Positions 1 through 64,000 of a stretch of 64,000 nucleotides of DNA are shown one piece after another. The stretch is from Phyllobates terribilis (lineage: Eukaryota), in the NCBI RefSeq assembly GCF_046119375.1, contig NW_027366852.1:1-64000 (forward strand), read 5' to 3'. Made by a program: the position numbers and the translations under genes. Within the stretch, counting starts at the first letter, position 1; each line of letters opens with the position of its first letter. Below the pieces are notes generated by a model that was not told the DNA's origin, searched no databases, and worked only from the letters and a program-made list of their open reading frames with translations.

Positions 1-1025
1 TTCCCTCCTTCAATTCATATTCAATTGACTTGTTTGATGCGTGTTTTTTGTTTGCGGGTGAAGAGGAATCTGGCTGGAACTCTCTGTACGAGCGGCTGAA
101 GAAGACCACAATGAGGTATAATTTCTGTTTTTTTGCCTCATTATGGGCGATCCTTAAGTAATTATATAGTTTCTGATTTTTCTGTTGACATAGGATGCTA
201 TCATATCACATCTCTTGCAAGTGGAGAAGTTGATGCCATTGCAACACAGTGTAGCAATGTCAGCACAGAAAATACAACACTGCAATTTAGACCAAAAACG
301 CTGAGTCACTATCCTATTAGTGTGCCAACAGCAGTGCAATCAAGATCCAAGAAGAATACCATGAAGAAGTAGCCTTTGTCTAGTTTATTGATGCAAACAT
401 TAGGTATCATTTTGTGGCTTTGTATGTTGTCTTTGTTGCAACTTAAAGGTTGTCTTTGTGCAACCATTTTGAGAAATGCTGCAAACATTAGCAATGTGTA
501 ATGTTCTAGGTTGCAGGATCTATGTTGTGTTTGTGAAATGTTGCAGTGTGTAATGTTGGTGTAATGTTAGCATTGTGTAATGTTGCAATGTGTAATATAA
601 GATGTGTGTTTCTGGTATTCAAATCTTGTGTTTGTGAAAGTATTTTGTCTATGTTGCATTTTTGCTGAACATTTGTGCATTTCCCCAAAGCTTCAAAGAT
701 GCTCTTTTTAGTCAAAAAGTGACCCACTTTCTACAAGCCCCTTCAATCACTTATGCATTCACCTACCGCATTGTGGACCATACATACACATGCATTTTTC
801 ACGGTTTTACTGCACAATTTCTCCACATACATGCACCATACATGCACAAATGATTTTTTCCAAGTACTTTTACTCCCATATATGCATTGCTCAACGACAC
901 ATCTTCCTCCTCTTTTACAAATATATTTACTCCCTAACTCCATCATTAAAAGGACACATCTTCCTCCTCTTTTCCATCCATTTCACTCATTCATTTTTCT
1001 CCCTTTTTACCAACCCTCTCCCAAA

Positions 1026-1602
1026 ATGCAGTCTGGTCAAAAGACAAGCCTTGTTTACCTGATTTCCAGCTCCTCGTCTTCATCCTCATCATCACTGCCA
1101 AACGAGGAGTACACCACAGATGATGAAAGCCCCACCACACAAGCTCCTAATATCAACATCATTGAGCTTGACAAACAACCAAATCCTAAGCGAGCTCTAC
1201 AAAGAGCTGAAAACTGCATCACAATGCCAGAAATCAGCTTTGTTACATCCATGAAGAGAAGTTTTGTCCTCGATGACTGTCGCTTGGTATTGTCTTGTTA
1301 TTTCACATGTTATTTCATTCTACATGTTTGTCTACTAACTTGTGTCTCCCATGCAGCCTCTTCCACTTGAACATTGTGAGCAGTTTCTCCACAACTTCAA
1401 GAATCAAACGGTTATGCTCTTGTGTGGCAATCAACAATGGGCTTGTCTTCTCAAATTCAGCAACAACCAGTACAGGTTGGGAAGTGGTTGGAGAGATTTT
1501 GTTAAAGACACATGATTGGTCAAGCATGATGCAGTGATGTTTCAAAGAGACGATGGACATGGTGGAGGTTCCTCATACAAAGTTCGCATCTTCAAAGCTT
1601 GA
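1026..1602 (+). pseudogene. B3 DNA-binding domain (REM-like) gene, 2 coding exons (1026-1286, 1357-1602), one premature stop
   Basis: A GT-AG intron at 1287-1356 with a CTAAC branch point joins FVTSMKRSFVLDDCRL to PLPLEHCEQFL...WACLLKFSNNQYRLGSGWRDFVKDT*LVKHDAVMF...YKVRIFK, matching the B3 consensus (GW..FV...L..GD...F). TGA at 1513-1515. Confidence 0.8.
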
Positions 1603-1963
1603 TGGACGGAAGAAGTACCAATCTGTTGCTTTTTATGTGTGTTTTTAGGAGTGGGCTTTTTTTGTGTTTTTATGATTGTTGAATCAACATGTTTGAACTC
1701 TTTTGGTTGTGTTATGAATCAACATGTTTTAATTACGGAAACCTTATTTTATTGCTTGTATGAATTAATTAAAGCACATACTAATTTGCTGAGAAAATAT
1801 TTTATTAGACCACATACTAATCACCAACAAAGTAACACAAATCGATGGAAAATTTGCTGAGAAATACTAATTTATTAGACCACACAAATTCCATTACAAT
1901 AGGTCGTCATTACAAAAGCATAAACCTGAAAATCAGAGAACTAAAGCATGATCAATATAACAC

Positions 1964-2347
1964 CTAAGCCAACAGAATCTTCACCGCCACAATAACAAAA
2001 ACAAAACCAACAACAATAACTATGTCTATCCGATGCCCACTGGATTTTCTTGCAAGCTCCAACTCCTTAGCACTCAAAGATTCTTCAAGTTTGATCACAA
2101 TCTCCTCCAACTCCTTCTTCTACTTCACCAATTTGTATATGACATTAGCTGGTTGTGGCTCAAACGGATCATCAACCCAAGCAAAAAAATTGCATCCTTT
2201 GTTTGACCTGAAGTTAGCACATCCAAAGAATCTCCTTCCATAGTTTGGAGTAGTGTGTGCAATACTCATTTTTGCCTTAACTTTACAAAAACACATAATT
2301 GCCACATTACTGTTATATGAATTAGAGGATCCTGATCTAGACGACAT
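1964..2347 (-). pseudogene. GRF-type zinc-finger protein with coiled coil and C-terminal hydrophobic anchor, one premature stop
   Basis: CFC...AHTTPNYGRRFFGCANFRSNKGCNFFAWVD is the zf-GRF motif. Reading through TAG 2120-2122 gives KKELEEIVIKLEESL...IDIVIVVGFVFVIVAVKILLA and a stop at 1964-1966. Confidence 0.85.
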
Positions 2348-3565
2348 CACCTTCTTCAATCAATTTGTCCATAAATCATTGATTCAGAGCATAACTAAAA
2401 AGCACATACTGAATTACATGAATAAACTGAAAGCACATATTGAATTACATGTCCATAAATCTGTCCATAAATCATTGATCTTATTCCATAGGCAGAAATT
2501 ACATGAACAAACTGAAAAGCACATAGTGAATTCCAAAAATTCATCAAAAATTCACAACAATCTCATTTAAACACCACATCCCGCAAACTGTTAATCCCTC
2601 AAGCACATCCACATAAACCACAAAATAAAGCTTCATCATACCAAAATTATACTAACCAAGCAAAAACCTGGGAGAAAACTACCTCAAACCCCCACATATA
2701 CCTCTTGTTCCAGCCGCTCTTACCGAGAGTTCCAGCCAGATTCCTCTTCACCTGCAAACAAAAAACACGCATCAAACAAGTCAGTTGAAGATGGATTGAG
2801 GGAGGGAAATTGATCGAAGGAGAAGATTAAAGAAAACCCCTAAAAAATGCTTACCAATTGACGCTGAATTGGAGCTGAATCGAAGGAATTTGTTGAAGAG
2901 CCCTAAAAATCGAAATCGAAATGGAAAACTATTGGAGCTGGGGGTGTTTTTAACGGGTTGCATGAAATTACAACCTGATAAGAAATATAATAACAAAAAA
3001 ATATATAAGAGGTGGTTTAAAATAATTGATAATATACATGGTAGTTTTTTTTTAAAAAGTCATTATAATGTTAAAACTATTAACACACATGTGCATTCTG
3101 CTATTTGTTTTGGCTTGGCCGGGAACGGCAACTCCCAATTGTCATCCGTGTCCCCGCGAGTTTCTCTTGGCCGAAGAAACAATGGCGGGGTTTCTATCAT
3201 CTCATGGATTTTCTCTTTTCTGCCATCATTTCTCAACACACCCTCTCTGCAGACGAAGCGAAGGAGAGGGAGAAACAGAAAGAAGACATACGTTTTCTTT
3301 CTTTTCTTTCCTTCCTTCCTTCTCGTCATATTCTTCTGGGTTCAACTACAACGCCCGCCCTGCTGTGCTCATCCCCTGCATCACCCTTCCGGATTATGAC
3401 CCTCCAGTCCTGGTGAGCATGATCCATCTAAAATCGTCTTTTTTCTGTTACAATTTATGAAATCACTGTGCTAATCCTGAAATTTCACTATTACAGAAAG
3501 CAAAATCATTTTTGTTTTTTTTTTGTGTGTTTTGCAGATGATTAATTTGTGAAGGTTTGTTGCTA

Positions 3566-3663
3566 GAGGGTGATTTTACGGTCACTATTCATTGTAGGGT
3601 CATTTTGGACTTTGAGTTGTAGGTACACTTGTAAAGATAGGAGGTCATTCAATTGTAAAGTTT
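3566..3663. mobile_element. Possible DNA-transposon terminus (MULE-like TIR end) just upstream of the kinesin start
   Basis: Composition resembles MULE termini by eye (reverse strand AAACTTTACAATTGAATGACCTCC...CAAAATGACCCTAC). No partner arm in the window. Confidence 0.3.
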
Positions 3664-3691
3664 GATGAGGTGCGGTTCCGTGGAGGAATCC

Positions 3692-6600
3692 ATGGAAGCG
3701 GCAGCGAAAATTTTCGTTTCAGTTAGAATTCGGCCTTTAAATGAAAAGGAGACTGCAAGGAATGAGGAAGTTGAATGGGAATGCAGTAATGACAAAAACA
3801 TCATGCACAAGAACAATGCATTTAGTCCTGATAGATCAATGTATCCTTCTTCCTACTCATTTGGTAAGAAATCATCATTTGCCATGATTGAACTGAAAAT
3901 GTTGAGTTGAGGTCTTTTTGACAATTTGACTGCAACTTGAACTGGATTTGGTATCAGATAAGGTCTTTGGGCCTAATTGCTCAACCAGGCAGGTTTATCA
4001 GGAAGGAGCTAAAGAAATTGCCCTTTCAGTTGTTGGTGGTGTTAACTGTAAGTGTGTATATCATCACTGCTACAGATATCATATTCCGGTTAATACCAAG
4101 TATAGAAAATCACTATGAAATTAAAATGAGTGAAGAGCAGTTTATTCTTTTTGAACCATTTATGAAGGATTTTGGAGTTTTATTCCTGATCATGTTCTTG
4201 ACAGCAAGTGTTTTTGCATATGGACAAACAAGTAGTGGAAAGACATACACCATGACAGGAATCATGGAGTATGCAATGGCTGATATTTTTGACCATGTAC
4301 ATAAGGTAAAGACTGCAGAGGCTGTTCTTCGTATCTTCCTTCACTAAAATGGCTGGAATATAGTGGGTTTGCTGAATTTTACTGTACAAAGATTTATGCA
4401 TTCCTTGCAGCATACTGAAAGAGAGTTTGTTATGAGGTTTTCTGCTATGGAGATCTATAATGAATCGGTGAGAGATCTACTTTCTGTGGATGCCACTCCT
4501 CTGAGGCTTCTTGATGATCCTGAGGTAATGTCTTAATTTCGTAATCAACAACAATCTTAAGGTTTTTGTTTACCCTGATATTAATGTTTGCCTTTTCGGT
4601 TTAATTTTCAGAGGGGAACGGTTGTTGATAAACTCACGGAAGAGGTTGTAAAGGACTGGAATCATCTAGCTAAGCTTCTTTCTGTATGTAAAGGTAAGAA
4701 CTTTATTGTGATCAGATGAGACGCAAGCTTGCGTAACTTTTTTGAAGTAAGTTCGAATAAATTTTCCAGCCCAACGGCAGATTGCGGAGACATTACAGAA
4801 TGAATCTAGCTCCAGATCTCATCAAATTATAAAACTAGTAAGACTTTTCCTTACCAAAGTACTCAGTATTCTACTCTCTGAAGCAATAATTTTAGAGATA
4901 TTCAAGAATCTAGGCCTTTTTAACAAATCCATAGTAAGAGGAAGTTTCTGCTGAAATTAGACCTTAAAATGCGAAAACTTCGCAGCCGAACCTTGCTATC
5001 CAAATCATGAACAATGAGTATTGAATTGTGAACCTAGAGTATGAATTTGTGAACCTAGTACAAAGACAAAGTGATGCATTGGATATTTTGTAAATAACTC
5101 AAAATTTCCTTTCCCTTTTTTTAGTAGGTTCACAAATTTATAGTCTATATTCATGATTTGATACGCTATGTTCATTATTTGAATAGCGAGGTTCGGGTGT
5201 AATTTTTTTCGCATTTTAACCTAATTCTCCATGGTAACACTAATAAAGGCAATAAAAAAGGTACATATCTTCTTGTCTGATGATTTGAATCTGCTCTTAG
5301 ACAGTTGAAAGCCATGCACGTGAGGTATCTGGCAAGGATAGATTGAATGCCCTTTTTGCCTCTGTGGTAAGAATCTTATTAATATGAAACAACCTGGATG
5401 GTACACTATACAAATTTTAATATTCAGACCCTTTCGGCTGTAGAATTTCATTGATCTTGGAGGAAGTGAGCGTGCGTCACACGGCTGCAGCTTGAAGGAA
5501 GCTTTGCATATTAACCACAGCCTAATAACCTTCGAAGCCGTTATTTATAAGCTAAGGTGTTAAATACTTTTATTTTGCTTGTGTTGAAGTATATCCTATT
5601 CGTGCGAATTCATCGATTACAATGCATAAATTATTTGCTCTGCATGATCTTGTTTATCTTTGTGCAGCAAACGAAGAAATGAGGTTATTCCGTACAGAGA
5701 ATCTAAGCTTACACGCATACTGCAACCTTTTTTAGGCAGCAACAGTAGAACAGCAATCATTTGCACCATAATCCCTGCACGAAGCTATACCGAGCAGTCA
5801 AGAAACACCCTACTTTTTGCTACGTCTGCTAAACAAGTCAAAACTAGTGCAAAAATTAATGTCCAGCTCCCTGAGAAAGCATCAGCAAAACTTGAAAATG
5901 AGCTTACAAATGCAGAATCTGCTCTCAGGACTGATTCTGTTACCCCTGAGAAAGAGAAAGAGCTTCTGATACACAAGGTACGTACATATCAGAACGAGAG
6001 GAGTTTATTGAAATACCGTGCATTTAGGAAGAGAGAATTTGTAATTGCATTATAAAGATAATTTAACATTATTTTGAAAAAATATAAAACTCGACTTTGG
6101 AATTTCTGTATAAAAAGCCTACCTAAGAGCATCCACAATGGTGATCTTCTGAAGATCTTAACATATAAAATAAAAGGAGAAGTGTTTTTTTGTAGAAAAA
6201 ATCAGATAAGAATTTATCTTTATTTCATTTAGTCTAGTAAAAAGAATAGAAAAAGTTTTTAAGAAAATCTAGGTTGTTAGAACAATTCTTAATTTCTTAT
6301 GGTATGTGGAAGAAAGAAAAAACAATAAAAATAGTACAAGAATTTAAGAGAGAAGATCAGCATTGTGGATGCTCTAACAATGTCTGTGAGAAACGGGACT
6401 TAATTTAAATATCATGCATAAAGCCAAACATGCTATTTTATGTAACTAACTTATAGATCAAACAGACCCTCAGTTGTTTCAAAATGGATAATAAGTATAC
6501 TTATTTATCCGATTTCTCGTTCTTTTAATGCTGTAGTTAGAGAGACAAATTATGGAACTCACGTTACAGCGAGATCTCGCCCTTTCACGTATTAAAGATG

Positions 6601-8518
6601 GGCAAATGGAGGCAGAGGGGGAAAAATCGTCAGTCCAAGTAATCAACAGATGACCGTTATAATCCTTTTTCCATCACATTTTTTTTTTTATGTAATTTGT
6701 ATTGATGTATATCAACAGGAACCTGGAAATCTTCCTTACCCTAAATTGCTTGTCAGACGACAATCATGGGCAAGTAGTCAAACTAATTCACAGGGGTCTC
6801 CTGCTGCAAAACTTCATTCTGTTAGTTCTGATCCTGCTCCACTAAGAACAACATCTCATTGCTGTTGCTGTGGCGAAAACTCCGCATCCTCTGACTTTGA
6901 GTTCTCATATGATGAGTCACCGCGTTTATTCATCCGAAGCCTTGTGGATCAAGAAAACGAAGAATTCGGTATTGAAGAAAATAGGCCATTAAAGGCTGCT
7001 GATGAAAACTCTGGTAAGAGTATGATAAAGGAAGCCACTGAAGTTCCATCCACAAAGGAAAATGCTGTCATTTTGGTGTGTATTTTTGGGCATTCAATCT
7101 ATGTATGATGAGTAGAGCAGCTGCTCAAGGAATCTGTTTTTTATTTTGACAGTACAAGAACTCAATGAAGAAAATGAAGCATTTTGGGGTGCAGTATGAT
7201 TTGATTGGCCAACAACGGCCATCAGATTTCGATAGGCTTCGGAGGGACGTTATCAGCCTTTGGGACTCTTGTAATGTTTCATTGCTGTACAGAACTTCGT
7301 TCTTCCTGCTGTTTGCTGGAGACGCGGAAGACGCCATCTACATGGAGGTGGAACGTCGAAGACTGTCGTTTGTGAAGGACGCTTTTGCTTGGGGTAAGGA
7401 GACTGTCTTGGATGGCCAGATCATCTCCCCCAGTTTGAGGTACAGTCTGTGTTATTCAGTTGATTAATTAGATAAGATTAAGATCATGATGGTGTGAAAA
7501 GCGAATAGACTTTGACTCTGAACCTTACTATATTATATGTGAACCTGGACTACTTTGTGCACGTAGAGTTATCATTACCGTGAAAACCGTTGCACCATTG
7601 CAATATACCTCATGTAGCAGTTTAGTTTTACGAATTAGTACTCTATGTTTGCATATAAAATAGTAAAGTTCACACTTATTGTAAGGTATACTTTTACTAG
7701 AAACTTCCTCTAGGACTATGATCGGGTAAAAATATATCTAAGATCGGGTAAAAATATATCTTGTGAACAGGCCTTAACTGTGAATATTACTGTTGTATTA
7801 GGTCTGAAAACCATTACAATATACGTAATGCAGCAGTTTAGGTCACAAATTGGTATTATACATTCGCATATAAAATAGTAAATTTCACACACTTGAAGTT
7901 TGTTTATATTTCATATTGTAAAGTAAGTTTTTACTGGAAACTTCCTCTAGGATATCTTACGGTATGAAATGCCACTTTAACTGCGAACATTACTATGAAC
8001 ATAGACTGATCACTGCAGGTGTAAACCGCTGCATTAGGTCTAAAAGTAGTTGCAATATACCTAATGCATCTGTTTAGGGTCACAAAATTAGTATATGTTC
8101 GCATACAAAATAATAAGTTGACACTTAATAAAATTTGCTCATATTTCGTACCATAAGGTATATTTTTACCGGAAACTCTGGGTGGGTGTACAGCAATAAA
8201 CATATGCAGCAGGAGAGGCAGATGCTGAGCAAGCTGATGAAGAGCAGGATCTCGAAAGACGAAAGGGAGATTCTGTACATAAAATGGGGAATCGATCTGG
8301 ACTCGAAGAAGAGAAGATCGCAGCTGATAGGCCACGTTTGGACGAAGCCTAAAGACATGGATCACGTTCAGGAGAGCGCGGCGGTTGTCTCTATGCTGAT
8401 CAGATTCGATAAAAGCCGAGTTCGGAAGGAGATGTTCGGGATCAACCTCATGCCCGCCCTTAAGGGGATCGCCTCCCACGACTGGTTGCACACCGCCTCC
8501 GTTCGTTTCTCACCCTAA
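3692..8518 (+). CDS. Kinesin-7 (NACK/CENP-E-like) motor protein, 13 exons, 728 aa
   Basis: Exons 3692-3863, 3958-4047, 4205-4305, 4411-4524, 4612-4693, 4770-4837, 5301-5366, 5444-5556, 5668-5977, 6537-6638, 6719-7075, 7153-7439, 8194-8518, all GT-AG, total 2187 nt in one open frame. Motifs: VSVRIRPL, P-loop [13 protein letters not shown], switch [30 protein letters not shown], and the C-terminal NACK-type domain ([19 protein letters not shown]...[11 protein letters not shown]). An in-frame upstream ATG lies at 3665. The exon 11 end is the least certain junction. Confidence 0.92.
4955..5228. mobile_element. Fold-back MITE with long TIRs (MULE-type) in kinesin intron 6
   Basis: TTAAAATGCGAAAA...CCGAACCTTGCTATCCAAATCATGAACA...TGTGAACCTA mirrors TAGGTTCACA...TGTTCATTATTTGAATAGCGAGGTTCGG...TTTTCGCATTTTAA. 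Arms are about 100 bp. TSD not resolved; ends approximate. Confidence 0.75.
6127..6374. mobile_element. Tourist-like (PIF/Harbinger) MITE in kinesin intron 9
   Basis: TIRs GAGCATCCACAATGGTGATCTTCT and AGAAGATCAGCATTGTGGATGCTC, flanked by a TAA TSD (6124-6126, 6375-6377). Confidence 0.92.
7560..8180 (+). repeat. Three degenerate tandem units of about 220-240 bp in kinesin intron 12
   Basis: Anchor CAATATAC at 7601, 7817 and 8053; anchor GAAACT near 7701, 7938 and 8172. Also a 20-bp direct duplication GATCGGGTAAAAATATATCT at about 7719-7760. Confidence 0.75.
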
Positions 8519-9725
8519 CTCAGTAAGGCTTCTGGGGGATTATAGGGGTTTTGGTAGTATTGCTATTAGGAAGCTCACTCATTGCTAAGTTCATTTTATT
8601 AACTTTCTTGAAAGCTTATACTCCCTCTTATCTTTTACTAAGAAAGTGTTATTACTTAAGCTTATCATTCTTCTTTCTTGAATGAGGAAGAAGAATGCTA
8701 TATTTTGTTGATTTACTAGAGACTTTGAATACTAACATGGAAAGATGAGAGCTTGAAAAAGAGAAAAATCCGAAAGTCATGTAGATTGGCTTTTGAAACG
8801 CTCTCTTATGTTCAAAAGTCTTCCTCCTCCGCGTGACTCTTCTTCCTGTTTGTGGGAGGGGCGTTTGCTCCTCCCCGCCGTCGTTTCCATGAACCTCCCC
8901 CCAGATCTTGAGAAAATCAAAGTCCTAGAAACCTATAATCCCCCTAATTGCCTTAATTAGAACCTTTTAGCCCCTAATTTTCCCTCCCCCTTTCCATAAT
9001 CCTAGACATGCAAAACCCTAGATCCGCTTTGGTTCCATCAATGACATCCACTGGGGTTCCTCCAAGGTGGACTCCTTAGATCGGTGTTGGAAGCTTTGCT
9101 GGCGTGGCAAGTGGCCTTTGGTGCTTTCCCGTCGATTGATCTTCCTTCGTCCCGCTCCTCTCCAGGTCAGTTTTCGTAATCCGATGACTCGTACTCGATT
9201 ATTATCTCTGTTGAGTTGTAAGCCTAGGGTTCGGTCTCGATTTATGGGTGGAAACCCAGATTTTTGCTCATGGAACCTATTAGCCCTGGTTTCTGGGTTT
9301 TCCCCTCTTAATCTGAATCATCGAGCCACCCTAATCTTGCCTTCTGTTTTATTCGGCGATAGCCAAATGTTCTCCGGCGAAAGCCAAATGACTCCACCAA
9401 CTCAAAGTAACACATTAACTAATCTCAATTTCTTCTTTAATCTCTATGATAACTCAGCATTTAATTTCAAGCTTAATAAATTTAATCATTACCTTCTTAA
9501 ATGGGATTGTATTTCCGTTAGCTATTGGCTTTGCAGAATATCATATCATGACTTGCCTAAGACCTTTCATGTGATCATACCCAGTAAGATTTCCCAGTTT
9601 AACATTCTAAAACACATAAACAAACATATAAAAACTATCAACATTCTCTACATAATAGTAAGGACGAGTTTTTGTTACAAAATAAACACTACAAATAATT
9701 CAAAAATATATTCTCAAAATTCCTA

Positions 9726-9983
9726 CTCCCTCCGTCCCCTTTTAAAGATCTCATGTAAAAACACAACACTATTCATAGTTTATGGTTCTCATCCCGATTA
9801 CTCTCAATGTATAAGAAATAACGTAGTCATATGTGGTATAGTTTTATTCGTCTCAATAAGCATTTTAATAATATTAAAATCTTATAATTTTTGGAGTTGT
9901 ATTATTAGAGATATTAACGATAAAAACACGTCTCGGCGAGTGTATCGGGTTGAAATGAGACCTTTATTTAGGGACAGAGGGAG
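9726..9983. mobile_element. Stowaway (Tc1/mariner) MITE
   Basis: CTCCCTCCGTCCC...GGGACAGAGGGAG with a TA TSD on both sides. Confidence 0.93.
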
Positions 9984-10495
9984 TATAAGCTAAACTCTCA
10001 AGATTTGAATCACACTAAATTCTCTAAGTTTCCCTCTACTAGCTTAGCCCTCTTGATCTCTATATATAGAACCCCTCTAAGATCATCTAGTTCACTCATT
10101 CATCCCATCAAACACATTCCACTTCCACTGCAAACCACCCATTCTGGCAACTTCCAAGCACAAGTTTCCCTCATGCCTGAACTCATCTATGCAGAAGCGG
10201 TCATGAATTTCAATCTACGAACCACCCTCGCTCCACCCTACAATTGACCCCATGAATCTAGCTGAACCCACTGAACCACTTCCCAACATTATCTCCTCCT
10301 CTGATGAACCACTTCCCCAAATTCCTCCCATCTTCAACACCACCTAACTGAGCAGGACCTTGAACTTTTCTCGTCTGAAGATCCTTCCTTTCCCACATAG
10401 TTGTCATCGCAACTAGCCCTAGTAACCGATCAAATGGTTCCCATCCCCAATCATCCGTACCACAACCCTTATGAACTCCCAGAAGTCAAGAAAAG

Positions 10496-11772
10496 ATGAA
10501 TCACTTGCAGCAATTATTGCTCCTCACTCGAATGGTGGACTCTGAACCCTCAATTTTTGCTGCTACAACCATTACGAAGCTCAAAGACACTTGGAAAGGC
10601 ATCAAAGGAGACGTGAAGGTGGACGAGCTTGGGAACAATTGGCTGCTCTTCTCTTTTGCAAACAAAGAAGCCCGCGATTTTGTGTGGGAGAACCGCCCTT
10701 ATCACGTGCAAAGTAAGCTTATGCTCGTCATCCCCTACTCTCATGACTTTCATCCTATTTCTTCCCACATAACGGTTGTACACATATGGGTTCGTCTCCT
10801 TCTCCTTCCCTTTGAACTCCAGAATGACAAGGCTCTAGAGCTCATATTAAATGGTAATAAGGCTGGTTCTTTCATCAGAAATGAAGAAAGCTACAACATA
10901 AAAAACAAAAGAAAATTTGTGAGATTATGTGCTAATATGTACATATTGTAGGTATCAAAGGTCAACTTCTCAACTTCAAAATGTGGTATGAGGGCTATTT
11001 CCCGGGTTGTGGTTGTTGTGGGAAGGTGGATCACCTTTTCGATGTCTGTTTTCTCAACAACCTGCCGGCGATCATCCACGCCTTCAAACCTCATGAAACT
11101 GAAGAACAGGCTGAATAAAGTAAGAAAACTGTCGATTTCTTCATTGGCCCATTATTACAAAGACTTTGCCCTAATATGCAAGTTCAGCACAGGCCCAAAG
11201 GCCCAAACTTCATAACCAAAAATGCGTCATCCTTTAGCCCAAAAACTGAAGCTTCATCCCTTGATCCCTCTGAAGTGGCTCGGTCTAAATCTAAGGGGAA
11301 ATCTATCCTTGTGGTTGATCCTGCTCCTGTCACAACAGCCCAAGTCCCACAACCCACTAACCATATAACCTACCAGCTCTCTACCTATCCAATGCAGAAC
11401 TACGACCCTGCTTTGTTCGGGCGTCAGTAGTTTACACATGTACCCCAAGTCCCAGTAATGATGAACCCGCTCTTCCGCCCTCAGAACATGCATTTCCCTG
11501 TGTCGCAGTCTCGCCCGGGGGTTCGTTTTCAGCATCAACCGTTCTATTACCACCCGCAGTTTCATATGGCTCCTCCGGTCTCTCCGGTGGCTCAACTGGT
11601 GGCATTGGGGCAGCCATCCGAACCGGCTGGTTCACCCAAAATCTCTGACAATTCAAACAATTCCATTGTGCAGAAAATTCATAACATTAATATTGCGGAT
11701 AAAGAGAAACCATCCAGATCCGAGGGCGATTCGAAGAGAAAGGATTTCGACGATGACGCCACCACCCAGTAA
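10496..11772 (+). pseudogene. LINE ORF1 (DUF4283-type RRM region plus CCHC zinc knuckle), fragmented
   Basis: KLKDTWKGIKGDVKVDELGNNWLLFSF...RPYHV...HIWVRL, then YEGYFPGCGCCGKVDHLFDVC at about 10990-11050, then a Pro/Gln-rich tail. Confidence 0.82.
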
Positions 11773-12529
11773 CAGAGTAATAAAAAGCCTCAAAAGAGCA
11801 GGGCCCGGAACAAATCCCAACCAGATCAGTGATGTTGAGCTGCGCAGTTGATTATGGTCTTGTCCTCTTCTCTACGCTTAAATTTTCAGTCATTTTCACT
11901 TCCAATGAAACAAACCTTGACACAACACTAGACAAGTTCAGTTTCTTCTTGAGCAGTTATTATGTTATTAGAACTGAATATCAATGTATTTTTTCTGTTA
12001 ATTTTGAATGGAAAGTTGGCATTGTTTTCTGCTATTTTCTTTGGCTGCTCTTTTTGGTTTGGGTTGTGCCTTTGTGGGTTCTATGTCAAACCCATGAGCT
12101 CGGTTATCTTCTTGTCAGTCTTGCCGGTGTCTCTTTTGTTTCCAGGGGTGGCGCTGGTGCCCTTTTCTAGTATTTTTATGTTGTTTTTCTTTGCAGTGGT
12201 GGCGTTGTGGCCCTATTGTAGTGTTTTATTTATGCATTAATTTCCTGTTATGACACAAACCTTGACAATAAAGTATACAATCTAACTTTTTGATTGAATT
12301 ATAACCGGGACTGTGGTGGTTCGTCGGATTGTGGTGGTTCGTCTTAGCTTTCCTCAGTCAATTTCCTTTTTTTTGGGTTGCTGAGATCTTTTCACTAGCT
12401 TCTCATCCTGTCAAATATGAATTGATAATCAGAGAATTAGGGACTCTTGCTGAGTTCCTTTGGCATTGGCTATATTCATGTTTTCTATTGCTTTGGACTT
12501 GTAGTAGGTCCTTGTCAATGTTTTCATAA

Positions 12530-15500
12530 ATCTTGCCTATTGGAATTCTCGAAATATTCATAGATCAAACTTTATAACAGAAATTAATTTTCTCCAAAAA
12601 ACTAACCACTTTGATATTCTTTGTATTGCAAAAACAAAAGCGGACTCCATGCCTCCGCAATCCAAAATTAAAAGAATGGGATTTGACTCGCTTTTTTGAT
12701 GTTCGGCGGTCTCCACTAGGGGTGGCCTCTGGATCCTTCACAAGAAAGATTTCAATACAAAAACATTCAAACTTTTATTAGTAATCTGTTATATGCCAAA
12801 GACGAAAGAATTCTACTTATCTTTATTTACGTCCCGTCGAAAGAAGAAGAAAAGGATAATTTTTGGAACAACATAGAAAGAAACATCATCTGTTTGAACC
12901 TCCTATGTATCTTAATTGGTGACTTAAATGATATAATCTCCCCGTAGGATAAATTGGGTGGAGTTGACCCTTCCCTAGAAGGTTCCTTCGACTCAACAAC
13001 TTAATAAATAATTTAGGTCTCATTGACTCAAAATTCTCGGGATTTCCCTTTACATTGCGCAAAAACAATACTCAAAGCAATAACATTCTAGAAAGAATAG
13101 ATCGAGTGCTCATTCATAACTCCTTACACAACATCATTTCAAGTTCAATCACTAAGCACTTCCCATTCACTGCTTCTGATCATTGTCTCATACCAAAAAC
13201 TAGTTTCCAAAGTCTGAAGATACAAAATGAATGGTTCATACATGTTCAAATCTTCAAACAAACTTAAAACCCTTAAACTATATTCAAAGGATTGGGGTAG
13301 AAAAAATACTAATCACAATTTTGAACAACTTAAAAAAACTGAAACCCAATTCGAGGGGTTATATGAAAACCTTCTTCACAACCCTCATAATGTCCGCTAT
13401 AAAACCCTTCTTGAGAATCACTACAGGAAATTTAACCGTCTTCTCTCCTACCAGACCAAGTTATTGAAAAATAAGGCAAAGATTAATTATTTCAATCAGG
13501 CCGACAACAACACTAGCTATTACCACTCTATAGCTAAATCCGCTCATTTCATCAAGCTATTATGAGATTCCAATCTTCTGGCGGTGATTTCCTCTCTTCT
13601 CAAGGTGAAATTTCGAACCGTATCATGAAGGAAATGTTGAAACATTTTACTAATGGGTACCTCCGTCCACCTTCAAATCAAGAATTGAGTATAATCCCGA
13701 CTATCATTTCGGATTTGACAACTTCTGTTTACTTAAGGCCCCAAACATAGAAGAAATAAAGAATGCAGTGTTTGAACAACCACCAGACAAAACACCGGGC
13801 CCAGATAGCTTCCCGATAGACTTCTATAAAAGATTTGACACATTCTTCGACCGTACCTTTTTGAGGTTGTCAAAGAATTTTTCCATTCCAAGAGAATTCT
13901 CTCCCACTGGAACCATGCTTTCATTGTTTTAATACCTAAAATCGAAAATCCTACCAATATCAATCATATTTGCCCCACTAGTCTTTGTAATTCTTCCTAC
14001 AAAATACTATCGAAACTGCTGCTAAACAGAATAGAACCACTTATGACAAAACTCATTTCTAAATTTCAAAGTGCATTAGTAAAAGGAAGACTAATTCATG
14101 ATAACATCCTTGCAGCTCATGAAATATTCCACTCTTTCTAACAACAACTTTAAAACAACAAAATGGATGGTGATTAAAATAGACACGGAAAAAGCTTATG
14201 ATAAACTAGATTGGAATTTCCTCATTTCAGTGCTTCGTGCCTTTTGTTTCTCCCAAGACTGGATCACTATCATTCAACAACTCATATCTACCTCCAGACT
14301 ATTTGTACTTACAAACAATCAGCCAGGCCCTGAATTCTCTCCCACCTGTGGAATCAGACAAGGTGACTCTATTGCCCCATTTCTGTTTATCCTCGCAATG
14401 GACTTTTTTGCTAGATCACTACATCTCCGTTTCTTAGCTTTGCGGACGACACCCTTATCTTTGATGATGCAAATTCCACAAATATAAATTATATAAACTC
14501 ATTCCTCCAGAATTTCTCGAACATTAGTGGTCTAAAAATTAACTATAGCAAAAGCTCTATTCAATTCTCAAAAAATGTGTCAAAATGATCTACTAAAAAC
14601 TTGGCTAGTATAATGAATATCCTTATTACCACCAAACTAGAAAAGTACCTGGGAATCCCTATCGTTAATGGGAGGATCAACAAACAAAATTTTGAGTCTT
14701 ATAAGAACAACTTAACGAAACAATTATCCTGCTGGAAGGTCAACTCCCTTTCTCAAATAGGAAGGGCAGTCCTGATCAAATCTAATTTATCTACTAAAAT
14801 GAACCATGTAATGCAATGCTTTCTGTTACAAAAAAGGCCTCTACGAAGAATTTGATGAAATCCATAAACGATTTTTTGGAATAACTACAACATGAACTTT
14901 CATCCTTTTGTCTCTTGGGACAAGATCTGTAAACCAAAAAGTGAAGGAGGGTTGGATATCTAATTGTCCTTTGAACACAACAAAGCTCTTCAAATGAAAC
15001 TTTTGTGGCGTATCCTCTCGAATCCTGACTCCTTATGGTGCTCGATTATTTATGAAAAATACATTAAAACTAACCGGCTTGAGGATATTCAGAAATCTCA
15101 CAAATTTTCTTGGCAATTCAGTAGACTCCTATCAATCTAATCGGAATTTTTTCCAATGTTCTGTAGTCTGCTGGAGATGGTCTTCGCATCTCTTTCTGGA
15201 ATGACCACTGGATTCCCCACATTGACATCAAGGAACACTTTACTCCTGCCCTAGCTCATATCAAATAGTTGGTTTCATTAATAACTCTAGATAGTGGGAC
15301 ATTGTGTCTCTCAGACATTTTCTTCCTGAAAATATTGTATCAAGTATTGCAAAAATTTATACCCCTTACACTCCGGTTGCTAACTCAGTAATCTGGTATC
15401 CCAATCAATCAGGAATATTCTCCTCAAAATTAGCTTTCAACTCAGTACGCATGCGCACTAACATAAATTTCGATGATATATTGTGGCAACCGGATATTCC

Positions 15501-16424
15501 ACCAAAATAAAACCGTTCCTCTGGAAAGCTTTTTCGGATAACCTCCCAACTACTTACCATCTTAACCATTTTTTCCATAAGGTACCTTACACCTGCCCGT
15601 TATGCAACCAAACAAACGAAAACACTACCCACCTATTTTTCCAGTGCAATTTCACAATCACCACATTCAATATCTTAGCAGATCAACTTGGAACTCATTA
15701 TACTATCCCAACTGAAAACGACTTTCTTCAGGCACTATATATCTTTCAGACGACTAATACGAATTGTAATGTTTCACTCTTCTTGTGGTGTAACATCTGG
15801 TTTTCCTGTAACAACTTTGTGTTTCGCAATGAAGAGTGTAAATATCTGACAACCCATGAAAAAATAAAAGCGAGAGCACTCTCTCAGTTGAAAATGTGGA
15901 CGCCTAGAAAACAAAACACGAGTAAAAACAGAGTAGTACGAACTTGTGCATCCTCCCAGCCTAGGTCTGATGGATCTTCCCGTGGTAAGGGATGGTCCCC
16001 CCCTCCTATTGATTGGATTAAGCTCAACTTTGATGGAGCATTTTTCTCTTCCGGCAGCACTATTGGATACATCATTAGAAATCCACAGGGAAACATCATC
16101 TCTGCTCACCAAAATAATATTAATGTTTCGTCCCCTCTCCAAGCTGAAGCCCTTGCTGCCCTGGCTGGCGTAAGGGAGGCCCAAGTCTTGGGGTTTCAGA
16201 AGGTTGTTGTTGAAGGAGATAACGCTACAGTCATTCAATCCTTGCACCGAACATGGAAGGTCCCTTGGAATATCACTCATATAGTCAAAGACATTAAAGA
16301 GAACCTTTTGAGTTTTCGGGAGTTTAAGATCTCCCTCATCTACAGAGAAGTCAATGCAGCTGCAAACTTCATAGCCAAAAGTTCTTGGAATGATGAAGAT
16401 ATCAATGTAATCATAAAGTTATAG
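12530..16424 (+). pseudogene. LINE ORF2 (APE endonuclease, reverse transcriptase, zf-RVT, RNase H), fragmented
   Basis: WNSR, GDLN, LERIDRVL, ASDH; PGPDS, DTEKAYDKLDW, GIRQGDS, frameshifted FADD; CPLCNQTNENTTHLFFQC; WSPPPIDWIKLNFDGA, EGDN, REVNAAA. Confidence 0.9.
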
Positions 16425-16539
16425 AAAAGTAGATTTGATTCTACTAGATTCCTGACATTACACTTAAAGCTGAGAAGGGTGCTGGATTTTGTTAAGATCA
16501 TCCGTTTTGATGATTTAAGAATTCCGGTTTAGGAAGTCC

Positions 16540-16867
16540 TTTGTATCATTTGTTAAACATATATATAGATTGATCCGGAAATTGGGTGATCCAAACTCGA
16601 TCCGGATAGTTAGTTTTACATGTATTTTGTGATCATCGCTACCATAAAGGTTATTACATATTTTATATAAAAATGATATAATATTACTATTTTATTATTG
16701 AAAATTTATTTTTCCTTGAAAAAAGTTTTAAAATCATTAAAAAGAACAATCTTGATCAGTATTGTCAACCCGAGTCCGACACGACCTAAAGTTTTATCGA
16801 CCCAGTTGACCTGAATCTGGACAACTGGAACTCGAAGCTGACCCACTCGATCAATTTGCTACGTCTA
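16540..16867. mobile_element. hAT-like MITE remnant (one recognisable end)
   Basis: Clustered ACCCGA/GACCC-like subterminal motifs ending in TTTGCTACGTCTA, similar to hAT termini. The other end was not found. Confidence 0.4.
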
Positions 16868-16883
16868 GAACCAAAATTAAACA

Positions 16884-18114
16884 TGATAAAATGAAAAGTA
16901 ATAAAGATCAACTATGAGAATTTTATACAACATTGAAGACCAAGTTTAGAGGATCAAGAAATTCAAGGACCAAAGAAATGAAGATTTAAAGACCGGAGAG
17001 ATTAGAAGACCAAGATCAACAAGAATTGAAGACGAAGTTGTTGATTTGCTGAAGATGTGGGTAGCGCCTGTGGCCACCTAGGAGCACCCGCTGCCCTGAA
17101 GAGTTGACAATAATAAAGTCATATTAAAGGCAATGACCACTTGCTCTAATAGCAGCACTCACCACCCAAGTTGAATCCCATTTCGATATATTCTGAACTT
17201 GTATTCTATCTTTATTTGTTTTAATTGTTTCAATTAGTTTTGTTTTATATTTTTAACAGTTAATTAATTTAGGATTTTTAGGTTACTTCGAGTTGGAGAA
17301 AACATTATTGAGAACATCTTTCTCTGGCTCCTCTCTAGACCTAGTTGCATTTGAGATTTCCATGAAGAATTAATCCTACTTTGTTTAGTTAGGCTAGTGA
17401 AGCTTTCATTTAATTGAGTTGTGAGATTCTTATTCTTTATCTATTCCTTGGATTTTATCTTCTCTTGTGCTAATTAAATATGATTGATTGTTATAGTTTC
17501 TAGTTTGATGAACTAGTTATTGTCGCTTATCCATCTATTGCTAGGTTTAATTCTTGTTGGTTGAGCATATCTATTCTGTAGTGGCGATTGCATCTTACTA
17601 GTATATGGTTGTCCTAGTCTATTCTAGAAGAGAATCGATTTATAAACTAACAAACTATCTAGTTGTTTTATGCTAGTTTATATCCTACTAAATTCCCACG
17701 CTTAATGTTGCTATTGAACTGAATCAGTGATAGTTTCATGGTTATTTAGTTATCTAGTTTTAATAGTATCCGGTTGTGCTATTAGTTAATATAGAACAAG
17801 AATAGGAACTTCCACTGCATGAAAGATATAGAATAATTATCTAAGATCGACTTTCCATTTAAAAGCGGATACTCATCTAGCTAAGTCACCTCTAATCATA
17901 AGACATTCTTAATCCTTCGTTTTTAGTTAATTGTATGTCAGATAGAAACAAACGAACAAAAACCTCTTGTTACTTTGACTGACACAATTGCATTGCACAA
18001 GATATCTTTACCTTCTTCCGGATCTCGACCCTTACTTCCTAGGATTTCTTGTTAATTGTTTTAGTTCGTTAGGACATTTGCATAACGTGAATGACTAGCG
18101 ACGCTTTTCAAACA
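16884..18114 (+). mobile_element. Degenerate gypsy (Athila-like) LTR or solo-LTR remnant
   Basis: LTR-like layout (purine-rich U3, AT-rich U5, GATCTCGACCCTTACTTCC near the end, terminal ...AAACA) next to Athila gag remnants. Boundaries approximate. Confidence 0.5.
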
Positions 18115-18149
18115 TTATAAGATTATATCGTGTTTATATTAGAAAGTGG

Positions 18150-18662
18150 TCGCTCACCTTCACCTTCTTCTTGCTTCCGAGCTCATGCTCGTTCTTTTTT
18201 ATGCATGTATGTTTCAAGAATTTGGCATACTGAGGCATAGATTTGAGTAGATTAAATAGAGGGACGTTTACCTCGACGTCTCGGAACATCTCAATTATGT
18301 CCTTCTCTTGCACCAGTGGTTTGGTGCGCTTTAGTGAAGACGATAATAGTGCAACGGGTTTATACTCGGCCAGATTGCTCCTAAGCCTGAAAAGTTATTA
18401 TATAAACTGCTCCTAAGCCTGAAAAGTTATTGTAAGGCCAATCTGGAATGAGTATAAACTCGTCACACCATTCCCGTCTACACTAAAAAGTGCACCAAAC
18501 CACTGGATCAAGAGAAGGACATAGTTGAGATGTTTCGAGGTGTCGAGGAAAACGTCCCTCTCTCTAATCTACTCAAATTTATGCTCTGACATGCCAAATT
18601 GTTGAAACATAAACAAAGAAGGAGCATGAGCTCGGAAGCAAGAATAAGGTGAAGGTGAGCGA
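18150..18662. repeat. Inverted repeat, arms of about 225 bp (18150-18377 and 18439-18662), 61-bp loop
   Basis: TCGCTCACCTTCACCTT...GTTTATACTCGGCCAGATTG is the imperfect reverse complement of CAATCTGGAATGAGTATAAAC...AAGGTGAAGGTGAGCGA. The loop and the start of the right arm hold two copies of CTCCTAAGCCTGAAAAGTTATT. Confidence 0.88.
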
Positions 18663-20080
18663 GCAGAATTCTACTATCTTTCAGAAACAATTATCGAAGA
18701 AGTGCTAATAACCGGGTTTCTTCTCCTTCTTATTATTATAGGAAATATTATGTTCGATAAAGCCATGCTTAATTTGAGTGCTTCGATTAATGTGATACTG
18801 TCTTATTTGTATGAATCGTTGAAGCTAAGACTTGTGTATAACACTAATATAGTTATTCAATTAGCTATTAGGTAATGTGTGTCCTTTAGGGATGCTTGAT
18901 GATGTTCTAGTTAGGGTCGGTGATATTACCCTAACTCCTAATTTCTTCGTGCTACAAATGGAACATGATATGAATGCATCCACCATTTTGTTAAGGGGAG
19001 CTTTTGTAAAAAACACAAATTCTAAGGTAGATGTTATCACATGCTCTTTTTTTTAATATAAGAAAAAATTAGATGGCCTAAAAGGGCAGACAACCTAGAG
19101 CATCCTTTCGGATGAGAGCAACGAGCTCTAGGTCGTCCTTCTACCTCGAACCCCCACCCGGAAGTTCCAGCTTGGCCACTCGATCAACCACCTGGTTATC
19201 ATCCCTGAATACATGAGAGAAACGAAAAGCAGGATAAATCATCAAATTCAAACAAATGTCATTAACAGATTGATTAATCTCTCAAGGGCAGCGCCAAATG
19301 CCATTCAGAACGTTTATAAGGCATAAGTTGTCTCCCTCAATTTTCACAATAGACAAATTCAGTTCTTTAACACGCTTTGAAGCAAGCCGAACAGCTAAAG
19401 CTTCAACTTGCAAAACCGAAAGGTTAACCCCGGATTCTTTTTCCATTTAAATGATCGCCCCAGTATAATCTCTCATAACATATCCCCATCCCGCATTCCC
19501 ATTCTTGTCAACTGCCCCATCAAAATTAATTTTAATAATATCTCTATTTGGCTTACGCCACTTACCTTTCTTATTTCTTCCTTTCTTGTATTTCCTCTTA
19601 TTTCCGGAACTAGAAAACAGCCTTTCAGTCCCATCCTTGTTTACTAATTTAGTTTTCTTCCAATTTAGTCTCAAAATGTTGATGAATTCTTTTAGATTTT
19701 TAATTTTTGTATCATCAGTGGAAAATGCGTTGATTTCTAAACATCCAAACAACCCACCATACCGTCGCAAGGGTCACCCCTTGCTCCACATAAAGTTTCC
19801 CAAAAATATTTCCTATGATTTCTTTGAGTGATAGATTTGTCATTTATATATCCCGAATTTCCCGTAAGATCGATTTATCTTGGTAAAAAATATGCAATTT
19901 TGTGAATGGGCATTCAAAGAACAAATGGACGGCATCTTCCGAGGAATGCTTACAATTTACACAATTTCATGGTAATATTATATTTTTTTTCAACAAATTC
20001 CTTTTAGTAGGAAGGCCTTTATCACAGCCTCTTTGACAATGGAGTTTGATGGCCAAACGATGAATTATGATATCTATTAT
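18470..20080 (+). pseudogene. Old Athila-type gag/aspartic protease remnant, split by a LINE
   Basis: KAMLNLSASINVI, VLVRVGD...FFVL.ME, PILL and KVDV upstream of the LINE. Resumes as SLTMEFDGQ at about 20028. Confidence 0.7.
19050..20018 (-). mobile_element. 5'-truncated LINE (RNase H end) with poly(A) and degenerate TSD
   Basis: WRKPNRDIIKINFDGAVDKNGNAGWGYVMRD, and SHVFRDDNQVVDRVAK further on. T-tract at 19046-19054. TSD TTATCACATGCTCTTT (19034-19049) versus TTATCACAGCCTCTTT (20019-20034). Confidence 0.82.
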
Positions 20081-20869
20081 CAGTAGATGCATATGTTTTA
20101 TGATTAAATGTACTTGAACAATTAGTATATAATCTTCCTAGTCATATTTGTATCATTTACTATATATGTGTAAGGTTTTCTTACTATTTGTGCATGTAAA
20201 TTTTAATATATGTGAAATTTTGAGATGTTGTCCTTAGAAAAGTAATGCAAAATTTCTATAGTTTTGTTGCACTTACACATTTCAAATCATTGCACATTTT
20301 AAGCAAAAAATTTTACACATTTAAGAACAAGGTAGAAATTGTGTTTAAAAAATACATACAATATGTGCAATTTCTAGCACATTCAAGTATAAAACGCTCA
20401 AAATAAAAAATGTTGCAATACATGTCGTGGGAATGAAAAAAATCCACCCGAAAAATATTTTTTTGGGTAAAATAAAAAATGTGTATTCAAAGTCAACATT
20501 GATCAATTGCGGTCAACACCTGGTCAACGTCGGTCAACGAACGATCAATGATCTGATCAATATTGTTGACTTAGTCGACCCATGTAGAAAATGCGATTTA
20601 ATCATATCCCTTTAAGAAAACCCAAAGCCTAGGATTCTCTCATTTCTCACAGCATTATTTGTTTCTCACATGAAACTTTTCCTAACCGTAAATGTGGTTT
20701 TGATATTTTCCAAAATTCATGGTTTCAGATGAAAAACATATATGTTCATGTTTAATTTTATGCCTTTTCAGTTCGCCAAAGTTGCTACATGTTGTTGTTG
20801 GTGCTAGTGTTGGTACTTTTATTGAATGTTGTTGTTGGTACTTTTATGTGTAAATATATATTCAGGAAA

Positions 20870-21930
20870 AAATGCTTAAATTTTTGAAATTATAAAAATG
20901 TTTAAATTACCCTTAATAATACCCATCTAAATTAATCCCTTCTTCCTCCACCCTTTCTCATTGTGTTCTTGACAGATCAAAACTAGACCCTGACGATCAC
21001 CTTCAACACCAGCAAAGGGCTGAGGCCACATGAGAAGAGTCAACATTGACGATTAAATCCAAATCTGGCCTTCTTCAACCATCTTCTTCTCCATGAGTGA
21101 GTCCGAATCTGGCCTGCTCTTCTCCATCAGTGGCGTCGACTATTAAATCCAGAGACAATGTCGATGATTACATCTAGATCTAGCCTGCTCATATCCAGTC
21201 CGAATCTGATCGGTGATGGTCGGAGTGTCCGAATCTGATCAAGGATGTGAGGAAGATGGTCGGGGGTTTGAAAATGGGGCATGCCATTGCCACTCGGATG
21301 TGAGGACGACGGTGGTTGGTGTTGGTGAAGACGAAGAAACTCCTTGGAGGTGAGGACAATGGAAATATTTGGAGGTTAGGATCACAATGGTGGTGCGTAA
21401 ATACATGTTCCGTAAACAATGCTTACATTTTTTAAAAGTATAACAAAATATCCAAATTACCCTTAATAATGCCCATCTAAACCTATCCCCTTCTTGCTCC
21501 ACCCCCTTCTCGTTGTCTTCCTGGCAGATTAAATCCAGACCACCGACAAGCACCTTTAACACCGAGAATTCACCAGTGTTAAAGGTGAATTTAACCTCCT
21601 CCTTCTCCATTGGTGAGTCCGAATCTCGCTTGCTCTTCTCCATCAGTGACGTAGATGATTAAATTCATATCTAGCTTGCTTAGATCCAGTCTGAATCTGG
21701 TCAGGGAGTCTGAATCTCATCGAGAATGTGGAAGACGACCGGGGTTTCAAAATAGGACACATCATTGCAAATCGGAGATGAGGATGATGGTGGTGATGTT
21801 GGTGAAGACGACGAAACTCTCCAGAGGTGAGAATACATGGTTGAAGATGAAGAGGGTGGGGAAGAACATAACCATCGGGGAGAGAGAATTGTGAGATTAG
21901 GTGGAAATGTGGGGAATTTCTGCAAATAAG
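20870..21930 (+). repeat. Two degenerate tandem units of about 550 bp, probably interior of a non-autonomous DNA transposon
   Basis: AAATTACCCTTAATAAT.CCCATCTAAA at about 20905 and 21455. GTGAGTCCGAATCT..C.TGCTCTTCTCCATCAGTG at about 21098 and 21613. Confidence 0.65.
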
Positions 21931-21937
21931 TACTTTC

Positions 21938-22315
21938 TGTTATGTATTATTAAAATTACCTAATGCAATTATTTGGCTTGCAAGAAGTAGATTAAAACAT
22001 TTAGAAGATCATGTTCAAAGTTTGAAAATGAAGATGTATAATTAAGGTAAATAGTGTGTGAATTATTCACCTTCTTAACTCTTCTTCACTTTACATTTAA
22101 GATGATGTAAATTAGTCAATAATTAGGTGATCTTCTCCATTGAAATTTTCACACACAAAAACAAGAGCAAGAATACCTCTTTAAGATTCTTGATCTCTCT
22201 TCCTCTTTCTTAATCCTTAAAAGTTATTTTTGGTCTCTTTATCAAGATTAATTCATCTTGTCTTAATCATTACAAAATCAAGATTAAGGCACTTTGTCTT
22301 AGTCATTTCACAACA
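21938..22315 (+). repeat. 5' LTR of the Bianca element (TATA segment missing)
   Basis: Direct repeat of 28131-28530, lacking TAGCCTATAAATAGAGGCATTCT. Confidence 0.92.
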
Positions 22316-22316
22316 T

Positions 22317-22329
22317 GTTATTAGCACGA
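22317..22329 (+). promoter_or_regulatory. Primer-binding site complementary to the anticodon arm of tRNA-Ile(AAU) (half-tRNA priming)
   Basis: GTTATTAGCACGA directly follows the LTR. Its reverse complement TCGTGCTAATAAC matches the plant tRNA-Ile(AAU) anticodon arm as recalled from memory. Confidence 0.75.
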
Positions 22330-23163
22330 TGAGTCTCTAATCACCACTTATCAAGAATCATCAAGGTATAAAACTCTACTCCTTTATTAATACAACCATA
22401 ATTATACAAGAGCTATTACAAAATCGATTTGAGAAGTATGCTCTATAGTTGCTCACATACGAGATCTTCTACATTAGAAACTCGATTTTCTTCTTAGATC
22501 TAAAATGACTTTACCAAAAATAGAAACATATTGTTAGATCTATAACAATTACAAACAAGATTCTAGATTTACTTCCCTCTTTTGGCTTCTCATCTTAAGC
22601 TCTCCTCAAATTCTTCCTTGATCTTAAAATGGAGTTTTTGAAACCAAAATGATGAGTATGGTAGTGATAATCAGGATTATAACAAGACAAATGAAAAGCT
22701 CGACTAAAAATCAATTATTATTATTATCTCTAAACCAATTAAAAATCTCATCGGAATCCATGGAAATGTTTTTTAAAAAAATGGAAGGGGGGATGAAAAT
22801 GGAGTTGAGCAGGAAGAAGATAAGGACAGATGAAATGTGGATAGGGGCGTAAATTTAAAGGGGTAAAAGGGAATAGTCGATATCAAAGTTTCTCGCCATA
22901 AGTATATTTGCATAACTTCCTTGCATTATCCTTATACTGTATGACTACTATTCTTCTCACCTCTCTTTGATTACATGTTATACATATCAAAATGTTAAAA
23001 TTAATCACATGGTAGATTTGTAGCTTATATACCTAGAGTGACATGAAAGGGTATTATAACATGACCTTGTCAATTATTTTTCTGGCCATATGATGAATTA
23101 ATCACCACATATATAGTATTCACAATACTAATTAATATTCTTTGATTTCATAATTTGTAGAAA

Positions 23164-24208
23164 ATGGCAAAAATCACGCAATGAGAATTTGAAATTCTTG
23201 ACTTGGCTGGTCAAAGGCACCTAAGTTACATGGACTTGAGCAAACCATTGTGAATAAAAATAAAACTACACCACAAGAAAAGGCTAAAGCTCTTGTATTT
23301 CTCCACCACCACATATATGAAAGTCTTAAGACTGAATATTTGTTTCATGAGGATCCCTTGCAATTGTGGGAGAATTTAAAAGAATGATATGGACATCAAA
23401 AGGATGTCCTACTCCCACAAGCAAGACATTAGTGGAGCAATTTAAGGTTTCAGGACTTTAAATCTATAGGTGAATATAGTAGTGCTATGTATAAAATCAC
23501 TACTATGTTGAGACTATGTGGTGAACAAAAAACCCAAGAAGAAATATTGGAGAAAACATATTCCACCATGAGTCTGTATAACATGTTGCTACAAGAACAA
23601 TATAGACAACAAAATTTTGAAACATACTCTGACTTGTTAAGAGTATTGTTGGTGGCTGAAAAGAATAATGAGCTATTGATGGTAAATCATAATATGAGGC
23701 CTACTGGCTCAATGGCTCCTCCAGAGGCTAACACTGTTGACAACGAGATTCCAATATGGGAATGCCAACACATATGGTCAACAACAACGACACAGATGTG
23801 GTCGTGATCGTGACGTAGTGGTCTTGGTGGATAAGGTGGTTGTGGCGGTCGTGGAGGCCATGGTGGTCGTGGTGGTCATGGAGGTCATGGTGTTCATGGT
23901 CAAGGTCACTATAAATACCACAATTACCACAACTTTATGGGGATTGGTAAGCAAAAGGTCCAGATGGGTCATAAAGGACCCTCCCATAAGGAAAATCTAC
24001 TTGCCATAAATGTGGCACGACTAGTCATTGGGTTAGATAATGTAATGTGGCTCCACATCTGGTAAAATTGTACCAAGATGAAAAGAAAAAGGGAAAGTCA
24101 ATGAAGACCAACTTCATTGAAAGTGCGGGTGTAAGTAATACACACCTGGCCAGCCAAGATGATGGTCAATTTCTCGACTTTGAGCATATTGATGATTTTG
24201 TCGTGTGA
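23164..24208 (+). pseudogene. Bianca gag (stops and frameshifts)
   Basis: MAKITQ*EFEILDL..., FQDFKSIGEYSSAMYKIT...EEILEKTYST...VLLVAEKNNELLM, Gly/Arg/His-rich tract, CCHC knuckle CHKCGTTSHW, stop at 24206-24208. Confidence 0.85.
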
Positions 24209-24378
24209 AATATTAAAATATCTATGTAATTTCAAAAAAAAAAATCTTCACACTGTATTTTTTTTTTCACTTATGTATTTTTCTTCAAGCTTTGTATTAT
24301 TGGTGATTGATGTGTAATATATATGAAGTTCTTTCTTATTACTACTTGACAACTCTTTCTATATCTATCTTAGAAAGG

Positions 24379-27300
24379 ATGAACTCATCCAAAGTGATAC
24401 TTGGAAGGAAGGAGCAATGTCTTCTAGACTGCGCAACGACGCACACCATCTTGACAAACAAAGAGTACTTTACTCACTTGAAAGCCTATGAAGGCAATGT
24501 CACCACAATACCAGGTGCATCTACACTCATAGAAGGCTTTGGAAGATCTATTGTTATACTCCCAAGAGGAACAAAATTTATTATAAAGGACGCATTATCT
24601 CAAAGAAACTTATTGAGTTTCAAGGATGTGCGTCATAATGGGTTTCATATGGAAACCGTGAATGAAAATGGAAAAGAATACATGTGCATCATAAGATATG
24701 AATCTGGTCTAAAGTAGATCCTTGAAAGGATGCCAGGACATACCTCCGGATTATATTATACATATATTTATCCGTGTGAGGTCAATGCAACAATAAATAA
24801 GAGGTCATTTGACCAAACTGCTTTCACCTTGTGGCATGACCGTTTGGGTCATCCAGGGTCAGCAATGATGCATAAAATCATAAAGAACTCACTTGGACAC
24901 CCATTAAAGGACATTATGCTCCTATCGTCCAATGACTCTAATTGCAGTGCTTACTCACTCGGAAAACTTATTATAAGACCTTCCAAAAACAAAATAGCAA
25001 GTGAGACACCTGCATTTTTGGAAAGAATCCAAGGAGATATGTGTGGACCAATTACTCCACCATGTGGACCATTTCGATATTTTATGGTGCTAATTGATGC
25101 ATCCACACGTTGGTCACATGTAACTCTATTATCAAGAAGAAATGTTGCATCTGCTAAGCTACTTGCTCAAATAATCCGACTGAGGGAACAGTTCCCGGAT
25201 TATACAATAAAGAAAATTCGGCTTGATAATGCAGGCGAATTCACATCTCAAACTTTGAATGACTATTGTATGTCCATTGGAATTGATATAAAGCATCCAG
25301 TAGCTCATGTTCACACACAGAATGGTCTGGCCGAATCCTTGATAAAGAGATTACAACTAATCGCTAGACCATTACTAATAAAATCGAGATTACCAGTGTT
25401 AGCATGTGGACATGCCATATTACATGCAACAGTTTTGGTTCGATTGAGACCATGTGCAAACCATGAATATTCCCCACTACAATTAGTATTTGCAAGGAGC
25501 CAAATATTTCGCATGTAAAGGTATTTGGATGTGTTGTTTATGTTTTCATTGCCCCACCTTTGTGTACAAAGATGGGTGTGCAAAGAAGATTGGGAATTTA
25601 TGTTGGTTTCGAATCTCCTTCAATCATTAAATATCTTGAACCAACAACCGGTGATTTATTTATAGCAAGGTTTGTTGATTGTCATATTGACGAAAGTATA
25701 TTCCCTAAGTTAGGGGGAGAAAATAATGGTGTGAATGCACATGGAAAAGAGATTACATGGAATGCAGTAGCATTATCTCAGCTTGATCCGAGAACAAAAG
25801 TGTGTGAACAAGAAATACGACGGATCATACACTTGCAAAATGTTGCAAATCAGTTACCATATGCATTTGTCGAATCAAAGAAGGTGACTAAGTCACATAT
25901 ACCTGCAGCAAATGCACCTGAAAGAATTGAAATACCAACTGGACAGGAAGAGGCATCGATTGCAAATGAGTCTACAACAGGCAGGAAGCGTGGTAGACCA
26001 CCGGGTTCAAAAGATTTGAAACCAAGGAAGTCAAAGAACCCAAAGGGTATAGTAAGAAATGTCACAATAGCTTCTGAGAAAGATGATAAAGTCAAAGAGA
26101 TTGAAAATGAAAAAATCTCACAAGAAAATGACATCCTAGATACTGATCGAAATATTGACAACTCTGAGATTTTCATAAACTATGTATACACAGGTATACA
26201 ATGGAATAGGAAAGATGTCATTATTGATTATACATTTTTCTACTCAGTATCTATAGACATTGTGTCCGAAGATGAGGATATTGAGCCAAAATCGATCGAT
26301 GAATGTCGTCAAAGGAAAGATTGGCCAAACTGGAAAGAGGTCATACAGTCAGAACCAAAATCGCTTGAAAAGCAAGAAGTTTTTGGCCCCGTGGTCCATA
26401 CACCAAAGGGTATAAAGCCCGTGGGTTACAAATGGGTTTTCGTGAGAAAACGGAATGAGAAAAATGAAGTTGTCAGGTATAAGGCAAGGCTTGTAGCCCA
26501 AGGTTTCTCTCAAATTCCTAGAGTTGACTATGATGAAACATACTCTTCTGTGGTTGATGCAACAACATTGAGGTTTCTCATTGGCATGACTATATTTGAT
26601 AAATTACATATGCGTCTTATGAATGTCGTGACTGCATACTTATATGGGTCACTTAATACAGATATCTATATGAGAGTTCTAGAAGGAATAAAACTGTCTG
26701 ATAACTCTACCTCGCGGATTATTCTCTATAAAACTAAGGAGGTCATTGTATGAATTAAAACAATCTGGAAGGATGTGGTACAACAACCTTAGCGAATATC
26801 TTGTGAAGGAAGGGTATAAGAATGATGCCATATGCCCATGTGTTTTCATCAAGCGATCCAAAAATGGATTTGCCATCATAGCAGTCTATGTTGATGACTT
26901 GAACATTGTTGGAACTTCTCATGAAATTCAAAAGACTGCAAAATATTTGATGAAAGAGTTCAAGATGAAAGATCTCGGTAAACCTAAGCTTTGTCTTGGT
27001 TTACAAATTGAGCATTTGGACGATGGAATATTTTTCCATCAATCTAATTACGGTGAGAAAATCTTGAGAAGATTTAATATGGATAAGGCACATCTCTTGA
27101 GCTCTTCCATGGATGTTCGATCCTTTAATGTTGATAAGGATCAGTTTTTCCCTAGAGAAGAAGATGAAGAAGTTCTCGGTCTTGAAGTACCATATCTAAG
27201 TGCTATCGGTGCTTTAATGTATTTAACCAACAATACAAGACCAGATATTGCTTTTGTAGTAAATTTATTCTCTAGATTTAGTTCCACTCCTATAAGGGGA

Positions 27301-27885
27301 CATTGGAATGGGATCAAACACATATTTTGCTATCTTTGAGGCACACATAATTTGGGATTGTTTTACCGTATCCAAAGAAATGTCATCATTGTTGGATATG
27401 CAGGTGCAGGTTACTTATCTGACCCACATAAGGCCAAATCACAAAATGGTTATGTGTTCATATGGAGGCACATCCATATAATGGAGATCGAATAAGAAAA
27501 CAGTGACAGCAACATCATCAAATCAAGCGGAGCTGATTGTATTATATGAGGTAGGGAGAGATTGTGTGCATTACGAGCAATGATTACATTCATCCAGAAA
27601 GAATGTGGGATGAGGCCCATCACTAGTGGGCCAATGGTCCTATATGAATACAACTCAGCATGTGTTGCTGAGATGAAGAAAGGATACATAAAGGAAGATC
27701 GTACAAAACATATTTTATCCAAATTCTTCTCTACCCATGAGTTGGATGAAGATGGCGAAATCAACATCCAATAGATCCGATCAAGTGATAATTTGGCTGA
27801 CATGTTCACGAAGTCATTAAATCCAAAGAATTTTATGGAACTAGTATCAAGGTTTGGAATGTGCAGACTCAGAGACACTCGTTGA
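24379..27885 (+). pseudogene. Bianca pol (protease, integrase, RT, RNase H), disrupted
   Basis: CLLDCATTHTIL; WHDRLGHPG, IQGDMCGP, IRLDNAGEF, QNGLAES; YKARLVAQGFSQ, IAVYVDDLNIVG; RNase H remnant ending near 27880. Confidence 0.9.
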
Positions 27886-28130
27886 TCTCAGAGGGAGCAT
27901 CATACGCGTTGCACTCTTTTTCCCTTCGGTTAAGCTTTTATCCCACGGGGTTTTGCTTGACAAGGTTTTTAATGAGGCGGCATCAAGGCGTATAATGGGA
28001 TCCATGGTTGCACTCTTTTTTTTTCCCCTTTTATCAGGTTTTTATCCTTTTGAGTTTTTTCTGACAAGGTTTTTAACGACACAACATACTTTCATCTCAC
28101 ATCAGTTTGAAGGTGAATATTCAAGGGGGG

Positions 28131-28530
28131 TGTTATGTATTGTTAAAATTACCTAATGTATTTATTTGTCTTGCAAGAAGTAGATTAAAACATCTACAAG
28201 ATCATGTTCAGAATTTGAAAATGAAGGTGTATTATTAAGGTAAATAGTGTGTGAATTATCCACCTTCTTAACTCTTCTTCACTTTATATTTAAGATGACA
28301 TAAATTAGTCAAGAATTAGGTGATCTTCTTAGCCTATAAATAGAGGCATTCTCCATTATAAATTTCACATACAAAAACAAGAGCAAGAATACCTCTTTAA
28401 GATTCTTGAGCTATCTTCCTCTTTCTTAATACTCAAAGTTATTTTTGATCTATTTATCAAGATTAAGTCATCTTATCTTAATCATTATAAAATCAAGATT
28501 AAGGCACTTTATCTTAGTCATTTCACAACA
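28131..28530 (+). repeat. 3' LTR of the Bianca element, followed by an 18-bp duplication of its end (28531-28548)
   Basis: Retains TATAAAT at 28335-28341. Ends CTTAGTCATTTCACAACA twice before the TSD. Confidence 0.92.
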
Positions 28531-28974
28531 CTTAGTCATTTCACAACACTTTCATTTTTCAAAAGTACCTATGGAATGTTTTTTGTTTTTTTGGAAATGA
28601 GTACTTTCAATATTTCTAAAAAAATTTAGAGCAAACGAACCAAACACATCAAATGATTACTTCTTTTTTTTGGAGGGAAAAAACTCAGAAATACTTCTTT
28701 GGACGAACCGAATATACCTTTTTATATTCGAATTGCTCATATTAATAAACGGTTGCTCATACGACTCTTTGTCTCCAAAAGTTGGCAAGTATGGGGAAGT
28801 ATATACTATTAGGAAAATCTGGTATCAACTCACAATGATTTAATATATGATCATGTCCCCTATGCAATAATACAACTAATTCATACTTGATAGCCAAAAA
28901 ATTTTGGCTTCTAAGTGTAGGATATTAATAATCTTAACACTCGCACACCTCCAGTACAGAGAAAGTGTGAAGTA

Positions 28975-31626
28975 TTATTGAGCATGTATGTTACATTGTT
29001 CGGCGGGTGGAAAGAATGATAGTGATGGTGGTGGGACGAGACTATCGTTATAAGGTTTGAGCCACTGATCGGCTTCAATGAAATTAGAGATGTTGAGAAA
29101 AGGCGCAACTTGTGCGTCGTTAAGCGTCTGCTCGTAGGCCACTCTATTTGCTGCCATGGCTCCTGCTCCAGTGCACATATATTCTCCGTAGAATATGTTC
29201 CTGCGTGCAGTATTACGAGTTTAATGTATATTACTCGATCGATCGAGTACGTAGAAATGAATATACATGTACTTACTGGTCCCTTGTAGGATCGTTGAAG
29301 TCGTTCCATCCCTCTGAAGCAACGATATCGGTCATGGAAGTGTAGGCAAAGAGGACACGGGAAAAGGGCCTCCAGGCTCGGCCCAGCCACACTCTCCCGG
29401 TTCCTCCTATGGAGCACCTGTTGAACACATAACCTGTGTTGTCGTCGCTTGAGCTTCTCCCATGTGCAGTCACCACCCCATTTATCACCTTTGCTCCTGC
29501 CGGCACTTCCTTCGCTATTGATACCATTTCGCAGTTCTATGTATCATATATGAATCAGAAATGATCCAAGTAGTTATGTACTACTGGGACAATATTCACA
29601 TCAAAAGTTGGGATATAAAAAGCCTAGCTATTGATATCATTTTCCAGTTCACAATATAATGTGTGCATCATAATCGATCCAAGTATTTATGTTCTATTGG
29701 AATAGTATCCTATATCGGAAGTTGGAATATAAAAACCTTGATATTGATATCATTTTGTAGTTGTGCGTAGTTCTGCGTGTCATGTATGCATCAGAAATGA
29801 TCCAAGTAATTAGGTTCTATTAGAATAGTATCCCACATCAGAAATTGAGATATAAAAAATCCAGTATGTAAGTCCATGAATAACTACTCTTATTGCCAAT
29901 TGATTTAAAATGAAATCACATTAAACTTATATGTTAAGTACACACCTCGTAGTAAGATCTTGCATCCCCGAAAATGAAGTCTATGGAGCCTTGTATAAAG
30001 CAATCCCTAAAGTAATGTCGTCCTCTGTCGTCATGAAGGGTATCTTGTGCCCCAAAGAACCCGCAACCCCAGAACGCGGCTGCGTCTCCTCCTACTCGGA
30101 TAGCCACTGCTTGGGCCCCCACGTCTCCCGGGTTTGGAATTGGTGCCACATTCTGCACAAATTCATTTTTAATGTCTATTTATCCACATATAATTATGAC
30201 GTCATTAGTTTTGTTCATTTTGACTATTTACCATGAAGCTTATGTTCTTGGCAACGAAATTGGAGGAGAAAACTTGGAGGGATGCGCAGTAGAAAGTTCC
30301 ATGGGAAGAGTTGGCTGTGTCATTCCATACAATTGATGTTGACAAATATCCTTGTCCTTGCAATGTGATGTTTGGCTTGTTTCTACCAATTGTCACTTTC
30401 TCACTTCATCCACATTCCCAAGAAATAAAAACACATTAGAGCTCAAACGTTATCTCATCTATTTTAATAATACATGCTCCAATGGTGTATGTGTGTTTTT
30501 GGGTGGCGCAGGCAACATATTCCGCAAATCAAATGCAGAATATGTATTTTAATAGTAAATACTTTCCGTATTTGATTTGCATTAAACTTTACCTGCGTCT
30601 ACAGGCTAAAGCACATGCGCCTCGAAATCTCCTTAATAAACTACAATTGTACAAATTTATTGAGATTATTATTGTTGATATTTAGCTCTTTCCTATGTTA
30701 GTTTAGTTGATATTATAGATAAGTAAGCAAACATCAGGGGAAGAGATTTAAGATCAATGACATGAACACATTGTTTCCAACCTAATTAGCACACACGTTT
30801 TTGAAGTGGGAAACTCTCCGAGACCGTCAGCTATTTGGAAACGGTCAACAATTCGGAAATAGAAAAACGCCCCAGAAACGGATTAGAAAGCCAACTATAA
30901 AGCCTTAATTCTATTTTTCCTTCTCTGCGACCAGCCTCCACCTCTTCCAAATGACTTCGGCAGTTTCAATACCTTTCTTTGTTTCTCCTTCCGACAAGTT
31001 TTTTCCATTAATAGGCTTTTTTTACGTGATTAGATTTATACGTATATGATAATGCCAAAATAGTAACAAAGAGTTTTAAAATGATATATAAGGTATACTA
31101 GTGTTTCTTCGCTGTTCTACTTTACTATTTTCTATATTCCAGTTTTACCGTTTCTGTTTCCCGTTTTCGTTTCCATCCTACTTAGTTGAATATGCATTAA
31201 AGTTAGCCTTTGGAAAGATATAAAGAAGTAGCTATCTTACTAGTAGACACCGGAGTTGATCCAGATGACGGTCCTCTTGGGGCTAAGGACGGGAACGGCG
31301 TCGATGGCAGCCTGAACTGACGTGAAGTTGCAACACCCGTTCCGGTCAACACATAGGAACGATGTCGTGTTGGTGTCCGGTGGCGGAATTCCTAGAGGGA
31401 ACTCATCGCACATGTTCACATTGGCTTTGTTCGTACCACCGTGATGATGATGATGCCCATGCCCATGATGATGCTCACGATGATGATGTCCATGATGCCT
31501 CCCCGCCATACATGTTTCTCTTGATGGTTGCTCGATGGCGATTGATGATGAATTTATGATGGCCATAGATGAAAATAATATCAAACTCGCGAGATATGAA
31601 CAAGTGCCAATGTTAAGGATGTCCAT
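28975..31626 (-). CDS. Pectin methylesterase (type II, no PMEI pro-domain; PME14/15-like), 5 exons, 416 aa
   Basis: Exons (minus strand) 31626-31241, 30403-30232, 30152-29946, 29536-29277, 29200-28975, total 1251 nt in one open frame with GT-AG introns. Motifs [43 protein letters not shown]. Confidence 0.95.
29510..29865. repeat. Three tandem units of about 113 bp spanning the PME intron 3/exon 4 boundary
   Basis: Anchor TATTGATA at 29516, 29629 and 29742, each followed by GATCCAAGTA and GATATAAAAA-like motifs. Confidence 0.85.
30790..31180. mobile_element. hAT (Ac/Ds-like) remnant in PME intron 1
   Basis: AAACGG/CCGTTT motifs and an end CGTTTCCATCCTA (reverse TAGGATGGAAACG, similar to the Ac TIR). 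No matching inverted left end. Confidence 0.45.
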
Positions 31627-31749
31627 TTTGAATGTGGTTGCCTAAAAAGATGGAGATGTATATTATTTATACATTTTTATCTACATAGCTGCTTGGTATG
31701 ATATATATGAAGACTGGCCCTTGAAGTGCAAGCATTAATTTGGTGACAT

Positions 31750-32590
31750 GGCTTGGAACCCACTCTAATTTTCCATAGCCGACCTGTGTGTGCTTGCAAG
31801 AAAGAATTAAATAAACCTTGCTTAAAGGTGGAAGACAACTATTGGGTTGGGATAACGATATTTTGTACGTATGCGTCCAAAGTAAGTCAGTCTTTGAAAC
31901 ACTTTATTTTTGAAGTTTGGATTTTGCTATTGGAAGCGTGTCACTGTATCAAAGACAAAATGGTGGTTCTCATATAAAACCGAGGAGCTGTTCGGTTCAT
32001 CAAGTGAAGTGGAGGCCACCGTCTAGAGAGTGGAACAAGATTAATATGAATGGGTCGGTGCGTGAGGGTAGGGCTTCGGTTGCGGATATTTTTAGGAATG
32101 CCGATGGTAATTGGGTGCGAAGCTATATTCATAACGTTCGCTCATGCTCGGTTCCCATGAGTCCATGACAGAGTTGTGGGGGATTGTTATTGGGCACTTC
32201 CTCGCTTGGAACCTTAGTTTTAGGAGGGTTTGCATAGAAACAGACTCGCTCTTAGTGACTTAGTTACTAGACAAACCTTTGGATCATTGCCACCCACTAT
32301 TCAATCTGGTTGCTCACGCAACAGACTTTATTAGTAGGGATTGGCAATGGCAACTCCGCCATGTATTCCAAGAGGCCAACAAAGTCGCTGACTCCTTGAA
32401 TTCTCTTGCATTTTATTTTCCACTTGGTGTTTCTGTTTTGGAATCGGCCCCAGAGTGTGTTATGTGTCTGATTGATACGGACTTGAGGGAACGGGTTACA
32501 CCCCGTTTAATTTTATTATAACCCACTTTTCTTTTTAATTAATATGTACCGAAGGTCCGGACGTCTTTCTACCCAAAAAAGAAAAATAAA
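31750..32590 (+). mobile_element. 5'-truncated LINE fragment (RNase H end plus A-rich tail)
   Basis: KWRPPSREWNKINMNGS...FRNADGNW, ETDSL, HVFQEANKVADSL. Tail AAAAAAGAAAAATAAAA at about 32575-32591. The 5' end is approximate. Confidence 0.85.
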
Positions 32591-32632
32591 ACCCTAGTTA
32601 GTTAGGGCAAATAAACGCGTTACTCCATAAAT

Positions 32633-33799
32633 ATGCAATCTTGTCAATCAATGCAGCAGCATAATCTTCCCTTCATGGCGTCGTCTTACATTCCCGGCGA
32701 CTTATTGATCCTCATCCTAAGGCTACTCACCGTCAAAACCCTATTAAAACTAAAACGTGTCTGCAAATCCTGGAAAAACCTCATCGATTCAACCTCCTTC
32801 ATACTCCATCATCTAGTCCAAACCCAAACCCAAACCCCCGCCATTCTCGTACACCAAGAACTCGCTAACTTCAGTTACATCCTCATAGATCCGAAGAATC
32901 ACAGATTTTACAACACCATAACCGGCCCACACGGTATAAGATTTCCTCCAAACCCTACTGTTCCTTTCAATCTCCGGCCAATTAGCACTATTCACGGCGT
33001 TGTTTGTCTCTACGACTTTCACAATAAACTCCTCCTCTTATGGAACCCCTCCATCCACCGCCACGTCACCATTCCTCTCCCTGTAATCTGTCTCAATTTT
33101 GATCAACGAGGCCATTACTGCGGTTTCTGGATAGACCCATTTACCAAACAGTTTAAAGTTGTCATATTTTGCTTCAAAAGAAAGACATTTGCTTTGTATG
33201 TTTCCAAGAAGAAAGAATGGGTCCAATTTGCAATGAGCCCAGATGTGTACGCAAATTACTGTCAATCACCACAGGTGTTGATAGACAAAATTGCTTACTG
33301 GACTGCTACTAGCATAACGCGCCGTGTGTTCATAGTTTTCTATGATTTTGGTAAAGATGAATCTGGGAAGATTGATAAGTTGCCGAAAGTTAAGAACAAG
33401 AACATGCATGGGGGACTGAATGCGTATGTTTCTAAGTGGTGCGGTTTACTCGCAGTGGTGTATACCTACAAGTCTGATCTCTTTCTTTTTAGTGATTGTG
33501 AATGTGATGTATGGGTGTTGATGCTGAATGGATCATGGAGTAATGTGTCTAGTTTTAGACTGATTGAATGCGTGTCAAGAGTTTTTTGTGTTTTCGAGCT
33601 TGAAGATCAGAAAGAGTGGGTTTTAGCGTCAAATTGGTATGGAGAATTGCTGGTGTATGATCGTGAAGATAGAAAGTGCAGTCGGTTGGTCTCTTCGGAG
33701 AAGAAGTATGATTGGTCTGGTTGTACTAGTTTTGTTGGTGTGTTTCCTTTAGCTTATGACTTTGTGGAAAGTCTTGTTATACCTGATCACACGTGGTAA
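32633..33799 (+). CDS. F-box protein with F-box-associated (FBA-type) domain, intronless, 388 aa
   Basis: IPGDLLILILRLLTVKTLLKLKRVCKSWKNLI is the F-box motif. HGVVCL...LLLWNPSI and a beta-propeller-like C-terminus follow. The ORF is uninterrupted. Confidence 0.93.
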   Translation: MQSCQSMQQHNLPFMASSYIPGDLLILILRLLTVKTLLKLKRVCKSWKNLIDSTSFILHHLVQTQTQTPAILVHQELANFSYILIDPKNHRFYNTITGPHGIRFPPNPTVPFNLRPISTIHGVVCLYDFHNKLLLLWNPSIHRHVTIPLPVICLNFDQRGHYCGFWIDPFTKQFKVVIFCFKRKTFALYVSKKKEWVQFAMSPDVYANYCQSPQVLIDKIAYWTATSITRRVFIVFYDFGKDESGKIDKLPKVKNKNMHGGLNAYVSKWCGLLAVVYTYKSDLFLFSDCECDVWVLMLNGSWSNVSSFRLIECVSRVFCVFELEDQKEWVLASNWYGELLVYDREDRKCSRLVSSEKKYDWSGCTSFVGVFPLAYDFVESLVIPDHTW

Positions 33800-33845
33800 T
33801 TGAATAGACTATCTTTTTAATCTATCTTATTTGTTTTAGCTAAAA

Positions 33846-36800
33846 ATTAGCATATATCCCGTGCCATGTACGAGAATATTTTAATATATAAATTATAAAT
33901 AATATGTTTTATAAAATATTTTATCATAGATGTAATATTTGATTAAGTTGTTAGATTTGATGAGATGATAAATAATTATTAGATAAAATAGTGATACACG
34001 GTGAATAGTACTACTATAATCCAAATAATATATAAAAATGACCCACTCTAAAAATTTAAACAAAAATTTAATTTATGAATAAAATATTTTATTTTTCTGA
34101 AAGTTTTTTTTAAAAATATTCTAAAAAAATTGTTTAATTTTTATACAATATAAAATATAAATTATGGTAGTTTTAAATCTTATGGAAGAAATGTAGTTTA
34201 TAATATTATTCATTATATATTAAAATATATGTCTGTATATGTTTGATATAGTTATTAGGTGAAAATAATCTAAATTTATAAAAGAATTTTTTACATTTTA
34301 ATTATTAAGTTATTTTTTTGAAGAATCATTTAAATTTAGTAATTAAATAGATTAAGATAAAATTATCTTTGAAATGTATTCCTATAAATGTGGGAGTTTA
34401 TGTATAAATATTACTCTAATAAGAGATTTTCGGAATAATTTGTGTTATTAAATAGAAAATCGGTTAAGAATAATATCTGATTAATAAAAAATTATATATA
34501 AAATGCTAGCTTTAATATATAGGTGATGGAAAAAAGAAAAAATTAAATTAATAAAAATGAGAGATAATAGTGTGGCAAATAGTTGATGAACACATAATCA
34601 GCTATATGACCAAAACTCTTGAGAAGACTTTAAATAGGTTTATTTTAATATATAGTATATACATATGATAATGTCTAATATGAAAAGAGTACATTAATAT
34701 AAAATATTTTATTTTACTGAAAGTGTTTTTAAAAAAGGTTGTCAGAAAAATAGATCCAATAATAAATTCAATAAGAAAATTATACCTGATAAATAATTGG
34801 CTAAATTAAGGAGAAATTGGTAAATTTAATATATATATGTTGTATTTATTTTATTAGATTTTATTGATCTCATAAATAAATATACTGTAATAAGAAATTC
34901 TAGGAACAATAGATGTTCTTAAATAGAAAATTTGTTAAGAATAAGACTTGATAAGATTTGAATAATAAAAAATAAATATCAAATTGTAGCTTATATATAT
35001 ATAGGTGATGGAAAAAAAATATTAAAATATTAATAAAGAACACATAAGTAATGATGGGGTCTAAACTCTTAAAAAAGTTTGAAATATTTTGGTTTAATAT
35101 ATATATTAAGAAGATTAAGATAGTGTATATTGATAAAGTTTTCATTAACACTTTTCTATTTATTTTTTTAATTAGATGATGATATTTTTTTTAATATTAT
35201 ACTATTATAAAATAAGAGAGATTATAGGAAATATCGTATTATAATAAAATTTTAAAAAATAAGATAAACTTCTTTTATAAATTATATGATATACATGAGA
35301 CATATTTTTATAAACTAAATTTTTTATAAGATGAAAAATAAGTTTTATAAATTTATATCGTATTAGTTTATTAGGTATAATAAACTACAATAAAAATAAG
35401 ATGAAAAATTATTTATAAATTATATGATATATATGAGATGTATTTTAATACAAAATATCTATAAATTTTATGTATAGAATAGATGTATTTTTATAATAAA
35501 ATAATACAAAATAGTGCATATTGATAAAGTTTTCAATAACATCTTTTTACATTTTCCTTAGTTAGAATATGATATTTTAATTTTTTATATTGTACTATCA
35601 TAGGATAAGAGAGATTATAGCAGATAAATTTTACGATAAAATAAAATAAAAATAAGATAAAATTCTTTTATAAATTATATGATATACATGAGACATATTT
35701 ATATAATAAAATAACATAAAATAGTGCATATTGACACAATTTCCATTACACTTTTCTACTTTTTTTCAATTACAAGATAACTTTTAGTTGTTTTATATTG
35801 TACTATTATAAGATAAGAGAAAGTTTAGGAGATGTAGTTTTGAAATAAAATTTTATAAAAATAATATTATATTGTATTATCATATGATAAAGAGGATTCT
35901 AGAAGATATAATTTTACAATGAAAAAACTTTTTATAAATTTTATGATATACATGAGATGTATTTTTGTAATAAAATAATATAAATGGTGCAAATTAATAT
36001 AATTTTCATTAACACTTTTTATGTTTTTTAATTAGAAGATGATCTCTTAATTACTTTATACTGTAATATCATAAGATAAGAGAGATTTAAGAGATGTAGT
36101 TTTAAAATAAACTGAACTAAAATAGAATCTTATAAAAAATAATATCATATTATATTATTATAAGGTAAGAGAGATATTAGGAGATATAATTTAATATTAT
36201 ATTGTATTATCATAAGATAAGATAGATTTTAGGAGATATGATTTTATAATAAAATGAAATAAAATATTCTAAACTTTTACATGGTCGTGCTATGCATAGA
36301 AAATAATATTTATATATTAAAATAATATTTATTTATAAATCACTATTATTTTAATATATTAAATAATTCTTATTAATATGTTAAATAAAATTATTTTTGT
36401 TTATAATCCTAGTGCATATCATTTATATTTTATATATTTTATTTATATCTCCTATTTAAAATCATTTTTATATTCTAGTGTATTATAGAATGGTGCATAC
36501 TTGTTGATGATAGCCAAAATTATTTATTATAAGATATCATAAATAGTTTATTATAAAATATTATTTAATATTTATTTTTATTTATAAAAAATCAAAATTA
36601 TATCTACTATTTTATAATATTATTTTTATAATATTATTTTATAGAATTATTTATAAAAATAATTCTTCTACAATTGGATATATATATTTTGTATATTAAA
36701 ATAAAATTTCATAAAATCTATAAATACAATAAATAAACTAAAAATAAACAAGAGATATGATTTTATACACATACGTGAGATTTTATAAAATCTCTTATTA

Positions 36801-37027
36801 AATAGAAAATCGGTTAAGAATAAGATTTAATAAGATTTGATTAGTATATAAATAATATATATCCAATTATAGCTTTAATATATGCAAATGATAAAGAAAG
36901 GAAAAAATAAAATATTAATAAAGAGGAGAGAGAATAGTGTGGAAAATAGGAGATTGACACATAAGCAATTGTGGGGTCTAAACTCTTGAGAAGGCTTGAA
37001 ATATTTTAGCTTTAATATATATTAAGA
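33846..37027 (-). mobile_element. Non-autonomous Helitron-like element, extremely AT-rich, with internal tandem repeats
   Basis: Minus strand begins A|TCTTAATATATATTAAAGC (37027) and ends with an imperfect hairpin (plus-strand CCCGTGCCATGTACGAG, 33857-33873) then CTAA, a degenerate CTRR. Repeats of about 230 bp at 35130-36290. Confidence 0.7.
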
Positions 37028-37060
37028 TTAGAGGTAGTTGGGTCCATTATTTATAAATTA

Positions 37061-37345
37061 CTAGTCGATCACCCTTGCCAAGCACGGGATTGGACTTATC
37101 AAATGCTAAAATAATTAGTAAAAAAATCAATATACGTAACTCTTATTGATAAAAGGATTATGATTAGATAAAAACATATCTTGCGTTGCGACTGAAAAAA
37201 CCACTGCAATAGGCCTAAAATCCGGTGCAATAGACCTAATGAAGTAGGGTTGGTTCACGAATTAGCACTATAGTTTCATATATAAGATATTACGTTCGCA
37301 CTATTAAAGTCTTTTTGCATTTCGTACCATAAGGTACATGCTTAC
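37061..37345 (-). mobile_element. 3' end of a second Helitron-like element (extent to the right unknown)
   Basis: The minus strand reads CCCGTGCTTGGCAAGGG (hairpin), then TGATCGA, then CTAG|T at 37061. Confidence 0.65.
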
Positions 37346-40219
37346 TAAAAACTTCCTTGATAAATCTCTCTCTTTTTTTTGTAGACTAGGGGTCATATAT
37401 CTATAAGTAACTGGTACAATTTTTGTGTGGGGTTGTATTATGTGGTTAGCTTTATGTAATACAAGTGAGGAAAGTTTGAAGAATGAGCCTATGTTACTCT
37501 CAGGAAGAGCACAAACATAATTAGATTCAATCAAGAATATTATTAGCTAATTTGATGTCTAAAACCTCTTTCAACATTAGTTGATCTCTGTCGCAAAAGG
37601 CTTTGAATTTGCAGAGTTTTGAACGTGTTTAGAAGTTTATAATCTTACATACTTAATACTAATTCATTCCTTGTTATACCAAGCTAGCCATATTAGCAAA
37701 TATTTGTTTCTTACTATCGAGAATAAAGTTACAGCTACTGCAGCTAGAAGAATGGAAGCTAAGAGTGCAGTAGTCAGAAAATTTGTTCTGAATTTGCAAG
37801 GAACAACCCCTATATCGATAATTATTTAGAACCACCCAAATTTCATCATTTTCTTACCAGGAGCGACCCTTGGACGGATTCCGTCTAATTTACAGTTAAA
37901 AATGGTGAAATGTTTAAAATAGCCTTGTTAATTTCCAAAAAAAAATGCGCAAATATCCTTCTTCTTCCTCATTCTCTCAACCTTTCTTCAACGTAGCCCT
38001 GATTCCTCACTGCCTCCATACGAATCTCTCTCCACCTCCTACTCTTATTTCTTCTCTCGTCTTCCCTTCTTCACAACATGACTCTATTTAATCTTCTTCT
38101 TTCTTCACTCAATATGGGCGACAGAGGAGCTCGTGATTGGGTCCCTGTGAGACGTGATTCTCAATTGAACGGCGAGCTCCACCAACGTGTCTTCATCTTC
38201 TTCGGAAGAGGAATTGATGGCTCTGAAGAGATAATTGAGGCTCTTGAAATCAATCCAAGCCTAGATCTCAAACTCGACGTTGACCCGGAGATCGCTGGTG
38301 GGAGGAGGTGCGAAGGTGAAGGAAGGAGCGGAAGCCGCCGCCGCGGAGAGGAGAACGCTGCATCTAATTAGGCATCTAGAAACCGCAGACAAAATGAAGA
38401 AAGAATAAACAAAGACACGTAGTCTAAACTCATTTATACAATAATCATAATAAATTGTATAGCGGGTGTTGATATAGAGAAGGGAAAAGCCGAAAATATA
38501 TGCTGTAAATGTTTGGATACATAATGATGATCATCCCAAAACCCAAACCAAAGCAAAAAATAACAAACTTATATAATTTTTTCTTCTTTCTATGCATATC
38601 TTCTCCTTCAAAGTTCAAAGATAAGATTAAGTTGATGATTTAACTCTAACAATCAAGTCCCATCCTTAAAGTTAACTAGGTATGAACCTCATCCTCCTCT
38701 TTAGGAACTATGAAATGTCCAAGGCTATACACTATATATATAAAGGAACAAAATTATTCCGTCTAAAATATATATTTAATGATTAAGAAAGTATTAATTG
38801 TACCCTTCATCAAAATTAGAAGTCAGATTCTGAAAACCAATGGAACATAAAGCATGTGTTGATTTCTTTCCATATTTACAGGCCACAACATCATCACCTA
38901 CAATGACAAATAATTTACAACGTAGAAAACTATATGAAATTTACATCAAGGAAAATATGTTGGTTCATACGTAAAGAAGGTTTTCAAATCTCGATATCTA
39001 TGATAGGAATCCATTAAATAATATGGTCAATAACGTGAGTTTTTGTTCAAAGATAAAAAAGTTAAATTTATATCAACTATGAGCTCCAAATATAACATCA
39101 AATTCCTAAATAAACATATCATATATTAAACTCTCTAATAAAGCAGAAGTAAGAACTTTGAAGAATTCATGATAACTTCTAATAATATTGGTTGTACAAA
39201 ATCATTAATAACAAATCAAAAGTCATAATAACACCCATTGAAACAGTCAAATTACATATAGAGGGAGAGATAGGAACAAACCGACAGAGAAAGGGTGACG
39301 ACGGATTATAGTTGATATGATTGGAATCAAGCTTTATACATATCAAAATTTAATGAACAATGAGGACACCTATAACAAGGAGGTGTCTAACCAGCAGAAC
39401 ATGCACAATCCAGTTGGACGTGTGAAGTCAGTACAATAGGCAACTATGTTCATAAAGTAATTATAAATTAAATTATATAATTAACACATGGAAATGAAAA
39501 CGAACACGTCAAAATTTCATGCATGAGAAAAATTGTCACAAAATAATGAAAGAATCAATTTGACCTAAAAACAAGATTAAACAGGCCGGCGACAGAATCA
39601 AAGAAACTAAAAATCGCAACTCGTCTTGTAGAATAGTACGAGTAATCAAAATTAGAATACACAATATATAACAATAGAGAGATTGGTATGAGAAGAAGGT
39701 AATAGAAATAAACATATCGAACCAGACCTCGTATATGTCATATTGGTAGACCTCGTAGAAAAGTTTCAAACACAAACCTCTTGAGAATGGAGAATGACTT
39801 TCCCTTGAGAATATGACTCGAACTTGCAGTAAATCTTAACAAATGGTCATACTAATGTCTGGGATCGGAAAGACAAAATGGTATTTTAATCGACACCTCA
39901 TAGAGAGATGAGTATTTTAAAACGTTTCGTGAATAAATTAATATTTAAGATGGACTCAGACGAGTAGTAAATATTTTATATTGTTAAAGGATAATCGATT
40001 TGGTTTAACAATTTTCTAAACAAGTTTTTACGAATTATAAACCTAAAAAGCGGTTCAATTAAGAACCATTCTTTCATCATCATAATTAACCTTTTGAAAA
40101 TAAACATACTCTACCCATACAGTAAACAAATGTATAATATTGAATTGGATTGTTTGCAACAATGATAATTATTGTTTATTTGGTGCGTAAATAAGTACAA
40201 CAATAATGGTAAATTTGTA

Positions 40220-40478
40220 CTCCCTCCGTCCCATATTATTCTTCCCATTTCTTTTCGGTTCATTTTTCGTGCCACGTTTTGTGTCTTAAATATCTCTAAT
40301 TATATGTCATTAAAAATTGTAAAATTTATATGTAGTTAAAGTACTCGTCAAGACGAATAAAATAAGATAATACATGACTATGTTTTTCCATATATATTGA
40401 GAGAAACCGAGAAGATTTCCTATGAATGTGAATAGTGCACTAAAATGAAATGGGAAGAACATTGTGGGACGGAGGGAG
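40220..40478. mobile_element. Stowaway MITE
   Basis: CTCCCTCCGTCCC...GGGACGGAGGGAG with a TA TSD. Confidence 0.95.
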
Positions 40479-41856
40479 TAAAGAGAAAACGGGTACTGTA
40501 GCTAAGGATGCTCAGACTTTTACAGTGTACGGAAGCAGTGTGATATAGAACAAAGAATAAAATAAAGAAGTGGAAAAAAATTGTACTGGAGCATTGTAGA
40601 TAAGCTCTTCACGCTTTTATAGATAGGTAGATAAGAATATTCATTAGATTATTTTCTAAAATTATATTTATTATATATATAGAATGGTTTATTATAGCTT
40701 ATGTTATACATATCATTAACAATAAATACATGATATAATATCTAATAGGCGGTCAATAATATTATAAATATCGTAGGTATCTAGGCTTTAAAATTTTAGA
40801 TGGAGAGCTATACAATCAAAGTAAATGGAAATTTATAACAAAATTACTCAATATGATATTATTATTTTTAATATCAGATAATCCTCAATTAAAACATACC
40901 TTACCCTTGTTCATTCTTGATTAAAACGTAAAGTAAATATCAATCAAAGTTATCTAACGTTAATCCATCAAAATTTGACGTATTTTTGTTAATTATCAAT
41001 GTTAATCCATCAAAGTCATAGGCGAGAGGAGAGAAGAAAAGGAAATAATTTATACATTAAGATCTGATATTATTGTTAATTAATGTCTTTTATTATTTAT
41101 TATTTTAGTCATAGAAGTGAACATGTTTTAATTATCAAACAATTATTCAAGTAATAATGAAATGAAATAATCTAAGTGACCGAGTCTTATTTTTAATGAT
41201 GAAATCAAATATCTGAGTAATTAAATCTTATTTTTAAATTACAAAATCAATATAGAGAATCTATCTTTGAAGTATAAATCTAAAACTACCTTAAAAATAA
41301 AGATAAAAAATAATTAAATAACTGAAATATCTATCTTACTAATAACAAAATAATAATAAGACTTATTTTTAATAAAGTGGTGACAAATGTGGCTTATTTT
41401 TTATGAGATAATAGATGATATAGCTTGTTTAAAAACTCGACATATAGGCAAAATTAATGCTAGATTGACATGTATGATGTTTTAGTTTGGAGGAGATAGT
41501 AGGATGAATGATATTGCTTTAGTATGTAAATAGATATATTTGTATGGAATATAAGTAAAAAAATATAATTAATCTTAACACAAAAATTTGATGACAAATC
41601 TTCTATGATACGTATGAAAGAATCAAACCAAACAACACAAAAATTCAGAAAAAAATATGACTTCCAAAAATCTAAATATATTAACAGGCTTCCATGATAC
41701 GTATAAAAGAATCAACCCATATAAAAACATTAAAACAAAAAAAATAAAAAAATCTTAGCACAATCATCTTCCATAATACGTCGGAATATTTCATCTTCCA
41801 TATTTAATTCATATAACATAAAAATAAAGATTGAGTTTCCGAGAGGGGAACCTATC

Positions 41857-42516
41857 ATGGGGAGCTGTTTGTATGATGAGGCCTGGTGTATGAGGAACAT
41901 GTGGCTCAAATGGAAGGACGGAGTTTGCAGATACCAGTTCGGACGGGGTTATCAGATTGAGTTTTTGAGAGAGGAACCCGTGGAATTTGGCACTTGGTCT
42001 GAAATGTATATTCCTCCTGACATCGTCCCCGCGAGTCAGCACTTCCCGATCCCCGCCCCAGCTCATGCACGCACTTCTTCCCCCGCGTCTACCTTCGTTC
42101 CCGCGCCCGAGCAGACACATACATATTCCGACGCCGACGCAAGTGGCTCTGGTTCCCAGAGCTACTCAGATGAGCAGTTATGGCGGACTCAGATAGCACA
42201 ACAGATGAGCCAGATGTATCAGCAGATGGGGGTTATGCTGACTACACAGAAGGAGATCCGCCAGGAGCGGCGGGAATTTCGAGCCAACATGTTGAGCATG
42301 CGTGAGGAGATGCAGCGCGATCAGGAGTTCCAGCGCCAACAATGGGTGATGCAGGATCAGCGGTGGGAGTACGCCAGAGAAAACTTCTACAACTCTTCTC
42401 CTCCTCCTGACGACGACGAGTTATTGGGGTGTCTTCTTCCTCTTCCCTTTTTCTATTGTGTCCTCTTTTGCTGCATTGAGGACAATGCGCGGTTCAAGTG
42501 TGGGGAGAGGAGTTGA
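41857..42516 (+). CDS. Athila 3' extra ORF (C-terminal part; Pro/Ser-rich then Gln-rich coiled coil), function unknown
   Basis: 219-codon open frame located upstream of the 3' UTR and PPT, where Athila elements carry an extra ORF. Its 5' end is probably truncated. Confidence 0.55.
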   Translation: MGSCLYDEAWCMRNMWLKWKDGVCRYQFGRGYQIEFLREEPVEFGTWSEMYIPPDIVPASQHFPIPAPAHARTSSPASTFVPAPEQTHTYSDADASGSGSQSYSDEQLWRTQIAQQMSQMYQQMGVMLTTQKEIRQERREFRANMLSMREEMQRDQEFQRQQWVMQDQRWEYARENFYNSSPPPDDDELLGCLLPLPFFYCVLFCCIEDNARFKCGERS

Positions 42517-43584
42517 CTTGTTTGGGTGATAACTTTTGCTGATGTTTTGTTGTTTTCAGTCGTTCAAGTACTTTTGCTGATGCTTTGTTATTTTGAGTCT
42601 ATCGAGTCTATATCAGGATATTTCTTTGATTTTTTATTTTATTATTAAAAAAATAGGGAAAAAATCAGAAAAACCCGGGAGAGTAAGAAGTGAATGGATC
42701 GGAAATGGGGACTCCAATAAAACAAATAAATAAACAAAAGAACCAGGCAAGTAAAAACGGAAAAAAGGAAAAGTGGGTGCCTGAAAAGAAAAGAAAATAT
42801 AGTTCCTACCACTTTAGAGAATTCTGGTAAAAACCTGAAAGGGCACCAGGATTACATGATTTGTGATTATTTGACTACTTGGTTAAATTGATTGCATTAT
42901 TTATTGGCGTTGGAGACATAAGAAGGGAGTTGAAGGATTGTTTCGGGTTTTAGGATTCACCAAGGAGGGATAAGAAGTTAGTAATTGGCCTTTTATTCTT
43001 CTATTTTGAGCTTATTGACATCCATACTTCACATGCTCATCTTTTGCTATTTCATGAGATTTGTTACACATTATTGGTGGTTGTATTAGATTCTAGGATT
43101 AGATTTATATTCTTGGAGTTTGATGCATATTGTTGTGGTTGTGCTATGCGGGTTTCTTGATTGGGATTGGTGGTTGTGATGTATGGTTTGATGATATTGA
43201 TTAGTGGTTTAGGACATTAATTGAAGAGGAGGTATAAGAAGTGTGTAAGCGAGTGGGTGACTCGATTTTTATCTTCATTATTATGCATATACCCTTACCC
43301 TTAGAGGAGATTAGGAGTCCACTTGTGCTTATTGCGCATCACTTGGTTCGATTTGATTATTATCATGGAGTGGTGACATATGAAGTGGAGACATAAGGAG
43401 GGATTTGGGTAGGTCATCATGGAGAGATAAGGAGATAGATTGGAGTTAGGATAGTGCTCGTTTACATTTGGTGTTCGGAGTATAGTCGCTATCTCTACGC
43501 TTACTGCAGACCTTTGTGCTTATAGGAGGAGTGAGTTTTATTTTGCTTACTGGAGGACGAGCAAGGTCTAAGTGTGGGGAAGTT

Positions 43585-45068
43585 TGATCGGACCTTGTTA
43601 TATGGGGTTAACTAGCGACTATCAGACTAGGTTTAGTGGTATTTAGGTGCTTAACAAGTGGTATGCCCGGAATCCGGTTTGGAGTTCATTTATGGATTAG
43701 TGGGATGCTCGTAAGCGTTTTTAGTGGTTTTATTATGGAGATCCCGCTTGTGCTCACTTTTTGTGCATTCGGGATGGAGCTAGATGAAGTATGCCGCGCC
43801 TACACCCCAGGAGAAGCTGAGAGACAAAGTCGAGCTGCCTCGACGCTTGCAAAAGCCAGAAGTTCGTCTCAGGTGCAGAAGTCACGACTGAGATGGAGGC
43901 TCACGACCGAGATTCAGCCTCAGACAAGGTAGTCACGATCAAGACTAAGCCGCATATGAGATGTCACGATCGTGACCAATGAAGAGCGGATGAACTGGAC
44001 CAATATCACGATCGTGACCACTGTTTCACGGTCGTGACGTGGATACGGATTGCCCAGATTTGAAGATTTTATTTTGATATTTTATTAGTTATTTCCACAT
44101 ATTTTCATTTGTTTACATTTATTTTAATTTCTTTTTATTAGAGATTATATAAGGTTTAGAAAATTAGGTTTTAGCATTGATTCTTTTACGTAGAAATTCA
44201 GTAGTAGCCAGAGAAAGCTTCACATTTGTTCCATCGTTCGCTCATCTCCCCTGGTTCGTTTTCCCATCATCATTCATTGTTATTCATTGCTTTCTATGGC
44301 TATTTCTATCTAAATTCATCATAGTTCACTTCTAAGGTTGAAGCCATTGTTCTAGGTTAGTTGTGAGAATTCAAACACTTATGTTCTAATTTTAAATTTA
44401 GGATTGTTTCATAATCTCTTGTGCTTCATATTATCATTGATTGATCTTAATTTTATCTAGGTTGCAAACTAGGTTGGTTATTATCCGTCATATTGCTATG
44501 CTAGATAACTCGATTTTAAAAGTCTTGTCTTTAGGTAGCGAGCATGATTTGCATAGACTATTTGCGAGTGCTTATTGTGTAGAGATTGTGAACTTGTGTC
44601 GAGTATCGGCGATTTGCCAATGGTATTGCACAAGCCTACTTATCTTTGATCTTCATGTTGTTGTGCTTTTGAATCTTGGGATTTCCATGGTTATTGCATA
44701 ATAAGGGTTTCTAGGACTATTTGGACTAATTGCTTATTACAAACAAAGAGTAGGACAACCGGATTAAACAATCTAGAATATAAGTTATTAGGATTCGATG
44801 ATCAACATTCTATTTGAATAATGCGCTGATGCTAGAGGAGTGAGCTTTTTACCCATAATTGTTTACAAACCAATCATCATATTCCTTTCGTACTTATTGA
44901 ATTTCTTAGTTATGAAAATCAAATAAAAAAACCAATTGGTTACTACATGGTTGCATAATTGGAAATAAACTGTCTTTCTAGCTCTCTTGGGATTCGACCC
45001 CTACTTCCCACTTTACTAGGGAATTGAGTTGGGTATATTTGATAGACATAACGACTTTAGTCTCATCA
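43585..45068 (+). repeat. Athila LTR (copy A, 1484 bp)
   Basis: TGATCGGACC...TCTCATCA, homologous to 47571-49114 in reverse orientation. Confidence 0.9.
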
Positions 45069-46040
45069 AGGATCTTGTCAACTGGGTTGCTCACCGTCGC
45101 GACTCGCACCTGATAAAGGCTATGGTCCATGCTCACGAAATGGTTTGTAGCCTGGGGGAGGGTGGCGTGGCGAGTCTCCTAGATACCCTCGCTGAGTGGT
45201 GCATGGATGACAGGTTCAAGGTGTCCAAATCTTACGAATCCCTCCGCCCTAGAAGACTCGTGGTGAAGTGGGCTAAGGTTGTGTGGACGGCGCACTCTAT
45301 GCCCAAGCACTCCTTCACCCTCTGGCTCGCTTCGCTCAGGAAGCTCTCTACGTACGACAGGCTTTCCTTCCTCAGAGTCGACCCTACTTGTCGGTTGTGC
45401 GGTTCTGCCTTGGAGAGCCATGGTCATCTGTTCTTTGAGTGTTCCTTCTCCTCCACTGTTTGGCAGGCCGTATGCAACAAGTTCCGCCTCCCGAGCACGT
45501 TGTCCGCTCTTCAGAGATGCCTCTGTTGGGTGCGCCGCAATGCCCCTGTGGATGTCTGCTCTTCCAGGGCCCAAATGTATGCCCTTGTTGTAACGGTCTA
45601 CCTTATCTGTCATGACAGGAACGCGCTAATATTCTACGACAACCCCATTCCTGTTGAGGTCGTCACTCGCCTGGTTATTATGCACGTTTACCGATTGCTT
45701 CATGACATATTTTCTTATATGTCGGTTAGGGCACTCTAGGGGGTGAAGGGGTACTCTTTCCTTTGTGTTGGGTTTTTTTCCCTTTGGGGTTTTACCACAT
45801 GGAGGTTTTGATGAGGCCCGGGGTATTCTTCCCTGCTCGGATAGCTGCTCCCCCTCCATGCTTACTGGTTTCTCGGATTTCACTTGTTTCTCTCTGATCT
45901 TGGCATAGTATGGAAGGTTTGCATGTCTGTCCATGTATGCCCTCCTTTGTCTATTTGACTCTCTTGTGTGTTTGTTTTCCCGTTTTGCTTCCTCTTTTTG
46001 AGGACATATTATTAATCGAATTAGTTTTAAACAAAAAAAA
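45069..46040 (+). mobile_element. LINE 3' fragment (zf-RVT region, 3' UTR, poly(A))
   Basis: KVSKSYESLR...VVWTAHSMPKHSFTLWLA...CRLCGSALESHGHLFFEC. A-tract at about 46031-46039. This type lacks an RNase H domain. Confidence 0.85.
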
Positions 46041-47570
46041 AGATCAGTAGCCTCGTCATGAGATTCCTCGTATTTAGCGTCGATGCTAGGGATTTTTTCC
46101 TCCGCTACTTTTTTACTCTTTTGAAACCCTAACTTCACCAGCCGCCTCCTTCACTCTATGGAGCCCATACCTGCAGTTAGAGAAGACCGAGTGAGATCTT
46201 TGACGAGAAGCACCACCTCTATCTGTCCGTGGACATTGTTATTGCAATTTCAGCAAAAAAAATCATGTGTTCTTATCAGAGATCTTGGTCGCAAAATTGA
46301 TCCAGATCGAGAAGGTACAACGACATATGGAGATGTGGCTACTTATGGAAAGAGTGTCATCAGGAGTGCCATATCAAGAGGCATCCAAACTCCGGAGAAA
46401 AGCATCAATCGGGATCTAATTCCATTCACATATTTGTGCTCTCAATAGTCGATCTACGTGGTAGGATCTGATTTCAATTCCTTCAATTGTTTATTATTCA
46501 GAGAATGCACCGCGGGTGACTTATGACCTCTCCCACTTTCTTTCCTTAGTTTTCCTCTGCCCTTCCTCTGGCAGGGTGGTATCTCCCACTGTCATCCTTC
46601 TATTTCCACCCCCGCGCCAAAACCTCTGCCCCCTCCCTAGGCCATCATCTTGCCTCTTCATCTTCTCCCTCTTCTTCTCTTCCCCCACGCCCTCCTACTT
46701 CCAAACTCCTTCCATCCCCCTCTGTTAACCCTCAAACTCCCCCCCCCCATGTTTCCCATTTTATTTCGACTATTCCCTTGGTGGTAACAACAAACTACTT
46801 TTCAAAGATTAACTTCACTCCTACTGAGGCCAGAGGTAATGAACTTCGGAAGTGGTATTTACAACTTCACTCTCATAGGTTTGAGCCTACAACTTGTATG
46901 AATCATTGCAACCATATTTCTATTTTTTTTTCATATCCATAGGTTTGAGACCAGTCGTGATATTATACTCACCAAAACTAGAATCGCTAAGCTGAAGAAG
47001 GAATCGCATCCAGGTGACATGCCTTATCAACAATTAATCAAGCATCATGGTTAAAGGTCTTACCTTAATACATTCTTTTCAGTGCATTCTTGTGTCATTT
47101 AACTTCTCACATACTCTATTCAATATACTCATTGCTTCATTTCTTGTCGTATTCAGCCAACAAAGATCATATCCAAAGACGTGTTGAAAATAGCTATGTG
47201 CATTCTAGATTTAACTGTGGATCGTTTGCGCTTGACATTGACTTATGATTACCTACTGAGCTATTACGTATATATAGATAATTCATTAGGACAAATTTGG
47301 CCATAAATAAGTGAAATTAAAGGATTCAAAAATCTCAAATCTATAAATTCTTGGAAAAGACGAGTAATAAACCTCAAGCAAGAACTTTATTAGTTTCACT
47401 CCACATTCATTTCCATATAATGATGTTAATTATTATCCTAAATATTTAAAAACAACCTAACAACAGAATCATAATAGCCCACTGAAACTCTGAACTTGAA
47501 CTGTTGATTCTGTTGGATTACAAAGTACTTTATTATCTCTCTCTATTCATATAGACTTCATCATGACTGT

Positions 47571-49114
47571 TGATTAGACCAAAGTCATTATGTCTATCAA
47601 AGATACCCAACTAAAGAATCCACTAGTAAAGTGGTAAGTAGGGGTCGAATCCCAAGAGAGCCAGAACGATAATTTATTTCCAATTATGAAACAAAGTATT
47701 AACAATTGGGGGTTTATGTTTGTTTCTAAATAACTAAGCAATTAAACAAGTATGAAAGCAATATGTTGGTTGGTTTGTAGACAATTATGGGTAAAAATCT
47801 CACTCCTCTAGCATCTACGCATTATTTAATTGGAATGTTGGTCATCGAATTCTAATTACTTATATTCTGAATTGGTTAATCCGGTTGTCCTACTCTTTGT
47901 TCGTAAATAGCAACTAGTCCAAATAGTCCTAGAAACCCTTATTATGCAATAACCAAGGAAATCCCAAGATTCAAAAGCACAACAACATGAAGATCAAAGA
48001 TAAGTAGGCCTATGCAATACCATTGGAAAACCGCCGATACTCGACACAAGTTTATAATCTCTACATAATAAGCACTCGCAAATAGTCTATGCAAATCATG
48101 CTCGCTGCCTAAAGACAAGACTTTTCAAACCGAAATATCTAGCCTAGCAATATGAAGGATAATAATCAACCTAGTTTGCAACCTAGATAAAATCAAGATC
48201 AAACAATGATACTAATAAGCACAAGAGATTATAAAACAATCCTGAAATTAAACTTAGAACATAAGCGTTAGAATTCTCACAACAAACCTAGAACAATGGC
48301 TTCAACCTAAAGAGTGAACTATGATGAACTTAGCCAGACATAGCCATCGAAAGCAATGAATAATAATGAATGATGATGGGAAAACGAACCAGGGGAGATG
48401 AGTGAAGATGGAACAAAGGTGGAAGCATTCTCTGGCTGCTACTGAATTTTACGTAAATGAAAGAATGAATGAATGAAAAATAAAATATCTAACCTAATTT
48501 TCTAAGCCTTATATAGTCTCTAATAAAAGGGAATAAAAATAAATAAAAACAAATCAAAAGATGTGGAAATAACTAATAAAATCTCGGAATAAATCTTCAA
48601 TTCTGGGTCGTCCGTGTCCGCGTCACGACCGTGACACAGGGGTCATGATCGTGATCTTGGTCTAGTTCTCCGTTCTGCATTGGTCACGATCATGACAGAG
48701 CCTCTCGGTCGTGACACCTCAACTGTGGCTAAGTCATGGTCGTGACATCTCTGTCTCGGTCGTGATAAATTCTCCTGAGGCTGAATCTCGGTCGTGATCC
48801 TCCATCTCGGTCGTGACTTCTTCTCCTGAGATGGACTTCTAGCTTCTGCAAGCGCCGAGACAGCTCGGCTTCGCCTCTCGGCTTCTCCTGGGGTGTAGGC
48901 GTGGCATACTTCATCTAGCTCCATTCCGAATGCACTAAAAGTGAGCACAAGCGGGATCTCCATAATAAAACCACTAAAAACCGCTTACGAGCATCCCGCT
49001 AATCCATACATGAACTCCAAACCGTATTCCGGGCATAACACTCTTTAAGCACCTAAACACCACTAAACCTAGTCTAATAGTCGCTAGTTAACACCATATA
49101 ACAAGCTCCAATCA
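47571..49114 (-). repeat. Athila LTR (copy B, 1544 bp)
   Basis: On the minus strand TGATTGGAGC...TCTAATCA follows the PPT. Confidence 0.9.
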
Positions 49115-50644
49115 AACTTCCCCACACTTAAACCTTTCTCGTCCTCGAGTAAGCAAAATAAAACTCACTCCTCCTATAAGCACAAAGGTCTGCAGTAAGC
49201 GTAGAGATAGCGACTATACTCCGAACACCAAATGTAAACGAGCACTATCCTAACTCCAATCTATCTCCTTATCTCTCCATGATGACCTACCCAAATCCCT
49301 CCTTATGTCTCCACTTCATATGTCACCACTCCATGATAATAATCAAATCGAACCAAGTGATGCGCAATAAAGCACAAGTGGACTCCTAGTCTCCTCTAAG
49401 GGTAAGGGTACATGTATAATGATAATGAAGATAAAAATCGAGTCTCTCACTCGCTTATACACTTCTTATACCTCCTCTTCAACTAATGTCCTAAACCACT
49501 AATCAATGTCATCAAACCATATATCACAACCACAAATCCTAATCAAGAAATCTGCATAGCAGAACCACAACAATATGCATCCAACTCCAAGAAATAGAAA
49601 TCTAATCCTAGAATATAATACAACCACCAATGATGTGTAACAAATCTTATGAAATAGTGAAAGGGTGAGCATGCGAAGTATGGATGTCAATAAGCTCAAA
49701 AATAGAAGAATAAAAGGCTAATTACTAACTTCTTATCCCTCCTAGGTTAATCCTAAAACCCGAGACAATCCTTCAACTCCCTTCTTATGTCTCCAACTCC
49801 AATAAATGATGCAATCAATCTAACCAAGTGGTCAAACAATCACAAGCCATGTAATCCCGGCGCCCTTTTGGGTTTTCACCAAAATTCTCTAAAGTGGTAG
49901 GAACTATTTTTCTTCTTCTTTTTCTTTCTTTCTTTTCATGCACCCACCTTTCCTTTTTATCCATTTTTACTTGGTTGGTTATTTTGTTCTTTTTATTTAT
50001 TATATTTTTTTGGAGCCCCCTTTTTCGATCCATTCACTTCTTACTCTCCTGGGTTTTTCTGATTTTTTTTCTTTTTCTTTTTAATAATAATAAACTAACA
50101 GTTCAAAGAAATATCCTGGTACAGACTCGATAGATAGAATACAACAAAACACATCAGCATAGTAGACTCAAGACCATAAAAACATCAGCAGAATAGCATA
50201 ACACCAGAAACGTCAGCCGAAAGCACCTAAACAAGTCAACTCCTCTCCCCACACTTGAATCGCGCATTGTCCTCAATGCAGCAAAAGAGGACACCATAAA
50301 AAGGGAAGAGGAAGAAGACAAGTGGAATGTTGGGGTGTTATCTCTGTCGTGAAGAGCATGGGGATGATGGTCGACAGTATCACGATCGTGACACAGTGTC
50401 ACGATCGTGACACGGGTAGCTGAGGTAGGTGATCGTCGTTTTTCCTCCTCCAATGACTTCCAGATGCTGGTTTCGCGATTTTCCTGTAAAAGAAAACAAA
50501 AACAAAACAGAATAATGGGATAAAAGTCAGCAGTACTCCCTCGGGTTGCCTCCCGATCAGCGCCTTAGTTATTGTCGTGGCACAACGTAGTCTAGCTTCT
50601 CAATTGACCGTCACGGGCTCCTCAAGAGCCATCTCTTCAATTAC

Positions 50645-53600
50645 CTAGTTGGAGAAACTTTCATGATAAGGTTTTAACCTTTGACCGTTCACTTTGAAAA
50701 TGTTATGGTTTCTCTGGTCGAAAAGCTCCACCGCCCCATGAGGAAAGATGCGGGCTATCACATAGGGCCCGCTCCATCTAGAACGCAGCTTTTCTGGGAA
50801 GAGTTGAAGGCGTGAGTTGAGTAGGACCTTGTCCCCCTCATTGAAAGCCTTGCGCAGTATGTGATTGTCATGCCACGCTTTGGTCTTCCCTTTGTATATC
50901 GTCACGTTCTCGTACGCTTCTCGGCGTATCTCTTCCAGCTCATGCAGTTTCCAGTGCTCACGGGCTTCATTTATCTCCATATTACATTTCTGAACCGCCC
51001 ACCATGCTTTATGCTCGAGCTCCACTGGCAGATGACATCCTTTTCTGAACACTAGATGGTATGGGGACATCTCGATGGGTGTTTTGAATGCGGTGTGATA
51101 GGCCCATAATGCGTCATCAAGGCGGAGACTCCAATCTTTCCTATTTGGAGCAACTGTTTTTTCCAGCACCCCCTTGATTTTTCGATTGGAAACTTCGGCT
51201 TGACCATTGCTCTGCGGGTGGTACGTTGTAGAGATTTGCTGAGTTACTCCATATTTCTTTAGTAGAGCGTTGACCGTCTTATTACAGAAGTGGGTACCCT
51301 GATCGTTGATAATGGCCCTGGGAATTCCAATCTAGCAAAAAAAATCTCCTTAAGGAAACCTGCAACTACTTTTGAATCATCAGTTCTGGTGGCTTTTGCT
51401 TCCACCCATTTGGAAACATAGTCCACCGCAAGCAATATATATAGATTCCCAAAAGAGTTAGGAAAAGGTCCCATAAAGTCTATGCCCCAAACATCGAAGA
51501 TCTCATAAAAGACCAACGGTGTTTGTGGAATTTCATTCCTTCGGGATATTTTCCCTACCCGATGGCACCTATCACAAGTTTGACAAAAAGCATATGCATC
51601 TCGAAAGATGTGTGGACAAAAGGAATCAGTGTCAAGTACCTTTCTAGCAGTTTTATTAGGCCCGAAGTGCCCCCCACATGCATAAGAGTGACAAAAAGAA
51701 AGGACAGATTGTACCTCGTTATCCGGGAGGCATCACTGGATTACCTTATCCACGCAATGCTTCCACAAGTAAGGATCGTCCCATACATAATATTTCGCTT
51801 CACTCTTGATTTTGTCGCGTTGAGCCTTCATGTAGTTAGGAGGAAACTCCTCGCAAACTAGGTAGTTCACAATGTGTGCGTACCATGGCTTGAGGGAGCG
51901 GAGAGCAAGCATTTGAGCTTCGGAGGCATACATAAGTGATTCTGGGGTCAGGTCACGGTCATGATGGTGTGTCACGGTCGTGACATCTGGATCGGACTTC
52001 TCTGAGGGCGATTCACGATCATGATAAAAATCGTGACAATTTGTCACGGTCGTGACATGTTGTCTCGACCAAGACATCGGTCCAGTTTTCACAACTTTCG
52101 TTTGATTCATCTCAGAGGCCGCCATCTCGGTCGTGAGGGGGTATCTCGGTCATGACACGTGTAATTTCTGGGCACAAGAAATTTCAATTCGGCACAAGGA
52201 CTCGTCCAGAAAGTCGCCCAGCCTCGGTCTTGCCTCTTCACCACCATCATGAACAATGCGGATGAGATGGTCCGTCATGGAGTTCTCGGAACCCTTTTTG
52301 TCCTGAATCTCCACATTGAACTCACTCAACAATAAAACCCACCGGATGAGTCTAGGATTTTACTCCTTCTTCGTCATGAGGTAACGAATAGCTGCGTGAT
52401 CGGTGTGGATGATCACCTTAACACTAAGTAAATATTATCTGAATTTGTCCAGGACGTAGACTACAGCTAGCAACTCTTTTTTGGTAGTGGAGTAGTTCTT
52501 CTGGGTGTCGCTCAGGGTCATTGAGGCGTAGTATATAACATGCATTTCTCGTCCAACCTTCTAGCGAAGAACGGATCCTACGACATAGTCACTAGCGTCG
52601 CACATGATCTCGAACGGTAGGGACCAATCCTGCACTTTGATGATAGGAGTAGCAGTGATGTGTGATTTAAAGTGTTGAATGCAAGCTTACACTCGTCGGT
52701 GAAAAAAAAATCCACCTCCTTCTTCAACAACTCACATAGTGGTGTCGCGATCTTGGAGAAGTCTTTTATAAACCTGCGATAGAAACCTGCATGGCCTAGA
52801 AAAGAACGAACTTTGCGTACATTAGTAGGATAAGGTAAAGACTGAATTACATCAATGTTCTCCTTATCGACCTCAATCCCCTTAGAGGATACAATATGAC
52901 CCAACACAATGCCGTTATTGACCATAAAATGACACGTTTCAGAATTCAAGACCAAGTTGGTTTCGACACATCTTTGTAGCACAAGTGTCAAGTTATGCAA
53001 ACACGCATCAAACGAATCACCATGAACTGTAAAATCATCATGAATACCTCAATAAAATTCTCAACGTACTCGGAGGAGATGCTCACCATACATCGTTGGA
53101 ATGTACTGAGTGCGTTGCATAGTCCGAACGGCATTCTGCGGTATGCAAAGGTGCCAAAAGGACATGTGAAGGTGGTCTTCTCCTGGTTTTCTGGTGCTAT
53201 GGCCACCTGGAAGTAACCCGAGTATCCATCAAGAAAACAATAATATGCGCGACCTGCAAGACGTTCTAGCATTTGGTCAATAAAAGGGAGAGAGAAGTGA
53301 TCCTTACGGGTTACCGCATTCAGCTTGCGGTAGTCGATGCAGACACGCCATCCATTCTGTGTTCTTTGCGGCACCATTTCACCAGCCTCATTCTCCACTA
53401 CAGTGATCCCTCCCTTCTTCTTAACGACCTGAGTCGGGATGACCCACCGACTGACAGAAATTGGATAGATCATGTCAGCTGACAACAACTTCAGCACCTC
53501 TTTCTTCACCACATCCATCATGGGAGGATGCATGCAGGTGGAGGGGCTTATCCCTTTGATGTCAGCAATGGACCACCCTAACGTTGTGATGTTGCTCTTC

Positions 53601-56320
53601 AAGACATGCACCAGCTTGTCTTCCTGTTCCTTTGCAAGAGCACTTGAGATGATGATTGGAAAAGTGTTTCCTTGGCCAAGGAACGCATACTTTAGGTGCA
53701 AAGGTATCTCTTGTAGCTCAATGGTGGATGCTTGCACAATAGAAGGGAGCGGTTTCTCGCTCGAAAATGTAAGTAACACGGGCCCACCGACCAAAAGGGT
53801 ACCTGGAGCATCAAACTCAGCCAGGACCTCATGCACATCAGGGGATAATGTCATACCATGCTCTTTAGAGCTCACTATGCTATTTTCTACGAAAGATTTA
53901 AGTGAATCAATCTCACACACATCGAAAATTTCCTGCACAATAGGGTCAATCACATCAATAGAGAAAACAGAGTTATCATTCATAGGATGTTCCATAGCCT
54001 CAAATATGTTAAAGCTAACTATATCTCTGTCAAACTCAAGTGTTAGTGACCCACTTGCTAGATCTATTTTAGTATTAGCTGTCTTCATGAAGGGCCTACC
54101 CAGAAGGATAGGCGCAACTTGCTTGTCATGCTCCATATCTAGCACATAAAAGTCAGCTGAAAATATCAAATTATCAACCATTACCAACACATCTTTGACT
54201 ATCCTTTTCGGGTAAACCGTTGACCTGTCAGCAAGCTGAATCACAATCCCTGTTTCAGTCAGGGGTCCTAGCCCTAGCATCTTATATAATGAATAAGTCA
54301 TGACATTAATAGAAACACCCAGATCTAGCATGGCCTTATTAATCCTCTTCTCACCGATAATACAGGGAATACTAACCATACCTGGGTCCAAGCACTTCTT
54401 TGCTATCTTTTGCTGGATTGCCGCAGAAACTCTCTCGCTGACCTGCACCTTTTGTTTCCCTTTCAGCTTCTGGTTCCTCTTGATGGTGCAGAGCTCCTTC
54501 AATAACTTAGCATAACGAGGAATACTTTTAACGAGGTCAATCAAAGGGATGTTTACCTCACACTTACTAAACGTTTCGAAGAGTTCCTTTTCATTCGCAG
54601 GTCCGCGTGTGTCCTTCAAGGCTTCTGGGAATGGTGCAGGTGGTTTCTCGGAGTATAACGGAGGAAAGTTGGGCCTCACATAGTTTTCTTGCCGTATCTT
54701 GAAGTCACCTCTGTCCTCATAGTCGTCGCCAGCACCTACTGGGGCGGAGTCACGGTCATGATCACTAGGTTTCGGTCGTGACATTGAAGACTCAGGCTCG
54801 TCGTGTGCAGAAGGAGGACGTGACAATTGGTCACGGTCGTGATTAGCTAAAATGGGGATTAGTCTCGATCGTGACATACTGTCACGGTCGTGACCCTCTT
54901 CGTTGATTTTTTCGGAAACCAAATCACCGCCTTCTCGGTCGTGATCAACTTGTCTCGATCGTGACGTTTCCTCTGAGGCAAAATCTCCATCGTGACACCC
55001 CTGTCTCAGTCGTGACAACTGTTCAAACTCTTTCCGCAACATCTCTTCTTCTACCTTTTCTTCGAGTTTTCGTCCACTTCTCAAATGCATAGCGCTAATC
55101 TTCTCTCTCGGATTCCTCTCGGTTTGAGAGGAAAGATTCCTCGAGTTTTGTTGCGTGAGGTTAGAGACAGCTTAGGCCAATTGCCCAAATTGTTTCTCGA
55201 GACTCTTGATGCTTGATTTGGTTGTTTGGACATGAGTGGTGAAGTGCTGGGTCAAAGATCTGAGCATTTCCTCCATAGATGGCTCTTGGGGTTTCGATTG
55301 ATATGGAGCGTGGTAGTGGTTGTTTTGGTATTGATTTGGGTAGTAGCCTTGATTTTGTCCACCAACTGGATCATTCCTCCTAAAGCCAGGATTATCGTTA
55401 CCTCGTTGATTATAATTGTTATTTTGGTCGTAGTGAGGCCTAGGAGGTCCGAAACCTCCCACCGCGTGAACTTCAGCAACCGTCGGATCCTGGAGTTGCG
55501 GGCACATATCAGTAGGGTGGCTCTCATCTGCGCATATGCCACATAGTCGTGCTGGCTTCTGGTTTCCGATGGCCATCCCCTTTATCAAACTATTTAGTTC
55601 AGCAAATTCACTCTTCTATTCAGCCTCTCCGGAGCTTACAACACTAGCTCCTCTCTTTGTATAGGTCCTGCCAAAACTCCTAGTCCCTTCAGCTATTTTG
55701 TTTATTCGGGCTCTAGCTTCAGCAGGAGTCAAATTCATCACACTACCGTTAAAGGCAGCGTCTACTAGCCTTCTCTCATGATCAAGTAACCCATTGTGTA
55801 GGTGGGTCACCAAGTCTTTCTCCTCGAACCCATGGAATGGGTAGCTAGCGCATAATCTCGCGAACCTCTCGACGTAGTCTTATAGTGACTCGTCATCATA
55901 TTGCTCCACCATAACAATCGCTCTTTTCAAAGCAACAACCTTCTTGGAAGGGAAATACTTACTAAGGAAGGCTTTGTGTAGCTTCTCCCAAGTGTCGATA
56001 CTCCCTGTGGGTAGAAAATAGTACCATTGTCGCGCACTATCTTTCAATGTAAGACTGAAAGCTCTCATCTTTATCTTCTCATCGGTGACGTTACTCGGCT
56101 TACTACAGCTGCAGATATCGTGAAACTCACTCAAATGCATAATCGGGTCTTCCCCAACCAAGCCATGGAATTTTGGTAGCAGATTGATGAAACCAGTCTT
56201 GAGCTCGAACGTGACACCAGCATTTAGGGCAGGCAGCATTACTCCTAGGTGTTGTTGCATCAGGTCTGGGTCCGTAATTTGTCGCAGCATTTGATTTCCA
56301 GCCATGTTGTCAATCACCAA
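50645..56320 (-). pseudogene. Athila gag-pol (gag, aspartic protease, RT, RNase H, integrase) with stops and frameshifts
   Basis: LLPKFHGLVGEDP...ARQWY; AMLDLGVSINVM, PILLGRPFM; CIDYRKLN, FLDGYSGY, MPFGLCNA; FLGHAGFYRRFI; [36 protein letters not shown]. Confidence 0.92.
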
Positions 56321-56469
56321 GTCGTGAATCCCTTGCCATAAAGCCTACAGAAACGTCCGCTTTATCTCTGGATCGTAAACAAATAAATATGGATCAGTAG
56401 CGCGAGTGTGGGCCATAAGATAGGTCCACACTAAAGTAGTAACACAAATAGAAATAAATTATAAGAGTT

Positions 56470-56490
56470 GGCTCCCCGGCAACAACGCCA
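56470..56490 (-). promoter_or_regulatory. Athila primer-binding site
   Basis: Minus strand TGGCGTTGTTGCCGGGGAGC, close to the typical Athila TGGCGCCGTTGCCGGGGA. Confidence 0.8.
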
Positions 56491-56504
56491 AAATTTGATG
56501 ACAT

Positions 56505-57293
56505 TGTTAGTTGTATGAACTAGCCCCTTAGTTCATATAACTGATAATGCCTTAGTTTTAATGATAACAAACTACCTTATGATCTAATATGTGTATTCAG
56601 TGAGATATCGCAGGAAACCGATAGGCCTTTGAGTTACTTAGGAAGCCAAAGCGTGGAAACAACGAGCTTAAGAGAAGAGACAAGAGCGAGTTCAGCGAGA
56701 AGACTAGCGCTCAAGGCGCTTAACTAGGAGCAAGGGAACCAAAGGAAACTGAAGAGGACCGAACATTGAGAGTGAAGGATCGAGCTGCACAAAGTAACAC
56801 GCTATACAAGGGGGACGTGCTCAAGGGGATCGAAGACGTTCAAGGGGACCGAGCGCGTATTTATGGAAAGAAATCTTCCTTGAAGCTAAAGAAGGAAAGA
56901 GAACTAAAGAAGGAAAGAGTTGATTTGCCGAGAGATTTACCAGATTCGAGATCTTAACAGTTGAAGCTAGTTTGTCATTATATTGGATAGTTTAGATTTA
57001 ATACTTTATTTATTATTAGTCACTTGCTTTTACCATAGTATAAGTAATTTAGTTTATTATCCACATACTAGGGTTGTCTAACTAGAGAGAAAGAGTTCAT
57101 CTTGATTTAGAGCTTAGGCAATAGCTAGGAGAGTTGAGAGAAACTAAGAACTGTGTGTTCGCCTAGTTTTTGTAAGTCTCAAGAGAAATCAAATCAACCA
57201 GCGTTTTGGAATTGAAGTATTTACTTGTTCTTAGTCTTATATTCCGCACAAAAGATTTGATCTTTAGTTAGACTAAGTACTTCACGATCCACA
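56505..57293 (+). repeat. 5' LTR of the SIRE element
   Basis: Starts TGTTAG...ATGATAACAAAC and ends ACA 2 bp before the Met-i PBS. The partner LTR is outside the window. Confidence 0.8.
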
Positions 57294-57326
57294 ATTGGTA
57301 TCAGAGAAAGATCCAATTCCACTACG

Positions 57327-59150
57327 GCAATGAAGAACTCAGAGTTCAACCTCGGCATGTCCCTCAACAAACCTCACCAGCTTTGAGAAGGAGAACTTGA
57401 TTGGTGGATGGGAGTTCACACGACTTTCATCCAAACCCAAGACTACCAATGCTGGAAAATCACTGAACTTGGTGACGAAGTGCTCCCAGAACTGAAGGAT
57501 AGAAAGGATGCGCAACCAGAGCACTTCTCCAAGATGTTGAAGAATTCAAAAGCTCGACAACTAATTTTGTGTGGACTCTCTCGCACGGACATTGACAAGG
57601 TCATTGGCATTCCAACTGCCAAAGACATGTGGGAAGCTATCATCTCCATACACAGAGGAAGTGAATATTAGAAGGACACCAGAAAGTTCACGCTTCAAAG
57701 GGAGTTTCAATCCTTCAAACAACTCCCTGGGGGAAGTGTGTCGGCCTTCCAGTCGCGCTTCACCATTCTGGTCAGCAAGCTAACGGCCTCTGGTGTAACT
57801 ATTCCAGCCCCTGAGCAGACACTGGCTGTCATCTACGCTATGAGCGATAAATTCAAGCTCACTCGGAGAATCACACTCATGTCGCCAGATTGCAAGAAGC
57901 TTTCAGTCGTAGACATATTTGGCAAGTTCTTCGACCAAGAGAACGATGATTCGCTAAAGGGGCTCAAGAGAAGAGAAGCCACTGGAACAGCGCTGAAGCT
58001 CACGAAGGTTCTTGAAAAAATGGACATCAATGACGGTGAAGAAGACGATGACGATGATACAGAAGTCTCCCTTATGACTAAGATGGTTAAGAAATGGTTC
58101 AAGAAGAGAGTTGGACCAGGTGAAGCATCATCTTCAGCCTAGCGCGATCTCAAGGAGTACATGCTATAACTGCCAAGAGAAGGGCCATCGCGCCACGACG
58201 TGCACTAACCCAAAGGTAGAGGCCACTGAGAAAAAGGCGCTTTTCTCAGCTTGGGGAGAAGAAGATGATGAAGTTGACCTTCACGAAGGATTCCAAGGCA
58301 AATGTCTCATGGCCAATGCAGAGGCTCTCACCTCTGAGGTAAAAACTCCAGACTCCTTTCCTAATCGCTTGAATATGCTTGAAAAGAAAGACCTTATTAA
58401 TATGATTAAGGGGCTACTAGAGGATACTGAAGCCTTAGAATCTCAAGTCACTGAACATGAAGAGGAAGTTGTTGAACTACGTAGTGAATGTCTTGACCTA
58501 TCCACTAGGTTAGCTGAGAAAGAAAAGGCCTTAGTAAAATCTAGGGAACTGAGCTTGATGACGAAATCCTGCGAGGGCTGCAAGGGTAAGAAACCTCAAG
58601 GGGATCGTTAAAGGACCTAGAACTCAAGGTAGAACGCGACTTAGGGCTAATTCTTACTAAGATCACCGAACTAACTAAATCTGTTAATGAGAAAACTGTG
58701 AATCAAACTGTCTTTGTAAAAGCTAGACCTGGATTAGGATATGACGTAGACTCCTCCAAGTGCTCGAGTGCTAGTGAAAAGCTCACTAGAGAATTAAGTG
58801 AAAAAGATGAAACCTTAGACAAGGCCCTTCAAGTATGTAGAAGCAAAAATGAATTCTTAGCGAAAAAGGTTAAGGCACTTGAACAACCAGTAGGGGATGA
58901 CAATCACTGGTTTCATGGGGAAAGGGTTCATAAGATGTACGTGATCCAAGCCCAAGGGAATGCCACAAACACAATAGATCCTAAGATTAAGGATAGGAAA
59001 CCCTTTAGACCTGGAAAGGGCAAATATGGTTATGTGAAGTACAACGAATAGTGCAGGTTCTGTGGTAACAATGGTCACACTATACACTCTTGCAAGAAGA
59101 AGCAAGCTCTAAGTAAAAGGCATACAAGTCACCCACTCGCGCTATATGAG
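57327..59150 (+). pseudogene. SIRE gag, disrupted
   Basis: KARQLILCGLSRTDIDKV...AKDMWEAI, CYNCQEKGHRATTC, coiled coil, GLGY, CRFCGNNGHTIHSC. Confidence 0.85.
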
Positions 59151-59275
59151 AAGTGAGTAGCTTGAATGAAGCTTCTTACCTAGCGACTACCTCCTCATCT
59201 AAAGTCCAAAGGCTCGATCGTAGTACTTCTCCGTATACTAACCAGAACTAATCTACCCAGAAAAGCTGAGCTTCA

Positions 59276-62200
59276 ATGAGTTCCAAAACTTTGATTGCTT
59301 ATTTACAAGAAAACTTGAACAACGAGAGCAAATGGTACATAGACAGTGGCTGCTCATGTCACATGATTGGAGACAAAGAGAGATTAAGAAGTTTTCAAGT
59401 ATATGATGGTGGAAGCGTATCATTTGGCGACAAGAGAGCTAGAGAAATCACTGGACACGGAAAGGTACATCTAAATGACAAGATAGAGATCCAGATGGTG
59501 AACTTTGTGGAGAGCCTTCGTTACAACCTCTTAAGCGTAGCTCAACTTTGTGATGAGGGACCAAACAAAGTGACCTTCACTACCTCGAAGTGCTTTGTGA
59601 TAAATTCCATTGGGGAGATCATCCTAAGGGGGAAGCGAGTCAACAGCACTTACATCTTCGACTCCAGCTTCATCCCAAAAGGTCACCTTTGTCTCTCTAC
59701 TATTGAAGATCAAAAATAATTATGGCATCAACGACTAGGGCACATAAATCTTCATCTTCTACATAAGTTGCGTGCAAAGGAGCTAGTTCGTGGTCTACCT
59801 CTTATCAAGATAGACAACTTGACACACTATGCAAAGCCAAGCAGAACGTCACAACAAAGAAGCCCCTTGAGCTTCTTCACATGGACCTCTGTGTCCCAAT
59901 GCGCGTTCAAAGTCCTAGTGGAGCACACTATATATTTGTGATCATTGACGCCTACTCTAGGTTCACGTGGACCTTATTCCTGCGCTACAAGAATCAAGCC
60001 TCCTCGCGCTTCATAGAGTTGGTCGCCCTACTCGAGAATTATCTATCTCTGACGGTTCACTCTATAAGATCCGATCATGGAACTGAATTTGAGAATGGAG
60101 AGATGCTGAGCTACTGCGTTGAAAGAGGAATTGCTCACAACTTCTCAGCTCCTAGGACACCACAACAGAACGGAGTGGTTGAAAGGAAGAATCGAACGCT
60201 AGTAGAGATGGCGTGCACCATGCTTCTTCAAAGTGGTGTCACTCCCTCTCTATGGGCTGAAGCGGTGAACACTGCATGCTACATCACCAACAGAGCTCTT
60301 CTACACCCTTCTCTAGGCAAGACTCCCTATGAGCTAATCAAGGGATATCCTCTAAGCATATCTCATTTTAGGGTATTTGGATGCAAGTGCTACGTGTTGA
60401 ACAATGGGAAAGATAATTTAGCCAAGTTTGATGCACGAAGTGATGAAGCCATCTTTCTTGGCTATGTCCCAGCAAGCAAAGCGTACAAGGTCTTCAACCA
60501 AAGAACAAGAACCTTCGAGGAGAGCATACCCATAGTGTTTGATGAAAGCGCTTTCCTCACTTCCTCAACAAACACTTCCGATCCATTCCCATAAGTCGCC
60601 TCCTTTGAAGCCCCTTCAGATATCAATCAAGCACCTCCTTAGAAAGCCTTAAACCCACTTGCCCCTCCGTATATAGCCTCAGTTCCCTCAGGCCCTGACT
60701 CATACAGTGATAACGAAGGGCCTTCTACCTCAGACATTGATCAGAACACAGAGCTTCCCACTAGATCTTTTCAACAACAAGGTGCTCATCCTCCAACGAA
60801 CATGCTCATCCCAGTCCATTCTGTGATTCACACTCGCTCTCGTGTAGCTCGACTAGCTCCTTCAGAGACAATCATTGAAGCTCTTGATGAAGCAACTGAG
60901 GAAACTAGCCTTTGTGCCTTCAACGCCTCCGTCTCTCTCACTGAGCCTAAGAATATCAAAGAAGCCATCCTAGATCCAGATTGGGTGGCTTCCATGCAAG
61001 AAGAGCTTCATGAGTTCGAGCGAAACAAAGTCTGGAGCCTTGTTCCTAATTCCTCCAATCGCACCATCATAGGCACTTGTTGGGTCTTTCACAACAAGCT
61101 CGATGATTCAGGAGTTGTGGTCAGAAACAAAGCACGTCTGGTAGCACAAGGGTACAATCAACAATAAGGGATCGATTATGACGAGACCTACGCCCCAGTT
61201 GCCAGATTAGAGGCCATTCGACTTCTTATTGCCTTTACTTCGCACAAGGGCTTCAAGCTCTTTCAAATGGATGTGAAGACAGCTTTTCTCAATGGTGTGC
61301 TCAATGAAGAAGTGTACGTGAAGCAACCTCCAGGCTTTGAAGACTCGAATCACCCAGAGCACGTCTATTTCCTGGACAAGGACCTCTATAGGTTAAAGCA
61401 AGCACCAAGGGCATGGTATGAGTGTCTCTCTGAGTACCTCCTCGCCAACAACTACAAGAGGGGAACAATCGACAAGACGCTCTTCATCCAAGAACATAAA
61501 GGTGACATCCTAGTGGTTCAGGTATACGTTGATGATATTATTTTTGGTTCAACTAACATGTCGCTTGTAGAGAAATTCAAAGACGTGATGAGTAGCAAGT
61601 TCAACATGAGCATGATAGGGGAACTCAACTTCTTCCTTGGACTGCAAGTGGTGCAAAAGGCTGAAGGCATTCAAATTCATCAACAAAAGTATGTAAGGGA
61701 GATCATAAAGATGTTTGGAATGGACAATAGCAAGCCCCTTCACACTCCAGTATCCACAAACACTAAGTTAGACGCAAACCTTAACGGCTCCAAGGCGAAT
61801 GAAACACTCTATAGAGGTATGGTAGGATCTTTAATGTACTTAACTGCCTCTAGGCCCGATATTGTTTTTGTAGTGAGCTTGTGTGCACGTTTCCAATCTG
61901 ATCCAAGGGAGTCCCACATCGCCATCATCAAGCGTATCCTTCGTTATCTAAAAGGGACTGATAATCTTTGTTTATGGTACCCTAAGAACTGCGATTTTAT
62001 CCTTGTTGGATACACAGATGCTGACTATGCAGGATATCTAGTTGATCGAAAGAGCACCTCAGGTATGGCACAATTTCTAGGCCCTTGTCTCATTTCATGG
62101 GTCTCTCGCAAACAGAACTCAGTAGATGTGTCCACTACCGAGGCTGAATACATAGTAGCCGCTTCTTGTTATGCTCAACTCCTATGGCTCAAGCAACAAC

Positions 62201-62457
62201 TCACCGACTTTGGAATCTCTATGGGCTCGATTGAAATAAGGTGTGACAACACAAGCACGATCAACATCTCAAAGAATCATGTGCACCACTCTCAAACCAA
62301 GCACATTGACGTGCGTCATCACTTCCTTGGAGATAATGTGGAGAAGAAGCACATCGAGCTCACCCATTGTAGAACTGAGGATCAAATAGTAGACATTTTC
62401 ACCAAGGAATCGTTCATCAAGCTAAGACTTCACTTGGGCTTGATCCCCTTTCATTAA
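59276..62457 (+). pseudogene. SIRE pol (protease, integrase, RT, RNase H), several stops
   Basis: WYIDSGCSCHM; MDLC, RSDHGTEF, PQQNGVVERKNRTL; [27 protein letters not shown]; [24 protein letters not shown]. Confidence 0.93.
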
Positions 62458-63425
62458 GCATCTCCTTGCACGTAAGCCTTCTCCATTGATCTTGTGTAAA
62501 TCCAATGCTCCTTTTAATCTTGGGAACCTAGGACTAGTACGTGCGTGAACCTAGCCTATACTCTTAGGGGTATTCGTCCTTCGCATGCTCTGCGTGATGC
62601 TAAATGATAAATGCTTAGTTAGGCCCTCTCTAGGATTTCACTATTGCTTGCTAAAACTTCATCCATTTGCATGCTATTCATTTTCAAGCCCTTATATATA
62701 TGCACGATGATCGCTTCTTAACCTCATAATCAAGCCCCCCAGATATGATTCGTGCTTATAGGCTAATCCCTTAGCCTTGATCTTAATGTTACGTTTCCTA
62801 TGACCATATAAGCCACAACTTGGAATATTCATTGAGATGACAAAAAGCCTACCCATATATGCTTAGCACTTCTTGTTTTTAAAAGAGCTTTTATGTCCCT
62901 TTGTGTGTGTGAGACTATTATGTGCTTAGGCGAGTTGAATTATCCTACTGAGAATGGGAAATGAGACACAGCGCATCCTAGTATGGGGACCGAGTAAGTA
63001 GAAGAGATCACAAGCGCAGTTATTGAACTACATGTCCTTGGGGGCCGAGTAACTTAGATTTTAGTGAAGTGCGGATAACTTAAGGAACTGAGTATAGGGA
63101 CCGACAGAATTTTAGGGACCGAGCGTCTCAACGATCGACTATCTTCTAGGCACTCATTACTCGCCAGCCTACCAACGGTCACTTGCATCTGCGATAAACA
63201 AGGCGTCGTTCCAAATCTGAATTAAGGCCGTTGTGATTCGACTGTTCGACTCTCTCCATAAATAGCCCCTTCAACCAGATTTAACCCCCCCCCCCCTTCA
63301 CCACCTCTACAACTATTCACTCTTTTTCAACTTTCTCTATCCCAAGCAATCAACACTCAAACCTGCACCTCTTCACCACTCTCCCTTTCTCTACTTCCTA
63401 ACTTCTCCTCTCACAAACACAAACA

Positions 63426-64000
63426 ATGGCCAACCCAATGAACATTGATCCCGCGAAATGGGCTGAGTTCCTCAAATTCTAGGAGTTTATGGAGAGCTTC
63501 AAAGCAGCCGCCCATGTTGCTCCCTCTACCTCCACAACTCCAGCTCCCCTTGACTCAGCACCACCAACACCCCTCTCTCCTATACTAGAGAAAGTTCCTA
63601 GTCCTCCTCCCTCACCCACCGCTCACTCCAAATCTTCCGTACCCATGGAGGAAGACACAACGACCCCTGTAATTCACCATGTCTCCTCCACCGACTCCAC
63701 CGAGCACACTCCTTCCGCCTCCAGACATGAGGAATCCATCCATCACTAACCTGAAATCACATCTACCGCCCTCGCTCTCACTACTCCTCCCTCTCCACCA
63801 CCTCAGACATCACTCAAACGAGCCTTATCCATCACGCCCTCTTCCACCATCCAAAAACGCCAAAAGACGATCGCCCTGCCTGAAAGCAGTGAGTCCCATC
63901 AGTCTCCCTCCTGCTCACATCAACTTCTCGACTCGAGTTGTCATCGAGCCTCTAATCATAGGCCAAGGCTTCTGGTCCAGCCTCAGCCCTGCAGAGTTCG
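63426..64000 (+). pseudogene. Start of the SIRE post-pol extra (env-like) ORF, Pro/Ser/Thr-rich, with stops
   Basis: ATG at 63426 (MANPMNIDPAKWAEFLKF*EFMESFKAAAHVAPSTSTTPAP...), downstream of a TATA-like CATAAATAG and a CT-rich leader. The position is typical for SIRE. Confidence 0.6.

Follow-up and report, generated by a model that had tools for sequence, protein, structure and literature searches.

A repeated element with a convergent B3 and GRF zinc-ribbon gene pair, probably a decayed Mutator-type transposon without a transposase

The first ~2,975 nt of the window (the whole 64-kb stretch of DNA that was analysed) form a repeated block bounded by inverted arms, within which a B3-domain gene and a GRF zinc-ribbon gene are read towards each other, each interrupted by one in-frame stop codon. 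We consider it fairly likely that this block is a decayed, non-autonomous Mutator-type transposon (MULE) carrying accessory genes of its lineage. Its left end lies outside the window. The B3 gene is probably borne by the transposon rather than captured at random from a host, because relatives of both genes adjoin or lie inside Mutator-type transposons in other plants.

Arms, extent and copies of the element

The inverted arms that an earlier note on this DNA had described proved real: a repeat search of the window paired positions 1-98 with 2711-2808 at 93% complementarity, and blastn lengthened this pairing to 1-105 and 2703-2808 (91.5% complementary, E 8e-37). Their length of 98 nt did not stand, however, because reads show repeated DNA on to ~2,930-3,010, and the left arm is cut by the start of the window. 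What is present on the left is thus the inner part of a TIR (1-105, + strand), 92-93% complementary to 2703-2808 and at 20-40x the read depth of the single-copy flank; its outer part falls before the window start, as does the outer partner of the right arm. On the right, the part that pairs with 1-105 (2703-2808, - strand, defined by complementarity) is followed by a probable outer part at 2809-2975 (- strand, defined by read depth, with an approximate end at 2,930-3,010), repeated DNA continuing in the reads for ~120-200 nt further. We infer that the right end of the element lies at 2975, in which case the right-hand flank starts TGATAAGAA, and the full arm length is probably ~265 nt. With the left end outside the window, the TSD of this copy is unreadable.

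Between the arms and the genes lie two further regions. The left subterminal and B3-gene upstream region (106-1025, + strand) contains a short array of a 15-nt repeat at 532-596 and three CATGCA motifs at 789-846. The GRF-gene upstream region (2348-2702, - strand) is T-rich on the - strand and contains AAAGCACATA three times; it may represent a 5'-UTR intron.

The earlier note had proposed a TIR-bounded element without a transposase, and the reads show that it is repeated. To positions 1-6000 we aligned, at a likeness of at least 85%, the contigs from three runs (organisms A, B and C) together with raw DNase reads from organism B. The flank at 3200-4800 behaved as single copy (depth 2.9 in X1, ~0.2-0.9 reads per bin and strand in X9), and in X1 one such single-copy contig, beginning at 2870, covered 2870-4964 with zero mismatches. 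The block from 1 to ~3000, on the other hand, was many-fold deeper than this flank, with values of 13-142 in X1 and 2-42 in the X9 raw reads (summed contig depth is not copy number), and the excess appeared in the contigs of all three organisms as well as in the raw reads of organism B. The bin 2801-3000 equalled the arms in depth, and a variant at 2900 was common to many contigs and reads that derive from other copies. The ends (high at 1-500) and the GRF gene had the greatest depth, the B3 gene had less, and 601-1000 had the least; the B3 part is either more diverged or restricted to a subset of the copies. The reads point to tens of related copies of the element. The element was present in none of the RNA runs searched.

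This over-representation bears on the reading under which nothing here ever moved, the arms being a local inverted duplication of a promoter/5'-UTR segment around two ordinary host genes. Such an origin could account for the splice-site-like signals and telo-box-like words in the arms, which may recall a host 5' UTR. We nonetheless regard it as scarcely credible, since the excess depth takes in the entire block 1-~2,975 and not the arms alone, recurs in the reads of several organisms and ends at single-copy flank.

Within the 64-kb window, which contains no N runs, blastn found no second copy of the block. The element holds no transposase, and the window holds no homologue of the MULE transposase described below for L005. 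The observed/expected CpG ratio was 0.34 in the element versus 0.66 over the whole window. The element sits just upstream of a kinesin gene; a position just upstream of a gene is a typical MULE insertion site.

The convergent B3 and GRF genes and their relatives

The two-exon B3 gene read by the earlier note was upheld. Exon 1 (1026-1286, + strand) begins with an ATG at 1026 and encodes a Ser-rich N-terminus, a SIM-like motif and the start of the B3 domain, ending ...DDCRL. It is followed by a 70-nt GT..AG phase-0 intron (1287-1356, + strand), whose position is shared by the clade described below, and by exon 2 (1357-1602, + strand), whose normal stop at 1600-1602 is preceded by a TGA in frame at 1513-1515. 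The TGA falls inside the B3 domain, at a position where relatives show E, N or D. Taken alone, the 52-aa piece of exon 2 gave a weak Pfam B3 (PF02362) match (20.7 bits vs. a cut-off of 30.1, E 4e-4). Its identity was 60% with P0001 and 44% with P0011, both Pfam B3 matches, of which P0011 exceeds the cut-off at 33.9 bits, and it matched bona fide multi-B3 proteins at E 1e-12. These matches place the predicted product in the B3 DNA-binding superfamily.

On the opposite strand, the GRF zinc ribbon, coiled coil and hydrophobic-tail gene (1964-2347, - strand) has its ATG at 2347 and an in-frame TAG at 2120-2122, past which the frame stays open to 1967 before the stop at 1964-1966. Its Pfam Zn_ribbon_GRF match (44.5 bits vs. 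a cut-off of 25.9, E 1.7e-11) confirmed the tail-to-tail GRF gene of the earlier note, and the Cys ligands C.C...C...C are kept in the GRF alignment A1. The TAG takes the place of a Q found in relatives and sits where the coiled coil begins, shortly after the zinc ribbon. The hydrophobic tail suggests a membrane anchor. Between the two genes lies a spacer of 361 nt (1603-1963), whose counterparts in L002 and L009 measure ~260-330 nt. Each gene thus carries one stop within an otherwise complete small gene, as had been noticed before.

All searches used single exons or pieces, not the spliced read-through proteins. In PDB sequence searches neither B3 piece gave a significant match (best At1g16640, PDB 1yel, E 1.5), and word-based protein searches with B3 exon 1 or with the GRF piece returned nothing. 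For the GRF gene the ESM Atlas returned generic plant GRF clusters only, and for the B3 gene it returned no match. Neither the 205-aa ORF nor the 75-aa GRF product had an exact counterpart on record.

An exhaustive HMMER search with the 52-aa piece gave 22 matches. The best were short ORFs of 73-120 aa with 40-60% identity, which have in common a ...CRL | intron | LP..H... start, a YRLG.GWR.FV core and a C-terminal Y.V.IFKA; the remainder were true multi-B3 proteins (Linum grandiflorum, Phtheirospermum japonicum and others) and a few spurious repeat proteins. In a tree of 29 B3 segments (an unrooted tree from an alignment of 82 columns, with outgroups limited to those that the query itself found), 11 small two-exon B3 genes grouped together at 99/99 support, with every sampled multi-B3 domain outside this clade, and the window gene joined L002a and L009 in a subclade at 89/81. 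Exon structure agrees across this clade: at least eight loci have the phase-0 intron in the same position, and L002, L003, L004, L005, L010 and L013 conserve the end of exon 1 with its GT donor. L003 and L004 have the B3 gene without GRF. Two loci considered as members, L006 and L007 (P0022), were rejected as ordinary multi-B3 genes outside the clade. REM-family proteins and small single-B3 host proteins (such as At1g16640, PDB 1yel) share the B3 DNA-binding domain with the window gene, whereas the genes of its clade are small and two-exon, with a Ser-rich SIM-like N-terminus and the C-terminal Y.V.IFKA, and stand separate from the multi-B3 REM proteins in the tree. The question that the earlier note had raised, whether the B3 gene nests as a recent fragment of a host REM gene, is therefore answered by a separate clade, and the comparison supports the view that it is not such a fragment. 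Neither protein nor HMMER searches found a host parent of the cargo genes.

The pair itself recurs. Convergent B3 and GRF genes are found on two unrelated contigs, L002 and L009, at ~70% DNA identity, with a stop-to-stop spacer of 260-360 nt in the window, L002 and L009. L002, a Logan contig, is collinear with the window, the similarity being confined to the two B3 exons and the GRF coding sequence, outside which nothing aligns; L002 has E at the position of the window's TGA and Q at that of the TAG. In L009, an ENA contig, an intact GRF gene (127 aa) and an intact B3 exon 2 are read towards each other. Across all pairs, uncorrected pN/pS lay at 0.34-0.62 in B3 and 0.42-0.52 in GRF, every bootstrap upper 95% limit falling below 1; the true values are lower, because pS is saturated. 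Values below 1 for both genes point to purifying selection through most of their history. The stop codons of the window copy are, on this reckoning, late events. The change from CAG to TAG is a single C-to-T change, and we guess that the TGA derived from CGA.

Many variant contigs align to the element, with a near-fixed difference at 2133 and, among the variants listed, none at either stop codon, which weakly suggests that most copies share both stops.

These results bear in both directions on the main rival explanation, namely that the element is a Pack-MULE: a non-autonomous MULE that captured a convergent B3/GRF locus of its host and amplified it, the genes playing no role in the life of the transposon. 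The genes are host-like in having introns as well as start and stop codons of their own, and both may already have been dead when the family spread, given the absence of stop-codon variants among those listed. This rival is kept alive by L002, which lacks an inverted repeat and carries a further B3 gene 1 kb past its GRF gene; a host gene cluster would fit its appearance as well as a transposon would. L009 likewise has the pair without anything that marks a transposon. Both could be host loci or transposon interiors. All context contigs except L008 are shorter than 3 kb. Yet Pack-MULEs usually carry fragments rather than two complete genes, and many members of the B3 clade are multi-copy and decayed, as transposon genes are. 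We consider capture of a host pair unlikely, and the association of each gene type with MULE transposases, described in the following section, weighs further against it.

Links to MULE transposases and comparison with known systems

The first of these associations involves the B3 gene. On L005, the clade member P0011 lies tail-to-tail with a transposase gene 760 nt away, and the transposase carries a MULE domain (E 1e-9), a SWIM domain (E 6e-7) and a zinc knuckle. In MuDR, it is mudrB that holds the position which the L005 B3 gene has relative to its transposase. L005 is a 2.8-kb contig on which no TIR is visible, and its B3 gene could be a chance neighbour of a MULE rather than a part of it.

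The second association involves the GRF gene. The GRF search reached Rhododendron proteins, and the locus of one of them, L008 (Rhododendron molle), is a complete MULE. Its arms (9358-9493 and 18501-18636) are 136 nt long and 96% alike, and a perfect 9-bp TSD, ATTTGTATT, stands on both sides; the element is distinct from that of the window. Its transposase (DBD_Tnp_Mut, MULE and SWIM) is 34-41% identical to the L005 transposase, and convergent with it lies a gene for a GRF domain, coiled coil and hydrophobic tail of window-like build. L008 has no B3 gene. The GRF proteins of L008 and L002 are ~39% identical, and tblastx of L008 against the window gave ~41% over the zinc ribbon.

Two candidate links through the arms were set aside. 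TIR kinship with the Rhododendron MULE was not relied on, the match being a marginal 41-nt local one built on the word GG[A/C]TGGAA, and L001, the sole metagenome match to a 20-nt TIR word, was dismissed as a chance match.

The cargo genes and arms can nevertheless be weighed against the idea that this is a TIR or foldback element of a superfamily other than Mutator, for which the MULE links in other plants would be coincidental. Neither a TSD nor a transposase was seen for the window family, and the TIR similarity to a proven MULE is marginal, both of which leave room for such an assignment. The arms are at least 105 nt long (and probably ~265 nt), however, a length that is typical of MULEs and unusual for hAT, CACTA, PIF and mariner elements, and both cargo genes have homologues that are accompanied by MURA-type transposases; we therefore hold a non-Mutator origin to be very improbable.

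The same homologues argue against host capture, since a MULE transposase accompanies each gene type separately, the B3 gene on L005 and the GRF gene on L008. A 2025 survey of 1,007 plant genomes, in which 57.6% of active clusters were MULE, lists Zf-GRF as a recurrent domain of the non-transposase proteins of active plant TIR transposons (PMC12973397), which is likewise at odds with a chance capture. The earlier note had treated B3 and GRF alike, but GRF as an accessory domain is already in print (PMC12973397). In the literature we covered, which was incomplete, we found no paper linking a B3 domain with MULE or MuDR accessory genes.

Among known systems, the window element shares with MuDR of maize (mudrA and mudrB) long TIRs and two convergent, inward-read genes, the second of which is a non-transposase accessory gene. 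It differs in having no mudrA-type transposase, and neither of its genes is related to mudrB; in this comparison the window arms are putative promoters only. With the GRF-carrying autonomous MULEs (PMC12973397; L008) it shares the build of the GRF protein and inward reading from a long TIR. L008, though, has a transposase and no B3, whereas the window element has B3 in the place of the transposase, and the TIRs of the two are not clearly related. The window element is, in short, a MuDR-like layout minus mudrA, with a cargo like that of the published GRF-carrying MULEs plus a B3 gene.

By analogy with VANC of VANDAL21, the B3 protein would be a DNA-binding accessory protein encoded by a transposon, which the earlier note put forward as a candidate regulator or anti-silencing factor. 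Its fold is B3, however, and VANDALs are without long TIRs. Pfam gave no match to VANC/DUF1985 among the window proteins, and k-mer and tandem-repeat scans of the element found small local repeats but no VANC-like phased motif arrays, nor any strong array of motifs on which a DNA-binding protein could settle. The window element is not of the VANC kind.

Like Pack-MULEs, finally, the element lacks a transposase, is TIR-bounded and multi-copy, and has gene-like content. Unlike them, it carries two whole genes, and the pair recurs at ~70% DNA identity under purifying selection. Together, the whole genes, the recurring and selected pair and the homologues that accompany MULE transposases point to genes borne by the transposon family and not to an accidental capture.

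Possible roles of the two genes and what the family may offer

On the reading that we favour, of a decayed MULE with accessory genes of its lineage, the arms and relatives suggest that the MURA-type transposase of a related autonomous element would act on the arms and mobilise the element in trans. The B3 and GRF genes, which are read inward from one arm each, would serve this MULE lineage as accessory genes and would stand in the place of mudrB.

The B3 domain is a reader of double-stranded DNA, a plant-specific and sequence-specific fold with well-worked assays, and an intact B3 protein of this clade would be expected to bind double-stranded DNA. It may bind the non-coding DNA of the element itself, or it may help the transposase complex to find its target. 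The GRF zinc ribbons of APE2, NEIL3 and TOP3A bind DNA, and the GRF protein of the element could likewise bind DNA through its zinc ribbon while being held at a membrane by its tail. In the window copy both genes are dead, and both stops fit C-to-T decay of methylated DNA.

A bolder version of this scheme, which we regard as possible but doubtful, is that the SIM-like-B3 gene and the GRF, coiled-coil and tail gene form a self-standing cassette that selection keeps together across plant lineages inside transposase-less MULEs. Were this true, such an element would borrow its transposase but itself encode the proteins that target DNA or counter silencing, the B3 protein reading the sequence.

MULE accessory genes (mudrB, VANB/VANC, Ulp1, PMD and GRF) are where transposons adapt to their hosts, and to our knowledge few of them have a known function. 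The window copy itself is dead, and its value lies in being a pointer to the family. If the clade is transposon-borne, its B3 targets would be directly readable, for example by DAP-seq on a naturally intact copy, and binding of the B3 protein to the transposase N-terminus would be testable, as has been done for MURA and MURB. If the small B3 clade is truly transposon-borne, some of the B3/REM genes counted in plant gene-family surveys would be transposon genes.

A complete GRF-carrying MULE at L008, and a second B3 gene at L002

At the Rhododendron molle locus L008 we identified a MULE that is complete and spans about 9.3 kb (L008 9358-18636; CM046398.1, about 50.537-50.546 Mb); it is bounded by TIRs of 136 nt (96%) and flanked by a 9-bp TSD, ATTTGTATT. 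This element carries a DBD_Tnp_Mut / MULE / SWIM transposase gene convergent with a gene encoding GRF, a coiled coil and a tail, and the transposase reading frame is broken into at least two ORFs.

At L002, which carries a convergent B3/GRF pair, we observed a second B3 gene (L002 2176-2725), of the same two-exon type as the first and more divergent, which lies 1 kb past the GRF gene and is oriented divergently from it. The N-termini of the L002 GRF gene and of the first B3 gene each contain one frame change, reflecting either a frameshift or an extra intron.

Splice-site-like signals in the element arms

On the minus strand, which is that of the GRF gene, the right arm region of the element (window 2724-2854) contains splice-site-like signals: a donor, GTAAGC, at 2854; a T-rich tract whose CAG acceptor ends at 2752; and, after a 28-nt stretch (2751-2724), a further donor, GTAAGA, at 2723. 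Judged from these signals, the arrangement may represent a 5′-UTR micro-exon within the TIR. At the mirror site in the left arm (55-90), CGG takes the place of the acceptor and GTACGA that of the donor.

The kinesin gene and other window content

To the right of the element, at a distance of a few hundred bases, begins a kinesin gene (3068-4347), whose ORF 3937-4347 matches the Pfam Kinesin motor; the element therefore occupies the upstream region of this gene. Within or beside the kinesin gene is what looks like a high-copy MITE, a compact inverted repeat (4974-5208) with 91-nt arms that are 77% complementary and 53 nt apart. Read depth here was about 480-620 in run X1 and about 2,500-3,250 in run X2, compared with 3-12 in the flank, and numerous loose ends occurred nearby, at 4937-4946.

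Elsewhere, the window contains a non-LTR-type RT fragment (15483-16424; RVT_3, zf-RVT) and two Copia-type pol stretches (24730-27339 and 59881-62457; rve, RVT_2). It also contains an F-box gene, intact and with a single exon (32633-33799; product on record, assembly GCA_046119355.1), which is adjoined by a pectinesterase gene.

N-termini of the B3 clade

About 200 nt 5′ of the B3 start codon, we noted three CATGCA (RY-type) words in 58 nt (window 789-846), a count too small for a test; they fall partly within an 11-nt tandem duplication.

At the start of the clade members themselves, a short run of hydrophobic residues precedes a stretch rich in Ser and Asp (window 1026-1100; L002 59-110 and 2176-2230; L004 about 70-160; L013 about 110-150), as exemplified by LVYLISSSSSSS, IVDLVSSPSSD, VIVLSSGDDSS and FFDL..SSSDDSSSSSSED. 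At the level of sequence, this pattern is that of a putative phospho-regulated SUMO-interaction motif.
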